Shown here piece after piece: positions 1 through 64,000 of a DNA stretch of 64,000 bases. Where the stretch lies: contig NC_087258.1 of the NCBI RefSeq assembly GCF_037042905.1, forward strand, positions 2,604,001 to 2,668,000, written 5' to 3'. Positions within the stretch are counted from its first letter, which is position 1, and every line of letters begins with the position of its first letter. A model generated the notes under the pieces. That model searched no databases. It was not told the origin of the DNA and was given only the letters and a program-made list of their open reading frames with translations. Made by a program: the position numbers and the translations under genes. The stretch comes from Lytechinus pictus (lineage: Eukaryota).

Positions 1-142
1 GCTCTTAAAAACAGGCCCCTGTGCCCACCAAGCCAGGCCTAGCAAATGCATTAAGGCAAAAAAGACAGGCTTGGGTCATATATATATATCTTAAACATGT
101 ATTTGTATACTCAATTCAATTCAAATTTCATGCAACTCTCAC

Positions 143-288
143 TTCTTCTAATCTGCTAAGTTTCTCCAGCTCCCATTGATGGTCTAGGATGAGAGAGTCA
201 GCTCTAGGTCTCCACCCTTTCAGGTTCTCTTCCCCGCGGACGTAGGTCCCTGACGTATCAATCACCTTTCTCATCCTCCGTTGGGTCC
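143..288 (-). CDS. KIF1A/B (unc-104): Exon 26 ([48 protein letters not shown]); gene continues beyond the window
   Basis: ttgtag|...|gtgaga; 146 nt, phase 1-0. Confidence 0.96.
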
Positions 289-2627
289 CTACAAAAGTGC
301 AATGAACCCAAATTATAGGAGTTAATGACTGAAATGCAGTGATAAAACAAATATTTCTTTTATCAATTAGCATATGTTATACAACCTCATGGCAGTAAAA
401 GGAAAAATTTGCAGAGGTCTAATAAATTACATACAATTGTTGAGGTGATAAAGCTAGCATGATTATTATTTGAAATTTTTGAACTTGTAGTGAAAAAAAA
501 ATGTTGTTGAGTTATTTTCTAACTTAAAATTTGATCTAATCAGGAAGTTTGATCTTTGAATTTTTAATGAATCAATATATGACCCTTGAATTTTTACAAG
601 TGACCTGTACTTTATTTCATTAAAGATTTAAAGTCTGAGTAAGACTGACGATGAACACCCACAGCCTTGCTTAGAAACATTGCATTTGTTCTCCATTCCA
701 AGCAGGTGCTGCCACTACATTTAAATTCATTGGGACAATAATTTTTGTTTCAACCGCATTTGATTAGCTTTATATTCTTCAAATTGAAAACATTAGAATT
801 GTATTTTATTGATACACTTTTCCTATCAATTGTAGGTCAGACATGAATGAGGACTTATCTTTGAAATTAGACATTCAGTTCATGATGTCATGCTACCTTA
901 AATTCTATTGCTGCAATGTCAGTTGCTCTAACAAGGCCATTTTATTGTCAGCAATCAAAAACATATCAAACCTTGCTTTACCTTCTTTCAAAAAATACCT
1001 GTCAACCTAGTCGTACACATTATTTTCTACAGAATTATATCTAAAATGCATCATAATGCAGATTAATCCTTTTGCATGCAATAACTGGTGCTTCAAATTC
1101 AGTGCTAAGCAGGTGTTAGCTTTCTCAGGAACAAGGTGTTTAACACTCAAAATCGGTGTTTAACTTCTGTATTAATAATTGCAGTATTAAGGAGTTAAAG
1201 ATGAAAACCGAGTGTAATACCCATCATCAAGGCATTAATAATGGTAAAATTAAGATTTTAGGATTTAACACTAACACCTGACTTAACACCAAACTTCAAG
1301 CACAACTATAACTTTTTTTGCATGCATATACATGTCATTTACGCACTGTCATGTTGATAATCTCATGCAATGTAGGGGGATGAAATCAAGATTAACTGCT
1401 TTAACCAAGTTACGACAGGGAACCACTTGAAGCATTATCCAATAACTGTATCAAATTGGCAACATTATTTTTCATTCATTGCATTGTTCTTCAGATTAAA
1501 AAATGTACAGTATATCTGAAATGAATTTCAGAAGTTACAACAGTTGCCAATTTGATTGGAAAACAGTGATTTTCAACTACATGAATATACAGTATATCTG
1601 AAATGAGTAAAAATAATTTCAGAAGTTACAAGAGTTGCCAATTTACTTCGAAAACAGTGATTTTCCTCTTGCCTATTCACCAATTTTACGACTTATTTTC
1701 CAACAAGAATATTAAGTATCTACATGTAAATGACAAACAGCCATGCCATCAAAATGGGCAGAGTACAATATATATATTTTTTTTCTTTTTCTGCTCCATT
1801 ATTTGGTTCTTATTTTCTTTTGAGATCTGCATCAAGTATGTCAGATTTGTCATAACTGGTTTTAAGTCAGTAATCATGATCAATAAAATATGAATATCAA
1901 AATTGAAGTGTGGCATAACATCAGTGAGGTACATGTACATGCAAAAAACTACTTTTTTTTATTACCGAGACCATGCGTGATATTAACTGTCCTTTTAAGG
2001 ACCAGACGGTGCTGATGTATATTACATACAAAATGCAGGGGAGGGTTTCATGCAGTAAAAAATAAAAATAAATAAACTTTAAAGAAAAAAAGAACTCCAT
2101 TGTCTGTATCTGCAATGGAGTCTTGAATCTAGTGATGGCAAAAAAAATTAAGGCGGAATATAGCATACTTTTCGAATTTGAAACTGGTATATATACATGT
2201 AGTGTACGTACTGTACATGTATCAGTGGTACATGTCTTTTCAAACAAATGTAATCAATTATTTAAAGATTTATACCTTTCGCAAAATCATAGGGGTCTAT
2301 AACGCATAACCTTATTTGTAACCTTTACATGTAGTTTATAGAAACATGATGAGATGATGGTGAAAAGTCAATTATGCCGGGGCTAGAGTCATTAAAATCT
2401 TTTCCTGATAGTAAATTGTGTCCAAAAGGTAAACCAAATTTTTCAAAAAGTCATATGATATTTTTATATACATGTAAAATGCACAGTCATTTGCTATATA
2501 GCTCCTTCTGATCTACATCATTTATTCTATTTGGCTGTATAATGCTGAATATTCGATTCTCCACATTAGTTTCTGTTTCAAGAGATTTAAAATTTTACGT
2601 GAAACACAGATTGGTATTATTATGAAA

Positions 2628-2916
2628 AAATAACAATATAGGATTTATGTAGCGCACCTATCCACCCTGTGACATGTAGGCGCTCAAGGCACTCCAACAT
2701 GTATATTACCCCGGCTAAGCTTGTCTACCGATTCCGGTGTTCACAACTTTCTGAGGAATTACTTCCTGCCGGTACCCATTTACCTCACCTGCGGGTTGAG
2801 TGCAGCACAATGTGGGTAAATTGTTTGCTTAAGGTAAAAACGCCATGACTTGGAATCGAACCCACATCCCTCAAATTAAAAGATGAGAGTCTTAACCACT
2901 AGACCATGACGCCCAC
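2628..2916 (-). mobile_element. tRNA-derived SINE
   Basis: Minus-strand A box (TGGTCTAGTGG) and B box (GGTTCGATTCC); body GGTAAATGGGTACCGG; AT-rich tail; related to 42385-42698 and 44960-45140. Confidence 0.8.
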
Positions 2917-5900
2917 ACAATACTTTAAAATGTTTCTATATCGAGTAATTATGTGGAGTATGGGAGGATTATTCACATTTTGATGGTGATACTGCATACA
3001 AGAGATATTTTCTGAATAGGGACAATTTTTCTACTTCAGATCCTTAGAGATCCAAATTGTATTGAATAGAAACTACATGTAGGCCCCTTTTCTTTTTTTA
3101 TTTGTTGTTTATTGTTGTTTTCTTTTTTTTCTTTGGGAAGTGGGGAGCATTTTGTACTTTACAAGAAGTAGATTTGCAAGAGGAGTGGAAATATTGACTT
3201 TTCCCACAGCATAAAGCTTTTTGGCTGGTGGTACCATATTTCAAAATCATTCAAATCAGAGAGGAGGAACACAAATAATAAAAGCTTTAAAATTGGCATT
3301 GATTACAAAGTGTTGTGTATTTTAGGTAATAAGTCATATGCCGAAGAGTGAACTATAGCTGTTAATCATCTAAGTATCAAATCTAAAATCTTGATATCAA
3401 GACTTGATATAATGATTAGGATTTAACCAGGATTAAGTATGAATATCAGAAGACAAGATGCATAAATAATTTTGATTAAAAATAATTTTGAAAAGGAGAA
3501 AGATTTAAAGTTTCGTGCTATGAAATGTTTGAATAGTTTTAAATCCATGTGCAAATCAGAAAGATAGATGGAATTATATGTCATGTGCATTTGGATTATA
3601 GTTTACTATATAAATTTTGTCAAGTTATCTACACATTACAGAGTGTAAATAAGTCATAAAAATGTATAATGGAATTGTATGGGATCCACCTCCCCTAGGC
3701 TCCGCCTACCAAAGACCAAGAGGAGAACAAGAGACCAGTTTGCACGAAGACCATAAAGTAATAAGAAACATAACATGATTGGCTAATTGAGAGAAACATG
3801 TAGCATTGTCCTCTAATGCATCTTAACGTACATGTACAAATTGTATAGCTGATTATATGTTAAGAAAGGTGTACATGTACATCATCATACATTCAATCTG
3901 TGTAGATACACAGGCTTTTTAAAGTGACTGATTACTCTAACTTTAATAATACTAGAAAATTGGCTAGGCTTGTCAGTGCATCACTTAAGCGAACTTCCAC
4001 TCGGGTTCAAATGAAGCTTTATGCATTTGGCCAGCTACAATATAGATGTATGTACACTGTATGTGTACCCTAAGTGATACAGATATGATTCCAAAGAAAG
4101 AATCTCATGTTTTTTTGTTTTTCTTTTCTTTCATTTTTCTCAAATTTAATGTTAGCTAGGATTTCACATCAGATCTATAGTACGAACATAAATAAATTGC
4201 AAACCGAGCAAAAACAATGAAATCAAAAGTGATACGGGTATTACCGTAGATTAAGAAAGATCAATAAAAGCTGTGTATTGATTGAAAAGTGAATAAACAG
4301 GGCAAAATCAAAGTAAATTGGCAATAAGTTAAAGAGACAGTAAAGCCACCGAGTAATAAATGAATATTTTTGTGAGTTTTTACCCTCTGAAAAAGATATT
4401 CTGAACAGTGAGGAGATCTCAGATTTCATATCTTGATATACTTCAACTTATTAAACTTGCTGAAGAATATCATTCTTTTGCTGATTTTTTTTTCATATTT
4501 CAGGGACATCATTCAATGACAAACATTAATACTGAATGCATACATTTATAAATGTAGTTACAAATTGATATTATCCCAAAAGTAATATTACATGTATATC
4601 ACTGAAATTTAATTTGGTGCATTTCTACAAGGGAACATAATTTTTCAAGTGTGAAACAAAAAGAAATGGATCAGAAGTTGTGGAGGATGAAGAAAATGCA
4701 AAGTCACCTTTTTTACTTCAATATACTGATAAAGATTTTGATATTAATACAAATGAATTTCTTTGAGCAATTAATCCTATTGGTAGAGTACTTTGTTTTT
4801 ACACATCAGAAAAAAAACTAATTTTTGAAATTCTTTTCATGAATCATAAAATTAATGTAAATTCTGATAAATTCATGTGTATTTAATATTTTACACCTGC
4901 ATGTAGTAATGATTTTTTTTTATTCTTTGTTTTTCTTTTGGCCAATTATAAATGGCAGAGCAGAGAGGCAATATTTTCAGTCTTTTAATCTCTCTTCCAG
5001 ACTTTTGCTTAAGAATTTTTATCTTGAAGAGAAGACAGAACATGAAATAATAGAACACAAAATATAGGAATATACAAATATATACCATACCAAACAAATG
5101 TACACCCATATATTGGAATAACTCATGGCTCTTGCAAGGAGAGTTTAGATATACACGCTAATACAAGACAGCGGCTCATAAGAATAAAGAACTATGCCAC
5201 ATGTAACAAAAAATACTGAAGAGTGAGGCCTGAAAGCAGAAGACTAGCATGGATTTGGATCTTACCACTTAAGAGAGGTGGGGACAAAGTCATGTGGTGA
5301 GGGGAGGTGGACTCCAATAAATCCCGCAGATCATATTGACTGAATGACTTGCCTGGCAAAAGGGGATTCATTGTGTTTTTGTCATCAAATGGTGTTTTTA
5401 ACGACACAAACAAAAAATACAAATAAAAACAAACAAAAAAACAGAAAAAAATATGTAGGCGTATCCAAATGGATATTAATTGAAATTAAACGTTAATCAC
5501 AAAATTAATGTAAATGATTAAAATGATGGGTTAGCAACAGAAACGGGTCGAGTCAACGTAAAAATAAACAGAAGAAGCGTATGAGATAACGTGGAGGAGT
5601 TAAAAGAAACGATGGAGAGAAAAAGAAGACAAATGTATGAGATTGACTGGTCCAATGTTGAAACAGCAATAAAAGACCAATAAAAGAAGCCACTTTTTAA
5701 TAAATATCACAAATATTATCACTGAAGTCTACTGTCCTTGTGCACATAATGCACAACTTCATTGTAATACATTTTACTTTTTTGCTTTCTCCATTTCTTC
5801 CACCTTATATTTCAGTTAATATCAAGGTACATGTAAATCAACAGGGCATACTATTTTTTATTTTGTTTGTAATTGGCATTCCAAAATAACAGCCATGTCT

Positions 5901-6111
5901 TTTTATAAGGTTCCATTTTTATAGGAATCAAGTTGCACTGGAACTATGACTGAGTGGTAATATCGATTTTTTTCGAAGAAATATTTGAAAGAAAATTGAA
6001 AGAAACGATGTGAGGTTTATTTTCAATGAAATAAGAAGAGTGACCATGGAAACACAAGGACAACGGACGACTAGAAGACATTCTGGCAAAAAATGTAGCA
6101 GGCAAAAATAC

Positions 6112-6138
6112 CTTCAAAATCTGTTGCTAAGCGAGTGC
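6112..6138 (-). CDS. Candidate 27-nt cassette microexon (GTRLATDFE)
   Basis: ttcttgttttgtcgtgtatgacag|GCACTCGCTTAGCAACAGATTTTGAAG|gtattt; phase 1-1, open. Confidence 0.45.
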
Positions 6139-7519
6139 CTGTCATACACGACAAAACAAGAACATTCCATAAATGCTAATATTTTTTTTTCTCATTTTTC
6201 AATGGATACCTCGGTGTTAAAGAAAAACAACGTAAAATATAAGATACAGATCACATTAGACATCAACCCAAAATATAGAAGGGGGAAAAAAGTGACAAAA
6301 ATTGGTTTCTAAAAGACAATGAAGAGGTGGAGATGGATGTGTTCTAAAAGAAACAAAGAGATCTACATTGATGGTGGATGAAACAATGGAAGGAAGAAAA
6401 ATCGTTCTTAATCAACCCATCTTGTGAAGTTTCATACATTTTTTGACGGTGACAGGGGTATCTACATGTAAGATGGCAAGATGAAATGTGTTTTTGGAGC
6501 AAAGGAAAAGGGCATGTCCAAACATCTTTCCAAATCTTAAAGATAAATGCAAACTTCCTAACCTTTAAAACTAACAAATAGGGATACTTTTGACAATATA
6601 TCATTTTTAAAAAGTAGCATTTACTGTACCATGATTGTTTAGTACAATACTTAGAAATAGAAAAATTATATAAAAAAGGGTTAAAATTCACATTTACTCC
6701 TAAGAATTTAGAAGAGTCAGAAGGTATGTTAATATGCATCAGTCTATGATTAACTAATTGAATGAAAGATTTTCTCCATAGATAAATGATATCAGACATG
6801 AAATGACTATGCAAAGATATTAACTGTTAAAAAAGGATTGTAGTTAATCATAAATACAAGTTATACAGAATAAACAATCTCCTTTTATTATGAACTACAA
6901 CAACTTCTCGTGTTATGCTTTGTTATTACATCCGCCCCATCCTCCCCTGGAAAAAAAGAAAGCAGCCTAATCTAATATGAAAATAACTTGGAGTGAATGA
7001 TCTTCTTTTATTATGAATAGTACACCTATTAAGGATTTGAAGATTTACCAGCCACTCTCCAGATAAGAACTGTGATCAATCCAATACAAATTCATTGAGA
7101 TTAAACTATCTTCTATATTGAAAAGAATACTTATTGAGGATGACTTTTCTTTCCCCCTTGTCCCTAATAAGAGGAATAGCGATTTATCAAAACAAGTTTA
7201 TTCAAAGTGATTGAGATTTATTTGTCCCTTTTTGCTGCTATCCTCATAGATTTCACTACTTTACTGATCTGTTTGTGATTCTTATGCTGAGAAAAACAAA
7301 ATGACTTGAATTGAAAGACTAGAGCTTCTTAATCATAACTATGGTAAATATAAAAAAAACCCATATGAATGCGCCCTTGGAAGACGTTTGGACAAGCCCC
7401 GCCCCTTGAAGAACATTAGCATGCCGTGGCTAAGGTGGTGCGGTCTCGAATTCTAGATGGGTTCATTAATCGTCAAAAGGAGGCTAATTAAAGAGGAGGC
7501 GTAAATCATCGTGTCATAC

Positions 7520-7552
7520 CGTTTCTCCCCCACGCTATCCACTGCCACATGT
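7520..7552 (-). CDS. Candidate 33-nt cassette microexon (DMWQWIAWGRN)
   Basis: ttttaccacgttgccatgcag|...|gtatga; phase 1-1, open, fits between exons 25 and 26. Confidence 0.4.
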
Positions 7553-9318
7553 CTGCATGGCAACGTGGTAAAAATTATGAGCAAATTTAATCCAGGTTTG
7601 AAAACAAATACATTCACAAAAAAACAGTATTTCACCCTTGTTCTACCTACATATTATTACACTAATGGATAAGAATTTCATAAATGTTATTTACAATGCT
7701 AAACAAGAAAATATAATTCTTTTTTATTATGTGAAATCACTGGAACAATTATCAAACAAAATTGAAATCTCTAGCATCTCTCACATAATTATACTGATTC
7801 ACTTTCAGAAAATAATAAATGGGGGTCATATTTCCTCACATACTCTAAATTATTCCCAACCTCCATGAAAGACACCGATACAATGCACACAGTTATTATG
7901 CTTTGTGTTCTTCAGACACAGAGAATCATACCTCTTCATAGAGAAACAACATTAATAAATGAATAAGCATAATGTGGGCAATAATCTGCAAAGAATATCA
8001 ATCTTATACATGTACATGTAGTTTTATTTGTATAAGTGCTATTATCTAATAGACTCAGTGAAAAAGAATTATACTGATATAAAATTTAGTTTCAATATTC
8101 CTGTAAAAACCCCCTCAAAATTAAATACTTTGATGAGTATGTTTTACGTATTAAGAGGATGGCAATAGAAATGTAGTGTGAATATAATACCAGAATATTG
8201 ATAGTTTAAGCTGAATAGATATAAGACATTTACAAAAATGCAAAATAATGTAGTGCTATGAATAAAAAAATATATTAAAATTTTGCTTCACAGTATTGCA
8301 AAATAAATGTAAGTTTCATAATTTAAACAAAAAGTTAAATACAAGTACATTGATTATAGTAAGGAAGAGATCTGTGTGGTGAAAGTCATGTGACAAACAA
8401 TCAATATAAAATGATTGAATTATTTGACAAGAAAACTTGAAAATAAGTGGAGATATCAAAATTTCTGGAACTGAATAAAGTGATTTAAAGTTCAGGTACA
8501 TGTACATGTACATATCAATAGTACTGAAATTGAATAGCAAACTTAGAAAAAAAAATCATAATCTTTCATTAAACATTATTGCTTGGGATACAATATTTAA
8601 AGAAAACAAATTTGAATTGTAAGTTGAATTGCCCACAACTGGGGAGTGAAAACTTTGATAATTGTGCCATGCAATCCCAAATGAGATAAAATTCACCTCA
8701 TATATGAAGTGCATAATTTCCATGGATTAAAGATTTATATCTTGATGTCAATTATTAAATTATGCTAAACATAAATGAAATTCTTTTTTCAGACTTATTA
8801 AAAATCTAAAATTTCATTAAAAGTTACATGCAGTTAGAACGTGATGTTAGTGATTGTGCAACTGCAAGAAAATAAATTTAGTAATGTTATTCAACGAAAA
8901 CATGATGCTTTCATCTTCCCGATCAAATGTATAAGCAAGCATTTCATACACTGACCATCAAGTTTTGTGATTCCCATAGATTTTACAGAGTGACTACTCT
9001 GTTCCAATAAACATTGCAATAACTTTTGTTTAACTTTCTGAAATACATTTTCATACTCTCTAATTCAATTTTTTCAGAAGCTCATCTAGGAGATTCGGAG
9101 ATTGAATCCGGTTGAAAGAAGCAGCATAGATTTGAGGTGCCTCACATGTTAAATAAGCCATTATTTTAAGGCAGAGATACATGTATTTCTATGATTCATT
9201 AATGGCTCAGCATTATCAAAAGTTCTTATTTTCACAACTTCGCGGTGACCTTAATGTCCTTTCCACAGAGAATCTCCAAAGTCAGAAAGAATTTTTAGCG
9301 GAGGGTACAAGACCTTAC

Positions 9319-9380
9319 CTGGACTTAGAGCCTCTGCAGACCTCAAGAGGGAAATCTCGTACACTCCTGTGACACTGTTG
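9319..9380 (-). CDS. KIF1A/B (unc-104): Exon 25 (NSVTGVYEISLLRSAEALSP)
   Basis: ccatag|...G|gtaagg; 62 nt, phase 2-1; compare KIF1A NRVTGVYELSL. Confidence 0.93.
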
Positions 9381-9560
9381 CTATGGTAACAAATCAAAAA
9401 AAAAAATGATTGAGAGAGTAAATGCATGATGTCAAGTTGGTGGAAGATATCATTATAAACAAAATCTTATATAATGAGGAACCACATACCCCAGTAACAA
9501 ATGAAATTGCATGACAAACTGCTGGATCCATTCCATCCATTTGATATGAGAAGCCACATA

Positions 9561-10565
9561 CAGAGATGCCAACTTTTGGAAATCAGAATTAGGGAGGATT
9601 TGCAACCGACACCAAATTATGTGCGCGTAGCGCTCGACCCTTGCGGCCGGGGTCGAGGGCCCGCCTTAGGGCCCTGGAAGCTCTGGGTTTCTAGATGCTC
9701 TCTGGTGCAATCTGACCCTTATTTTGGAGCATTTCACATGTTTTTAAAAAAACATTGTTCCCACTTTTTTGACATAAAAATAAAAATATCAAATATGCAT
9801 TTTACATGTAAAAAAATGAGGGGACAATAGAAGAAAAGTACCTGTTCAACTATAATAATGAGGAATTATCCTCTTTATTATTATTAAAGCGCGGGTAACG
9901 TCTTCCTCCTCGCTGGTCCCTTGCTTGGTGAAATAAGTCAACAGGGTACTAGTGGAGCTCGAAGATCTCGTCTTCGCAATGTCCGTATGCCGTTTGCGCT
10001 TCCGAATATCATCACGACCTCCGTGCTCAACTTTAATGTCCACGCTGCAAATTGTGCAAAATGCATGGTAGATTCCTCTTTCCGACTTCCGAATACACGG
10101 GTACTGGAGACTGTATTCAGTCTTATACTTCTGAGACCATTTCTTGGTCTTTTTTTGTTGATTTTCCGCCATTTCGTGTCAATATCAACCCATCAATACG
10201 CCGAAATCACACACCGATATTCCATCGCACGACTCGACAAATCCAGCGGCCGCGAGCGCACACGCCTCGCGAAGCTAGCCGGGCCTACCGGCCTGGTGCA
10301 CAGTGGATTCCTGTTGGGCATATCACATGCACCAGCTTTTCGCTGCTCCTTATTTGTCTGCCTTTCACACAGAATTTAGTAGCAGCGAAACGTAATGGAG
10401 TTACTACATGCTTAAGTCAGCAGACGATACATGTACTTCCAATCCAATTTGATCAATGCAAAAAAAATCGTAATTTCGGGAGGATAAGGATGGTAATCGT
10501 AAGGGCGGGAGTTGGGATGAATTTTCGGGAGCCTCCCGATGAAATCGGGAGGGTTGGCATCTCTG
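9561..10565 (-). mobile_element. Internally deleted hAT-like DNA transposon retaining a transposase N-terminal zinc-finger fragment (ORF 9846..10172)
   Basis: Perfect 13-bp TIR CAGAGATGCCAAC/GTTGGCATCTCTG; flanking CACATA duplication; peptide HAFCTICSVDIKVEHGGRDDIRK...H resembles hAT transposase N-termini. Confidence 0.85.
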
Positions 10566-10691
10566 CACATACCCCAGTAACAAATGAAATTGCGTGACAA
10601 AATGCTGGATCCATTCCATCCATCTGATGATTAAGAAACCATAAACCCCAGTAACAAATTAAATTGCGTGAGAGTATGATAACATTCCTAC

Positions 10692-10825
10692 CTGTCAGAT
10701 GGTTTGTAGTAACTGCTACCAAAGAGGCTACGGAGAGAGCGAGATGGGCTGATCCGAGCATCTCTCTCATACATCTGAAGGCATATATCCTTGGTGATAC
10801 AGGCCGATTGAGCGCAGTTATCCAA
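10692..10825 (-). CDS. KIF1A/B (unc-104): Exon 24 (LDNCAQSACITKDICLQMYERDARISPSRSLRSLFGSSYYKPSD)
   Basis: actcag|...AG|gtagga; 134 nt, phase 0-2. Confidence 0.94.
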
Positions 10826-10972
10826 CTGAGTGGGGAGAAAAATAAAAGATGTCAATTAATAACATTAGTTACATTACACTGTATCAAGGATTAATGGCCT
10901 GTGATGCATGTGAAATATTTTTAAGTTAGTTTGAATTTTCATTGATTGATAAGAGAACAGAATAAAACTAAC

Positions 10973-11087
10973 CTCTAGGTATCCTGATAGTGTGAGATAG
11001 ACCATCTCACCATAGGGCGTGACTCGGTTCAGAAGAACAGAATTATGAAGAGAGCTATCCCATGCTGCTTCAAAACGGAAACAGGTT
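10973..11087 (-). CDS. KIF1A/B (unc-104): Exon 23 ([38 protein letters not shown])
   Basis: tttcag|...|gttagt; 115 nt, phase 2-0. Confidence 0.96.
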
Positions 11088-11723
11088 CTGAAAAATGGAG
11101 AAAAGAAATATGTCAAATAATTATAGAATGAAGGTTTTATGCAAAAAAATATTCAAAAATTCAGAATTGATATGAATTCCCCCCTCCCCACCACAAGTAT
11201 CGATATTTGAGGGGAAAGACAAATGTTTATACGTATGTAGCAAAAGCGATGCAGATGTTGCCAGGAGCGATAAAGTGTTCAGAGGATAAAACATATATAA
11301 ATATCAAAAATATAAAAATGATAGCATATCATAAGCTCAAATGAGAGTGGCTATGTTCACAAGATTGAGCACAATGTAAACAAACAAAAAACATTCTTTA
11401 AGATTCACTGCTACCTGAACTACAGTGTATAAGGTACCTTATAAAAAGTCTGTGCCTCGTCTTTTAGCAGTTATCTTGCTACTAAAGCACTATGTGTCTT
11501 TTCATAGTGGCTTTCCTGCAGCCCCTATTGAAAGGCGGCTTGTGGGATTCTAATGCGATACACATGACTATGTTTCTTGACAAGGTACCTAAAGTTTGCA
11601 GTTTTAAGTACTGGACAACAGAAGCTTTACAGATCTAACCTATTGTCTACTGGTATGGGGTGGTTCCTAAACGAACCTTAGTAATGCATAATTTAGAAGT
11701 AAATGGGTTAAATTTATTTATAC

Positions 11724-11829
11724 CTGTCATCTCCTGGTAGTGTTGTATGGCTGACTGGTAGGAGGTTTAATGATAGGACCGTCATCTCATCATCAGGTTC
11801 GGTCACTTCTAATGTGGTACGAATACGAC
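11724..11829 (-). CDS. KIF1A/B (unc-104): Exon 22 (RIRTTLEVTEPDDEMTVLSLNLLPVSHTTLPGDD)
   Basis: ttacag|...AG|gtataa; 106 nt, phase 1-2. Confidence 0.93.
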
Positions 11830-12258
11830 CTGTAAGGGGTGACATATGAAAACAGGATTATCACAAACAAGTGTTCATGGCTGCAGATTCAACAGGCAAC
11901 AGTTTCATTCAAGTAGCCGTCCATTTTTTTAAAAAGAAGCACAAAGAAAAATGTACTATGTACATTTATATCTGCTAGTTTGTAAGAACAACAAGTAATT
12001 TTGGGTAAGCTTTGATTATTGTTTTCCTTGGAAAAAAAAGCTGGAATATGAGCGCATGGTAAACAATCACTACAGCCTTATTGGACCAAGAAATTTAGTT
12101 TGGCTATAAATTTATAACTTGATCATTTCTATATCATATTTCCCTACAGCAAACGAAAATTGAAATTGTGGTTATCAGAAAAAAAAAAATTATATCAATG
12201 ACTTCAAATTCTCTAACATCTTTCATCATTATTCTATACCATTAAACATGTACATCAG

Positions 12259-12520
12259 GGCCCCGTCTTACAAAGATTTACGATTGACCCCATTGACCTC
12301 AACTATATGGAAATACATCAATGTCATAGTGTTTTCCGCAGGAAATTTGCACACATTCTTTTGTAAACTGGGAGAAGCATACTGAATTTTCAAGATAACG
12401 ATAAATGTATGAATATACATCGTACTGAACGTTTTGAACATGCATTCTAGATGTTGACATTGCTGGCTTTCCATAGTTGTGTTTGATCGGATCAATTGTT
12501 ACTCTTTGTAAGACGGGACC
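12259..12520. mobile_element. MITE, PIF/Harbinger-like, CAG TSD
   Basis: TIR GGCCCCGTCTTACAAAGA / TCTTTGTAAGACGGGACC; CAG on both flanks. Confidence 0.8.
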
Positions 12521-12769
12521 CAGACCTCTTAATATGCAGGACCTTCCTGAAATGATAGAGTCAGCAACCTGTCCATCAAGGACCGAGTTTCCTCCAGCTC
12601 CTTGTGGGCTTGGCTTGCAGGCTTCACAAGTACATACATGTACATGTACCTCAAGTTTTTGACTTGTGTTTATTTTTAACGGATATGCCCCAGAACGACT
12701 AGCCCCATATATTCACTTTCTACAAGTTCCCTGAAATCTCTCTACAATAATTGTTGGAAAAATGACTTT

Positions 12770-13105
12770 TGTTATCATCTATACAGTATTTTTGTTATCA
12801 TCTAGATATCTTTCATATGTAAATACTATTAACTTTTGTTAAATTGTTATGTAGTCATTGTTTATATATATATATTACAGAGTATATTTAGTAGACTCAC
12901 GATTGTTCATTCTTAACTAACAAGTTAAGAAACATGTTTCTATCTATCTAGACTAGAAGGGGCCAGACTTGACTAGCTTTCATGCTATTTTCTGGTTCCT
13001 ATTATCCTTGCTTTTCTATGTATTCATAACTGATTGTCTGTAAACTTGTAAATTGGTATTATCATTGCGTTGGATAATAAATAAATTCATTCATTCATTC
13101 ATTAT
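12770..13105 (+). mobile_element. Probable LINE (CR1/L2-like) 3' end
   Basis: Stem-loop-like 3' segment followed by AATAAATAAA(TTCA)n tail. Confidence 0.45.
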
Positions 13106-13199
13106 TTGTCTTCTACTTTGATTTCTTTGTTTAACATGTGTCAATGGAAATTTGAAATAAATGAAATGAAATGTATAACCACTAGCCCCATAAACTCAC

Positions 13200-13351
13200 C
13201 TACTACAAGTTCTCTAACATCTTTCCAAAGGAGTTCCTCTGTAGATTCATGGAGGATGGTGATAGCAATCCTTCTCTGGATACCTTGATGAAGGAGGAAC
13301 ACTCCACTACAAGGCATGTCCTCAGTGTGGTCTACATATGATGATAAATAC
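13200..13351 (-). CDS. KIF1A/B (unc-104): Exon 21, DUF3694 region ([35 protein letters not shown]...KDVRELVV)
   Basis: ctctag|...G|gtgagt; 152 nt, phase 2-1. Confidence 0.95.
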
Positions 13352-14406
13352 CTAGAGAGGAAAAAATTAGAGACAATTTTTTGATTAACAATTTCTCTCT
13401 TTAAATATTGGTGAATACTTCATTACAAGGCATATTCTCATTGTGATCTACAAAATGCTAAATACCTAGAGAGAGAGAAATTTTTTTTTGAATGATTTCT
13501 TAATTGGCAAATTTTACTGGAAATATTGGTGAATACTCCATAACATGTTCTCAGTGATCTATAACTAGAGTAATGAATACATACACAATACAAAAATCAC
13601 AAATCAGAAGTAATTTCATGATCAACACTTCCTCTTTGGAAATTTGGTGAAGGCGGACCTTCAGGTAATAAGATCACGTGGTGATTAGATGAAACAAATT
13701 ATCCTAATTGGAGATTCCCAAACTTGAAATTATACCACGTAGTTTTACACCAATAAATGTATAAACCTTATCTTTATACATGTACATATGCCTTAGATAA
13801 GGCCGGGGTAATAATATTGATAACAACGCACCTCGGAATAGGATATATCTAGATAGATGGCGCTATATAAATGCCTATCATTATTATTATAAGCATTTGA
13901 CCTTTGTAAATTCCAAACATTTGTATTTGTATTCAATATACTGTATCCTAGGATACTCTGCCATTAATCTTGTTATCTGTATTTTGTGCTTGCATCATCC
14001 TTTCTCTTTCTGCAGGATGGGAGCCTTTATCTATTCAGTCATATTCTGTAATGTTATAATTTGATTGCACATGTATTATAATAATAATAATAACAACAAC
14101 AATCAATGATAATAATTTAATTCATTAGGCCTGAATAATTTTTTTTTTTGACTGGTGCCTGCCCGGGATTTTATCATTCATAGCCTTTGGCGACACTAAA
14201 TTTCTTATGGATTTGTTTATATTAGCAGGACACCGGTCTGGACAAATTTGCAACGGTGACAGCCATCGTCGAGCGGGCACCGGTGGACCGCACCTTTCAA
14301 CTCGGGCCTAGAATTCATAGACAGGTGGTCCTTATATACAATTGGTCTTTCTTAAAGGTGTTCCTTCTATGTAGGTGGCCATTAGAGCAGGTTTGACTGT
14401 ACTTAC

Positions 14407-14518
14407 TCTCCAGACGGCGCAAGCTCACAGATGTCAAAGTAAACTAGAAGGTCATGTTTGGAATGGAGATGACTGGTGCTGGCTGGTGTACTGATCAAAC
14501 CCATCCTTGGAGATGGAA
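14407..14518 (-). CDS. KIF1A/B (unc-104): Exon 20 (PSPRMGL...HDLLVYFDICELAPSG)
   Basis: ttttag|...GA|gtaagt; 112 nt, phase 1-2. Confidence 0.94.
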
Positions 14519-15297
14519 CTAAAAAAATGAAAAAAATGAGAGGACAATACGATGAGTTCATCAATTCAAGATAATTGACCATAATTTGTAGTTTGACCCA
14601 ATAACTCTTGAAGGAGAAGCATCAAAATCATAATATACATTAGGGACCCGTTTCATAAAGATACAATTTTGTAACTAGCATGGATTTTCATTGGCTGCTG
14701 AGTACTATGGTTGCCATGATGGCATACAAGTAGATACATGTACTGCATGGAAAGGGCACCAACGAAGATTGTACACAATCTGAGCCTATTTTACATGCAT
14801 CAGTAATTTGATCTTTAATTCTATGGTCAAGAATTTGTTAATGAAAATGATCACTACAATGGAAATGCAATACATGTATGCACATTTTGAAAATGTCAAA
14901 CTTCAAGAAATAAACTGTCTTTCAATCTTTAGTTTAATATAAGTTTTATTTTGTTCTTTTTAGGGTCAGCAACTTTTAAGTCCCCCATTGGACTTCTCAT
15001 CTGATCCTCATCCATATATTTATTTATTGACAATATTGTATATTGAAATAATTGTCATTCCTAGTATGTCTGATATGCATGTGTACACATACTGTACATG
15101 TACTATACAGCTTACTTTCAGTTTGGGATCCAAGATTTAGAAATTTAGCTAAAAGTATATATACCAATATGTATCTTCAATGGGTGATTATCAAAATATA
15201 AAGGGGGCACACATCCCCTCACGTCCCTGCCTGGATCCAACAGAAAGAATAAATATATAAAAGAAATTTTAAATTGACCGAGGCCATAATACCTTAC

Positions 15298-15350
15298 CTG
15301 GTGTGGCCATAGGAAGTGTGCATGGGAAACTCCTTTTAAGAGGTCTCAAC
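15298..15350 (-). CDS. KIF1A/B (unc-104): Exon 19 (LRPLKRSFPCTLPMATP)
   Basis: attcag|...G|gtaagg; 53 nt, phase 2-1; compare KIF1A LRPSRRHFPRVMPLSKP. Confidence 0.9.
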
Positions 15351-15510
15351 CTGAATGAAATAAAATAAGTAAAGATAAGTATATGAATATCAAAATACAG
15401 AAACATTAAAAATTGATAAAGATTTGAGGATATACATGTATAGATACATTAAAAACATAGTCATATGCATGTAGTAATCATATACTGTCATAAAAAGGGT
15501 CATTTAATTC

Positions 15511-15976
15511 AATAAGCCAGTTCGTAGTTCCTTTCTGCTTATAATCAAAAGATTCTGCGCATGATCAGAGGAAGGTCATTGGTACTATGTAAAGTGACAT
15601 GGTGGTTTAAAATTTAATGAGATAAGCACCAACTTTGATGTCTTGATTATTCATATATTCTTTTGAATTGTGTTTTTCATATACATCCACAAAAAACAAC
15701 AATGCGTCCACGAACGACTGGTATTTCACAGTTTGCCAAGTACAATGTACATTGTGCAACATGCTATAATATGCATTCAAGGTAGAAATGCAACAAATAC
15801 CTTCATAAAGTGTTCATTGAAGTGCTATTCTAGTCACCTGGTCTATTCAATTTCTTCATCCTGCTATGTAAGGCATGCTTACGTAATATCTTGCTTTGAA
15901 ACCTGCTATCACAATGAAAGAAATGAAAGGTCATTTGACCAGAATTGTCCATGAAGTAACTACGAACTGGTCTATT
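15511..15976. mobile_element. MITE with TIR AATA(A/G)(G/A)CCAGTTCGTAGTT
   Basis: Terminal inverted repeats at both ends. Confidence 0.7.
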
Positions 15977-16105
15977 GATTTATCCATCCCTATTGTACAG
16001 TAGCAAAATTTCTGCATGTGGACTTTGAATCGTCCTGTTTCATACTAACTATGGCAAAAAGAAGCTGAAAAAAGAAGCTGCTGAAAACTATGACAGACAT
16101 AATAC

Positions 16106-16224
16106 CTGGTGGTGGTCTGACTCTGGGTGTGTAACGGATGGGCTTGGTAATGACCAAAGACCTCAAACACGATTGGTGATGTCCTCAGGTAGTCAATGAA
16201 CGCCCTGGTGACGGTGGTTGATAT
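16106..16224 (-). CDS. KIF1A/B (unc-104): Exon 18 ([39 protein letters not shown])
   Basis: ccccag|...AG|gtatta; 119 nt, phase 0-2. Confidence 0.95.
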
Positions 16225-16492
16225 CTGGGGGTACCAATCACAGAAAATATCAGAGAAAAGAAAATAGACATCAAATAGAAAATTACTGAATACATGTATG
16301 TATATTTATTTTTGATAACTTATTTCAGAAAGTGTGATCTGACTTGGTTTTGATAATTAAAATACCAGTTTCGGATCATGCTTGCTTTAGTTATTCTACT
16401 TAATGAGGTTGTAATTACAAAATTGCTTTTAAAGGGACATGAATTTGAAAAATTACTCATGAAATATGTTAATTTTGACAAACTACATTTAC

Positions 16493-16739
16493 ATTTATAA
16501 AATATGACCTACTGTAGGTCATATTTTATAAATTTTTGATGATTTTGATGATACATGTACAAACCAAGTTACAGTACATGTAGGCTACATGTAACTTGGT
16601 TTGTACATGTATCATCAAAATGACATTTTCAGATCATGCTTGATTTGGGTAGAATATTGAATATAGTTGTAAGGATCACCCAAGGGAGAGAAGAAAATCT
16701 GTTTTCATGTATTACAGGTACATGTACCTGTAATACATG
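16493..16739. repeat. Cluster of three perfect palindromes / inverted repeats
   Basis: 16493-16533 (20-bp arms), 16542-16621 (32-bp arms), 16706-16739 (17-bp arms). Confidence 0.92.
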
Positions 16740-17950
16740 TTTAATACATGCACTATTCAAGGGACACTTAACATGTGGTCTTTAGACAAATGGTCTTTCT
16801 GTGCAGGTGATCGTTGAAGACTTGGCAACCACTTGTTTTTCAGTGAATAATTAATATAGTTTGTGGAGTTATGGGAAATACATGTACTAGAAGGTTTCTG
16901 AGAAGTTATATTACAAGATATTGGTTTCTTCTTGGTTTTATACATAAAACTGATTTGCTCTCGGTTGCAAACGATTCTACTAGCAATAAATTAAATGATT
17001 TACAATTGATACAGGACCTAGAATTGACTTGCTATTGATTTCAAACAATGACCTCTATGTTTGAATTGCCTATCTTTCAAAAGTAATATCGCTTCTATAA
17101 CCATATTCATATAATATATCAAGACATTCATATTTCTTTATACAAAGTGATGGTATAGTGTGCATGGGTTAACATGCAAACATGCAAGTATACATGTACA
17201 TGTATGTATAAATACATCTAGTGCAGCAATGACACAAGATAACTTTACAAGTACAGTATTCATCAGAGGAAAGAAAATGGAACATTCATTTTGCATTTCC
17301 CTTACAAATTTAATGCCTTTGTTTCATTAAGGTATAAAACCTACAAATATTGATTTTTTATTTTGCATGTCATGTCAGAACACATTAAAATGAATGATAA
17401 TACATGTATAAAGCACACAATTAAAAGATGTGATCCAATAACTGACACATCTGTAGTCTGAAATCTATATTGTTATTAAAAGCTTTAAAACTGATAGGTT
17501 TAAATAATATTCTTAACTCAGGTCCTATAATGCCTATAATGTACATGTGTAGATTTTTTTAGGGTGAGGGGATGGTACAGTAAATGTACTTTGAACCACT
17601 CCATAAAAAAGGATTAAAAATGGATTAAAAATAATTATAAATAATTATACAATCTCTCAGTAGCTTTGGGACAAGTATTGTAACCGACTTATATGATGTG
17701 TGTCTAGAGAGAGGTTTATCAATAGAGGGCGACAGATGTGATCTACACGTAACAGTCAATTTGAAATTTCATGACAAATCAATCCATGAACGACGACATA
17801 ATGGAACTGATACTTTACACATACATTTCACTTCAAAGTAAAATAAGTCTTTTTGCAAAATGAAAACAATAAGCAGCTGCAAATATCTGTAAATCAGAAA
17901 AGCATACGAAATGAAGAGTGCTGAACAGAAATGTTAAAAACCCAACTTAC

Positions 17951-18053
17951 ATCTTGTACAAAGTAAAAGCCGAGGGGCATACCGGACCGGCCCGAATAGT
18001 GACTGTGATTTTCAACCGATTGAGTAACAAACGCCCCTTGACCATGTAGCAAG
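17951..18053 (-). CDS. KIF1A/B (unc-104): Exon 17b (LLHGQGAFVTQSVENHSHYSGRSGMPLGFYFVQD); mutually exclusive variant b
   Basis: ttttcgctcgctttacag|...|gtaagt; 103 nt, phase 2-0, open; homologous to 17a (AFxT..., GFY/F.V/IQ). Confidence 0.82.
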
Positions 18054-19214
18054 CTGTAAAGCGAGCGAAAACAAAACGTTTGAAAATAAAAAAATCAATC
18101 TTTTGCTCAAACTTTTGTTTAGACAGCAGCACAATGAAAAAGAGATTTTAAAGGAAATAAAAGTAGAAAATTATATTTGCTGAAGTATATACGAGACATG
18201 AAATTGAACTTAAATTTAGAAAATGGATGCTGGAAAAAAATTCCTAGAAATCTCACTTGTATCTCTTAAGGATTCAACATTTTATGGTAAGATATTTCAT
18301 GTTTCTTTTAACAACCTTCCAAACAATTTAGTCCAGATAGACAGATGTTTTTTCTTTCTCTTTTACTTCAGGTGGGGGATTTAAATTGCATATTATTTTC
18401 CTCAAGACCAAAAACTCCTAAAGATCCTGATAAAAACACATTGAGAAAAAGTGGGGTAGTGGAGTAAAATTAATTACAGGAAATCAAATAAGAAATACAA
18501 GCAAAGTATTGTTGTGAGCAAAATGCAAGTGACATGTCCATTCAATCCGCATACAAGAATCGCCAATCAAATACTAGGAAGAAACTGTATACAAAATAAA
18601 ATGTGAATTCAATTTACAAGAAATAAATGAATGAACATTCAAGATAAAATCAAGGCAAAATCTGTAAAAGAAAATAAAATGACTCTAATCTCTCCTCATC
18701 AGTGCTCAAATGATTGTGTAGATTTTCCAACCATTGACAAAATTACTTTTCCCCAAACATCGTGTGATTCGAAAGAAGAGCATAGATTCATTCAACGACA
18801 CCAATTTCATTAATGAACCCAAAAAATCCCCGTAGATTTACCATGGTATAGCTTGCTCCAAGATTTTAAATCCCACAAAGGTTTAGTGCATGGTCTGCTC
18901 AACAACCAGTTTTAATTTCATGTTATTCTTTTTTTTCTCACTGGAAATACAGACTGCCAATAGGACATTGGTTTATTTAAAGTCTTCTTTGATCCCCTCT
19001 TCAAAATGTTAACGCCAATAATTTTGAAGTTTAATTGTTAAATTTTACCTTTAAATGTTATGTATCCGAGATTAGATGAAGAGAAATAAGAGTCAAAATT
19101 AAACATGACAAACAAAAATATTCCATAGGCCTGTTTTGCAAATGCTGGGAGTTGTTCAATGAGTTGCCGTGGTGATGGGGGTGGGGTTTATCTGAAGTTG
19201 CTTGCTGGACTCAC

Positions 19215-19302
19215 GTTCTGTATATGAAAGAAACCCATACAACCACTGCTGGAGTTTTTCATAGGCTCGGTGGAAAATGCCTCATCCCTTCTGTGTAGGA
19301 AT
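19215..19302 (-). CDS. KIF1A/B (unc-104): Exon 17a ([29 protein letters not shown]); mutually exclusive variant a
   Basis: gataag|...|gtgagt; 88 nt, phase 2-0; close to KIF1[17 protein letters not shown]...GFYHVQN. Confidence 0.93.
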
Positions 19303-20590
19303 CTTATCAAGGCACGGAACGGTGAAATGAAAGTGATTACGTCAGGATAAAAAAAAATAGGGGGACTTTGACCCATTGGTTACTCAGATTGTATTCTTAG
19401 ATAGAAATATCCAATAAAGAATGCATGACTGTAAAAAAACACTACTGGCAGGATTCCTAATAAAAAAGGGGTTGTGATTTTCTGGGTTCTTTTTATAGGT
19501 GCTTTGTGCTTGCTGATTGGGCTTGTTTCATTGTATAATTAAGACAAACATTGCTTTAATCTGAATAATCTGTGAGTTAAACCATAGCAAAAAGAATTAA
19601 TAAATTTTTTTGTAAGGCCTGAAATATTCATATGGCCTACAAGTACATGTGTTAAGTGTTCATACTGAACTAATACAATGAAATCTGCATATTAGCTAAA
19701 TAATGGGTTTGAAGTTTTCCCACCTTTGTGAGTTTAAGCCATAATAACTGAAAACACGGTTACATACAATATAATGAATTTGATTCCATTCCAAACTTAA
19801 CAGAGATTCAATGATATGTGGATGGAACGATTTAACACGAAAAAGGTATACTGTAAATGTACATCATAAATATATAACTACATTATTTTATACTCTATTG
19901 AAAAAAGAAGACAAAGTACATGACTTTTTTATCGTATTGAAGAAGTAAATATGAATTTTCATGCCTATCTTTTCATCATGAAATAACTTTTTGAGAAACG
20001 AAGGGAAGTTTTCGATAATTGAAAAGTCAAGTTTTATCATTAATAAATAGGATAAAAATATAAGGATTATTGAAAATACATAAACTTATTAATTTTATTA
20101 TATGGGGCAGAATCCAGAGGTTGGGACTGGTGGCCTTTTCACAAAACTGTTTATGAAGTTACAAACAACTCTATGATCATCATAAGTATGGAAAGTGAAA
20201 TTGTACTCCCAATAATCATTTCTCGATTGAGCTAAATTTAAGGCATACGGAATAAGATTAATATTACCATTGAGAACAGAAGATCATAATGTGAAGTACA
20301 TGTATATTTCTTTTTGCAAAATCAAAATGAGATTATTAAAGATACAGTCACAATTTATTAAGCCATTAGAATAATTTTTGATAAGTTATACTGTACATGT
20401 ACATGTATATTAATTAAGATACCGATACTTGAAATCTAAATGTACTTCTTTTTTGTAAACTGAAAAAGATAACTAAAGTTCACTATTGCGGATTCATAAT
20501 TGGTTTTGCACCGAGTGGTCATGTATCACAAGGAGGACTTATTATCAGAAGCTGTGACCATAGAATCGTAAGAATGGAGACATTGCTCAC

Positions 20591-20774
20591 TTGAACTGGC
20601 AGAAGATGTCGGAGTATTCCGTTGATATCCCAGAGGCCTGTAGCACCGTGACCCGGAAGGTAAAGTTTGACCCAACCTTCAGATGGTCAGCATCACATGC
20701 ATCGAGTGTCGAGAGGGATGTCATTGATTCGGTGGTGCTCATCGCTTCAACGTCGTGACACTTCTCTTCCAAGT
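20591..20774 (-). CDS. KIF1A/B (unc-104): Exon 16 (LEEKCHD...[32 protein letters not shown])
   Basis: gtgtag|...AA|gtgagc; 184 nt, phase 1-2. Confidence 0.93.
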
Positions 20775-21368
20775 CTACACATACATGTAGCAATAATGGA
20801 ATAGCACATTATATACAAAATTAAGAAATAATGATTATTCATGACTCCAATAAGTGGATCAACTTTTGAGCTCAATATATATATGTGGTAGTAGCATATA
20901 AAAAGTATGAAGAGGGCCCCATGTCTGCATACCAAACTATTTAACCTAAAATTTAACAGGAATTTCTTTTTACTTCACAAACAAATTTTGGTTGATAATG
21001 AAAATTCATTATTTTTCCACCATTTTGAGTCAGATTTTTAAAAGAATATCTTTCTATGTATTGCAGGTGTAAAGTTTGTGGTTGCTGCGTATCTTCGTTT
21101 ACTAGAATCATGAAGATACACGTGTGGGCAGACAAGGGGGACTGCGCAGACTTGGGGGACTTTACCATACATGTAGCTGTGGCATAAGTATCAACAGTCG
21201 ATGTGATAGATGTAGCTACAGTATACATGTAGGTACATGTATTAGTGGTTGTCTTTTAAAGCTGTATACCAAATCACTAAAACCACAGTAGTTAATGATA
21301 TGCCCAGACTTACGATGACAAAATATATGCTTGAAAAATGTATCACTAGTCACTGTATCTTATCTTAC

Positions 21369-21471
21369 CCATGTCTGAGTTTTCTCTGTGTCCTTCCACA
21401 ATACGCACGTTCTCCTCTGACATGCTGGAACGACAGATTGCCTTGTTGATCCCGGAAGGAGTTCTTTTCAG
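21369..21471 (-). CDS. KIF1A/B (unc-104): Exon 15 (LKRTPSGINKAICRSSMSEENVRIVEGHRENSDM)
   Basis: tatcag|...G|gtaaga; 103 nt, phase 0-1; RIVEG matches KIF1A EELRIVEG. Confidence 0.9.
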
Positions 21472-22301
21472 CTGATATAAATAAAGAGAACAATCTTAGA
21501 TTGTATTCCTTCAAAGATAAAGGAAGAAGTTTCAATGATGACATATTTGACCATTATCTCAAGACTAATTAATATTAAAATCAGCAAAAATTGATGTTTA
21601 TTTTTCTGTAGAGACAAAACATGCAGATTGTAAGGCATAAAATGACCCAATTTTTCTTTGTGAATTGCTACATGTACTTTAATGCTTAGCATGATCATTT
21701 CAAAACAAGGAAAATGAATACCACCTTCCCCCCTCTTCCTCCCCTGCCCGTTCACCCTCACTTCCCCTTCTCTTGCCTCTTCCCCCTTCCTTCAACCTCC
21801 CTCAGCTTCTGCCGCTTACTTTCCCCCTCCCATCTTCGCCGTTACCACTGACCTGTATTTTTGGCCATGTTGGACTGTCTGACCCATTCCCCCTTCCCAT
21901 CTCTCCCCTCCGACAAACAATCCATCCATCACCTTCTCCCTCTCAACCTTACCCCCATCTTCTTGTTGAAGAATTCATTGTCATTGAACTGTATTTTGGC
22001 CAGACTGCCTAACCTGAACCTGTTCCAATATAATCTTCCCCCTTCCCAATCCCTTTCCCCTGTCCACCTTATATCTCCCCTCTTGCTTGCCTGTGCTGAG
22101 TAGCATAGCAGTAATCCCACATTAAGGCACCATGCATCTTTTCATTGGAGCATTTCTGCATTCCCCATTTCTTTGTCTATGATGAAGAATGATAATTGGC
22201 AATGAAAGACCACTTGTGGGGTTTCCATTTGAAAGATGCAGCTCTTGAGTTTTGAAAAGATAGTTACCTATTTCTCCCTCCCTTTCCCCTTTCATTCTCA
22301 C

Positions 22302-22512
22302 CTTCTTGTTAAAGTATTCATCATCATTGAACTGTATCTTGGCCATGCCGGACTGCCTGACCCCTGACCCATAGTCCGGTGTTTCATCGTCCGGTAGGAC
22401 GTGCTGGACAGCGATGCGTAGATAACCTTTGACATCCCCCTTCTCGTTGACGATGGCAACCCGATGAACCAGAGGAACGGGGTAGAGCAAGTTGCTCATG
22501 TACACAAAGGAC
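22302..22512 (-). CDS. KIF1A/B (unc-104): Exon 14 ([21 protein letters not shown]...[14 protein letters not shown])
   Basis: attcag|...|gtgaga; 211 nt, phase 2-0. Confidence 0.96.
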
Positions 22513-22634
22513 CTGAATGCAAAGAACATGATAGTTATAAATAATAATGAGGATGATGATGAAGAAGATGAGGATGATGGTGAAGAAGGCTATGATGGCT
22601 ACGATTAGACTGAGAATTACAGTACAAGACATAC

Positions 22635-22781
22635 CTTCCAACGAGACGGAACCACGGAAACCGATCGTAGAATGGATCCCTGCACGTGCCGCTGTTTTCA
22701 AAGCCCATATTGCCATCAGGACTTGTAGGCGTGGCATCAGCAGCATTGTCGTACATCTCTCTCATCAACTCCAGTCGCTTC
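22635..22781 (-). CDS. KIF1A/B (unc-104): Exon 13: KIF1B-type stalk motif ([10 protein letters not shown]...[14 protein letters not shown])
   Basis: gtacag|...AG|gtatgt; 147 nt, phase 2-2. Confidence 0.96.
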
Positions 22782-23176
22782 CTGTACATCACAACAACAT
22801 CAAGCAACAATATCAAAACACAGATTGTATGTGTATATCAGGGTCAAACTTAACAGAATATGATTGATGTGTAACAAGTCATCTCTGAAAAGAAGAAAAC
22901 GTCTTTAAAAATAGCTTGTATAAAAATCATTAAATATTTTTATCATAAATTTGACAGTTACGGTAAAAACCAATCTCTTATTTGATATGAGACTAAATAC
23001 ATGTAATTAGTGAATCGTTCATGCATCATACATGTAGAGTGAGATATAATGGTATTACAATAGTGATAGCCAAATACCAAGTGATATTAATCCCAATACC
23101 AAAATCAAGTTCATCGTTGTGACTGGTGGTTGAGTCGCCTCAACGCTAACACCAGCAGTGGACACTTCATACTCAC

Positions 23177-23355
23177 TGTAGTTTTTCTAGGGTCCAGTAG
23201 TGTGTTGCCCCGTTCTTCTTGTCCTGAACCTCGACGGCTACCACCGTCCGTGGGAACGGTCTCTCTGTGACCTCTGCACTATCGCTGCTTGGGACCAGCT
23301 CGGTCGGGAGGGGCGAGTAGAGGGTGTCGGACAGGAGGACAAATTGGAACTCAAC
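23177..23355 (-). CDS. KIF1A/B (unc-104): Exon 12 ([17 protein letters not shown]...[13 protein letters not shown])
   Basis: taccag|...CA|gtgagt; 179 nt, phase 0-2. Confidence 0.96.
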
Positions 23356-24015
23356 CTGGTAGAGCAAGATGGAGACGAAACTAAGTAATAACTCTCATCA
23401 AATTTCGGTATAAAAGGATTTTAAAAAAAGGTATCGATATTGCATACTTCAGCAACACATTATTTGTATCACCCCAAGCTTTAGCTCGAGCTGCGGTTCT
23501 CAGCGCTGAGTGCATTCAAGGAATTCATCTTACGAGGTCAAGTAACTACATGTATATCACTGTGTTGTACATGCAAGCACAACCAAAGGTCTTCAAAACC
23601 ACCCCATTCTCGCACATATATTCACTCCTGACGTAGAGCAAAGCTTATCTGCTCGTAACGTCAAGAATAACAGTTCTTTTCAAAGCTACTTTTAGAAAGT
23701 TAAACCAACGGTCCTTTTCAGGACTAACCTACATGTACATGGTGTTACCGCAAAACTCTCCATTTACACATATTCTCATTTGCTACAAAAATACCTTTTT
23801 TCACGTTCACACATTTCAATGTTTTCTGTGTGCATTTAACACCCTAAACATTCTAAGCCCAGGCCCATTTTCAAAGAAATTTACATTACTGTACATGAAA
23901 GTCAGACCTATTTTCTTCAAAACCATACCGCATTTTCTTACATATTTGTGCTTAGACACCCTATACTTGCTTAACCAGACAAATACCCATTTTGATTAAT
24001 TTCATGATTTTATGA

Positions 24016-24665
24016 GGCCCATCATACATGTATAAAGAGGTACACCTATGATGACTGCCATTTTTGGCAACTACAGTACCATGGTAACATGGCTCAGCAG
24101 CCATTCACAATCAAGGATCAGAGCACCCAACCTGAACAAGAAAATTTCAGTATAATAAACGCTGAAAATCAGTATTTTGGTGAGGAAATCAGTATTTTCA
24201 AAGAAATACCATAGGACAACAAATAAAACTGAAACTTTAGAAATCAGTATTTTGCATGAAACCATCAGTATTCTTCTCATTTTCAGTACTCAGTACGGAA
24301 AATCCTTACTACAGTACTTGGCAGCTCTGAAGGATTCCGTAGTAGTTACAAAAATGGCAAAGATGCCAGGGCCATGTCTTACAAAGAGTTACCATTGATT
24401 TGATCAACCACATCCATGGAAAGCCAGCAATGTCAACATACATGTATAAAATGCATGTTTGTTCCAAATATTTTCTTAATATGTTGGATATTCATCAATT
24501 TCTTAAAAATTGAGGGTGTTCTCTTTGTTTATAAAGGACATTGTCCAATTTTTCAGTAGAAAAAATTATGACATTGATGGATTTCCATACAGTTGAGGTT
24601 GATCGGATCAATCGTAACTCTTTTTAAGACAGGGCCCAGTTGTAATTCTTTATGAAACGGGCCCC
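24016..24665. mobile_element. PIF/Harbinger-like MITE hosting two nested insertions (24119-24329 and 24370-24636)
   Basis: Ends GGCCCC...TAAAG / CTTTATGAAACGGGCCCC; inner MITE 24370-24636 has a CAG TSD and is homologous to 12259-12520. Confidence 0.65.
24119..24329. mobile_element. Short hAT-like element with 6-bp TSD, nested in a MITE
   Basis: Termini CAGAGCACCCAA/TTGGCAGCTCTG; TSD AAGGAT; internal AATCAGTATT repeats. Confidence 0.75.
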
Positions 24666-24737
24666 TGGTGATGTGTGCACACACCAATAATGCCTACAGT
24701 TAAGTACCCCCTCCCCTACCCCCAGGCAATTTCGTAC

Positions 24738-24886
24738 CTTCTTTTTGAGTTCCACACTGATAGCATTAGCCTCTTTGAGTAGTATAGCATTGCCCCATAG
24801 ATCATCCCGGATTGATGTAAACCTGTAAAATCTCCATTTTCTCCAGACCCACATCGCAATCTGGTATTCCCTGGCAGTCCATTGAC
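24738..24886 (-). CDS. KIF1A/B (unc-104): Exon 11 ([49 protein letters not shown])
   Basis: ccttag|...|gtacga; 149 nt, phase 1-0. Confidence 0.96.
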
Positions 24887-27800
24887 CTAAGGAGAAATCA
24901 AACAAAAAAATAGAAAAAGGGTCAATAATAAAAATTGGGAAAAGGATAACAAAGCTCAGCCTTAATAAATGTAAGGTACATGTATTACACCCTTTATTTC
25001 AACAGAATGGGTTTGGAGTTTGGTAGGACCTCAAACTATTTGTGCACCACAAAAAACTGTGCTGTTACCCAGAGTGCATAGGGTAACACACAATAAATTT
25101 AATACCAGTGTTCAGTTTATGATGGTGTTCTTTGAACACCTAGTGGTGTTACTCCAATACCTTAGGTTATTCAACACTCCTTGCTGTTTGGTTCAAACTT
25201 TAAAGGTTAAGGGTGTAATTTTAACACATTTTTACATTAGTGTTAAGATTTTTGTTTTATTTGAGCACCTGGTGGTGTTTATTCTGACACCTTTAAAAAT
25301 GTTTTTTAAACTTTCCTTGCATATATGTTCAGACTTTAAGGGTGTAATTTTAACACCTTAGGGTGTAGTCCTCTAGTAGCACCAAATGGTGTCAGTTAAC
25401 ACCCATTTTTCAGCAGGTGAGTTCTCCCTACTTCCTTCTGGTGGTCAAGGAACAAAATGATCGAAGCACTTGTTTGATTTTTTTTTTTTTTTTTCAAGCT
25501 TGCAATTTTCAAGGCTGTAGTCTTAGCGTGTAACTTGAGGTAACATACAGAAGCAGTAATTAAACTCATCAGAGTCTTTGGAACTTTAGAAATGGTGTCA
25601 TAGGCTAGTCTGTAGGCACAAACCCTTATCGAGAGTTTAATTATTTAAATAAGCAGTCCTTGAGATGAGACTAGTACAGCTCCCATTTTGCAAGGAGTCA
25701 AATCATGATTGGGAAGCTAGAATAAACAATCCCCATTTGACTGTGGTAGTTTAAGAATCCAGACCCCCCCCCCAGAAAAAGTGTTTTCGAAAAAGTTGTG
25801 TCTGAGACTGCAGACTAGCTGTGGACCTCTAATAGTGCCAGTTATCATGGAGCAAAATGAAATAAATGTCGGCAAATATCAAAGGAGGAGCAGTCAACTT
25901 ACCTTCTAAATTCCATTCTTACTCTCACTTTTCTCATCCTCTCAACATTTCTTCGGGGAGGGAGACAAAAAACGTGAATTTCATGCAAATTTATCAGTCA
26001 CCATGGAAACCAAGCAAGGCAAGCCGAGTGCTCCCGTTTTTTTATTTTTTTATTCTGAACCAAATTCCTTTTGCTCCTGATAACTAATAACTGCAACAGC
26101 ACAAAAGAGGCAAGAGGGATCAAGTGACATTTTCTCCTAAAAAGTTATGATTTCAATCTAAATCCATAACAAGACAAAAATTGTTTGAAAAAGGATGTTC
26201 TTCATTGATTACTGAAAAACTCCAGATATCGCCTGGAAAAAAATCCACACTATTACAATTTTTGTCTTAATGTTTGTCACTTGTTTCCTTCTTTATAGCA
26301 CAATGTGGCAAAATTTTGGCAAGGCTCCCAGACTGCTACAATTATCTCAAATATACAATGTAGGACCTTCTAACGGACACAAAATCTGTAAATGTGACTA
26401 CCTTGCTCTTAACAGGCAAAGTCAATACAATTTGCTCATAAATTTTCACATACTATTTTGAATAGATATAACCCTCAATTGGAAATTATCTTAATTACAG
26501 TGAAAGAAAGGCACTTCGTGGTGAAAATCATTCTAAACTAACATATACATGTAGGTTGCATCTAATCTATGACATGTACATGTATGCATGTATCTACTCT
26601 GCTATGAAAGGGTAAATTGAACAAGAATTAGAGGTTGTCTTCTAAATGAAGGTTGATGTTATAATCATGCACAATGAAACACAAATATTCTATTAAAGAT
26701 GATGTGTATGTTAATTAGAAATCAACAGTTAGTGAATAGATTTACAAAACAAAATTAGTGTTAGTTTTTACAAATAGATTAGCCATGGAGATAGTAACAC
26801 AGATTAAAAATAAATAACAGATTTAATATCTCCATGGATGAAGTGTGAGACACAAATGTATGGACAAAAATGGTTATAATGCATTGATTTTGAGTGAGAA
26901 ACAATTATAGTCCATTGTTATAGAAATAAAGGAGAAAGAGATACATTCATTAAACAGCATCACAGAAAAACTTGTTAATGGAAACATATTTATATTGACA
27001 TTTGGATTCATTATGAAGTGTACCAAGTACTGGCTGGTTAAAATGTGAAATACAAATTATAGCTTTTATTTGCATATTATGATCAACATTATTTGCTTTT
27101 ATCTTTGTTCTATGCCTTTTAGTTTTAATGAAATTTTTTTGGGCTTGCTATTAAGCAAAATTGTGTGGGGTTGATTAATTTTTGCAAATGACAATGAGGA
27201 CTGTTTTCATATGGCTACATACAATGTTAGCAATATTATCATAAGAACATTGACTAGTGAAAACAAAATCAGCACAAAAAGTAACCATATTTCCCACACC
27301 TACATGTACAAGTAATTGAAAAGAAAATGAAAATCACTTTTTAAAGCATGTATTTACGTCCACCCTTCACCAATAGGAGATCAAATCCATGCAATAAAAC
27401 CACTCGATAAAGAAAGTTGTTAATTTTTCCTTTTGAAGCAAAGCAATCATTATCAAGCTACTACACAAAGCACCCTTCTATCACATGATATATTTCAGAA
27501 GATGAAAAATCCTAATTGACCTGTAAATGCCTTACTTAAAAGAAAAAAAAAAGGTTCAGCATCTGCATGAAACACATGGCATATTTCTATGGAACTTTAA
27601 ACAAAGAAATGTGTCTTTCATGTCTATATATAAAAAAGACTCAATATAGGATAAATATGTCTTACACTCTCAGCCCCCCCCCCCCAGTTTTAGCCATGCT
27701 GTATTTAAGCCCCAAAGGTAATAAACCTACATGTACATTATGTACCAGAATTAAATATTGAGAAGAGGGACTATGCATTTCTTTGTAATCAAGTGTTTGA

Positions 27801-29135
27801 AAACATGCCATATTTCATTGCAGAATCTGATACAATTTGGAATAACTAAAGAGTCATCATGGAGCAAAAAAAAAATTGATGTCACAAAAGGGAGACACAG
27901 CCAGCTTTGCTCGTAAACATGGATGATTCCAAACTCTGCGCAGACATAGGAAATATATTACGAGAAGTCTGTCTTTGTCTGGCACCGTCCCCAGGAGATG
28001 GCTGAGAGGCGTGAGGCTGTGATGAGAGTCCGCCGCGAGGAGATGGCCGGTTCTCACTGTGTACAGCTTGTAGTACTACTGTCCTTGATAAAGATGCATC
28101 TCGACTCTTGTTCCAACTCTGGTTTAACCTTCAACCAGGGTCTGAAGTTATGGTTTTACAATGGTACTAGCCAAATGTAACACAAATCTCCATAACTAGA
28201 TGATCAATTTATCATCATTTTCTTTCACACTCAAAGCATGATTACAAACTATCTTGAAATATCATTGAATTCAATAGTTTCTTGTCATTAAAACAAAGTT
28301 CCCAGTAAACTCCCAAGAAGCACTGGTGTAAACAGGAGTTTGACATTTAATTTCCCATAATTTTAGGTTACCTATAATTTTAGGTTACCTATAATTTTAG
28401 GTTACCAGACTGAGACGAAGGCTATTGGCTCTTATTCTTAACTATATGACTTAATTCAAGTCACAGTCTCAGTCTGTGGTTAAATTATGGGAAGCCAACA
28501 GTGTGAAAACTTGTTAACACGGTATACTTCTTGTGTTTATAAGGCTCTTTCCTCATACCTTAATGGTGAAGGAAACTCTTTTTTAGTCATCATTCCATTT
28601 CACTTTTTACGAGTTTAGGTGTAGACTTTGTTGATGAATTGAATATCTACAACTGTTAATATTTATGGCACATTGGGCTTCCCATACTTAAACCACTCAA
28701 TTGGACCAATCATGGCTGTGTTGGTGAATAAAACCAAACGAACACCAATATCAGCTCATAATCCTGCAGCTATAAACACCAGACTCTCTGAATGACATTG
28801 CAGCTCAACAGTAGTGGCTAAAATAAAGTTGATCCATCAATTATCAAATTTCTTAATTACAAAATGAAGCAAACTTAAGCGAGACAATACTCAAAATAGA
28901 CTTTCTTATATTGATAAAAACCAGAACAAGTTGAGCAATCATGCTCAAAATGTTCTAGAACGCATCATCTCATTTCATAACACACTCATATGTACCTAAA
29001 GAGGAAATGAATAAAAATATCGAAAAATTTTCTCATTCACACTGCGCTCTCTCTCTCCCTCTTTGCTTCAATAACTTATTTCATTTTTCTGTATATATAA
29101 CTTCAGAGTAAACATTTTTATGTTAATATGAACTG

Positions 29136-29294
29136 GGGCCCATTTCACAAGGAGTGTCCAATTATTGCAACTTTTCCATTATTGTAACTACCAGGGAATC
29201 CTTGATTTTGATTGGCTGCTTTAGACCTGTTACCATGGTAGTTTCCACAATGGAAAACTTACAATAGTTATAACTCTTCATGAAACAGGGGCCT
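29136..29294. mobile_element. Short GGGCCC-ended MITE carrying CCAAT and X-box-like motifs
   Basis: GGGGCCCATTTCAC...TGAAACAGGGGCC; related copies near 14643, 31046, 34926 and 59441. Confidence 0.6.
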
Positions 29295-30497
29295 CGGCTG
29301 TGCCTCTGACCTGAGCCCTATATGAATATACCCTGGAGGAATTGTAGGGGTTAAATTGTCACAGCTTGAATGAAGCTGTTGCACTGAAGGCTGTTCACAT
29401 TTATCAACTTGTCTTTATAGAACTTGTACCCTCATTTCAAACTAGTCTTCATTTAAGACCCCTATCATCATATACAATGCAGATACATTACGTGTCATAC
29501 TAGTATCATAATCTATAGATTATCTTAATGTATTTTTGTATCAAGGATGTGAGTAAAATGAATTTTAATCAGAATTTTGAAGTATGAATTCAACTAGAGA
29601 GCATGATGATATTACAAAAATTGAATAATGATAAATGTAGAGTACAATTTGATGACCTTTCCTATTTTGATTGATACGCATTGAAGTTTCACTAATATTA
29701 TCAAACAGGGTCTGCAGTTCACAACTAAATTTCACATCATCCGGGGGGGGGGGGGGGGGTTTCAAATATGAATCCAGAACAAGTTTCGGTAGACCACAAG
29801 TGATCATACAGTGATTAAATCATTATGTGTGACATGAGAGGAATTATGTGATCAGAAAATGAGATCATAATTGGAAGAGACATCACTCAAACTGTGTTCA
29901 AACCACATTTGGGGTCTGGTAATAGGAGTTGAAGAAATGATTGTTAATATTCTGATGTGGATGAATTTTAAAAGTGAAGCAATATGCTTCATCTCTTACT
30001 ACATTACAGACAAATGTATCAAAGTGCTTTGTACTTTGTAAAAATCATAACACAGAAATAACATTTAAAATAAAAGCTCTCCTGTAAAATGAATCTTCTT
30101 ATGAATTTTGGTATTACATTTTTTGTATCTATACTTCACCTCAACTAGGGCCTATGATGCTGATGTGCTATAATACTTATAATACTCTGTTATAAGTTTG
30201 AGAAAATGCTTCAACCATCTTACGGCATTAGAAAGGATAAATTTAATTATAGAGCACCAGGTATGAATATAATTAATTTGCAAAATATCATAGATAGGGC
30301 ATGAGAAAAATTAAAATTGAATTAATAAATAAAAGAGTAAATGTCATTTTGAAAATAAGAAAGATATCAATAATTATTCCCTCAATTACTAGATGAGTAA
30401 TTAATGTGGAGTTCTTTCATCACAGCAACGTAAAGTGTTCGGCTCCTTTAATTGATTCTGATAGATCTCAACTGTCTTGCATAGAGAGTCGGAGTCA

Positions 30498-30712
30498 TCA
30501 CGTCAATTAGCCGGGTATGCATCAGGCATTGACAGTCTCTGGTGTCAAGATCGTTATGATGAGTAAAAATGGGGGGCCCCAGTCATAGCAGCTATGACTC
30601 ATCGATCTAAAAATAACTCATGACTCGTGTACAGGGACAGCACCGCGGAGCCTCCAGTTCTTTCTGGCTTCTTATGCAAATGAGTCAGCCCAAGTGCATG
30701 CTGGGAAATTCC
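30498..30712. promoter_or_regulatory. Candidate intronic enhancer
   Basis: TCACGTCA (CRE-like) 30498, TGACTCA 30595, ATGCAAAT 30674, TGAGTCA 30681, GGGAAATTCC 30703. Confidence 0.4.
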
Positions 30713-32542
30713 AGAAACTTTTTTGAAGGGGGAGGTGTCAGGGAAGGGACCAAAATTGGGGGGGGGGGTATATTGGGGTCAGAAGGGCGATAGTAGTACT
30801 ATTTCCTAGGGGGAACTATTAAAAATATCTGAACTATTTTATGGCTCAGCTGGTTTCTACCAAGGGTACATTTTGCTAGAGGTTGGGGTAGCCATGGGGG
30901 AAACGAGGGGCAAAGTTGGAAATACAACATCAGTGAAACCAAAGAATATTGAAATAATTCACTTATAAAGTACACCAGGCATTCATTTTTCTTCCAAGAA
31001 ACCGCATATTTGTTTTTTGGGGGGGTTTGTTTGGGTTTTTTTATTGGGGGACGTTTCTTGAAGAATTTTGCCAGTAATCTTCACGACCATATAAGCTACT
31101 GGATTTGCATCTGATTGGCTGAGAACAAATTTGTCAGTGTAAATCATTGACAAAACTCTTCATGAAATGCTCGCCTGGAATGTGCTAATCAATCTTACTG
31201 CCAGGGATGATGACTAGAAAGTCATAAAAAGTTTTGTCAATCCATCATCACTCAGCTTACAAGATATATTCAGTGTCTATAATTTTTCCACATTGCCCAT
31301 AACTAAACTTATCTAGCTTTCAAAGCATGAAAGTGGAGGCGCTATACAAAAATAATATTTCTATTTTTAAAAAGTACTTGAAGTGCAGCTTGATGTCCAG
31401 TACTGACCACACAGAAATGTTGTTAGCACATGCAATACACTAACAGAGGCCCTGTTACAACCGGTAATGTGGCAGCGATGCCTATTGTTACAACAATACA
31501 TTACTTACACACTGAAATAAATGTTTCAACTTTACAATCTGAAAGATGCGACTGGGCTTACTGTTTGTGCTCTGTTAGAGTAACAACGCTTCTGTGTGGC
31601 CGGCACTGGTCAATAAGAGCATCCAAACCAATTGAGCTCAACTCATGCACATGAACATATTGGCCTCATGGGTAAAACATCAAGCTTTCATCTACATAAT
31701 TAAAAAAATATTAATCCCTACATGTTGTTTAACAATAAAAGAAATGGTCTACATATGTAATCGATCTTCCACCCCATTCTCTCCATTACACCCCCTCCCT
31801 TACTGACCAAACCCCTTCCTCCCCCTTCAAGTTCAACAGTCTACTGTGGCCCATTATTTTGATGGGAATAGCAGATGTCTCGGCAATGGTTCCCTGACGG
31901 AGATTAATAACTCGAGATGTTATGGAATGCCGCTACCAGTTAGGAGTCCGCTTATCCCTAGCACCTATCCATACCAAATGTTGTCATCTCAGATACAGAT
32001 GAATGCAATGGATGTGTCTGTGTGTAGCTGTAGTATTGGAAATACTTGTGCAATGTGTATTGATTGTGAGCATCACTAGAATAGGGTCAAGGTGTAGATG
32101 AGAGCAAACCAATAAATGATCCCATTAATCTCATGCCTATGACGAAAGCATCAAATGTCAAACCAGGGAAGTGTAAATGAGGGAGGTTTCTATACTAACA
32201 TCTTTTTTTTCATTTGATTCTGATGTGCAAACCTGCTTAAAATGCAAATTTTGGTTCATGTGTACTTGTAAAAAAAATCAAATTCAAATTTGTATTAAGT
32301 TAAAAATATGATTGAATTTGAATGTGATTTCAAATTTGAATCAAAGATCCAAATCCAAAACCAAAACCAATTCCAATTCCACTTGAAAATTCATATTCAA
32401 TTTCATTATTGATTCAAAATGAAATAAAAGCCTCTATGCAAGTTCATGGTAAAACAATCTAATTCAATTACTGTGTTTTTGTGTAGTGGTACACATGCAA
32501 AAACTAATCTGCATGTATGTTTCCAATAAGTTAAGACTTTAG

Positions 32543-32603
32543 TAACAACCCACCTACATAACCACAAATACACTGCTCTTTGTTTTTATTAGAAAAATTT
32601 ATT
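32543..32603 (-). terminator. Candidate intronic polyadenylation site
   Basis: Minus strand reads AATAAA (32598-32603), AATAAA (32585-32590), then a GT-rich element gtgtatttgtggttatgtaggtgggttgtt. Confidence 0.4.
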
Positions 32604-35274
32604 GCATCTCTTAAAAATTACATTTACAAAGCTTGATAATACCATAGACCTATACAAGTACTTATAGACAGCCTTCCTATACGGCATAACAATTTCACAT
32701 GTACATTTTAACCAGTACTGTTTTATATACTGAATGGACAAATGGAGAAAAAATAAATATACTATTCAAATGATCTATAACATTTCAGTCCTACTTTAAT
32801 ATCAACTACATCCTCCAACAATATTTCAAAGGTTTGTGGTACAATAGATTTCCTTAGTGTGTATGCGTGAATCTCAGAGATCACATTCAAATATCTGTCA
32901 GCATATGAGCTTGAAGTTAAATTGGTTTTGTTCAATTAATCAAAACTTCTGAATTTTAAACTTCTAACGGAATGAAATGTGTCCCATAAGGACATTTAAA
33001 AATGGATCAATGAATGAACTGACAATACTCTGCATGTCTACATGTATATATATCTAAATTTATGACAAAGTTAATACTTGTTTTAGAAACTGTAAATAAT
33101 AAATTTTAAAGTGATTTTACTCGATCTCCAGTTGAATTGGGATTTTTTCATGAAGATGATTAGGAATATAAAAGCATGATTACCAACATCTGCAAAGAAT
33201 ATTACAATACATCCCATTAGCAATCAGAATGAAAACATACATTTTCACTTCTTGAACTTCACAGACCGTTCAACACATCCTCAAATAAATTTTCAGAGTG
33301 AATACTGTTACACATATTATAACACACACAACGTAGCAAAACCAATTAATTTTTCAAAAAGCAGTAAATATTAATGAATGAAGTACAAAAAATGGTTGAT
33401 TCATACAAAAATTTAATACAAAGGAAGCCAATTTGCATTTTTACAAATAAACACTTTTCTTTGAGGCTTTAGAGACACTCTCCCTTTGGATGAAATCATG
33501 CATATTATTTTGAACTGTAGAATGGAACTATTAATTGAAATGATAATTTATCATGGAAAAGCTATAAGGTTGAAAAAGCAGATTTTTTAATACCAAGTAT
33601 GAAATTTTATAGGATATTTCATTTCCATTGAATAATTATGGACTATAAAAATCTTAATATTCTTTTCAAGAGAACTTGAAAGAAGGGATAAGATGGAACG
33701 TTATACGTTAAGTACCTATCATCTCAAGCTAATATATTAAGTACGTATCATCTGAAAACTTGGGAACCTAAAACATATTTAGTTCAACTATGAAACTACA
33801 ATTATTTCTTTACAAGATCTTGATATAATACAATATGAAATAATATTACAAAGGTGCAAAAACATGGTACAATATTGCAATAGCCCGTGAGGTGGATAAG
33901 CATTTGACAACATATAGTCCCGGTCTGGAGACTGGAGAATATATATATTTCAAATCAATATGAATACATCACTGAATATTATAATTCAATAAATAATAGG
34001 TATGACTATATATATATATATATATATAGTTCATGAATGATGTTATGATGTAGTACAAATGAAGGTAGATAATGAGTCAACTTAAGAATACAATCAAGGC
34101 AATATATAATAAGAATTTCCCAAGAGGTCCGGCAATTAAAGCGAAAAAGTACAAAAGGCATTTTTTTATTTTCCAAGTCTTTTTAAATTCAGCAATTCAA
34201 TATATATATGAAGGTTTCTACTTCATGGTTAGATGTTGATTTATAAAATGATTAATTTTTTTTTATTTGTCTGTGAATTACTGAAATAAAATATAATGAG
34301 CATTAATCCACGTTTCAATTTCTAAGTTACCATAATGATCATGTTGTTTATAAAATCATGATAATTTGTCTGCCAATTGGAAATTAGAAACAAAATGAAA
34401 TTGTACATTTGTATGATTTTCAGCAGAGATTTTGATGGATGAAACAATTGAACATAAGACAACAAGTAATGTACACAAAAAGAACCTAAAATTATTGATC
34501 ATTAAACAGGAAAATAAATAGCTATCTAATAGAGAAATACACACAAATCAAGGCAGGATTTCGCAAATCACAAATTCAGTAAATCAAAAAAAAAAAAAAG
34601 GACGGTACATAACAGAAAATTGAATATACAAAGAACACAAGACATGCACTTGAAACAACAATAATCAAGATACATGGTCCACACAATATCTGAACAAAAA
34701 TAATTCTTTTCTAGAAGTCCATCATGATGAAGAGAAGAAAAAAGACAACTAAAAGACTATCAAAGAAACAATTACAAAGAAAAATAAATAGACTATTCTT
34801 TGGTCTCGGCTCATTCAAAATCACCATCATCATTCATTTCATACACTGAAACATGGATCTAATCCATTTTTTTGTCTAAACTTGTCTGAAAGATTCACAA
34901 TGTCAAGCGGCTGTAACAATCCTCAGGGGAACATTTATAAAGGACTTGTCGGATGTTTTATCAACAAAGTCTGTTTAATCCGGCAGATACCACAGTATCT
35001 GTGCTTCAAAGACAATTAAAATCAAGGAAATTTGGAAGATCCGACAACTTGTCAGATGATAAATGTTGATGAAACCCTCCCTGAAACGCTAGATGATATT
35101 TAGTCAGCATATACCAGCAGACAGAGCCTTTTAATCATTTATTCCTACTTCTTGACATCAAGAATTGCCAATGATAGCAAGAAAAAATATATGCGATATC
35201 AAGAATTACGATTCCCCCTGTCAAGGAATGAATTCTCAATAGGATTGAATGATAAACAGCATGCCATACATAAG

Positions 35275-35489
35275 TTGATTGATTGGTGGGGATTTTTTAC
35301 CTGATTGCTAAGAAAGCTTGAATGCTTGTAAGCAAGCAACCAGAGGACCGACGGCTTAAGGTCCTCTCCGAAGGACCTGGTAATGAGGATTAATGCCTTA
35401 CCAAAGGGCACTAGCGCACCAAGTGTGAATCGAACCCGGGTCACCAGAATACGAATCCCCCGCTCTACCGACTGAGCTATCGCGCCTCC
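35275..35489 (-). mobile_element. tRNA-derived SINE, second family
   Basis: Head GGAGGCGCGATAGCTCAGTCGGTAGAGC...GGTTCGATTC followed by a non-tRNA body GTGCCCTTTGGTAAGGCATT and an (AATC)n tail. Confidence 0.85.
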
Positions 35490-36999
35490 TCAGCTTACAC
35501 TGGCTGTACATGTAATTGACTGGGCGTAGCAGCCTCCCTGAACCTACCCATTTGACTACATTATGCTACTCCAAGCAAGTGGATCATTAGTTTTATTTGA
35601 CCACATACAATGTACATGTAGCTCTCCTTCCTACAACACAAAGCAATCCTCAGGTTTCTGTCATCGTCCCTCAAAAAATGTCATCTTTTTTTAGCTTTAA
35701 ATAATACTCAACAGCATGAACAAATCATAGAAATGCACTTGCTCATGATACTAAAATATGAAAATGATACATAAAGGTAGTGAGATAGTGATACAATGTA
35801 CATGTAGCATGACAAAGAACAGTTGTTTAAGGATTATCCTCTATAATAACCAAATATTGGTCAGCTTATAATTTTTCAACCATTTTTTCATAAACAAATG
35901 TCACACAGTTCTCTTCAAATATCCTGCAATGACACACTCACATTCACACAAACATCAACAGAATATTCTGGATTCAATAGATTCATCAATCCCGAATTAT
36001 AACAGAGCATAATTGTAAATATTCTGCATTACAAAACCACACATTAAACCTTTTATTGGGGGGGGGGGCTGAGATGCTTTTTGAATTTTTTTTATCATAT
36101 TTCATTCAAATTGCTGTTTGATAACGTTTGAACTGCTATGATGTGTATTACTATTCAAATGTAGCAGAACGTTTTCTATCCTATGACTCCTAAATCTTTA
36201 ATTCTTCTGTCAACAATAAAGGTATTTTTTTTCTATACGTGAACAGTAACATCATGCTAATTCACTGCTACAATTCAGTTTACAAGTTGCTAAATATGTA
36301 TATAATGAATTCAATTCAGCTAAAAGTTTGTTTGCAAATGGGGAATTAAACTAGCTCTCAACATAGAGGTTTTTAAATTAATTCTATTGAAACAGAAAAA
36401 AAGATCTGTGTTCATGTTTTCATAATAATAGCACATTCCAAGCACGAATCCCATGAGGGTGACACTTAAGTACACAAGACATTAAAATACAATCTCCCCA
36501 AAGTTTTGGCACTTTTTTGACAATTTGTGACAGTTTGGAACTGAAAATGATCAGCATGGAACTGAAAAAAACATGGAACTTATTTTATATCATGCATAGA
36601 CAAACCCTACATACATGTAATATGGTCCCTTTTAAAAATCAGAAATGTACATACACAGGAGATAAGTGGGTGAAGGGGGGGGGGTATGATCAAAGAGGGC
36701 GCATTCTTCTTTCTTAAGCTCATTAAACCTTTTTTCTGTGCTCATCAAACATAGAAATAAGCACTTGGAGACATAATATGAGATTGGAAGTGACAGGAAA
36801 TGGCATCTCACACAAAATTTTGAAATGAGCCTCCGCATTTAGAAAGTCGGAACTTCCATTCCCCTCTAGAACTCCTTCTCCTACCCCCTTAAGTTCACGT
36901 TGGTCCGTGTCTCACCTCTACCTTGCTCCCTCCCTTGCCCTCTCCCTTCACCCATTCCTTGCCCCCTTCCCTTCCCTTACCCCTCCCCTTCCCCCTTTG

Positions 37000-37124
37000 T
37001 CATCTGAGCTCCGTCATGAGCACCAGGTAACAGCTGAGGAGGAAGAGGAGGGATATAATGAGCATAGAGAAATAGTAGATGTACCAAAATAAGACAGCCA
37101 GAAATAAAATGGTCAGCAACTTAC
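37000..37124 (-). CDS. Candidate alternative 3' extension of exon 10 encoding a hydrophobic C-terminal tail (SKLLTILFLAVLFWYIYYFSMLIISLLFLLSCYLVLMTELR*)
   Basis: In-frame read-through of the exon 10 donor; about 36 consecutive uncharged residues; 28 of 40 codons end in G/C in otherwise AT-rich intron context. Confidence 0.55.
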
Positions 37125-37239
37125 TCTCCAGGCCGTCATCATCGTCGTCTTCGCAGCTGAGGTCACCCGACACACTGCCGGAGAGGAGGCTCTGCGTCTC
37201 CATCTGCTTCTGTAGGGCCTGCAGTTTGCTCTCATAATC
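37125..37239 (-). CDS. KIF1A/B (unc-104): Exon 10 (DYESKLQALQKQMETQSLLSGSVSGDLSCEDDDDDGLE)
   Basis: ctaacag|...GAGA|gtaagt; 115 nt, phase 0-1. Confidence 0.95.
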
Positions 37240-37937
37240 CTGTTAGTGGAAGAAACATTTTTACGGTCAATGGACTGACAAAGCTAAGCAAAATAAAATA
37301 AAGGTATTTGTATCACTATAGATTAAATGAATAGGATTATAAAGAATGGTGGAAAAATGAATCTCTCCAAAGCTCTATCTTGCAGGTATTGCAACCACCT
37401 TAATATGCATTTGTATTAGTGTAAGAGGCATAGTCACCGTCATTAGGCGGGCAAAACTATGAATGATAACAGAATAATTTACATAAATAATATCAATATA
37501 ATGAATTGCCTCCCCCCCCAAAAAAAAAATAAAAAAATAGGGGTACTTCTCTACTCTCTTGTGACCATTACTCCATGTTACAAGCTTGATTGAAGATATA
37601 CATGTACCTTACCAAATGGAATGCAACATTTTCATTTTAAATTTTAGATTAAAAACAAATTTCCCAAAAATACTGAGCCATTTCTATACATGTAGATTAA
37701 AGTTTCTTACACAATTAAACATGCAAATTACCTACTATATACATGTGTGTACATCATTCTAACTATAATTGCATAATTCCTTTATGAAGCTTTTTTTCAG
37801 CTAACAATTTGGGGATTCAGATTATCTGTTTGAATGTTTCTATGTTAGATATGAAGTGAGGTAACTATTTCTCTTAGGTGGAATGGTAAATTGTCAATCT
37901 TTACAGGGCTAGATAAAATACATATAAAGATATGTAC

Positions 37938-38010
37938 CAGTCTCTGTTGCTCTAAAAGTTGGTCTGCTTCTTCCTTCTCTTTCTTGTACTGCATCTCCAT
38001 GGCAAGTAAT
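37938..38010 (-). CDS. KIF1A/B (unc-104): Exon 9: CC2 (LLAMEMQYKKEKEEADQLLEQQRL)
   Basis: ttccag|...|gtacat; 73 nt, phase 2-0. Confidence 0.95.
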
Positions 38011-39784
38011 CTGGAAGGGATGAGGGTAGTAAAGAGGTGGGATAAGAGGGTCGATAGGGGATAGGAAGTGAGGTGAAGGGGGTGGAAAAGGGTAAGGAGG
38101 CATGAAGGGGGGATAAAAAGGGGCAAGTGTTTTAATTGGGTAAACATTAATGGGATGCATGAAAGAATAAAAAGGAACAGCGAGGAAGAGTGTAGTAGAG
38201 AGGAGTGAGAAGGGGGTCAATAGGGGATAGGAACGGGTGAAGAGTGAATGAAGGGGGGAGGGGAGGGAGAGGGAATGAAGGGGAAAGAAGGGTGTGAATG
38301 GGGAATGAAATGGGGGTGTGGTGTTTGAATTGGATATACATAGAATGAGATACGTAAATAAAAACAAGTTATAAAGGAATAGTGAGGAACAGTTTAGAGA
38401 TATGGGACAGAACAGGGATGGGGGAGCGAGGGAGAAGTGAAAAGAGAAATAGATGGAGAGGGGGGTAGGGTAGTCATAAGCAAACAAATGAAAAATTAAT
38501 ATATGAAAAGGAAGAAGTACATGTGGGGGAAAAAGTATAGAAAAAGAAACCATGGGGGAGGGGTAGAGGAGTAAACGAAGATGCCGAGAACAACAGTGGG
38601 ATGGTGCAAGATGGTGAGTACATAAAGAGACATGAACAGAATGACAGACACAAAGGAAAGATGTCATACAAAGAATATATGATAAACAACAAGGAAAGAG
38701 AGACAGACATACACAGTATTTTGACAATGATACAATTCACCATTACAATTACACAGAAGACAAAGGCATGAGTGAGCGATGCAACATAGACAATAGAAAG
38801 TGAAAGAGGAAAAAATAACAATATGGAAATATATTTTTAGTCTCAACTTCAAATGAACAGAATTTATAGCATTCTCACTGAAACCTGATACATGCTGTTC
38901 AAAATCAATTTTACAAAAACTGTTGCATTACTTTTACTCTACTAGGTCAATTTACAAATTACTGAGGCTGATCAGCATCACTACTACAGAAAGATATATG
39001 CATGTAATAATGTACATGCCTTTCTGCAAACTAATTCCCCAAACCTTTTTAAACGTTCTTCTCCAATTGCAGTATCAAGGTACCAGAGTGTTCTTTTCTC
39101 ATATAAGGATAACTCTCTTCTATTTCTGTCAAACATTGTTCCATCTTCTCCTTGATACCATTTATTTCTGCAACAGCTAATATGTACTATCTTTATGAAT
39201 AGACAAGCCCTCCCTCATGTATCCATCGTTCTTTATTTCATTATCCTTTGTGATCTCTAGAAATTCATGGAAATGCATAAATTGGTGTCGCAGCAGTTCT
39301 GTAAGTCATCAGAACTATTTCTCAAACTATTCTATCACCTACCTTTTCTTTCATCTTTCCTTCAGTCCTTTGGCCTATTTTTTCTCAACAAGTATCTTTT
39401 ACTCAATTCAAATGCCTTGATTCTATACTACTCTCAGATCAAGAATTGTTTGTACGCTATTCGCATATCATCACTTTGTCTCTCGTTCACTTTTCATTAC
39501 TCTTCCATACAGTTACCTTTCTCTATCTCTTTCTAGATATCAATATATGTAACTTGATTTTGTAGGCATTCTTTCAGTTGAAAGGACCAATCTCTAATGA
39601 CTTCATCTCATATCTTATCATTTCCCTTTCCTTTCAACAATCTTTCAGTCCCCTACCTTCTTTCCATCTATTCTTTGATGTAAATGCCCTGATGCTGAAG
39701 CAGTTCTTTCTGCGCAAAGGACCAATCTCTTATGATTTTCTCTCGTAACCCGACTTTCCTATCAACTATCTTCCATTTTCTTAC

Positions 39785-40034
39785 CTTCTCTCCATCTCTT
39801 CTTTGATATCAATGCCCTGATGCTGAAGCAGTTCTTTCTGCGCAAAGGACCAATCTCTGCTGTCCTGCTGATCAGGCTTGCCTTCCGTATCGCCACCATC
39901 GCCTTGCCCTCTCGTATCCTGGACCCCTTCTAGGACCTGCCCTTGGACGGAAGATGAAAGCTCCCTCTGTTGTCTGATCTGTTCTGGATTGGTGAAGCGG
40001 AACACGTGGTGCTTCCCGAGAATGATGCGGTAAC
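39785..40034 (-). CDS. KIF1A/B (unc-104): Exon 8: FHA end and CC2 start ([18 protein letters not shown]...[23 protein letters not shown])
   Basis: ttacag|...AG|gtaaga; 250 nt, phase 1-2. Confidence 0.96.
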
Positions 40035-40241
40035 CTGTAAAAAAAGATATAACAAAGATGTCTTTGATGAACGTCCTGGAGAAAGGCTAATATTTCCCCC
40101 ATGAAACATCAAAATTACTACAAATTGTCCATTTGACATACTATTAAATGTATGGTTTCATTGTTTCACCCGATAGTTACTTCTGCTCTGAAAATACATG
40201 AAATGTGTAAGGTTGGTGATGATGGATTGGAGTGAGTCATA

Positions 40242-40665
40242 GGCCCGAATTCACAAAGGTGGTTTTGAAAACCCACGGTTGAATCCATGGTTTATGCAGA
40301 TTTCCTGTATACATTACGCTTAATTTAGCCCGTATCGGGCGCGTGTATAAAACAAGTCCAATGCTGATGCATGCTTTTTTCACAGTGCGCCATTTTGACG
40401 CCTGTTACCATGGTAAGATAAGCTATTTTATTCATGAGTCCACTGTTTGAAGAGTGGACTCATTATTCAAAACAGTGGACTCATGAATAAAATAGCATGG
40501 AAAACCATGGCAACAGGCGTCGATTTGGCGCACTGTAACAAAAGCGTACATCAGCATTGGACTTTTTTTAATATACGCAGTAAATAAGCATAATTTATAC
40601 AGAAAATCTGCATAAGCCATGGACTCAACCGGGGGTTTTCAAAACCACCTTTGTGAATTCGGGCC
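40242..40665. mobile_element. Near-palindromic (foldback) MITE inserted in an RTE LINE fragment
   Basis: Long TIR GGCCCGAATTCACAAAGGTGGTTTTGAAAAC; the two halves are inverted copies; ATA TSD. Confidence 0.88.
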
Positions 40666-40668
40666 ATA

Positions 40669-41090
40669 GTGTTTGAGTGAAAATGAGATGAGGATTCTGA
40701 GAGAGTAATAGTGAGAGCGATGATGAGAATGATGGGTGGTGTGAAGTAGATGGATAGGAAAAAGACCAAGGTGTAGATGCAGATGTTTGGTTTGGAAGAA
40801 GCAGTGGACCGGTTGGCAAAGGCGAATGGGGTACATTGGTATGGGCATGTGCTGAGGATGGATGATGAGCAAGTTTTACTAAGGGCTTTTAAGTTTGAGG
40901 TGGTCAGAGGGGACGGCCAAACAACTATGGAAGAAACAAGTGGAGGAGGAAAGCAGAGGGTTGAGTTGAGGATGGAGAGGACACAATGATTCATGTGAAA
41001 TGGAGGGAGAGGGTAAGAGTGATTGCTGTGAATCTGGCCACCCCTGTACAGTGGGAACAAAACTGGATATAACATTTTGGACTACTCACT
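40669..41090 (+). mobile_element. RTE-clade LINE 3' fragment (C-terminus of the RT ORF); continues left of the MITE to about 40205
   Basis: Peptide LEEAVDRLAKANGVHWYGHVLRMDDEQVLLRAFKFEV (WYGHVLR motif); short-repeat tail. Confidence 0.8.
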
Positions 41091-41340
41091 CACTAACTGT
41101 AACTAGTTGAAGGAGTTTCCAAATCAGATGTGAAACCCCGTTCTCGATATAATTCTACATCACGTTTGAATAAAAATGGTTCAACTTTAAATGGAGAAGA
41201 ATGCTCGTACTAACTTGATTCAAATATGAAATTCTACTTAATTTCATATTCAGTTTACAAGAATTATTCCAATTTGTAAATAATATCCTTCCATAAATAT
41301 TTCTCATATTTGCAATGAAACTAAGTGAAGATACACTTGC

Positions 41341-41516
41341 CGCTTAAGATTTGAGTAGGTTCTGTGATCTTGGAGCCGTTGATGTAGCACATACAACCAT
41401 CAAAAGGTTTTAATGTGACCTCACTATCCTTGTTTTCAAAGATACAATGTTCCTCGTTGATATATGAACCACTTAGCTGGATGTCTTGGGTTACATTGGC
41501 ATCAGATAAACCCACC
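41341..41516 (-). CDS. KIF1A/B (unc-104): Exon 7: FHA core (VGLSDANVTQDIQLSG...TEPTQILS), followed by a GC donor
   Basis: aacag|...AGCG|gcaagt; 176 nt, phase 2-1. Confidence 0.92.
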
Positions 41517-41799
41517 CTGTTAAAAGATGATGAATAATCAAACAATTGTCATATACATCTTCTTGAATGTTTTTTTTTTCATTCACCCGATGAACCTTCA
41601 ATCCTTCCTTCCATCCTTCAATCAATGAATTCATTCCTTTCGTAATTCATTCTTATAATCATTCCTTTTTTATCAATTCATCCATCCATCCATCAATCCA
41701 TCCATCCATATATCCATTCATTCATTCATTTAATCATTAATTCATTTATTTTTTCATTCCTTTATGGATTTATGGATTTATTTATTAATATTTTTATCA

Positions 41800-42120
41800 T
41801 ACTGTAATCATAATTATCATCATCACCATAAACCATCATTATATTCATCTCATCACAGCCACTATAATTATCATCATCATCTCGTCATGACCATATTTGA
41901 CATCATGATTATTACAGTTGTCGTCATTATCACCATCACTACCACCAGTACCACCATCATCACCACCACAACCAATATCACNNNNNNNNNNNNNNNNNNN
42001 NNNNNNNNNNNNNNNNNNNNNNNNNNNNNNNNNNNNNNNNNNNNNNNNNNNNNNNNNNNNNNNNNNNNNNNNNNNNNNNNNNNNNNNNNNNNNNNNNNNN
42101 NNNNNNNNNNNNNNATCATC
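41800..42120. repeat. Degenerate (CAT/CAC)n microsatellite with assembly gap N 41982-42114
   Basis: Seen directly. Confidence 0.9.
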
Positions 42121-42136
42121 GTGGGTTTATAGGTAC

Positions 42137-42216
42137 CTTGTTATTCCCGGTTTAAGGTGATACAGTAGACATTCTGACATCAGAGGATCTTCATTCAGAT
42201 TTACAAGATGAGGGGT
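42137..42216 (-). CDS. KIF1A/B (unc-104): Exon 6: FHA N-terminus (TPHLVNLNEDPLMSECLLYHLKPGIT)
   Basis: ttgtag|...AG|gtacct; 80 nt, phase 0-2. Confidence 0.96.
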
Positions 42217-42384
42217 CTACAATCGAGAAAGAAAGAAAATTATTAATGAAAAATGCATAATTTCATCCAATTACTGAGGTACATGTACTTATTCAAAACA
42301 CAAGTAATCTAACTGTGCTCTTCATAGAGGTACTAATGCAAAGTATATACAGGAAACTGATTTTCCGTTTACCACTGGAAATCA

Positions 42385-42698
42385 CAATAATAAAAATAAT
42401 AATATTCCGCATTTATATAGTGCTTAATACATCGGAACAATGTCTCTAAGTGCTTTACAAATATATTATTACCCCAATCATCGGATCCTTGCATGCCCGC
42501 ATACAATGTATGCACCTTCTCCACTCCCTGGGGATCATTCCAACAAGACTCAATTGCTAGGCATACTACATAGGCTTTCGCATCCTACCGGGTACCCATT
42601 TAACACCTGGGTGGAAAGTGGCAAAGTGTGGATTGACGCCTTGCCAAACGACGCTAGGCCATGGTGGAATTCAAACACACGACCCTCTGATTACAACG
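42385..42698 (-). mobile_element. tRNA-derived SINE, 5'-truncated
   Basis: Shares GGTACCCATTT...ACCTGGGT core and (ATT)n tail with 2628-2916. Confidence 0.75.
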
Positions 42699-42890
42699 GA
42701 ATAGCTGTTTTGGTTCTGTACTTTTCATGTGAAAACTCATTGAAATTACCTTTGCAAAATGCAATTCACGTTTCTGCTGTATACATTTTCTATGACAAAA
42801 CAAAATTTCCATTTTACATCAAGTTGTAACGGAATTACTGGTTTTCAGAAACAGAAAAGACCTCTTTTTTAAAAGAAAGAAAGAAGATAC

Positions 42891-42966
42891 CTGTTTAGGA
42901 GAGAATACTCCAACAGTAAGTCCATCTTCTCTCATAACAACACCCATCTCAGCTAACATCTCCTCT
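42891..42966 (-). CDS. KIF1A/B (unc-104): Exon 5 (EEMLAEMGVVMREDGLTVGVFSPKQ)
   Basis: tttcag|...|gtatct; 76 nt, phase 2-0; matches KIF1 LAEMGV...GVFSPK. Confidence 0.95.
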
Positions 42967-43687
42967 CTGAAATAAAACAAGAGTTAATATATATATATAA
43001 TTCATTTGTTAGAATTTAACACATTACATCATGTTGAACTGACAAAGAGTACTGTAGGGGATCAACGAAGAATTCTTGCCACACCTGTTAACATGTAAGT
43101 ATTTAATTTTCATGGGTATTTTATACTTCTTAGGTGGCAATGAATTAAAGAAAATGCTTTCTTGTCCATGGGCATTTTCTTAAAATTTGTATTTCAACAT
43201 TAATTTGAGTTTTTAAATCTAAATCAAGATCACCACACTTGCTCTATTAAAGCAATATTCAATTTTATATCCAGATAATCTGGCAAAACTTTATGTACAT
43301 ACATGTGCTCAAGTATCTACATGTATGACCTGGTTAGAGAAGTGTTTGGCTAAATCACCCTCAACTTAATCAGGAACTATTTCATCATTGAAGTGCATAT
43401 GCTAAATGCCCGTGCCGCAGAATTTGAAGAGTCCATGGTATTAATTTAAACCAACTTTGTACATTCCATCCTATGGGTCCAATGGCAGAGTCAGGGTAGC
43501 CGTGCTAAAGCCGAGGTAATAACAACATTATCTGGGCACAGTGGGAGAACAGCTTTTGGAACTAAAGTGGCTACCCTGGGCAAAACATGATGGTATTAAT
43601 AGTATCATTATTTTTATTATTATTGGAATGTAGACAACTACAATGTACGTTGTAATTAGGTCAGGATAAGATTTACAGTGAACCAAC

Positions 43688-43767
43688 CTCTGTAACCTGA
43701 TGGCTTCTGTCTTCTTTAGTTTCTCTTCCCATGTTTCATTCAATTCTGCTATCAACTTCTCAGATTC
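43688..43767 (-). CDS. KIF1A/B (unc-104): Exon 4: CC1 ([26 protein letters not shown])
   Basis: tgtag|...AG|gttggt; 80 nt, phase 0-2. Confidence 0.96.
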
Positions 43768-44435
43768 CTACAACAACAAAAAACATGGTCAATATTATAA
43801 ACCTTCTTTAACTCATTCAAAACAATCATTTGAAACCTTCTGTGTTCAGCCCCTAGTGTTGGCAAAATTAGTATTTTTCATTACTGCATTTCTACTCATG
43901 TTTCATTCAATTATGCTATCAACTTCTCAGACTCCTACAAAGACAATACCATCTATTGTCAATATCATAATTCTTTACTTATTCAAAATAAGCACTTGAA
44001 ACCTTTGATCTAAGCCTGTTCTTCAAATTGGCAACACCTGTATTTTTTTCTATAATTACTGCATTTCTCTTTTTTAAAATCTGAGCTGGCCGCAAATTTT
44101 CAAAAATCCAGCAAAAGAATTTTTTTGGTCCGATGGTACAAAACAATTAGCTAAACTCAAAATAATGTTTGTATTAAAAAGCAATCTATTGCTTTTTCCA
44201 GAGTCTGATGTCTTATATTGTAATCTACATGTATCTCGTATTTCCCATGAAAGATAAAGAAACAAACATGTACCTCCAAACCCTGGAAACCAAGAAAGTA
44301 CGACAAATCGGAAGACATCGGCTGAAGATACGGACATTGAAAAACTTACTCAAAACTTATGAACAGCTTTATGAAACACCCAACAGGACTAACTCTATTA
44401 AATAAAGACAAAGAAAGGTGTGAAGTATTAATCAC

Positions 44436-44685
44436 CTTTATTCTATCAATAGCATCTTCTTTGACAGGTAGCTGGATCTTCTTGGGCATGGAAAGGTTTG
44501 GTGTGGGGGCAGCATTCACGTTGCTCACAAAGTTGTTGATGTTGTTGAGGTCAACGTCGATGCCCTCTGTCTTCAAGATGACCTTTAACCGATTGACCTC
44601 TTCCTTGAGTTCACGGATGAGACGGGCGTTGGGATCTTCATTGACAATAGCCTTGCAGACGATGTTCTTGGCTCTGTCTGCATAT
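44436..44685 (-). CDS. KIF1A/B (unc-104): Exon 3: neck linker and neck coil ([30 protein letters not shown]...IDRIK)
   Basis: tacag|...|gtgatt; 250 nt, phase 2-0; within ORF 44346..44723. Confidence 0.96.
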
Positions 44686-44959
44686 CTGTAAAAAATAACA
44701 GCCAACACAAAAAGTAGGAACATGGGATTTTAAAATGTTTTATACCCCATCCAATTTGGCACAATGAATTGATTTAGCTTAATCACATTTAAATGAGTAT
44801 TTATTCTGTTCCAAATCATCAAACGTCATCTGGTAAATGGTCCTTCTATGATGACATATCACCAAAGGTACATGTAATTCTCACTCACATTTCTTTTCTT
44901 TCTTGCCTTTCGATTTTCTTCTCGATCACTCCACCATTCTACAGTCCCTTTCAGGACTA

Positions 44960-45140
44960 AACCACATGCTCTCTGCATGAAAGGAATTAATCGTACCAGG
45001 TACCCATCCACTTGGGTTGAGTACATCAGTATGGATAACATTTTTTGCTGAAGGAAAACATGCCATGGCTGGGATTTGAACCAATGGCCTTCTGTTTGGA
45101 AAACAAAAGTCAGAACCACTAGATCATAACACCCCACAAA
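44960..45140 (-). mobile_element. Degenerate tRNA-derived SINE 5' part
   Basis: GGTTCAAATCCCAGCCATGGCATGTTTTCCTT matches the 2628-2916 family. Confidence 0.7.
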
Positions 45141-45166
45141 CATATGAATTAGTAAAAAAGTATTTA

Positions 45167-45355
<189 letters not shown>

Positions 45356-46905
45356 TTAATTAACTATGCTAGTCCCAAATTGACCAAAGAGCTATCAATC
45401 TTCAGGGGGGAGAGGGGAGGGGGTGTTAGGCCTGGACCTCGAGGCCCTGTTGCAATCTTGAAGGGAAAGTTTTAGGGAAAAGGGTACCCATGTTTTAAGA
45501 AATTTGTCAAATCATAGACAATGTTTGGGGGGTGAAAAGGGGATATCAAAATTAGTTCCCCTAAAGAAAATACAGTCCATCAATTCACAAAGATCTTTGT
45601 TTGGCACACGGCTTTATGAAATAATAAAATATTACAATCCAAAATGACTTCTAAATCATAATTCAATCATGTAAAGTTAAAGTTTGCAGTGCAGACAATA
45701 AGCAGTTTGACAGGAAGTATATTTTTGTCACAATAGTCTGTGTAATTACAAATATAGTCACATGCTATTGCATATTAAAAGCAAATAATAATAAAAACTG
45801 TTGATACTTCAGTCATTCATAAAGCCATTTATAACTTTATATCCTCAATTGGTTGATTACATATACATGTACAGTATATGTACTTGGCTGCTACATGAAT
45901 ACTGAATGTCTGTAAATATTTACAAAGCAAACAGTAACCAATCAATGGCATAATCTTTTGATTTCATTTGCATTCATGCATCATACAGTGTCCCATGCAA
46001 TGCTTTCATTCAACAAGCTTTATGCAAGAATGACATTGATTTATTTGGAAATCAATCTAAAAATCTCAAAATTAGCACATAAGCCTACACGTAGATTGAG
46101 GCAAGAACCTCAACAAACTGAATTTAGGCTCAAATTTTATTTCCTTCTGATGCATTTTGTTTGACAGGTGAGAACAGTACAGCTATGTTATAAAAATATA
46201 TTAAGCATCAGCAAGCTCAGCTTGTTTCATTACATACGTGTACCATTCAAAGCTCCATTTACATCTAGTAAAAAGCTAAATTACAATAATTGAGTATTAT
46301 CAATGTAACAGGATTGAACATAAAACATAAATAATTACTATTTAGGCTCATTTTTTCAGGATATGCAGGCTGTTACGTGCATATTTACATGTAGAAGCCA
46401 TATTCAAAGGCAGGGCAACATGCAATAATGTAATGAGTGCATTGAGAAGACATCACGCAGGAATTACATGCTCACTTTAACATCTTCAGCCAACCTGCCT
46501 GATAAAGCGGCGGAATTGGTTACATTCATAGCATTGACAAACACTAGGAGCAGCTAATAATGTCTGCATGCCCTAACACTGCAATGCAGGTACATGTACA
46601 TGTACATATACATGTACATGTAGTTGGCTTATCGGCTCAAGCACAGTACTGCATGTACTCAGTAGTATATATATGCCCCGTTCTACCGACAAAAACACAC
46701 ACATGCAGTATACATTAATCTGATCATCCATGCTTCATTCATGCATGCACTGTGGTGTGTTGATAGCATCATTATGGAGAAAGCGGTGTGAAAACCAATT
46801 AACTAAAACAGTCATAATTTTCTAAAAGCTTGAAAAACATGATGATGATGATGATATCATTCAGGTTAAATCTGTTTGCAGCAGATATTTAAATGCAAAT
46901 TAGTA

Positions 46906-47748
46906 GGGGAAGGCGGGGTAAGTTGTGACACTTTTATCATTTTGCATATTAGAATTGATATGACTAATAATATTGAAGTATTACCTTGTCTTTAAATTTG
47001 ATTCTTTGATTTCATTTTTCACATATATATATAACTTTCTAACCCCACACTGAAAGTCATTGTGACCTTTGAAAAAAATTGATGTCAAATGGCTCAACTT
47101 GCCCCATCTGTGGGGTAAGTTGTGCCACCTTCTGGGGCAAGTTGAGCCACAAAAACTGTACAAAATGTATGCGGGAAGAGCATGTCAATTTTTTTATTTA
47201 AAGTCTTTTCACTTGCTTACTAACATCCTCTAAAAGTAAAAGAACTGTCATGTGAATTTGCTCCTTTCTGCCTGCATATCAATGGCTTTTTAAGGTTTTT
47301 TTTTTTTTTTAATTATAAATTACCATAAGAATTACCATGGCTCAACTTACCCCATGCTGGCTGGCTCAAATTACCCCAGTCCGAACTTAATGTGATATTT
47401 TCACATCCACACATTTCTTATGCATCCATCGTGTAAAAGACCATGACAAGAATGAGAATCCATACCTGGACTAACAATATTGTTCTTATTTCTTTATTAT
47501 ATTTAAAGATGTGTGTAGGTTAAAAGCACTTATCATTTCACACCCTTTTTTACTTTTTTTGGCTGAAATTTGTATTTTTCCCTCTAAAAAAGTACTTTTT
47601 GTTTCAAAGTTGAAAACAATGTGGTGGGGTTAAGGGTTATGTAATGTGTCATCAATACATGACACCACCACATTGTCTGACTCATTCATTATTGGCCTGG
47701 GGGTGGTGGCTCAACTTGCCCCTATGCTCAACTTACCCCACCTTCCCC
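46906..47748. mobile_element. Non-autonomous DNA transposon with TA TSD (Tc1/mariner-like)
   Basis: TIR GGGGAAGG(C/T)GGGGTAAGTTG; internal CTCAACTTRCCCC repeats; TA on both flanks. Confidence 0.8.
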
Positions 47749-48766
47749 TAGATGAATTGTTTTGTTTTTTATTTTCTATTTCAATAAAGGTCAGATTGTC
47801 AAGATTCAAAAAATGTGTTTATTGTTGGGGTATGAGCAAGGGCGCCAGAAGGGGAATACAGGTGGGGTGTGGGGGGGGGGGCAAAAATGCATTTTTCGAT
47901 ACACCCCTGTAGGTTGCACATCGTGTACACCTTGTATGCTTTTGTTTCATATTCAGAAGCTCAAAATATATACTTGGTTTTAATACAAAAAATATCAATA
48001 ATTGAAAAATAATATATAACATCAATAATGGGATCACTTGATAACATTGATCACAGTCTCCATATTCACAAATCTCAATATTTGATTCTGATTGGTTGAT
48101 GGTGGGTGTTTTGAACAAAACACATATGCAACAATGAACCTGATTGGTCAGTGCCATTTTGTGACTGATTACAATCCTTGGTGATACAGGGTCCCAGCAT
48201 ACTCTGATGCTGAACTTTTTCCCCCCCTTACACAGGCCCCTACATGTCTGCATCATTCAAACTCACAAAGAGCGGAGTCAAAATCATAACATATGGAACA
48301 CGACAGGCATACTGCTAAAGGCCCTTGCTTTATGGGAGTATTTGAAAGGGTAATGAATACATTATAGGGTATTTATGGGACTAATTTTGAATCGTGGGGA
48401 TAATGATAAAGGACAGAAAACATGATGATGAATAAGAGGAAGGAAAGAGATGGTGAGAGAGTGAAAGGGGAGAGCAGATAGAAAGAAGAGAAGAGAGAAT
48501 TTGACAGAGAAAAAAAATGAGGGGGAGAGGATGAGTATAGTAAATGAGAGAGGAGAGAAGAGAATGAGCAAACAAGAGTAAAGGAAGAGATGGAGAGAGA
48601 ACAACAGAAAAGAGAGAAGGAAAGAGAGCGAGAAAAGCAGACAAACAGAGACAGATAAAGAAAGAGTAAGATAAGAAGAGAATAATGGAGGTATATAATT
48701 TCTTTTTTTAAAAGGCAAGAAAATGGTGAGACATTGAAATTAAACAAAATAATAAGGTTAGGTTAA

Positions 48767-49451
48767 CAATTCTAAATTCCAAGGATTTAAAATAAATCCA
48801 GATCAGATGTGAATAGTGACCAGCCAAATATTAGATTTAGATTTGAATATAAATCTAAGGTCTCACAGGCCTAATTCATTCCCCATAGACTCGTGTGTTG
48901 AATTGGCACTTTAAAAAATTCATAAAAAATAAGGATGAAATTCGGGGGTCGAATGTTTACTACCAGTGGATAGGATATATATCTGGCAATCCATATCTGA
49001 CCAGAAAAGGGTCCCTCGACCGGCTCATTTTAAAAATAAATTGGCGTGTTTGAAGACACCGTCGGGGGGAGCAGATTCATCACCTCAAACGGCAAAATAG
49101 CCCTAATCCTTCCGCCAGTCAAAATATAGTCCAAAATTGGTGATATTTCTTCCCAATTTGGGACAAGCAAGTTCAGTAATTACCAAAAATAGAATCAGTG
49201 TTAGATGGACAATCATATGCATACACTTTGTCAATCAGCCATATCAAAATAAAAAAAATAGCAATGGGTTGGCTCGAATGAATATCTCTTGCTTTCCCAA
49301 TGTTAATAGGCCCGTGAGGCCCTAAGAGATTTGAATTTAAATCTTTTGAGATTTAAAAGTTAATCCTTAAGATTTAAAAGAAATTAAAAATTCAGCTGGT
49401 CACTATTCACACCCGATCTGGATTTAATTTAAATCCTTGGAATTTAGAGTG
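48767..49451. mobile_element. TIR element with a nested MITE (48859-49322)
   Basis: Outer TIR of about 55 bp TCTAAATTCCAAGGATTTAAA...GAATAGTGACCAGC; inner TIR GG(T/C)CTCAC(A/G)GGCCTA flanked by TAA; related fragment at 58470-58620. Confidence 0.8.
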
Positions 49452-51480
49452 TACATGCAGGGATGCATGCTGTGGATCTGAGGCCTATTCTCTAAATCTA
49501 ATAAGCTAATCAAATTCATGAATTCAAATAAAAGAAAAACGTAATTCATATTCTTCCCCAGGCAAAGTTAGTATAACCAATACTCTCCTCTTGGGGAATA
49601 AATTTATACTCTCATCTTTGCTCGGGTGTTACACCTTGTATCTAATTCTTAAAAACTTTAAAGGTCAGCTCAGAAAATAGAAAGATATTAGGGTTGTGAC
49701 ATTTGATGCAACCTCCCTTTGGCAAAGACCTTTCGAACAATATTATTCTTTAAAAAGGTTATTAGTGCAAATTTAAACAAGTTAGCCCCCCCCCCCAAAA
49801 AAAAGAGAAAATATCTCATATCATTTATCAGGATTCCTGATTTACTGCAATCATTATAACATACATGTATAGCTTATGACATCATACATGTAATAAAACA
49901 ATGATGGTGTCACAAGTTTTTCTGCAGTTTTGGACCACTTTTGCGACGTGAAGCATATCATAATGCATTTTTTAAAAACATTATCATTGTGATAATGTAT
50001 GTTTTCTTTTATGTCACCGAGTTGTTAGTTTGTTCTGTTTTTTTATTAATATCTTACTTATAGAGGCTCTACTAGTTTCATATCTTCATGAGATATGCTT
50101 CCAATGAAATGATAGTCTTTTATCCATTCTCTTCAAAACTATACTATTAATATGCCCTATCAACATACAGTAACCTGGTATAATATAAATATAAAAGCAT
50201 GGTTAAAGATGCATTCGTCATCAATGCAGCATACTGTACATGTACATCATGTCCAAGCTTCCAAAAACTAACAATGAGAGTAATAATTAATTTCGACTAT
50301 AAATGAAAAATTCAAATTTGATTAAGTTTTTGTATACATGGAAAACTCAGGTTTTAAATCAAAATCCAGAGTTCTCAAAGTGAAGTTGAAAATTAATGAT
50401 TTCTCAGAGCATTCTAGATGTTCGAATCCATTCTAAGCCCATTATGATTGTTTTACACGTCCTTAAAACCTTCAAAGGTGAATTCTAATAGGAAAATATT
50501 CAGCATTTTTTTCACATGTTTCTCACTAAAATCTGCAGGCGTTTTCAAAACATGGATAATCAGGATTAACTGAAAACTGCAAGCATTTTCAAACATGAAC
50601 ATCAAATGTTGGGAGGTCATTCGGTATTATAGACACACGATCAACATCAAAGGAAATGATGAACACTGTTGATATTTTCCCTCAAATATTGCCTGAATTC
50701 GACCCTTAAAAATTTCACTCCAGCAAGGCCTACTCAATTCCTGTCGATTCTAAAAAAATGAATAAAGGCGACAGTATTTTCGTGTTACTTCTGATTTTTA
50801 AAGTCAAAACTAATTTTAATGCACTGTGGTGCAATAGTCACAAGAGTCTAGACAGAAACGTGTGAAGAACCTACATGTACGTAATTCCAACCAGACGAAC
50901 TAAACCAATTTATCTTGCCTTATTAATATAGCTAGTCGAAATCACATCCCTTCCTGGTGAAGGAAGCTCTTAGCTAAGCAATGACATTACATGCATCACA
51001 ACACATAGCAATGATAGAGCTGCCTCATTTCAATAGACTTCATACAAGAAATGCATTCTGATTGTAGGTATCAGCCCAAAAGTGTTCAATCATATAGGAT
51101 GATATACTACACTAAGTAGAGCTACATGTATGGCACTTACATACTACATCAATTTCTTTAAAAGCTTACAAAGGACATACGCTGTATATACTTTTTATGT
51201 TTTTAAAATTTTATTCTAAATTTGCTATTTTCATGATTTAGATAAATCAGCAATTGAAATAAATACAAAAATGGGGGATGTTGGACACACAAAATTATAT
51301 GTATACATATCATGAAAACAACCTGTACACAGAAGGCCTACTATTGACAGCTATAGTTTTACATTAATATTATACTATAGAAAACATTGCACAAATGTCA
51401 CAAATTCATGCATTCACAATAAAAATGCAAATTTCTATACAAAAACAAAATATAAAACTATTGAATGTTATTTCTCTCAC

Positions 51481-51501
51481 CTTGTCAATGGGCATACTTG
51501 A
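51481..51501 (-). CDS. KIF1A/B (unc-104): Candidate 21-nt alternative microexon (SSMPIDK) in motor loop 12 (K-loop)
   Basis: TACTAAC branch point, pyrimidine tract, caatag|TCAAGTATGCCCATTGACAAG|gtgag; phase 0-0 like the flanking exons; TGCATG about 70 nt downstream. Confidence 0.7.
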
Positions 51502-51998
51502 CTATTGGTGTGACAGTGTTAGTAGCAGAAGGAAATTAAAAGGGATTAGAGCAAAATTGGTTAGTTATAAATTATAAACAGAAAGATAGAAACTGCATAG
51601 TCTCTTTCAGCAAGTGGATTTAACTCTAAAATAGCATTAGACAGGATTTGACTCCACTTGAGTCAAGTTAGTAGTTTCTTCGTTGAGCTTTCATTTGACT
51701 AGAATCTATTTTCAGCTGATGCAAACTACATGTATTCCATTCCAAGAATCCCATTTCAGCCTAATATATAAGTACACAAAGGGAGATGAATAAGCCCAAC
51801 TGCCATGACTTTTAAAAAGACGCCTCAGTGTATTTATCAGACAAACACATCAGGTGGGATCATACTCAGCACCTTTTCCTTTGTAATTCTCCCATTTCAG
51901 CATTGACAAGATAATGGGAATGCACTGGGTAATTCTTGGCCCAAATGATAGTGACTTTTGATAAGATGCTGCAGCAGATGTATTAGTGGCCACACCTG

Positions 51999-52209
51999 GG
52001 GGGTGTTTCACAAAGATTTAAGTATGACTTAGAGTCGCACTTAAATGTCTATTTGCGCACGGTATAAAAGGCATGACAGCATTGGTCAGATTATGCCAAG
52101 AAGACGCGCTCTACTGCGTATTGTCCAATAAGATTGCGCGTTGCATATCATGTGCGCATCGGCATTTAAGTGCGACTTAAGTCATACTTAAATCTTTGTG
52201 AAACACCCC
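51999..52209. mobile_element. Young MITE with near-perfect TIRs of about 50 bp
   Basis: GGGGGTGTTTCACAAAGATTTAAGTATGACTT / AAGTCATACTTAAATCTTTGTGAAACACCCC; CTG/CAG flanks. Confidence 0.88.
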
Positions 52210-53354
52210 CAGGTGCAATCCTACTCGGCGTCTTTTTCTTTACACTTCAGCATAGACAAAACAATGGGCGACTGGGACACTGCTAGGAAATTCTGTATTC
52301 AGTAAGGCAATGACAAGACTCTGGATTGAACATCACAGTTCATAAGATGGCCACATCAGGTGAAATCCTATTCAGTGCATTTCCCTTTGCAATTCTCCCA
52401 TTCCAGCAGATAAATAAAATGGGGGACCCATGTACACTGCTTGAAAATTCTGCATGCAGACAAGACTTGCAATCGATGCCTCAGTGTATTCATCAGGTGG
52501 CCATAATAGGTTGTCTCCTGCTCTGCATCTTTTACCTCGTGATTTCTGCCTCTAGATGAAGAAATGGAAAAGATGCTGGGGAAATCCTGCATGCAGTAAA
52601 CCTTTACTTTTCAATAGGACCCTCAGTGTATTCATCAGGCACCCATATCAGCATCGTTTCCTTCCCAATTCTACCATACCAACATAGACTCACAAAAAAC
52701 CCCAATGGGGAATTGAAAAAAAAAACACTGGAGGAATCATGCAAGAGGCAGCTGCCATTAACAATTTAACATCATTATTAATGCCAGGGTAAAAGTATTG
52801 TCCATTTTGGGATAGGTGTATATGATTGACTTTAAGTCCGTCGACAAAACAACTCCCAAAGAGAGAAAACATTATTCCAGAGGGGAGGAATCCTACAACC
52901 ATTGCACAAGCAATGTGTACAAATTCAAAAAGTTTTCATTTCACAACTACAATTCATTCAGTTTATAATACAAAGCCCAGATCAACAAGCAATGTCCTGA
53001 ATGAATGTTTTTAGCTGTTCCTTGAAGAACATTACGGGGCAGTGTAGTCAGCCATGCTGGAGAATGAAGCAGAAGAAACAAGCACATAACTTATCATAAA
53101 CATGAGGGAGGTGAAACAAGAGACAGGAACGTCCAATATTGGCAAGTGTGAGCGGAAGCTGGCCATCGAGGGCCTCCTTGACGTGACTCAGAAAATGACA
53201 GAGGGTAATTAAAGATACCAACATGACCTAGCTCCAGGGGAAAACAGATAATATGGGTGGGAGCTAGGTGGTAAACAGGATGAGAAACCAGTAAGAAAAA
53301 TATGAGTAAGAGTCAGATGGAGAAGGAGATACAGATGGGTAAAACTAGCAGGTG

Positions 53355-54690
53355 GAGATGTAGAAGTAGTAGATGTAGAAGTAGTAGATGTAGAAGTAGT
53401 AGATGTAGAAGTAGAAGATGTAGGAGTAGTAGATGTAGAAGTAATAAATGTAGAAGTAGTAGATGTAGAAGTAGTAGATGCAGAAACAGTAGATGTAGAA
53501 GTAGTAGATGCAGAAGTAGTAGATGTAGAAGCAGTAGATGTAGAAGTAGTAGATGTAGGGGTAGTAGATGAAGAAGCAGTAGATGTAGAAGTAGTAGATG
53601 TAGAAGTAGTAGATGTAGAAGTAGTGGATAGAAGTAGATGTAGAAGTAGTAGATGTAGAAGTACATGTAGAAGTAGTAGATGTAGAAGTAGTGGATAGAA
53701 GTAGATGTAGAAGTAGTAGATGTAGAAGTACATGTAGATGTAGAAATAGATTTAGATATATAAGTAGTAGATGTAGAAGTAGATGTAGAAGAAAAAGATG
53801 TAGAAGTATTAGATGTAGGAGTAGTAGTAGTAGATGTAGAAGTAGTAGATGTAGTAGTAGTAGATGTAGAAGTAGTAGATGTAGAAGTAGTAGATGTAGT
53901 AGTAGTAGATGTAGAAGTAGTAGATGTAGTAGTAGTAGATGTAGTAGTAGTAGATGTAGAAGTAGTAGATGAAGAAATAGTAGATGTACTAGTAGTAGAT
54001 GTAGTAGTAGTAGATGTAGTAGTAGTAGATGTAGAAGTAGTAGATGAAGAAATAGTAGATGTAGTAGTAGTAGATGTAGTAGTAGTAGATGTAGAAGTAG
54101 TAGATGTAGTAGTAGTAGATGTAGTAGTAGTAGATGTAGAAGTAGTAGATGTAGTAGTAGTAGATGTAGTAGTAGTAGATGTAGAAGTAGTAGATGTAGT
54201 AGTAGTAGATGTAGTAGTAGTAGATGTAGAAGTAGTAGATGAAGAAATAGTAGATGTAGTAGTAGTAGATGTAGTAGTAGTAGATGTAGAAGTAGTAGAT
54301 GTAGAAGTAGTAGATGTAGTAGTAGTAGATGAAGAAGTAGTAGATGTAGTAGTAGTAGATGTAGAAGTATAGTAAATGTAGAAGTAGTAGATGTAGAAAT
54401 GGTTGGGGGTTGAAGTAGTAGATGTAAAAGTAGTAGAGTAGTAGATGTAGAAATAGATGTAGCAGTAAATGTAAAAAAAAATAGATGTAGAAGTAGATGT
54501 AGATGTATCAGATGTAGGAGTAGTGGTAGTAGATGTAGAAGTAGTAGATGTAGAAGTAGTAGATGTAGAAGTAGTAGATATAGAAATAGTATGGAGAAGT
54601 AGTAGGTGTAAATTAGAAGCAGTATATATGAAGAAGTAGTAGATGCAGAAGAAGTAGATGTAGAAGTAGTAGATGTAGAAGTAGTAGACA
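53355..54690. repeat. 15-bp minisatellite (AGAAGTAGTAGATGT)n / (AGTAGTAGTAGATGT)n
   Basis: About 1.3 kb tandem array, visible directly; source of the spurious LHLLL/STSTT/RCRSS ORFs. Confidence 0.97.
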
Positions 54691-55748
54691 GATTGAGTAT
54701 ATGAGGTAGATATACAGAATGTATAAAAAGGAAGTAGATGTAGAATTCCATAGCAAATCTATTAGAAAAAAGGAGTTGTAAAATCAGATGTTCAAGTGAA
54801 AGATAGAGAAGCAGTAGATGTAATAAATTCAGAAATATTAAATGCATCAAAGAAAAGTAGACAGCGTAGATTTTTATCACCTTTACCCCCCCCCCCCTCT
54901 CTCTCTCTTTCGTTCTTTCTTTCCCTCGTGCACTATCTCTGTTGAGCTCTAAGCAGCCACGATCCCTAATATAAGCTTTGTAAACAAGATGAAACAATCT
55001 GGAAGGTTTGATTATCATATTGAACCAAGCCTGACAGGGGAGGCTGATCCACAGTGGGACGCCGATGCGCTGGAAAACAAGTGAAACCACATCTCAAAGC
55101 AAAATGTCAATACGTTCAAATAGAGGCAGCAAATTCAATCTGTTGAGAACCTGAGAGTGAGCTGGGTGTGGGAGAGTGATGCAGAAATGTGAATTATATT
55201 CCAATGGGAGTGGGAGTGAGTAAAAGATAGCATGAGAGAGTGAGAGAAAGTGAGAGAGACAGACAGATTACAGAAAGAGAGAGAGAGACAGATGGAACAA
55301 AGAAAGGAAAAGAAAGGCAGTAAATTCAATCTGTTGAGAACGTGATAGTAAGCTGGGTGTGGGGGAGTGATGGAAAATCTGAATTATATTACAAAGGGAG
55401 TGGTAATGAGTGAAAGAGGAAGAGAGCAAAATAGTCAGATAGATAAATAGATAGACAGACAGACAGACAGACAGATAGATAGTTAGCAATAATTAACAAC
55501 AGATAATAATAAGATGTTGTTACAGCTCATAACAAAGACATCAATCAGGAATTGTGACAAAAGGGATGGAAAACAGCAGAGAATAAAGACCGATAGAGAT
55601 TTGAAAAAATGAAATAAGATAATGGTAGAGAGACAGTTCACTCCCACATATAGTTTGGTTGATAAATAAACATTATACATTTTTAATTAAATATACATTA
55701 AGAAAAAAGATTCTGGATTCTCCCAAAGATACATGTATAATACAAATA

Positions 55749-56158
55749 CAGACCTGCCAACCTCTGTATTCCGTGATACAAAAAATGTATTTCCCCCCAA
55801 AAAAGTGTATTTCATAATAAAATGCTTGGTGCACTCGCCCATCACGGCGCTCAAGCTGCATGCAAGCTAGAATGCGCACTGCTCTTGCAGATGAAAAAAA
55901 AAACCATTGAAACTTGTGTATTACAAAATGATTGAAAAAAAAAACAAGTTACCTGAAATTACATTGATCTAATAACCATATTTGTGTACGTTTTATGAAA
56001 TAGAGACATATAGAGATGATTTTTCTCAATAAATTACGATTTTGTAAACAAAAAACGTACTTTAAAGAAAAAACGTATTTTAAAGAAAAAACGTACTGCC
56101 ATATTTTGGTTGCAAAAACGTACTAAATACGGCTAAAACGTACTGGTTGGCAGGTCTG
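55749..56158. mobile_element. Non-autonomous hAT-like element with 6-bp TSD
   Basis: TIR CAGACCTGCCAAC/GTTGGCAGGTCTG; TSD CAAATA; subterminal AAAACGTA repeats. Confidence 0.85.
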
Positions 56159-58099
56159 CAAATATTGTTTCATAAAGGTGTCCATAAATTCTGCGCGACT
56201 TTATGAACGAGTGGTGCCCTTTCCATGACAAGCTTTATCAGATTTCTAATCATTTTTGTTTCAATCACCTACAGATAAAATCCAATCTTTGTAGATTAAA
56301 TTAATCATTGTTAGTATATGTATGGAAAATTCAATATTTTTCATGAATTTGATTAGGATTATACAGGATTTCCGGGAGGGGGGATTGAAGTATTTGATTA
56401 GTAGCAATCCATAATACATGACAATATCATCATGAAGTGACTATGTGATCAATAATACACCAAAAATAATGAGATGCTCTTTTCCCTCTGAGAACATTAC
56501 AAAAGGAGTGGGCTATAATGATCTAAAATTAAATCTAATTTTAGGTGTGATAGTTGTAACAAAGCACGATTTCAGAGAAAGAGTAATGCGTTTGTTTTGA
56601 GCTATCATTTGGTGTACTAGAATAGGAAAGGGTCATGTAATATAGTGCCGAGAAGAGGAGTGTTGGCAAAGAGACAAAAACCTAGAAAAATATAAGAAAG
56701 GAGAATTCTTAAACTTGAAGGTAACCTGCATCAGAAAGAAAGGAAGTTAATTTTTCATGCACTGCTGTAATGCATGATAGTTTCTTGAAAACAAGAATAT
56801 GGTGTTAAGTGGAAGTATCAGAAATAAGGAAAAAATAGAACTTCAACATATAAAGATACTTTAAATCTGCTTTATCAGCTTTAAGTCTTAAAAGTCTTAA
56901 AATCTCAGTTTCATAGAGAGTTTACAGGGACCACCTTATTCATATATTTTTTTCCCGTCAAATTTTGTTGCATTCAGATGCATCAACAAGTTTCCACTGA
57001 GATATCATTATATCCCAATTGCCTTCTTTACATTTGAAAGGTTAACCAAATATTGTTAAACATGTATCATATCAATTATAAGACCTCATAATGACACAAC
57101 AATATCCAGGAAGTGAGCTCCACAATTTGCATCTTTCTTCTAATAATTGGAAATAAAGAATTATACAGTTTAAAAACAATGTACATCTACACTACAGACA
57201 GGAAAAAAGAAGTGAACTATCTGAGACAAGTTTTTTTTTAAATATTGAAATATCATTAAATACAAAGAAAATGATTAGGGTTTCATTAGGTTATATAGAC
57301 AGATTCTGACCCAGTCTTACAAGTCGGGCATGAAGAAAGCTCGAGGTTTTCCCTTGGACTTGCTGTCCATCATGCAGTAGGTGAAGTTATATATTATGAT
57401 TTTAAATACTACTCTCCAGCATTGCTCTAAGTGAACTACTTTAATATAGTAATGTTAGAATAATGTGCAAAGGATTCCGAGAAGAAATTAAATGGCATGC
57501 CGTTCTGAAGAATATATTTTGATGAAATGCAAGATGCAGAGAATTCATTTTGGTCTTACATTTTTTATGTTTCTTGGTTTCCCTGATTGTGATGACTAAA
57601 GAAATTACAAACAAAAACAACAACATGAAAACAAACATAAACATTGAAATAATATTTGACATAACCAAAACGGTGCTGGGGGGATAAGTACATTTTCACT
57701 CAATTTACCTAGTTTCATTTTTATATTTAACTTGGATTTTTTAATCATCTCTTTTATTAATGATATACAAGAGAAGTGATAATTCACTATAGGCAAGCAC
57801 ACATCACTATGCTTTTCTCCTTAGCAATAAAGATTTTTGAATAAGTGATTCAAGCTCATCGGGGAATTGTATGAATTAATATTATCACATACTCTTCATG
57901 ATATGAAATCAAACATATTACAGATGAAAGGGAAAACGACACAATCACAAAGACTTCAAAGAACAAAACTGAGAAAAACTTACGTTAAAACAAAACCTTG
58001 CCAATTAGCATTAAAACATGAAAACTTCAGCATAGAAAATTTAGCATCAGTTGACTTGAACTCTGTGGTCCCAAGAGATAAAAGTTTGAATACAATTTA

Positions 58100-58453
58100 A
58101 GGCCATCGCACACCTTACGGCCCGACTGGTCTGCAACTGGATGAAGGGAAATGTGACGTCACAGCTCTTGTCAGCTTGAGAGTCGCAGACCAGTCATAGA
58201 CTAATCGCAAGGAAAATCGTAAGGATTTGACATGTTGAATCCTTACAACTGGATTCCAATATCAATCCAACTTCCAGCCAATCAGACAGCAGAGTCGCGA
58301 CCCATGCAATTAACACGCATACGCACTAAGCGTCATTTTCTTAGTTGCTATGGCAAAAAAAAAAAAAAAAGCACGTGCCTGAGCTGCAGACCGCATGGTA
58401 GTCGGATCACACTCAGTTGTAGACCAGTTTGGTCTTAAGGCATGCAGTGGCCT
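58100..58453. mobile_element. Harbinger/Tourist-like MITE
   Basis: TIR AGGCCA(TC/CT)GCA...CCTTA; TTA TSD. Confidence 0.65.
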
Positions 58454-58680
58454 TTAGACTGCAACAATGAGGTGGATTTAAATATACAGCCAAAAGATTT
58501 AAAATGAAATCTTTCGAGATTGAAAATTTAACACTTAGGATTAAGAATAAATCCAATATTCGGCTGGTCCCATTCAGTGCCAGTCTAGATTCATTTTTAA
58601 TCCTTGAAATTCATAGTGTATTATATTCAATAGACGATCATGACAGTGAATAAATAAGAATCAGTGGGTGATATACTCAC

Positions 58681-58746
58681 AAGTTCTGCTAATGCTGAAA
58701 TAACTTTTCCCAAGGTGGTCAGAGATTTGTTGATGTTTGCTCCTTC
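58681..58746 (-). CDS. KIF1A/B (unc-104): Kinesin-3 exon 1 in window: motor helix a4 (EGANINKSLTTLGKVISALAEL)
   Basis: cacacag|...|gtgag; 66 nt, phase 0-0; hallmark kinesin motif NINKSL; not in the ORF track. Confidence 0.96.
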
Positions 58747-58790
58747 CTGTGTGGGGGAAAATTAAATAAAAAATAACATTATTAATAAAA

Positions 58791-59084
58791 GAAGTAGTAG
58801 TAGTAGTAGTAGAAGTAGTAGTAGTAGTACTAGTACTATNNNNNNNNNNNNNNNNNNNNNNNNNNNNNNNNNNNNNNNNNNNNNNNNNNNNNNNNNNNNN
58901 NNNNNNNNNNNNNNNNNNNNNNNNNNNNNNNNNNNNNNNNNNNNNNNNNNNNNNNNNNNNNNNNNNNNNNNNNNNNNNNNNNNNNNNNNNNNNNNNNNNN
59001 NNNNNNNNNNNNNNNNNNNNNNNNNNNNNNNNNNNNNNNNNNNNNNNNNNNNNNNNNNNNNTACTAGCACTACTAGTAGTAGAA

Positions 59085-59167
<83 letters not shown>

Positions 59168-59280
59168 CAACTACACTACTAGTACTACTAGTAGTAGTAT
59201 AGTAGTAGTAGTAGTAGTACTAGTAGTAGTAGTAGTCGAAGTAGTAGTAGAAGTAGTAGTAGTAGTAGCAGAAGTAGTAG
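58791..59280. repeat. (TAG)n microsatellite containing assembly gap N 58840-59061
   Basis: Seen directly. Confidence 0.95.
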
Positions 59281-59440
59281 TGTTGCATGTATCATTATTA
59301 TTATTATCATCATATTTATTTTAATTACCACTGATATCATTATTGTGTAATTAGCATCACCTGTTCCTGGGAGATGAATAGCGAACTAACACTGCGACGT
59401 GTACGGCTCTCCTCCCAATATAATCAATTGGGGGGAGTGC

Positions 59441-59597
59441 GGAGTGTTTCATCAACATTTTCATCCGACAAGTTGTCAGATCTGACATCTTTCTCTGATG
59501 TTGATTGGCTGAGAGGTACTGTTACTATGGTAACTGTCGGATAAAATGGGACTTGTCGGATAAAACGTCCGACAAGTCCTTTCATGGAACGCCCCCC
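59441..59597. mobile_element. MITE with GTCGGA/TCCGAC repeats, CCAAT and X-box
   Basis: GGAGTGTTTCAT...ATGGAACGCCCC; homologous to 34926-35082. Confidence 0.7.
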
Positions 59598-61582
59598 TGG
59601 TGGACCACTTTCCCTGACTCTTGTATGAATAGTGAAGTGGGTTGTCAAAAGTTAGAACCAAATCTTTAACATGATTAAGTAACATATTAATAATTTATTC
59701 CTAAAGAATCAGTCAGTGAACAGTGACATTGCAGTAACTAATATTTTGTTTGGAAATTTAGTACAGTAATTCAAAAATATTCTTTACCAGAGCTTTACAC
59801 ATGCTTTCAGACAATTAGTTAATATTCATAATGATCATTTTCAGTCATGGTAAAACAAAATGCAAAATATGGAACACATTAACATCTTTAATGGTCAAAC
59901 ATGAAATGAAAGTAAAGATATAGGCTCCAAATTCCTATTCATTATTCAATGAATTATAGTATTTTTTATTACTTCTTTTCCCCTCCCTCTCTTGTCTATG
60001 TAGCAAGATACCAATACATTATGTTGTTGGAGGACTTCTCTCTTAGATGCCCAAATGTCACATGAATCTGTTGAATGTCAATTTTCTATTTTCAAAATAG
60101 GCCTAAAGGATGACATGAGAAGAGAGATTTTCATAAAGAGAAAAAGATATATTTCATCTCTGAAATGTGGTTACCTGACATTTGATTGGCCAAAAATAGA
60201 GAGTGCTTTTCTGAAAATCAATATTTATTTGCTTTTCAATGAAACAGCACAATATCAACCCTGAAATTCTTCCATGTTGCCAAAAAATTATGTACTCTAT
60301 TAATAAATTGTCTCACTATCATGATGCTCTATATTTGTGTAAAAAAAACAAAATTTATAAAGATAGATTAACTTTGTCAAAAAAGAGGGAAAATAGCTTC
60401 TGACAATATGACAGGTATATCATGTTGTATGATAAAGCACTACATTGGGAGGGAGGAGTATAAAGTAACATTATGAAGCATTTCAAAACCTATGTGTTAC
60501 TTCTAAATCTGTATATCAAAGGGTAGTAGCAATATGATTATGAAATTGACTTGGTTTTCTTTTCTTACTCTCCCCTTCTTCCTTTTTTTCTTTTCCCTTT
60601 GACTGTTGATTAACAGAGTGGGATATTCCCCTTGCCCCATGGCTATGCAAGTGAAAGATACTGATCTATTTTTTTTTCTCAACAAGATAATGATATTCTT
60701 ATTCATTTTGTGAAAAATTTGTTTTGCAAATAAAGGAATGCAAATAAACAGTATCTTCTGTTTGCTCTTTATTTAATCCCAAAATTCATAGTTCTAAATC
60801 TTAATAGCTGTTTGCTGAAAGTTCACTTTTGAGTGTTCATAATTATATTACCTCACAATCTATACATTGTATCTAAATGTTTTGTGAAGCAAAATGGCAG
60901 GCTTTATCAAACCAAAATCAATTGCAATTGTTTTGTAACATGCAAACAAGGTATTAAAACGGGACCACCTCAAGCATTATAAATCCCACCAAATCCTGAT
61001 GAAATGCAATTAGAAAAGAGGAATAAGTGTTGGCATTTATCACATATTGAGTTATTTCATGCTCAAGTAATTTATGGAAAGGTCACTGCATTCATTTGAT
61101 TTATATAAATGGGACTGCAATGACAGCATCTAAGGGGCTGCATCACTTCTAAAAATAAAATAGCATCTTTTACTTCTCATCATCCCTCTAGTATTGCCAT
61201 ATAAAATGGATGTCTCGCAAATAAGGAGGAATCCATGCTGCATATAAAGTTTTTCAACTTGATTTTAATAACGAAGAAACGTTTTTAGTTAATTGTGTTC
61301 TGCTTGGTGTCATGATGATGCAGGGAATTGATATGATGACCCCCCCCCCCTTGAAAAGGGAAGATTAGTAAAGAAAAAAATAGAAAAATTAGTATATAAA
61401 AAAGATGAGAAAGATAAAAAAGATACTTCAGAGGAACTTTCATCATTAGTAAACTATTTTATCATATGTTGAAATGGAGCTGAAATGGTTGAGTTGAATA
61501 CATGTATATCACAATCTGACCAATTTGCATATAATATATTTTGTTTAAATACAAATGTTTAATTAGATATTAAAGGCATCTA

Positions 61583-61910
61583 GGCCCGTATTCTGAAGTC
61601 AAGTTTAACTTAGACCATGGTATAACTCTGTGCTAAAGTTATGGGAAGCCAAAAGTGTCAACTTTTGTATGTTTCTTATATTTACTGTGCTCTTTCCTGA
61701 TTCATTGATGGTGAAGACAATCATCTATTAATACTTCCTAGACAATTATGAATGATCTGAGAGCCAAATGAGCTGAAATATGATATCTCTACCATTAGTG
61801 ATTTATGTAACAATTGGCTTTCCATACTTAAACCACAACTGTAAACCTGAGTTTGACAACTGTAAACCTGAGTTTGAGTTACATGTAAACCCGACTTCAG
61901 AATACAGGCC
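61583..61910. mobile_element. MITE, GGCCCGTATTCTGAAGTC family
   Basis: TIRs present; sister copy 63583-63897 and an internal fragment at about 28480-28700. Confidence 0.85.
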
Positions 61911-63582
61911 ATAGATAACTTTAAAATATCTTCAAAGTGGTCCAAATTTGTCACCAAATTCTAATTTCCTATGTTTGAGCTGGCAATCTACTACACTGTT
62001 GAGGTTGAATACGCATTTAGATTATCTTGGCATTTAAGACTGCTGAACAGATATAAATTCACATACATGTACGTACATTAGGCTGATCACCGGCTTTGAT
62101 TGTGATAGTTACACAATACTTTTGAGAATGAGTCATCCGGATATCACTTCCTATATAAGGACGAAAGACTTTCCTATTGAAAGCTGAATACAGGAAACTT
62201 CTTAGCCCTATAACAATATATCCAATATCATTTAAAGGAAGTAATTTCATTGCAAATGAGTTCACGTAAAGACAGACAATGTCAATTGAAAATGTTCATA
62301 CATGATTGTGATATGATATTGGTGGAGGGAGAAAGCAGGGGAGAATGAGAGCTAAGGATAGCAAAATTGGGCATAATTATGTGAAAGGAACATGTGAAAA
62401 AGTTTGGCCAAAAATAATAAGTTATACATGTAATTTGCAAGATCAGATATTAGGGAGGTTAAAACAGCCCCAATACCATTTCATAATTATATGATGCATT
62501 TTGATGCTTTTTTATTAATTTTTTACTTCTACGTTTTTTACCTTACATGTATTTATTCATTCATTTTCCTATACAACCTATTTCAGTCTACAAATCAGAT
62601 CCTGAAAATGATTTGAAATAAAGATAAAAATTGACACCCAAAACAACTCTCCTCATAATTTCTTCATTGTGTTATATTCACATAATAATGTGATAATAAT
62701 ATTATAAACAGCCCTCCCCCTTAGAAAATGTATGGCTGTGCCTATATAAATTTAAGTCCTCCTATACTGTAATGAAAGTGTAAATTCCCCAAACGTATCC
62801 TCAGTGATCGCTCATTTTTATAACAGAGGAAGCAAGGCATGCGGTTTATCTCATGGGTTTCCTGCTTGGGTAATTTACAATCCCCATATACTTTCACATT
62901 CCTACAACCTATTGAAAAGTTGGTTAACATACAAATGCACCACTGGATTGTTAATCAAGATTGTGTATAAAACAAGTACGAGTATTTTAACCAACTCCGT
63001 AAACCAATGAAATTAACCCCAAATAAATTTTTCAAACTCAACACTAAAGTAAGGTTGATTTTTTTTAAAGAAATTATAAATGTTTACTCTAGATAGTATA
63101 TTAAAAAACACCTTTAAAAAAGCTTTTAAAAATATAAATTTGATAAGACAGGAAAAATTTTATATAAAGAAAGAGCAAAGACAAAAGGAAAGCTCTCATA
63201 TTTTTAAACTAAGCAAAACAGGCATATTATATATGTAGGTAAATGAAATTTTGATAAAAATTATTCAAATGCATACATTATCAAGAGAAAAACAAAACTT
63301 TTCTTTTCAAATACTTCCACTAAATTTCTCAATACTGCAAAAATATTGAGAAATTTAGTGGAAGTATTTGAAAAAACAAAATACTGTTCATATCCTGACA
63401 TAAGTGAAAAAAACAAAACTATATACATGTATTGGTAAGAATTGTGGTGAGAAATGTATTCTGACAAGGTGTTTACTTGTTGCATCCTTAATCTCTTCAT
63501 CAAACCAGTGGGATAGAAACTCAAGAGACAGAGGAGAGAGGGGGAACCAAGAGGGCTATATATAATGCTGCATTCACACATT

Positions 63583-63897
63583 GGCCTGTATTCTGAAGTC
63601 AGGTTTAAATTTATAGACCATGGTCTAACTCTGTGATAAACTTATGGGGAGCCAAAAACTAAAAAATTCTGCTGACATTGTATATTTCTTATATTTTACT
63701 GTTTTGTTTCCCTTTGCTTTCATAATGAAAAAATTATTTCAGTTATCATTCTGAGACAGTTATAAATGATTTAAGTGTCATAAGAGTTGATAAATTGAAC
63801 ATGTACTAATAGAGATTTGTGCCCCAACTGGCTCTCCATAGTTAATCTACAACTTTAAACCAGGGTTAAATTTAAACCCGAGTTCAGTATACGGGCC
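63583..63897. mobile_element. MITE, same family as 61583-61910
   Basis: GGCCTGTATTCTGAAGTC...GAGTTCAGTATACGGGCC. Confidence 0.85.
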
Positions 63898-64000
63898 TTA
63901 GTCTCATATACAAGAATGTACATGTATTCTTTGAAGCACATAACAGCTGTTCTGCTAAATCCAAGGTTATTGTGCTATGTTATGGATTTTCTACAGCTCA

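Follow-up and report, generated by a model that had tools for sequence, protein, structure and literature searches.

A tandem pair of homologous, probably mutually exclusive exons in the tail of a sea-urchin kinesin-3 gene

Animal genes offer well-known examples of tandemly duplicated exon pairs in which mutual exclusivity is imposed by the reading frame and by nonsense-mediated decay. In insect Dscam and 14-3-3 zeta, the choice among mutually exclusive exons is controlled by a docking site and selector sequences. Among motor proteins, the tails of the kinesin-3 family determine the choice of cargo and the switching off of the motor, and little is understood of the beta-rich tail region that lies between the coiled coils and the PH domain. 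A literature search for a mutually exclusive exon at the place considered here in KIF1A, unc-104 or kinesin-3 found none described.

The present analysis concerns two homologous exons, 17a and 17b, in a kinesin-3 gene of the sea urchin Lytechinus pictus, contained in a stretch of 64,000 nucleotides ('the window', positions 2604001-2668000 of contig NC_087258.1). The locus shares with the frame-enforced pairs the presence of adjacent homologous exons of equal phase, each 3n+1 nucleotides long, one with strong and one with weak splice sites, and both with conserved flanking introns. It differs in that transcript support was obtained here for 17b only and in that the default exon is the divergent copy rather than the ancestral-looking one. 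With Dscam and 14-3-3 zeta it has in common a conserved intronic element between the variable exons and a predicted complementarity beside the upstream constitutive exon, but no covariation is found, the predicted pairing overlaps the 5' splice site itself and its statistics are no better than nominal. With KIF1A, KIF1B and unc-104 the gene shares the Kinesin_assoc and DUF3694 regions, exon-by-exon tblastn matches and the borders of exons 16 and 17. However, every other kinesin-3 sequence retrieved carries a single canonical exon-17 peptide, and in vertebrates the tail is diversified by three paralogous genes whereas there is one gene in this genome.

The host gene and the anatomy of the two exons

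The window is occupied by a minus-strand kinesin-3 gene, most of which lies inside it, with the start of the motor and the end of the PH region falling outside. Searches by tblastn with moth unc-104 (P0138) and Ciona kinesin-3 (P0128) returned approximately 20 colinear exons, from 58749 down to 140, and the match to moth unc-104 covers residues 266-1477. Pfam matches on the exons of the window are to Kinesin_assoc and DUF3694 and, from Pfam and the colinear tblastn matches taken together, the order is Motor, Kinesin_assoc, FHA, KIF1B, DUF3694, PH, as in the KIF1A/unc-104 type. In the whole assembly (812 Mb, 368 contigs), a profile of the exon 16-18 module, which includes the window's own rows, matches only exon 16, 17a, 17b and exon 18, and no haplotig or paralogue that could serve for allele comparison was found in the genome. 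By these sequence comparisons, the gene is a single-copy kinesin-3 of the KIF1A/unc-104 type. An Rfam scan of the window gave no match. The whole window contains 355 N, and a stretch inside the large intron region of the gene (52000-56000) shows a strong GC skew of 0.28-0.43 and harbours a 581-aa open frame (53345-55090, minus strand) without a Pfam match.

The positions of the exons, and of the conserved intronic segments discussed below, are collected in table 1. The coordinates, peptides and phases of 17a and 17b given in the original prediction were found to be right as written. The two copies differ in the quality of their splice sites: 17b combines a CAG acceptor, preceded by a strong pyrimidine tract, with a GTAAGT donor, and 17a has purines immediately upstream of its AAG acceptor. 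Exon 15 is supported by an RNA loose end at 20775 that maps to 21370-21399. The loose end at 16104, at the border of exon 18, maps to exon 19, with two bases (GT) that can be assigned either to the exon 18 donor or to the start of exon 19. Exon 19 was missed by the homology search and was revealed only through RNA loose ends.

Table 1. Exons and conserved segments around the 17a/17b pair (window positions, except for the two homologues on the contig of the second sea urchin, L007).
Feature	Position	Strand	Length	Description
Exon 15	21369..21471	-	103 nt	constitutive, upstream; splice sites read in the sequence
Exon 16	20591..20774	-	184 nt	ends ...DIFCQF plus two bases; donor gtgagc; RNA depth
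Conserved block around 17a	19335-19069	-		17a with 33 nt upstream and 146 nt downstream
Exon 17a	19215..19302	-	88 nt	3n+1; acceptor ...gataag|A (weak AAG); donor AAC|gtgagt; canonical-looking
17a downstream intron flank	19069..19214	-		aligns with L007 at approximately 72%
Mid-intron element, non-coding	18512..18713	-		detected by blastn and MAFFT against L007; one copy in the genome; top-conserved core 18545-18508
Conserved block around 17b	18140-17921	-		82% identical to L007; 17b with 87 nt upstream and 30 nt downstream
17b upstream intron flank	18054..18140	-		holds pyrimidine tract and acceptor; a 20-nt run upstream of the tract identical in L007
Exon 17b	17951..18053	-	103 nt	3n+1; acceptor ...tttacag|C; donor GAT|gtaagt; divergent copy
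Exon 18	16106..16224	-	119 nt	constitutive, downstream; RNA depth and joints
Exon 19	15298..15350	-	53 nt	RNA loose ends map to 15319-15348; splice sites read
17a homologue on L007	1687-1774		88 nt	acceptor ataag|A; donor gtgagtc; 20/29 residues identical
17b homologue on L007	3027-3129		103 nt	acceptor tatacag|C; donor gtaagttggg; 33/34 residues identical

In-silico splicing agrees with the expectation that the use of both copies, or of neither, breaks the reading frame: 16+17a+18 and 16+17b+18 both stay open, 16+17a+17b+18 meets a stop inside 17b and 16+18 meets a stop in exon 18. The two open products, from exon 16 to exon 18, differ by 15 nt. It had also been noted that the list of open reading frames shows 17b only in a wrong frame, which holds with a cut-off of 60 aa but not with one of 45 aa, where the correct frame is listed (17894..18052).

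The kinship of the two copies is well defined, with 12 of 28 residues identical (z=5.5, 1 of 5000 shuffles reaching the observed score). When the exon-17 peptides of moth, Ciona and a bird were searched against positions 14000-23000, they matched both 17a (E approximately 1e-11) and 17b (E approximately 3e-4) and no third copy, and none was returned genome-wide by the module profile. Only 3 of the 12 identical residues share the third codon base, and synonymous sites between the copies are saturated. In a comparison with 28 kinesin-3 exon-17 sequences, where 18 columns are at least 90% conserved, 17a departs from the family consensus at 7 of 27 columns, just one of them among the conserved ones (hypergeometric P=0.0017), and thus keeps 17/18 family-conserved residues. 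The departures of 17b are at 12 of 26 columns, with six in conserved columns (P=0.24), and this copy carries a five-residue insertion. Alignment bears out the view that each copy retains a different canonical part, a ten-letter half in 17a and the PLGFY.VQ half in 17b. Many animals have exons 16 and 17 with identical borders, as judged from genomic ORF fragments. In one animal contig (L002:1397-1487, Logan ERR4677225) exon 16 starts with LEEK, as in the urchin, and is followed 240 nt downstream by one canonical exon 17; the contig ends there, and a second copy is possible.

Transcripts and conservation in a second sea urchin

RNA data from the same organism consisted of three raw rRNA-depleted RNA-seq runs of 2026 (X6-X8) and of small contig sets (X1-X4), of which X6, X7, X8 and X1 were mapped to positions 15950-20900. 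The joint of exon 16 with 17b (18053|20591) was found in 1 read of X6, in 10 reads of X7 from six start places and in one 677-nt contig of X1, and that of 17b with exon 18 (16224|17951) in 2 reads of X6, 5 reads of X7 and the X1 contig. Thus, the junctions foreseen in the original prediction for 17b, 20591->18053 and 17951->16224, were seen exactly at the predicted sites. Both introns have CT..AC ends, that is GT..AG on the minus strand, and the first mates map to the plus strand, the orientation that a stranded library should give for RNA of the minus strand. The coverage of X8 was limited to exon 18, with three reads. 17b is therefore an exon in use, and the dominant one in the sampled RNA.

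For 17a, depth was zero over bins 19104-19435 in all four sets (X6, X7, X8 and X1), with 0/18 junction reads at low coverage; given this low depth, these samples may still include it at levels of up to roughly 15%, and its inclusion may be high elsewhere. A joint between 17a and 17b (19215|18053) was not seen in the same four sets.

The RNA differs from the genome at 20611, 16174 and 16162, in exons 16 and 18, and all these differences are third-position synonymous changes. At 16174 both G and C are observed, giving four alternative bases over three sites, and the alleles of X8 differ from those of X7. In the intron after exon 18, a stretch of 33 nt (15951-15983) reaches a depth of approximately 290 in the X1 contigs, is present in both orientations in X6-X8 and has loose ends at 15979 and 15983, which suggests a fragment of some abundant transcript or repeat that originates elsewhere.

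A second, related sea urchin was reached with a small profile on a Ciona scaffold to which the urchin exons had been added as rows; this profile returned two urchin exon-16 ORFs with 91-92% identity, one on a 32.9 kb ENA contig and the other on a 3698-nt Logan contig (L007, run SRR28370579). An earlier profile search on a moth scaffold had found non-echinoderm fragments only. L007 (dS approximately 0.65) provides the only second species compared. Both exons are present in it, with the same lengths, phases, open frames and splice sites, including the AAG acceptor of 17a. Nei-Gojobori estimates were obtained for the four exons. For exon 15 (91% aa identity) dN is 0.038, dS 0.423 and dN/dS 0.09, and for exon 16 (95% aa identity) the values are 0.022, 0.806 and 0.027 (Fisher test for omega<1, P=1e-12). 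For 17b dN is 0.013, dS 0.665 and dN/dS 0.019 (P=5e-7), and for 17a 0.168, 0.645 and 0.26, respectively (P=0.009). Protein change in 17a is faster than in the neighbouring exons (P=2e-4), with a non-synonymous rate approximately sevenfold theirs, and several family-invariant residues have been lost from the L007 copy (H to Y, R to G, E to D and F to Y). No indel is found over the 88 nt of 17a, in contrast with the several in the adjoining intron. By these estimates, 17a evolves faster yet is still constrained, and 17b is by far the more constrained of the two copies (0.02 versus 0.26).

The saturated synonymous sites, together with two copies that are intact and under purifying selection in the second sea urchin, support the proposal of an old tandem duplication with both copies maintained. 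From the sharing of third bases and the presence of both copies in two species, the duplication would be much older than the split of these species, and both copies appear to have been kept as coding sequence since it occurred. Of the two findings that would have spoken against the pair, namely that 17b is never spliced and that it is not conserved, neither is borne out. Note that it is only from conservation that we infer mutually exclusive use and any tissue or stage specificity.

The surrounding introns and the encoded module

Most intron sequence cannot be aligned between the window and L007, and exons 15 and 16 have no conserved flanks, at most approximately 20 nt being alignable on each. 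The flanks of 17a and 17b, and the mid-intron element that separates them, stand out from this background (table 1). Alternative exons that are regulated can usually be recognised by long conserved flanks. A cluster of YCAY motifs (five in 45 nt, in the top 0.5% of windows on the strand) lies downstream of the 17a donor, at approximately 19186-19158, and is largely kept in L007. In vertebrates, YCAY clusters downstream of an exon are Nova-type neuronal enhancers, but as a control site for 17a the urchin cluster can be taken only as a lead. No UGCAUG site lies near 17a, and in the 4.9-kb region only distant ones are found. Four UGCAUG occur in this region against 0.8 expected from a mononucleotide shuffle, in a setting where CATG is generally enriched, and two of them, 8 nt apart, are at 17178-17191 (minus strand) in the intron downstream of 17b.

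Intronic RNA pairings of the docking and selector type were also sought. The longest helix, between 19095-19075 and 18700-18680, has 20 of 21 pairs, of which L007 keeps 17/21 with three two-sided changes. However, dinucleotide shuffles of this AU-rich region give a best helix of 19 pairs on average, with 20 attained in 24 of the 60 shuffles. For the core of the mid-intron element, the predicted energy of pairing with the region of the exon-16 5' splice site is -20.1 kcal/mol in Lytechinus pictus (-10.4 ± 2.9 with shuffled targets) and -15.2 kcal/mol in L007 (-7.9 ± 2.2 with shuffled targets), these being values for one of eight targets tried. The pairing arms of the core are invariant and the registers differ between the two species; this pairing is therefore, with no covariation, a candidate only. 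Complementarity to 5' splice sites is present within the core. Inverted repeats, AT-rich and numerous in the region, are unremarkable. With two species, the candidate pairings are not distinguishable from chance.

As to the protein, exon 17 sits upstream of Pfam DUF3694, which begins at exon 13350-13198, and no Pfam family covers exons 16-18. An AlphaFold2 model of the moth homologue (P0138:1075-1420; 61-row alignment; mean pLDDT 64.6) shows five strands and two helices in residues 1-106 (pLDDT 60-89). Exon 17 corresponds to model residues 41-70 (pLDDT 60-75), which comprise the end of strand 32-41, strand 44-50, loop 51-62 and most of strand 63-74. By alignment, the insertion of 17b falls in this loop. 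Folding of the exon 16-18 module by itself yielded a model of low quality (pLDDT 57), and the module may lean on the domain that follows.

Foldseek returned generic sandwiches only. A VIA-align comparison of residues 2-97 with all PDB representatives gave residues 749-839 of KLP-6 (7wrg_B; Z 6.2, rmsd 3.8 over 90 residues, 21% identity), the C2A domain of rabphilin (Z 5.5) and the PI3KC2a core (Z 5.5), all below the noise level of the tool, approximately 8. A MATH domain of the KLP-6 type was defined here as an eight-stranded beta sandwich with short helix caps placed after the MBS region, and a C2 domain as an eight-stranded C2 beta sandwich. The MATH domain newly found in KLP-6 includes residues 838-839, its residues are stated to be conserved in KIF1A/B, and the roles proposed for it are self-inhibition (with the MBS domain), oligomerisation or adaptor binding (PMC9314371). 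The moth-modelled module aligns with KLP-6 749-839 (PDB 7WRG; PMC9314371), but the match is within the range that the tool calls a common arrangement, and a sequence profile search does not find 7WRG. On the basis of these models, the module between the KIF1B and DUF3694 regions is probably the counterpart of the KLP-6 MATH domain. Of the beta-rich, C2-like fold originally suggested, the beta-rich character is supported by the model, the C2-like assignment is supported weakly (Z 5.5, the KLP-6 MATH domain scoring higher but also weakly), and MATH-like is weakly the better lead.

Alternative explanations and biological meaning

The explanation that we consider probable is that 17a and 17b are a true and old tandem-duplicate, mutually exclusive pair enforced by the reading frame, with 17b as the default exon and 17a as a restricted alternative. 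Exclusivity would follow from the 3n+1 length of each copy, because with both or neither the frame runs into an early stop, and transcripts of these two kinds would be removed by nonsense-mediated decay or give a truncated protein. With its strong sites, 17b would be the default in the sampled tissues. The AAG acceptor and the upstream purines suggest that 17a probably depends on an activator and that its use is confined to a certain cell type or stage; the conserved intron flanks, the YCAY cluster and the mid-intron element would be candidate controls. The swap would exchange one beta strand, the loop after it, to which 17b adds five residues, and the greater part of the strand that comes next. 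If these belong, as is probable, to a MATH-like module, it would alter a surface for self-inhibition, oligomerisation or adaptor binding. The parts of this scheme that we infer are that 17a is used and that decay takes part, together with the regulators and the consequence for function. The roles are the reverse of those that the canonical look of the exons would suggest, the divergent 17b being in use and the ancestral-looking 17a being the probable weak-site alternative.

It could be argued that 17b has simply replaced 17a, being now constitutive, and that 17a is a recently silenced relic, a pseudo-exon that has yet to decay. The zero depth of 17a in four RNA sets, its weak acceptor, its high non-synonymous rate and the invariant residues lost in L007 are all in line with such a history. 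However, 88 nt evolving neutrally at a dS of approximately 0.65 should show a dN/dS near 1 together with indels or stops, whereas 17a has a significantly lower ratio, no indel and both splice sites kept in two species. Moreover, the substitutions of the Lytechinus pictus copy avoid conserved columns, and the 146 nt of intron downstream of it are conserved while the flanks of constitutive exons are not, making silencing of 17a unlikely. Still less probable, and in fact very unlikely, is a role of 17a as a regulatory poison exon that would be included with 17b to lower the output of the gene through nonsense-mediated decay. The stop that 17a+17b produces inside 17b fits this proposal, and exons of this type, too, typically have conserved flanking introns. 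Against it, a poison exon needs no conserved peptide, but 17a retains nearly all the family-conserved residues and its changes are biased to synonymous sites, and the 19215|18053 joint is absent from the RNA sets.

A distinct question is how the choice between the exons is made, and here competition between intronic RNA pairings, with a docking site and selectors, may be set against splice-site strength and protein factors as the sole determinants. The pairing of the core with the exon-16 5' splice site beats shuffles in both species, and the 21-nt helix preserves most of its pairs in L007 with two-sided changes. On the other hand, helices of 20 pairs are the norm in shuffled sequences, the core arms are invariant with registers that differ between species and emerge from eight targets, and the AT-rich inverted repeats of the region are unremarkable. 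Such a pairing-based choice is thus judged rather unlikely, if slightly less so than the silencing of 17a.

Two versions of two strands and one loop that have been kept by selection mark a surface that probably matters, and the 17a and 17b isoforms provide a matched pair for binding and autoinhibition assays. The locus also illustrates a pitfall of gene models, for a homology-based prediction would choose the canonical-looking 17a and the RNA shows that 17b is used. Finally, and much more tentatively, one may conceive that a single sea-urchin KIF1A-type gene yields two motors with different versions of two strands and a loop in a MATH-like tail domain. The lineage-specific 17b form would be general, and the ancestral-type 17a form would be turned on by the conserved intronic elements in a restricted cell type, for example neurons, so as to retune self-inhibition or the choice of adaptor. 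This is a possibility that we regard as less likely than its converse but, if true, the 17a/17b swap would do within one gene the job that vertebrates split among KIF1A, KIF1B and KIF1C.

Follow-up and report, generated by a model that had tools for sequence, protein, structure and literature searches.

Does a kinesin-3 gene of the sea urchin Lytechinus pictus encode, in addition to its canonical product, a short motor whose reading frame runs through a splice donor into a hydrophobic C-terminal tail, and could such a tail fix the motor directly to a membrane? An earlier note, made from the sequence alone, had raised this possibility. We addressed it in a stretch of 64,000 nucleotides (positions 2,604,001 to 2,668,000 of contig NC_087258.1, assembly GCF_037042905.1), which is referred to below as the window and in which all positions are counted from the first letter.

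The gene and the reading frame beyond exon 10

Judged by its domains, the gene is a kinesin-3 orthologue of the KIF1A/KIF1B/UNC-104 type on the minus strand. Segments matching the Pfam families Kinesin, Kinesin_assoc and FHA were found upstream of exon 10 in the expected order on this strand, the motor domain having been checked through its last part (the PF00225 match on 45167-45355). KIF1A-type motifs are also present in exons at about 24.8, 23.3 and 22.7-22.2 kb, and the identity of the shared region to two canonical fish KIF1 fragments (P0006 and P0007) amounts to 76%. The features of the gene and of its extension are the following.

45167-45355, minus strand: open segment whose exon encodes the C-terminus of the kinesin motor domain (Pfam PF00225 Kinesin, E 1.1e-17, profile positions 271-319 of 327)
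44349-44723, minus strand: open segment with the neck/Kinesin-associated exon (Pfam PF16183 Kinesin_assoc, E 7.4e-11)
41324-41545, minus strand: open segment with the FHA-domain exon (Pfam PF00498 FHA, E 8.7e-07)
39784-40005 (5' boundary approximate), minus strand: exon 8, end of the FHA domain and linker (tblastn of the L. pictus model P0003; open reading frame list)
37938-38010, minus strand: exon 9, first part of coiled-coil 2 (acceptor and donor read from the sequence; spliced reads)
37125-37239, minus strand: exon 10, 115 nt, end of coiled-coil 2 and acidic run, ending after base 1 of a Ser codon
37119-37124, minus strand: exon 10 donor GTAAGT, which also encodes part of Ser-Lys, residues 1-2 of the tail
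37003-37124, minus strand: read-through coding extension, together with the A at 37125 41 codons, for an uncharged helix of 35-36 residues and a short polar C-terminus
37000-37002, minus strand: TGA that closes the read-through frame, present in the window and in the contigs L003-L005, L006 and L007 described below
24738-24886, minus strand: exon 11, canonical continuation, KIF1A-type region after coiled-coil 2

Exon 10 ends in A/GTAAGT, with the GT at 37124-37123, and the junction codon A/GT specifies Ser in both isoforms. Use of this donor would join exon 10 to exon 11, 12.2 kb downstream across intron 10, and would yield the canonical long motor. If the donor is skipped, translation would proceed for 41 codons further to the conserved TGA. 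The claims of the earlier note about this frame were largely accurate. The frame is indeed open for 41 sense codons past the donor (37125-37003), after which it meets the TGA at 37002-37000, and the run of about 36 consecutive uncharged residues is present, the longest stretch without D, E, K or R being 36. The note had also counted 28 of 40 codons ending in G or C; the count is correct, and the denominator is 41. The contrast that it drew with the AT-rich intron likewise stands, with 68% G+C at the third positions of the tail (28/41) against a GC content of 0.34 in the rest of intron 10. At the first and second codon positions of the tail the GC content is 0.34 and 0.24, respectively, and in exon 10 29 of the 38 third positions are G or C.

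Open frames of this length are common in the window, where 12% of the minus-strand GT sites lead into at least 41 open codons in the same phase. Among the GT sites with at least 41 open codons, 2.7% are followed by an equally hydrophobic frame, which gives a joint frequency of 0.33%. Taken from the window sequence alone, and given the many introns in the gene, the tail would be only mildly unusual. It is the comparative evidence presented below, not the window sequence alone, that places the tail beyond chance.

The tail is already public in RefSeq, as an unremarked 'KIF1B' prediction of 221 residues. This nearest public protein (P0003, XP_054768469.1, 'kinesin-like protein KIF1B [Lytechinus pictus]') was found by a profile search with exon 10 and the tail. 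It is an automated model in which exons 8, 9 and 10 are spliced and which ends in the exact tail; relative to the window, it is 100% identical over exon 10 and the tail and shows two differences in exon 8.

Conservation of the tail

With the 67-residue open reading frame that starts at an ATG in exon 10, and that runs from there to the end of the tail, as the query, two proteins of 95 and 105 residues were identified at 96% identity. Both derive from marine metagenome contigs of Tara Oceans (L003-L006). These contigs are genomic, since a polypyrimidine tract and a CAG acceptor precede exon 10 and intron sequence follows the stop. A further protein, P0004, which is encoded on the Tara contig L007, was added by the profile search with exon 10 and the tail. 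From 1.84 billion representatives, this profile search returned only P0002, P0003 and P0004, and the word-indexed protein searches returned P0001, P0002, P0004 and P0005. Neither an annotated long tail-bearing protein nor a relative from beyond these lineages emerged from these searches, which are blind to long isoforms within clusters: they involve a length filter and clustering at 50%, and an absence of long isoforms from them means little. The JGI metagenomes gave no match by protein pattern or by conserved DNA pattern.

The donor, the frame and the TGA are kept in the three other lineages for which DNA is available (L003-L005, L006 and L007), and the donor hexamer GTAAGT is invariant across all five aligned sequences. 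By contrast with the frame, intron 9 is unalignable in the DNA alignment, and identity is at the random level immediately upstream of the exon 10 acceptor. After the stop, about 40 nt are semi-conserved and identity falls to the random level within 30-60 nt (assessed in blocks of 30 columns). Because dS between the window and the closer Tara lineages ranges from 0.64 to 1.09 and the introns are unalignable, these contigs are not contaminants from the same species.

The differences within exon 10 are mostly synonymous, and the 41-codon extension matches exon 10 in both the degree and the kind of conservation, as is evident from the following dN/dS values (NG86 method).

Window versus L003: tail dN/dS 0.033, exon 10 dN/dS 0.068
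Window versus L006: tail dN/dS 0.015, exon 10 dN/dS 0.052
L003 versus L006: tail dN/dS 0.067, exon 10 dN/dS 0.034

On the three-taxon tree, the minimal numbers of substitution events at codon positions 1, 2 and 3 are 1, 1 and 15 for the tail (P = 4.5e-6) and 2, 2 and 16 for exon 10. Synonymous changes account for 15 of the 17 events in the tail, against the 26% that random change would give (P = 1e-7).

The most distant lineage, L007, shows a graded pattern. Its exon 10 shares 20 of 38 residues with the window, and the first 20 residues of its tail are identical at 18 positions even though the synonymous sites are saturated. In the second half of the tail 8 of 19 residues are identical and dN/dS is 0.88, the hydrophobic character being kept; over the tail from the window to L007, dN/dS is about 0.2. 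The L007 tail comprises 42 codons and ends in TGA, again followed by a G-rich stretch. In a fifth lineage, known from the protein sequence P0005, the same tail has a W at the position of the stop and continues into a stretch rich in Gly, Lys and Arg; this W is either a real TGG or the product of a gene call under a code in which TGA specifies Trp.

No conserved in-phase GT was detected inside the tail in the alignments A1 and A3, which argues that the extension is terminal and not an internal exon. The reading of an internal exon with an alternative in-phase donor in the tail was dropped for this reason.

The earlier note had regarded the tail as selected coding sequence, and the dN/dS of 0.015-0.07 in the closer lineages together with the conserved stop bears this out. 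Early stops or a loss of the hydrophobic frame in relatives, which would speak against such selection, were sought, and frame, stop and hydrophobicity proved to be kept in the three other lineages with DNA. We are therefore highly confident that the tail is a real, selected coding C-terminal end. The comparison indicates that, in at least four echinoderm-like lineages, selection acts strongly on the protein sequence of the 41 codons, and that these codons form a real conserved alternative C-terminus of a sea-urchin kinesin-3.

Transcripts that enter intron 10

RNA reads over positions 32150-38100 were taken from three stranded, rRNA-depleted runs with the same species label and from one older run that was kept as contigs (X1). 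In the three stranded runs, the sense depth over exon 10 was 10, 19-23 and 30-33. An absence of reads past the exon 10 donor was looked for, and the outcome was the opposite: sense-strand reads continue past the donor, with depths of 3.2, 1.3 and 6.7 just beyond it (36926-37124). Unspliced sense reads across the donor amount to about 6-32% of the exon depth. The depth stays at about 1-7 for 1.4 kb and is lower, about 0-2, beyond a SINE at 35135-35532. In intron 9 the sense depth is only 0.1-1.2, and the junction between exons 9 and 10 (37937 to 37238) is present in 2, 19 and 21 reads of the three runs and in one contig. The X1 contig of 1531 nt, which has adapter at its start, covers 37073-37238, with 52 nt of the tail contiguous with exon 10; it is spliced to exon 9, leaves exon 9 at the acceptor and extends about 1.26 kb upstream of this exon. 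Lastly, eight runs from two studies contain 42-90% of the sampled words of 36060-37124, which is above the values for the wider region 35500-38200.

Transcripts exist, then, from which upstream introns have been removed and intron 10 has not, and nascent pre-mRNA of this long intron also fits the data. In rRNA-depleted total RNA, reads from nascent pre-mRNA are expected in the 5' part of a 12-kb intron. Since total RNA carries such nascent intron reads, the unspliced reads alone leave a mature isoform unproven. De Bruijn contigs merge isoforms, and the tail and the motor exons are unphased in these data; we infer that they are linked on one molecule.

A mature read-through transcript would have to be cleaved and polyadenylated within intron 10, exon 10 and its extension then forming a composite terminal exon. 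Two candidate sites deserve mention.

36052-36057, minus strand: first AATAAA encountered beyond the stop, at a distance of 943 nt, and a candidate for a proximal poly(A) signal
32544-32603, minus strand: tandem AATAAA pair and GT-rich element, candidate distal poly(A) site (from the sequence)

The tandem pair with its GT-rich element, to which the earlier note had assigned the end of the transcript, is present; on the minus strand its hexamers occupy 32603-32598 and 32590-32585. In the window, each strand has an AATAAA about every 690 nt, and the interval from the stop to the tandem pair contains five more; the candidate hexamers in intron 10 are those at 36057, 35597 and 32603/32590. Summed over the three runs, a depth of about 6.5 before 35.7 kb gives way to one of about 1.9 past 34.7 kb. 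Within 32150-32547 none of the four runs has any coverage, and in run X1 the contig ends at 32642; the region near 32.6 kb in which coverage stops is single-copy. This stop at 32642-32548 is a weak hint, drawn from 400-500 nt, that is suggestive of a 3' end at about 32570. No poly(A) site and no poly(A)-containing reads were seen in the four RNA runs, and neither AATAAA nor ATTAAA occurs in the 151-521 nt that are available downstream of the stop in L003-L007. Polyadenylation within intron 10 is thus something that we infer.

The RNA data also contain polymorphisms in exon 10, at 37165, 37174 and 37195, all of which are synonymous third-position changes.

The predicted membrane anchor and its alternatives

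Every 19-residue window of the tail has a Kyte-Doolittle value of 1.6-2.5. AlphaFold2 modelling of the 79-residue peptide encoded by exon 10 and the tail, with an alignment of 4 sequences, predicted a single helix over residues 32-78 with a pLDDT above 90 in the hydrophobic part. The hydrophobic run ends four residues before the stop and so forms a single segment at the extreme C-terminus, as in tail-anchored proteins. With 35-36 uncharged residues, it exceeds the span of about 18-25 residues of a tail anchor, and by length it falls outside this class. The run contains neither Pro nor Gly and has a cluster of aromatic residues and Ser mid-way; the one unbroken AlphaFold2 helix, obtained with the 4-sequence alignment, is weak evidence on a hairpin. 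The run may be a tail-anchor span that is long or tilted, an interfacial aromatic helix followed by a span, or a hairpin. On these predictions, the tail is most likely a tail-anchor-like membrane anchor.

The product would consist of the motor, neck, FHA domain, coiled-coil 2 and acidic run, followed by a C-terminal helix of 35-36 uncharged residues and four polar residues. As such a helix would emerge from the ribosome only once translation terminates, its insertion would be post-translational, in the manner of a tail anchor. The motor would be left in the cytosol, with a direct attachment to an organelle membrane. Like the length of the run, the strongly acidic cytosolic flank that precedes the helix counts against a tail anchor; the four residues after the helix are net neutral. 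According to the general rules for tail anchors, a non-basic C-terminal flank points to the ER and away from mitochondria. Because of this flank and the hydrophobicity of the tail, our guess is that the target would be the ER or an ER-derived membrane. Without the regulatory and PH-domain tail, the short isoform might act as a plus-end motor that is permanently attached to its cargo. We consider this proposed mechanism, membrane anchoring included, to be likely as a whole. With less assurance, we lean slightly towards the broader view that echinoids, and perhaps more echinoderms, make a natural integral-membrane kinesin, that is, a motor-FHA-coiled-coil kinesin-3 with a conserved C-terminal helix, produced by a switch between splicing and termination.

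Kinesins are understood to reach their cargo via adaptors, lipid-binding domains or receptor proteins. Canonical KIF1A/UNC-104 and KIF1B-beta are peripheral membrane binders: contact is made by a PH domain and adaptors at the far end of a tail of about 1000 residues. The canonical form, whose exons from exon 11 onward lie downstream in the same gene, shares the N-terminal architecture with the putative short isoform and also reaches membranes; the short isoform differs in that it would swap the long tail for a hydrophobic end of 41 residues directly after coiled-coil 2. In vertebrates, KIF1B-alpha and -beta share the motor-FHA region, their tails diverge shortly after it, and the cargo changes accordingly. 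The likeness here is that one kinesin-3 gene gives rise to isoforms which diverge soon after the motor-FHA region, and it is one of architecture, with no sequence similarity to KIF1B-alpha being claimed. The KIF1B-alpha tail, however, is long, soluble and encoded by separate downstream exons, whereas the tail at the present locus would arise by read-through of a donor into the intron and has a helix of the membrane type. The immunoglobulin mu gene, in which use of a 5' splice site versus termination in the next intron determines a C-terminus with or without a membrane anchor, offers a parallel for the competition between splicing and termination at a composite terminal exon. In that gene, read-through gives the secreted form and splicing the membrane form; the logic of the kinesin would be reversed, and its poly(A) sites are candidates.

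In the full-text literature searched, no natural kinesin with a membrane span of its own was found, the 'membrane-anchored kinesins' described there being engineered or in-vitro constructs. Motor attachment has been reviewed as proceeding via adaptors, the tail anchors at the outer mitochondrial membrane being on Miro and syntaphilin, not on motors (PMC8077471). These two proteins resemble the predicted product in having one hydrophobic helix at the extreme C-terminus and a cytosolic N-terminal functional domain; they differ from it in that they are adaptors or brakes for motors, while here the motor itself would carry the anchor, with a run of 35-36 residues. A passage that cites Rawson 2014 describes an engineered UNC-116::TOMM-7, a kinesin with an outer-membrane anchor, which moves mitochondria into axons (10.1101/2021.09.12.459970). 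As presented in that passage, a kinesin motor placed directly on a membrane anchor is enough for organelle transport, which is the point of likeness; the construct is synthetic, based on kinesin-1 and fitted with a mitochondrial anchor, in contrast to the putative natural and conserved kinesin-3 described here.

If the proposed mechanism is correct, the locus would reveal a mode of cargo attachment that is undescribed for any natural kinesin in the literature searched. It would also constitute a natural experiment on a motor with permanent attachment and without an autoinhibitory tail, and a switch between splicing and termination at one donor would turn a regulated vesicle motor into an organelle-resident motor. 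Sea-urchin eggs and embryos, a classic choice for studying how organelles move along microtubules, would make the system tractable. The model XP_054768469.1 illustrates that an unusual ending in an automated gene model can point to real biology.

Among the alternatives to membrane anchoring, one accepts that the tail is translated and selected and assigns to it a different role, as a degradation signal recognised by quality control of the BAG6 type, as a dosage tuner or as another non-anchoring element. Hydrophobic C-termini that stem from non-canonical or intronic translation have been reported as degradation determinants (PMC12976096, PMC12863090), and read-through reads are in the minority at this locus. 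Between the window and L007, moreover, the second half of the tail has kept only its hydrophobicity, and a degradation signal needs no more than that. This explanation nevertheless leaves unaccounted for the near-identity of the leading 20 residues (18/20) where dS is saturated, the low dN/dS of the entire tail among the closer lineages (0.015-0.07) and the precise conservation of length and stop. The same recognition features are common to BAG6 clients and tail-anchored proteins, so that degradation is not favoured over insertion on this ground. On balance, we regard a non-anchoring role as unlikely.

Alternatively, the tail might belong to a short protein without a motor that starts internally in the region of introns 7 to 9, namely a small membrane protein with a partial coiled-coil 2 that could, for example, serve as a membrane receptor or as an inhibitor of the full-length motor. 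The one public model that bears the tail, XP_054768469.1, is consistent with this idea in that it has 221 residues and begins in intron 7; so are the in-frame ATG that opens the 67-residue frame inside exon 10 and the fact that the data do not link tail and motor exons on one molecule. The first 35 residues of this model map to intron 7, which is not open in the window on account of a stop and a 15-residue indel, and with its N-terminus interrupted in this way the start of the model is probably an artefact of a partial model. The exit of the X1 contig at the exon 9 acceptor, with about 1.26 kb of upstream sequence, shows that the transcript is spliced upstream, with the reservation that contigs merge isoforms. 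A motorless product therefore seems to us quite improbable, and we retain the tail-anchored motor as the preferred reading.

The conservation might also be non-coding in nature, the open frame being incidental to a splicing-regulatory or structured RNA in the first 125-165 nt of intron 10. Such an RNA could take the form of G-run enhancers, of a G-quadruplex, or of a hairpin with a CT-rich and a G-rich arm. The element to be considered in this respect is the following.

36900-36996, minus strand: purine/G-rich tract with G-quadruplex-type motifs, starting 4-6 nt after the stop (TRF arrays at 36915-36997)

A G-quadruplex motif is found at +5/+6 after the stop in the window, in L003 and in L006, and the motif in L007 is not strict; the G-rich tract with its motifs is thus kept in three lineages. 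A possible hairpin of 19-24 bp would pair the tract with the second, CT-rich half of the tail. Covariation in this hairpin is weak, with a covariation term of only -0.75 kcal/mol and a folding z-score of -1.6, and the best-conserved first 60 nt lie outside it. The substitutions in the tail (1, 1 and 15 events by codon position) follow the codon frame set by exon 10, and not the pairing. Rfam searches gave miRNA-precursor-like matches at 36980-37053, all of them below threshold (19-26 bits against gathering thresholds of 37-96), and a known RNA family was rejected on these scores. A purely non-coding origin of the conservation is accordingly very unlikely in our judgement.

A chance open frame in a pyrimidine-rich intron, with ordinary pre-mRNA as the source of the reads, was initially judged the likely explanation, as T-rich sequence yields hydrophobic residues, one GT site in the window out of about eight (12%) opens into at least 41 codons and total-RNA libraries contain nascent intron reads, but it has been effectively refuted, and is now hardly credible, in view of a frame, stop and amino-acid sequence conserved across lineages with unalignable introns and of the synonymous excess (P of about 1e-7).

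A repeat or transposon origin of the tail was also considered and rejected. The read-through stretch, queried with 251 nt, is single-copy in the 812-Mb genome of the species, and the genome profile search gave no second copy. Within the 251-nt stretch, only the G-rich part has a match elsewhere in the genome, a single weak one.

Sequence around the conserved stop of the tail

The 41-codon read-through extension past the exon 10 donor (the tail) ends at a TGA (window 37002-37000) that is followed by a G-rich tract, both in the window and on Tara Oceans metagenome contigs carrying the same exon 10 and tail. G-quadruplex-type motifs after this conserved stop were found in three lineages, in each of which they start 5-6 nt past it:

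Window 36900-36996: G-quadruplex-type motifs
L003 (Tara Oceans contig) 769-815: G-quadruplex-type motifs
L006 (Tara Oceans contig) 342-365: G-quadruplex-type motifs

The G tract and the CT-rich codons that make up the second half of the tail are predicted to pair in a possible hairpin of 19-24 bp that would enclose the stop codon; covariation support for this hairpin was weak, and the miRNA-like Rfam matches at 36980-37053 were all sub-threshold. On two of the metagenome contigs, from the related species, the last few tail codons are present a second time, together with the TGA and a G-rich tract:

L003 about 925-981: second tail-end copy
L004 about 583-632: second tail-end copy

This second copy, which lies about 165 nt past the real stop and is absent from the window, looks like a local duplication. 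The protein P0005, which represents a fifth lineage and is encoded by an ENA metagenome contig of 7418 nt, has the same tail with a W at the stop position in its translation; it runs on across the G tract for at least 28 residues rich in Gly, Lys and Arg. This could mean that the lineage has lost the stop, or that the gene was called under a code in which TGA is read as Trp.

Repeats and RNA depth in introns 9 and 10

Reads from one element filled the list of loose read ends and displaced those at the exon 10 donor:

Window 35135-35532, intron 10: SINE-like repeat

RNA depth over this repeat was 360-2000 on the sense strand of the gene and 40-190 antisense, and its minus-strand translation gives a short motif typical of tRNA-derived SINEs. 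Since many of the loose ends continue into unrelated sequence, these reads derive from many genomic copies. Plus-strand (antisense) reads were also observed over 37324-37721 and 34538-34736. The odd joints 34599/37520 in the reads hold runs of A between both sides. An A-tailed repeat present in two copies would fit this pattern, with transcription either antisense to the kinesin gene or from another place. Depth was zero in all four runs over the CT-rich, low-complexity stretch 37722-37920 of intron 9; zero-depth bins can therefore be technical in these runs, which calls for some caution in interpreting the lack of reads at 32150-32547.

Exon 8 copies and the RefSeq model

Intron 8 contains two degenerate partial copies of exon 8, both from its 3' end:

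Window 39730-39656, minus strand: copy with 92% protein-level identity to the exon 8 end
Window 39595-39518, minus strand: copy with 58% identity

Both contain an in-frame stop, and they look like tandem partial exon 8 duplications or pseudo-exons. The start of the L. pictus RefSeq model (XP_054768469.1) is intron 7 sequence (window 41136-41098 and 40140-40006), the window counterpart of which carries a 45-nt insertion and is interrupted by a stop. The introns of the genome underlying the model and those of the window genome thus differ noticeably, and the exons show either full identity or two residue differences.

What the first reader, a model, noticed from the sequence alone, without database searches (positions are those of the whole stretch)
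51481..51501. Candidate neural-type microexon inserting SSMPIDK just before the K-loop lysines
Seen: in the 13.4-kb intron between ALAEL and [10 protein letters not shown] lies a 21-nt phase 0-0 exon with a perfect TACTAAC branch point (51518-51524), upstream TGC motifs in a pyrimidine tract, an AG|gtgag donor, and TGCATG at 51407-51412 downstream. Known: loop 12 controls kinesin-3 microtubule landing and processivity; vertebrate KIF1B has a short alternative insert at this position; UGC and UGCAUG are SRRM3/4-type and RBFOX motifs. Inference: a conserved or convergent microexon tuning motor-microtubule affinity.
Basis: partly seen in the sequence, partly recalled or inferred. Interest (0 to 1): 0.7.

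Follow-up and report, generated by a model that had tools for sequence, protein, structure and literature searches.

The report
Unverified K-loop microexon candidate in urchin kinesin-3
A 21-base stretch inside a long intron of a sea-urchin cargo-motor gene has the signals of a tiny optional exon, at a spot where fish, mammals and amphioxus do splice in such an exon, but I could not test its use in RNA and a second 36-base candidate sits in the same intron.

Summary
On the minus strand, a 21-nt phase 0-0 open stretch (51501-51481, SSMPIDK) lies in the 13,355-nt intron between the ...ALAEL exon and the K-loop exon of a KIF1A/unc-104-type kinesin-3 gene.

It is not a trivial chance match:
- Its donor AAG|GTGAGA is the strongest in the intron.
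- Its acceptor has an 89-nt AG-free zone with UACUAAC, a second CUAAC and two UGC motifs.
- The same filter found nothing in 114 kb of control sequence.
- The acceptor's pyrimidine tract is weaker than at any real exon of this gene. That fits the published code for SRRM-dependent microexons but is poor by ordinary standards.

The site is a proven hotspot. Vertebrate KIF1B inserts DNCTSK there. An amphioxus locus I fetched has a 33-nt cassette (SQSGDVKKIIK) in the same intron and phase.

A rival 36-nt cassette (57595-57560, SSQSGKPRNIKN) has an ordinary strong acceptor and resembles the amphioxus cassette (p about 0.06).

If real, the 21-nt exon is a new member of a known kind. My odds that it is used are about 35%.

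The parts
58681..58746 (-). Constitutive 66-nt exon encoding [22 protein letters not shown] (end of helix alpha4, start of loop 12). It ends in phase 0 and its donor is GTGAGT.
   Evidence: It matches KIF1A structures at E 6e-8. The amphioxus counterpart is also 66 nt (L002:12149-12214).
51481..51501 (-).
   Evidence: Single copy in the 812-Mb genome. Use in RNA was not tested.
51502..51592 (-). 3' splice region of the candidate. It holds the acceptor AG (51503-51502), an 89-nt AG-free zone, UACUAAC (51524-51518), CTAAC (51564-51560), CTAAT (51549-51545) and UGC (51527-51525, 51553-51551). Only 55% of positions -22 to -3 are pyrimidines.
   Evidence: The 15 confident acceptors of this gene have 60-90% pyrimidines and mostly no CTRAY.
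51475..51480 (-). Donor GTGAGA after AAG. It is the highest-scoring 5' splice site in the intron.
   Evidence: score 7.9; the only AG|GTRAG in 13,355 nt.
51407..51412 (-). UGCAUG (RBFOX-type motif) 69-74 nt downstream of the donor.
   Evidence: There are 16-17 copies in the intron, so one within 100 nt is expected 12% of the time.
57560..57595 (-). Rival or additional candidate: a 36-nt phase 0-0 cassette, SSQSGKPRNIKN. Acceptor ...tttgtaatttctttAG (80% pyrimidines, 78-nt AG-free zone), donor GTAAGA. GCATG starts at 57500.
   Evidence: It is the best match among all AG/GT open frames to the amphioxus cassette SQSGDVKKIIK (score 22, shuffle p 0.06). Single copy. It is the only hit of the ordinary-exon filter in this intron.
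45168..45325 (-). Constitutive 158-nt exon that starts in phase 0 with the K-loop lysine run.

Best explanation
The 21-nt stretch is a plausible but unproven alternative cassette microexon of the sea-urchin KIF1A/unc-104 orthologue, of the SRRM (eMIC)-dependent type.

Shown:
- It lies in the intron that splits loop 12 (the K-loop) one residue after ALAE. It is in phase 0-0 and open.
- Its donor is the best in the intron.
- Its 3' splice region has a weak pyrimidine tract, an 89-nt AG-free zone, UGC next to a perfect UACUAAC, and a second CUAAC.
- The same intron in the same phase carries real cassettes in amphioxus (33 nt) and in vertebrate KIF1B (18 nt).

Inferred:
- In most cells the weak 3' splice site is skipped, giving ALAEL-ASKKKKK.
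- In some cells, probably neurons, a factor bound at the UGC and branch-site region allows the 21-nt exon to be recognised with the help of its strong donor, giving ALAEL-SSMPIDK-ASKKKKK.
- The insert has net charge 0. It lengthens the flexible loop just ahead of the lysines that contact the tubulin tails, and so would change microtubule binding, as reported for longer KIF1B K-loop inserts.
For: - Sequence and phase.
- Donor strength: strongest donor and the only AG|GTRAG in 13.4 kb.
- AG-free zone: 89 nt, where 2.4% of intronic AGs reach that length.
- Motifs: two CTAAC, one CTAAT and two UGC inside that zone. The gene's 15 confident acceptors mostly have none.
- Published eMIC-exon code: weak 3' splice site, long AG-exclusion zone, UGC near the 3' splice site, strong CUAAY branch site (PMC8797185).
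- Background test: the filter hit once in this intron and not at all in 114 kb of control sequence. 0 of 1000 shuffles matched it.
- Copy number: the region is single copy, while the intron contains dispersed repeats at 46902-47753 and 53314-54822.
- Hotspot: amphioxus cassette at L002:12647-12679 with the same flanking exon structure and a UGC + TACTAACTAAC upstream region. KIF1B occurs with and without DNCTSK. Mouse Kif1b 18-nt exon is eMIC-dependent and fly unc-104 has eMIC-dependent microexons.
- Intron length: at 13.4 kb this intron is far longer than its 0.5-1.5 kb neighbours.
Against:
- A search with the included form found no protein carrying SSMPIDK. It found no urchin fragment of either form, so this says little.
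- No conservation test was possible.
- SSMPIDK resembles neither DNCTSK nor SQSGDVKKIIK.
- The pyrimidine tract is the weakest of any acceptor examined in this gene.
- The weight-matrix sum ranks it only 12th of 355.
- The filter criteria were chosen after the fact.
- A better-looking 36-nt cassette lies in the same intron.
- A search for the eMIC-type factor in this genome gave no usable answer.
Confidence: 0.35

Rival explanations
1. The 21-nt stretch is a chance or decoy splice-like element. The real cassette of this intron is the 36-nt exon at 57595-57560 (SSQSGKPRNIKN), orthologous to the amphioxus SQSGDVKKIIK cassette. It adds three positive charges to the K-loop.
For: - Its acceptor looks like the gene's real acceptors: 80% pyrimidines, 78-nt AG-free zone. 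The donor is GTAAGA.
- It is the only hit of the ordinary-exon filter in the intron, against 1 hit in 114 kb of control.
- Its peptide starts with SQSG like the amphioxus cassette and ends I-K-N against I-I-K. It is the top score among 304 AG/GT open frames, shuffle p 0.06.
- KIF1A structures read ALAEMDSGPNKNK at this place, which also contains an SG.
- The region is single copy. GCATG lies about 55 nt downstream.
Against: - No RNA evidence here either.
- The peptide similarity is not significant when the whole intron is scanned in three frames (null mean 21.9 against observed 22).
- The last exon base is T rather than G, and the donor score is moderate (2.8).
- The two cassettes are not mutually exclusive.
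Confidence: 0.3
2. Neither stretch is used. The urchin K-loop is invariant (ALAEL-ASKKKKK), and both candidates are chance AG...GT frames in a long, partly repetitive intron.
For: - Hundreds of open AG/GT frames exist in the intron.
- Weight-matrix ranks are unremarkable: 8th and 12th.
- No urchin protein with an insert was seen, though no urchin protein was seen at all.
- The published view is that such exons turn over quickly between lineages.
Against: - Each candidate passes a multi-feature filter that is almost never met in control sequence from the same window.
- The intron position is a recurrent cassette site in vertebrates and amphioxus.
- This intron is about ten times longer than its neighbours.
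Confidence: 0.25
3. Both stretches are real cassettes, used separately or together (+21, +36, +57 nt), giving a graded set of K-loop lengths and charges.
For: - Both pass independent filters.
- Earlier notes of this scan, which I did not check, report several microexons in a single intron of another gene of this genome.
Against: There is no RNA evidence. It requires two unverified exons to be real.
Confidence: 0.1

Closest known systems
Vertebrate KIF1B K-loop microexon (18 nt, DNCTSK)
   Same: It is inserted between ALAE+1 residue and the lysine run, in frame. The mouse exon is listed as eMIC (SRRM3/4) dependent. The zebrafish exon was picked in a study that selected for neural, srrm3/4-regulated inclusion. 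It is reported to change motor activity (Matsushita 2009, as cited in PMC12626424).
   Different: It is 18 nt rather than 21 nt and shares no sequence beyond a terminal lysine. The vertebrate exon is documented in RNA and in knock-outs, whereas the urchin stretch is a prediction only.
Amphioxus KIF1A 33-nt K-loop cassette (SQSGDVKKIIK)
   Same: - Same intron and same phase 0-0.
- Same 66-nt upstream exon.
- The upstream region has an AG-free zone of about 62 nt with UGC and TACTAACTAAC, much like the 21-nt candidate.
   Different: - The amphioxus intron is about 670 nt, against 13.4 kb in the urchin.
- The cassette peptide resembles the urchin 36-nt candidate, not SSMPIDK.
- The amphioxus cassette is carried by RefSeq and GenBank gene models of several Branchiostoma assemblies.
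Drosophila unc-104 eMIC-dependent microexons (3 nt, and a 27-nt eMIC-sensitive exon)
   Same: It is the orthologous gene. One exon is reported to lie in the same position as a mouse Srrm3/4-regulated exon.
   Different: I could not establish which fly exon lies in the K-loop intron. The authors favour convergence over common ancestry.
eMIC/SRRM3/4-dependent neural microexons as a class
   Same: Length of 27 nt or less, frame preserving, weak 3' splice site, long AG-exclusion zone, UGC near the 3' splice site, strong branch site.
   Different: Neural inclusion and factor dependence are untested. The nearest UGC lies 5' of the branch site, at -26.

Membership tests
Kinesin-3 K-loop (loop 12) alternative cassette | Lies in the intron that follows ALAE+1 residue, phase 0 on both sides | tested here: met
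   Urchin exon borders. The amphioxus locus has the identical arrangement. The KIF1B insert falls between V and SKKKKK.
Kinesin-3 K-loop (loop 12) alternative cassette | Open, length a multiple of three, flanked by AG and GT | tested here: met
   21 nt, SSMPIDK, AG at 51503-51502, GT at 51480-51479.
Kinesin-3 K-loop (loop 12) alternative cassette | Found in mature mRNA in some tissue | not testable with these tools
Kinesin-3 K-loop (loop 12) alternative cassette | Sequence related to known inserts (orthology) | tested here: not met
   SSMPIDK is not among the top matches to SQSGDVKKIIK. The 36-nt rival is the top match. There is no significant DNA similarity to the amphioxus cassette region.
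Kinesin-3 K-loop (loop 12) alternative cassette | Conserved in related echinoderms | not tested
   No echinoderm protein or locus was returned.
eMIC (SRRM3/4)-dependent neural microexon | 27 nt or less and frame preserving | tested here: met
   21 nt, phase 0-0.
eMIC (SRRM3/4)-dependent neural microexon | Weak 3' splice site with a long AG-exclusion zone, UGC near the 3' splice site and a strong branch site | tested here: met
   Pyrimidines 55%, AG-free zone 89 nt, UGC at -26 and -52, CTAAC with branch A at -18 and -60. The code is taken from PMC8797185.
eMIC (SRRM3/4)-dependent neural microexon | Neural-specific inclusion that depends on the eMIC factor | not testable with these tools
   No reads were laid. 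The PF15230 search of the urchin genome was blank, and blank in the controls too, so it says nothing.
RBFOX-enhanced exon | (U)GCAUG within about 100-200 nt downstream | tested here: inconclusive
   One TGCATG at +69 to +74. The motif occurs 1.27 times per kb in this intron, a 12% chance. The rival 36-nt candidate also has a GCATG about 55 nt downstream.

The most novel reading that the evidence does not exclude
The urchin K-loop intron carries two independent cassettes: a 36-nt exon orthologous to the amphioxus cassette and a 21-nt eMIC-type neural microexon. If so, splicing-based tuning of the kinesin-3 K-loop dates back at least to the deuterostome ancestor. With the fly unc-104 exon it may be bilaterian-wide. 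That would make it one of very few microexon sites retained across phyla, rather than a convergent hotspot.
Probability: 0.12. Interest if true: 0.6.

Novelty: new member of a known kind. Interest (0 to 1): 0.4.

Why it matters
The K-loop sets how readily kinesin-3 motors land on microtubules. It is the one place in the motor domain where vertebrates are known to use a neuron-regulated microexon.

Published work finds almost no overlap between the fly and mammal microexon programmes, and lists unc-104/KIF1 among only four shared positions. An echinoderm exon at the same site would help decide whether that position is inherited or a recurrent hotspot. The amphioxus cassette mapped here already extends the site beyond vertebrates.

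For the urchin itself, a real cassette would give a simple experimental handle on motor tuning in a simple nervous system. As it stands, the urchin exon is a prediction.

Tried and rejected

2. The microexon and either flanking exon cannot fit in one 6,000-letter stretch (6.2 kb and 7.2 kb apart). The plan had been to read loose ends at the downstream acceptor.

4. A representative search and a homologue search with the next exon returned only exon-sized fragments from distant animals.

5. A profile search built on an amphioxus protein plus urchin exons returned amphioxus and vertebrate proteins only. This was useful for comparison, but gave no echinoderm.

6. Two amphioxus isoforms were not on record for locus look-up. 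A third worked.

7. Simple splice-site weight matrices do not separate the candidates from background. Several high scorers lie inside a dispersed repeat at 46902-47753.

8. DNA alignment of the amphioxus cassette region to the urchin intron stayed at the null level. A TTTA(C)TAACTAACCA match upstream of the 21-nt candidate is not significant.

9. The PF15230 (SRRM_C) search of the urchin genome was blank and the controls were blank too, so it is uninformative.

10. No close KIF1 paralogue exists in the genome to compare with.

11. I considered a recursive-splicing site and rejected it. The bases after the acceptor (TCAAGT) do not rebuild a 5' splice site.

Full report
**What is there**

The window carries much of a KIF1A/unc-104-type kinesin-3 gene on the minus strand, from the end of the motor domain into the tail. 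I did not check that.

- A 66-nt exon (58746-58681) encodes [22 protein letters not shown] and ends in phase 0 with donor GTGAGT. It matches KIF1A motor-domain structures at E 6e-8.
- The next constitutive exon starts at 45325 in phase 0 with the K-loop lysine run and ends at 45168.
- The intron between them is 13,355 nt. The following introns are 0.5-1.5 kb.
  - Exon and splice sites: acceptor AG 51503-51502, TCAAGTATGCCCATTGACAAG (SSMPIDK) at 51501-51481, donor GTGAGA 51480-51475.
  - Flanking motifs: TACTAAC 51524-51518, TGC at 51527-51525 and 51553-51551, TGCATG 51412-51407.

**Is it more than chance?**

The bare pattern is not.
- The intron has 270 open AG|3n|GT frames of 9-51 nt, 17 of them 21 nt long, and 355 frames of 3-60 nt.
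- With simple splice-site weight matrices the candidate ranks 12th of 355. Its donor is the best in the intron (7.9) but its acceptor scores -7.1.
- TGCATG is too common to count: 1.27 per kb, a 12% chance within 100 nt.

The combination is unusual.
- AAG|GTGAGA is the only AG|GTRAG in the intron.
- The acceptor follows an 89-nt AG-free zone, which only 2.4% of intronic AGs reach.
- That zone holds two CTAAC, one CTAAT and two UGC. The 15 confident acceptors of this gene mostly have no CTRAY at all.
- In 1000 shuffled introns, 25% gave a strong donor with an in-frame open AG 9-30 nt upstream. 0.9% also had an AG-free zone of 60 nt or more, and none also had CTAAC.
- A filter looser than the candidate's own values hit once in this intron. 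It never hit the antisense strand of the whole window or the rest of the sense strand, 114 kb in all.
- The filter was defined after seeing the candidate, so these numbers overstate the case.

The stretch is single copy in the 812-Mb genome. The intron also contains a dispersed repeat (46902-47753, 40 or more copies) and a satellite-like block (53314-54822).

**What kind of splice site is it?**

Its pyrimidine content at -22 to -3 is 55%, lower than all 15 real acceptors of the gene, which range from 60 to 90%. As an ordinary exon it would be poor.

The published description of eMIC (SRRM3/4-type) dependent exons lists extremely weak 3' splice sites, long AG-exclusion zones, UGC near the 3' splice site and strong CUAAY branch sites (PMC8797185). 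The candidate fits that qualitatively.

I could not test whether the urchin has the factor. A search of the genome with PF15230 was blank, and blank in the controls too.

**The position is a proven hotspot**

- Vertebrates: the profile search returned KIF1B proteins as ALAEV-SKKKKK and, in two entries, ALAEV-DNCTSK-SKKKKK.
- Mouse: the 18-nt Kif1b exon is tabulated as eMIC-dependent.
- Zebrafish: the kif1b microexon was deleted in a study that selected exons for neural, srrm3/4-regulated inclusion. The deletion gave a mild social-behaviour phenotype, and the study cites altered motor activity from Matsushita 2009.
- Amphioxus: KIF1A gene models come as ALAES-SQSGSKKRKKS and, 11 residues longer, ALAES-SQSGDVKKIIK-SQSGSKKRKKS.
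- Amphioxus locus: I fetched a Branchiostoma belcheri locus and mapped it.
  - The upstream exon is again 66 nt (L002:12149-12214).
  - The cassette is 33 nt (12647-12679), in phase 0-0.
  - The downstream exon starts at 12881.
  - The cassette's upstream region has an AG-free zone of about 62 nt with UGC, TACTAACTAAC and a pyrimidine tract.
- Fly: unc-104 has a 3-nt eMIC-dependent and a 27-nt eMIC-sensitive exon. One of them is said to lie at the same position as a mouse exon, and the authors favour convergence. I could not tell which one.

**A second candidate**

My first filter for ordinary-looking cassettes picked out a 36-nt phase 0-0 frame at 57595-57560.
- Acceptor: ...gtttttgtttgtaatttctttAG.
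- Donor: GTAAGA.
- Peptide: SSQSGKPRNIKN.
- Its acceptor resembles the gene's real ones: 80% pyrimidines and a 78-nt AG-free zone.
- It is single copy.
- It is the only hit of an ordinary-exon filter in this intron, against one hit in 114 kb of control.
- Among all AG/GT open frames of the intron it is the best match to the amphioxus cassette (SQSG...I.K). Only 6% of shuffled introns reach that score.
- Scanned over the whole intron in three frames, the similarity is at the null level. It is a lead, not proof.
- KIF1A structures read ALAEMDSGPNKNK at this place, a weak further resemblance.

**What could not be done**

There is therefore no RNA evidence for or against either candidate.
- Echinoderm comparison: none of the three homologue searches or the representative search returned an echinoderm protein. 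Neither annotated isoforms nor orthologous introns could be examined.

**Verdict**

The key inference, that this 21-nt stretch is used, remains open.

| Reading | Odds |
|---|---|
| 21-nt exon alone is real | 0.35 |
| 36-nt exon alone is the real cassette | 0.30 |
| Both are real | 0.10 |
| Neither is used | 0.25 |

If the 21-nt exon is real, it is a new member of a known kind. It would lengthen loop 12 by seven residues of net charge zero just before the lysines, and by analogy with KIF1B would alter microtubule binding.

Noticed in passing
window 57560-57595 (-): A 36-nt in-frame candidate cassette (SSQSGKPRNIKN) lies in the same K-loop intron. It has an ordinary strong acceptor and an SQSG start like the amphioxus cassette.
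   Followed up: partly
L002:12647-12679 and 12881 onward (Branchiostoma belcheri): The amphioxus 33-nt cassette begins TCG CAG TCT GGG and the downstream exon begins TCT CAG TCT GGC. The cassette looks like a tandem duplicate of the 5' end of the downstream exon.
   Followed up: no
window 46902-47753: An ~850-nt dispersed repeat has 40 or more copies at 87-91% identity across the genome. It carries several strong GTAAGT donor look-alikes that inflate microexon candidate lists.
   Followed up: partly
window 53314-54822: A satellite-like block reads as a long L/H-rich mechanical ORF (581 aa). Many 72-85% identical copies occur, some in tandem arrays, on other contigs.
   Followed up: no
window 48771-48838 with 49381-49448, and 51993-52215: Short inverted-repeat matches occur within the intron. 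The first pair lies about 600 nt apart, and the second stretch matches its own reverse complement.
   Followed up: no
window 39656-39727 (-): A second, stop-containing copy of the [15 protein letters not shown]...MERR exon end lies about 60 nt downstream of the real exon (39784-40038). It could be a decayed tandem exon duplicate.
   Followed up: no
window 51667-51673 (-): A second TACTAAC lies 150 nt upstream of the candidate's branch site, out of only four in the 13.4-kb intron.
   Followed up: no
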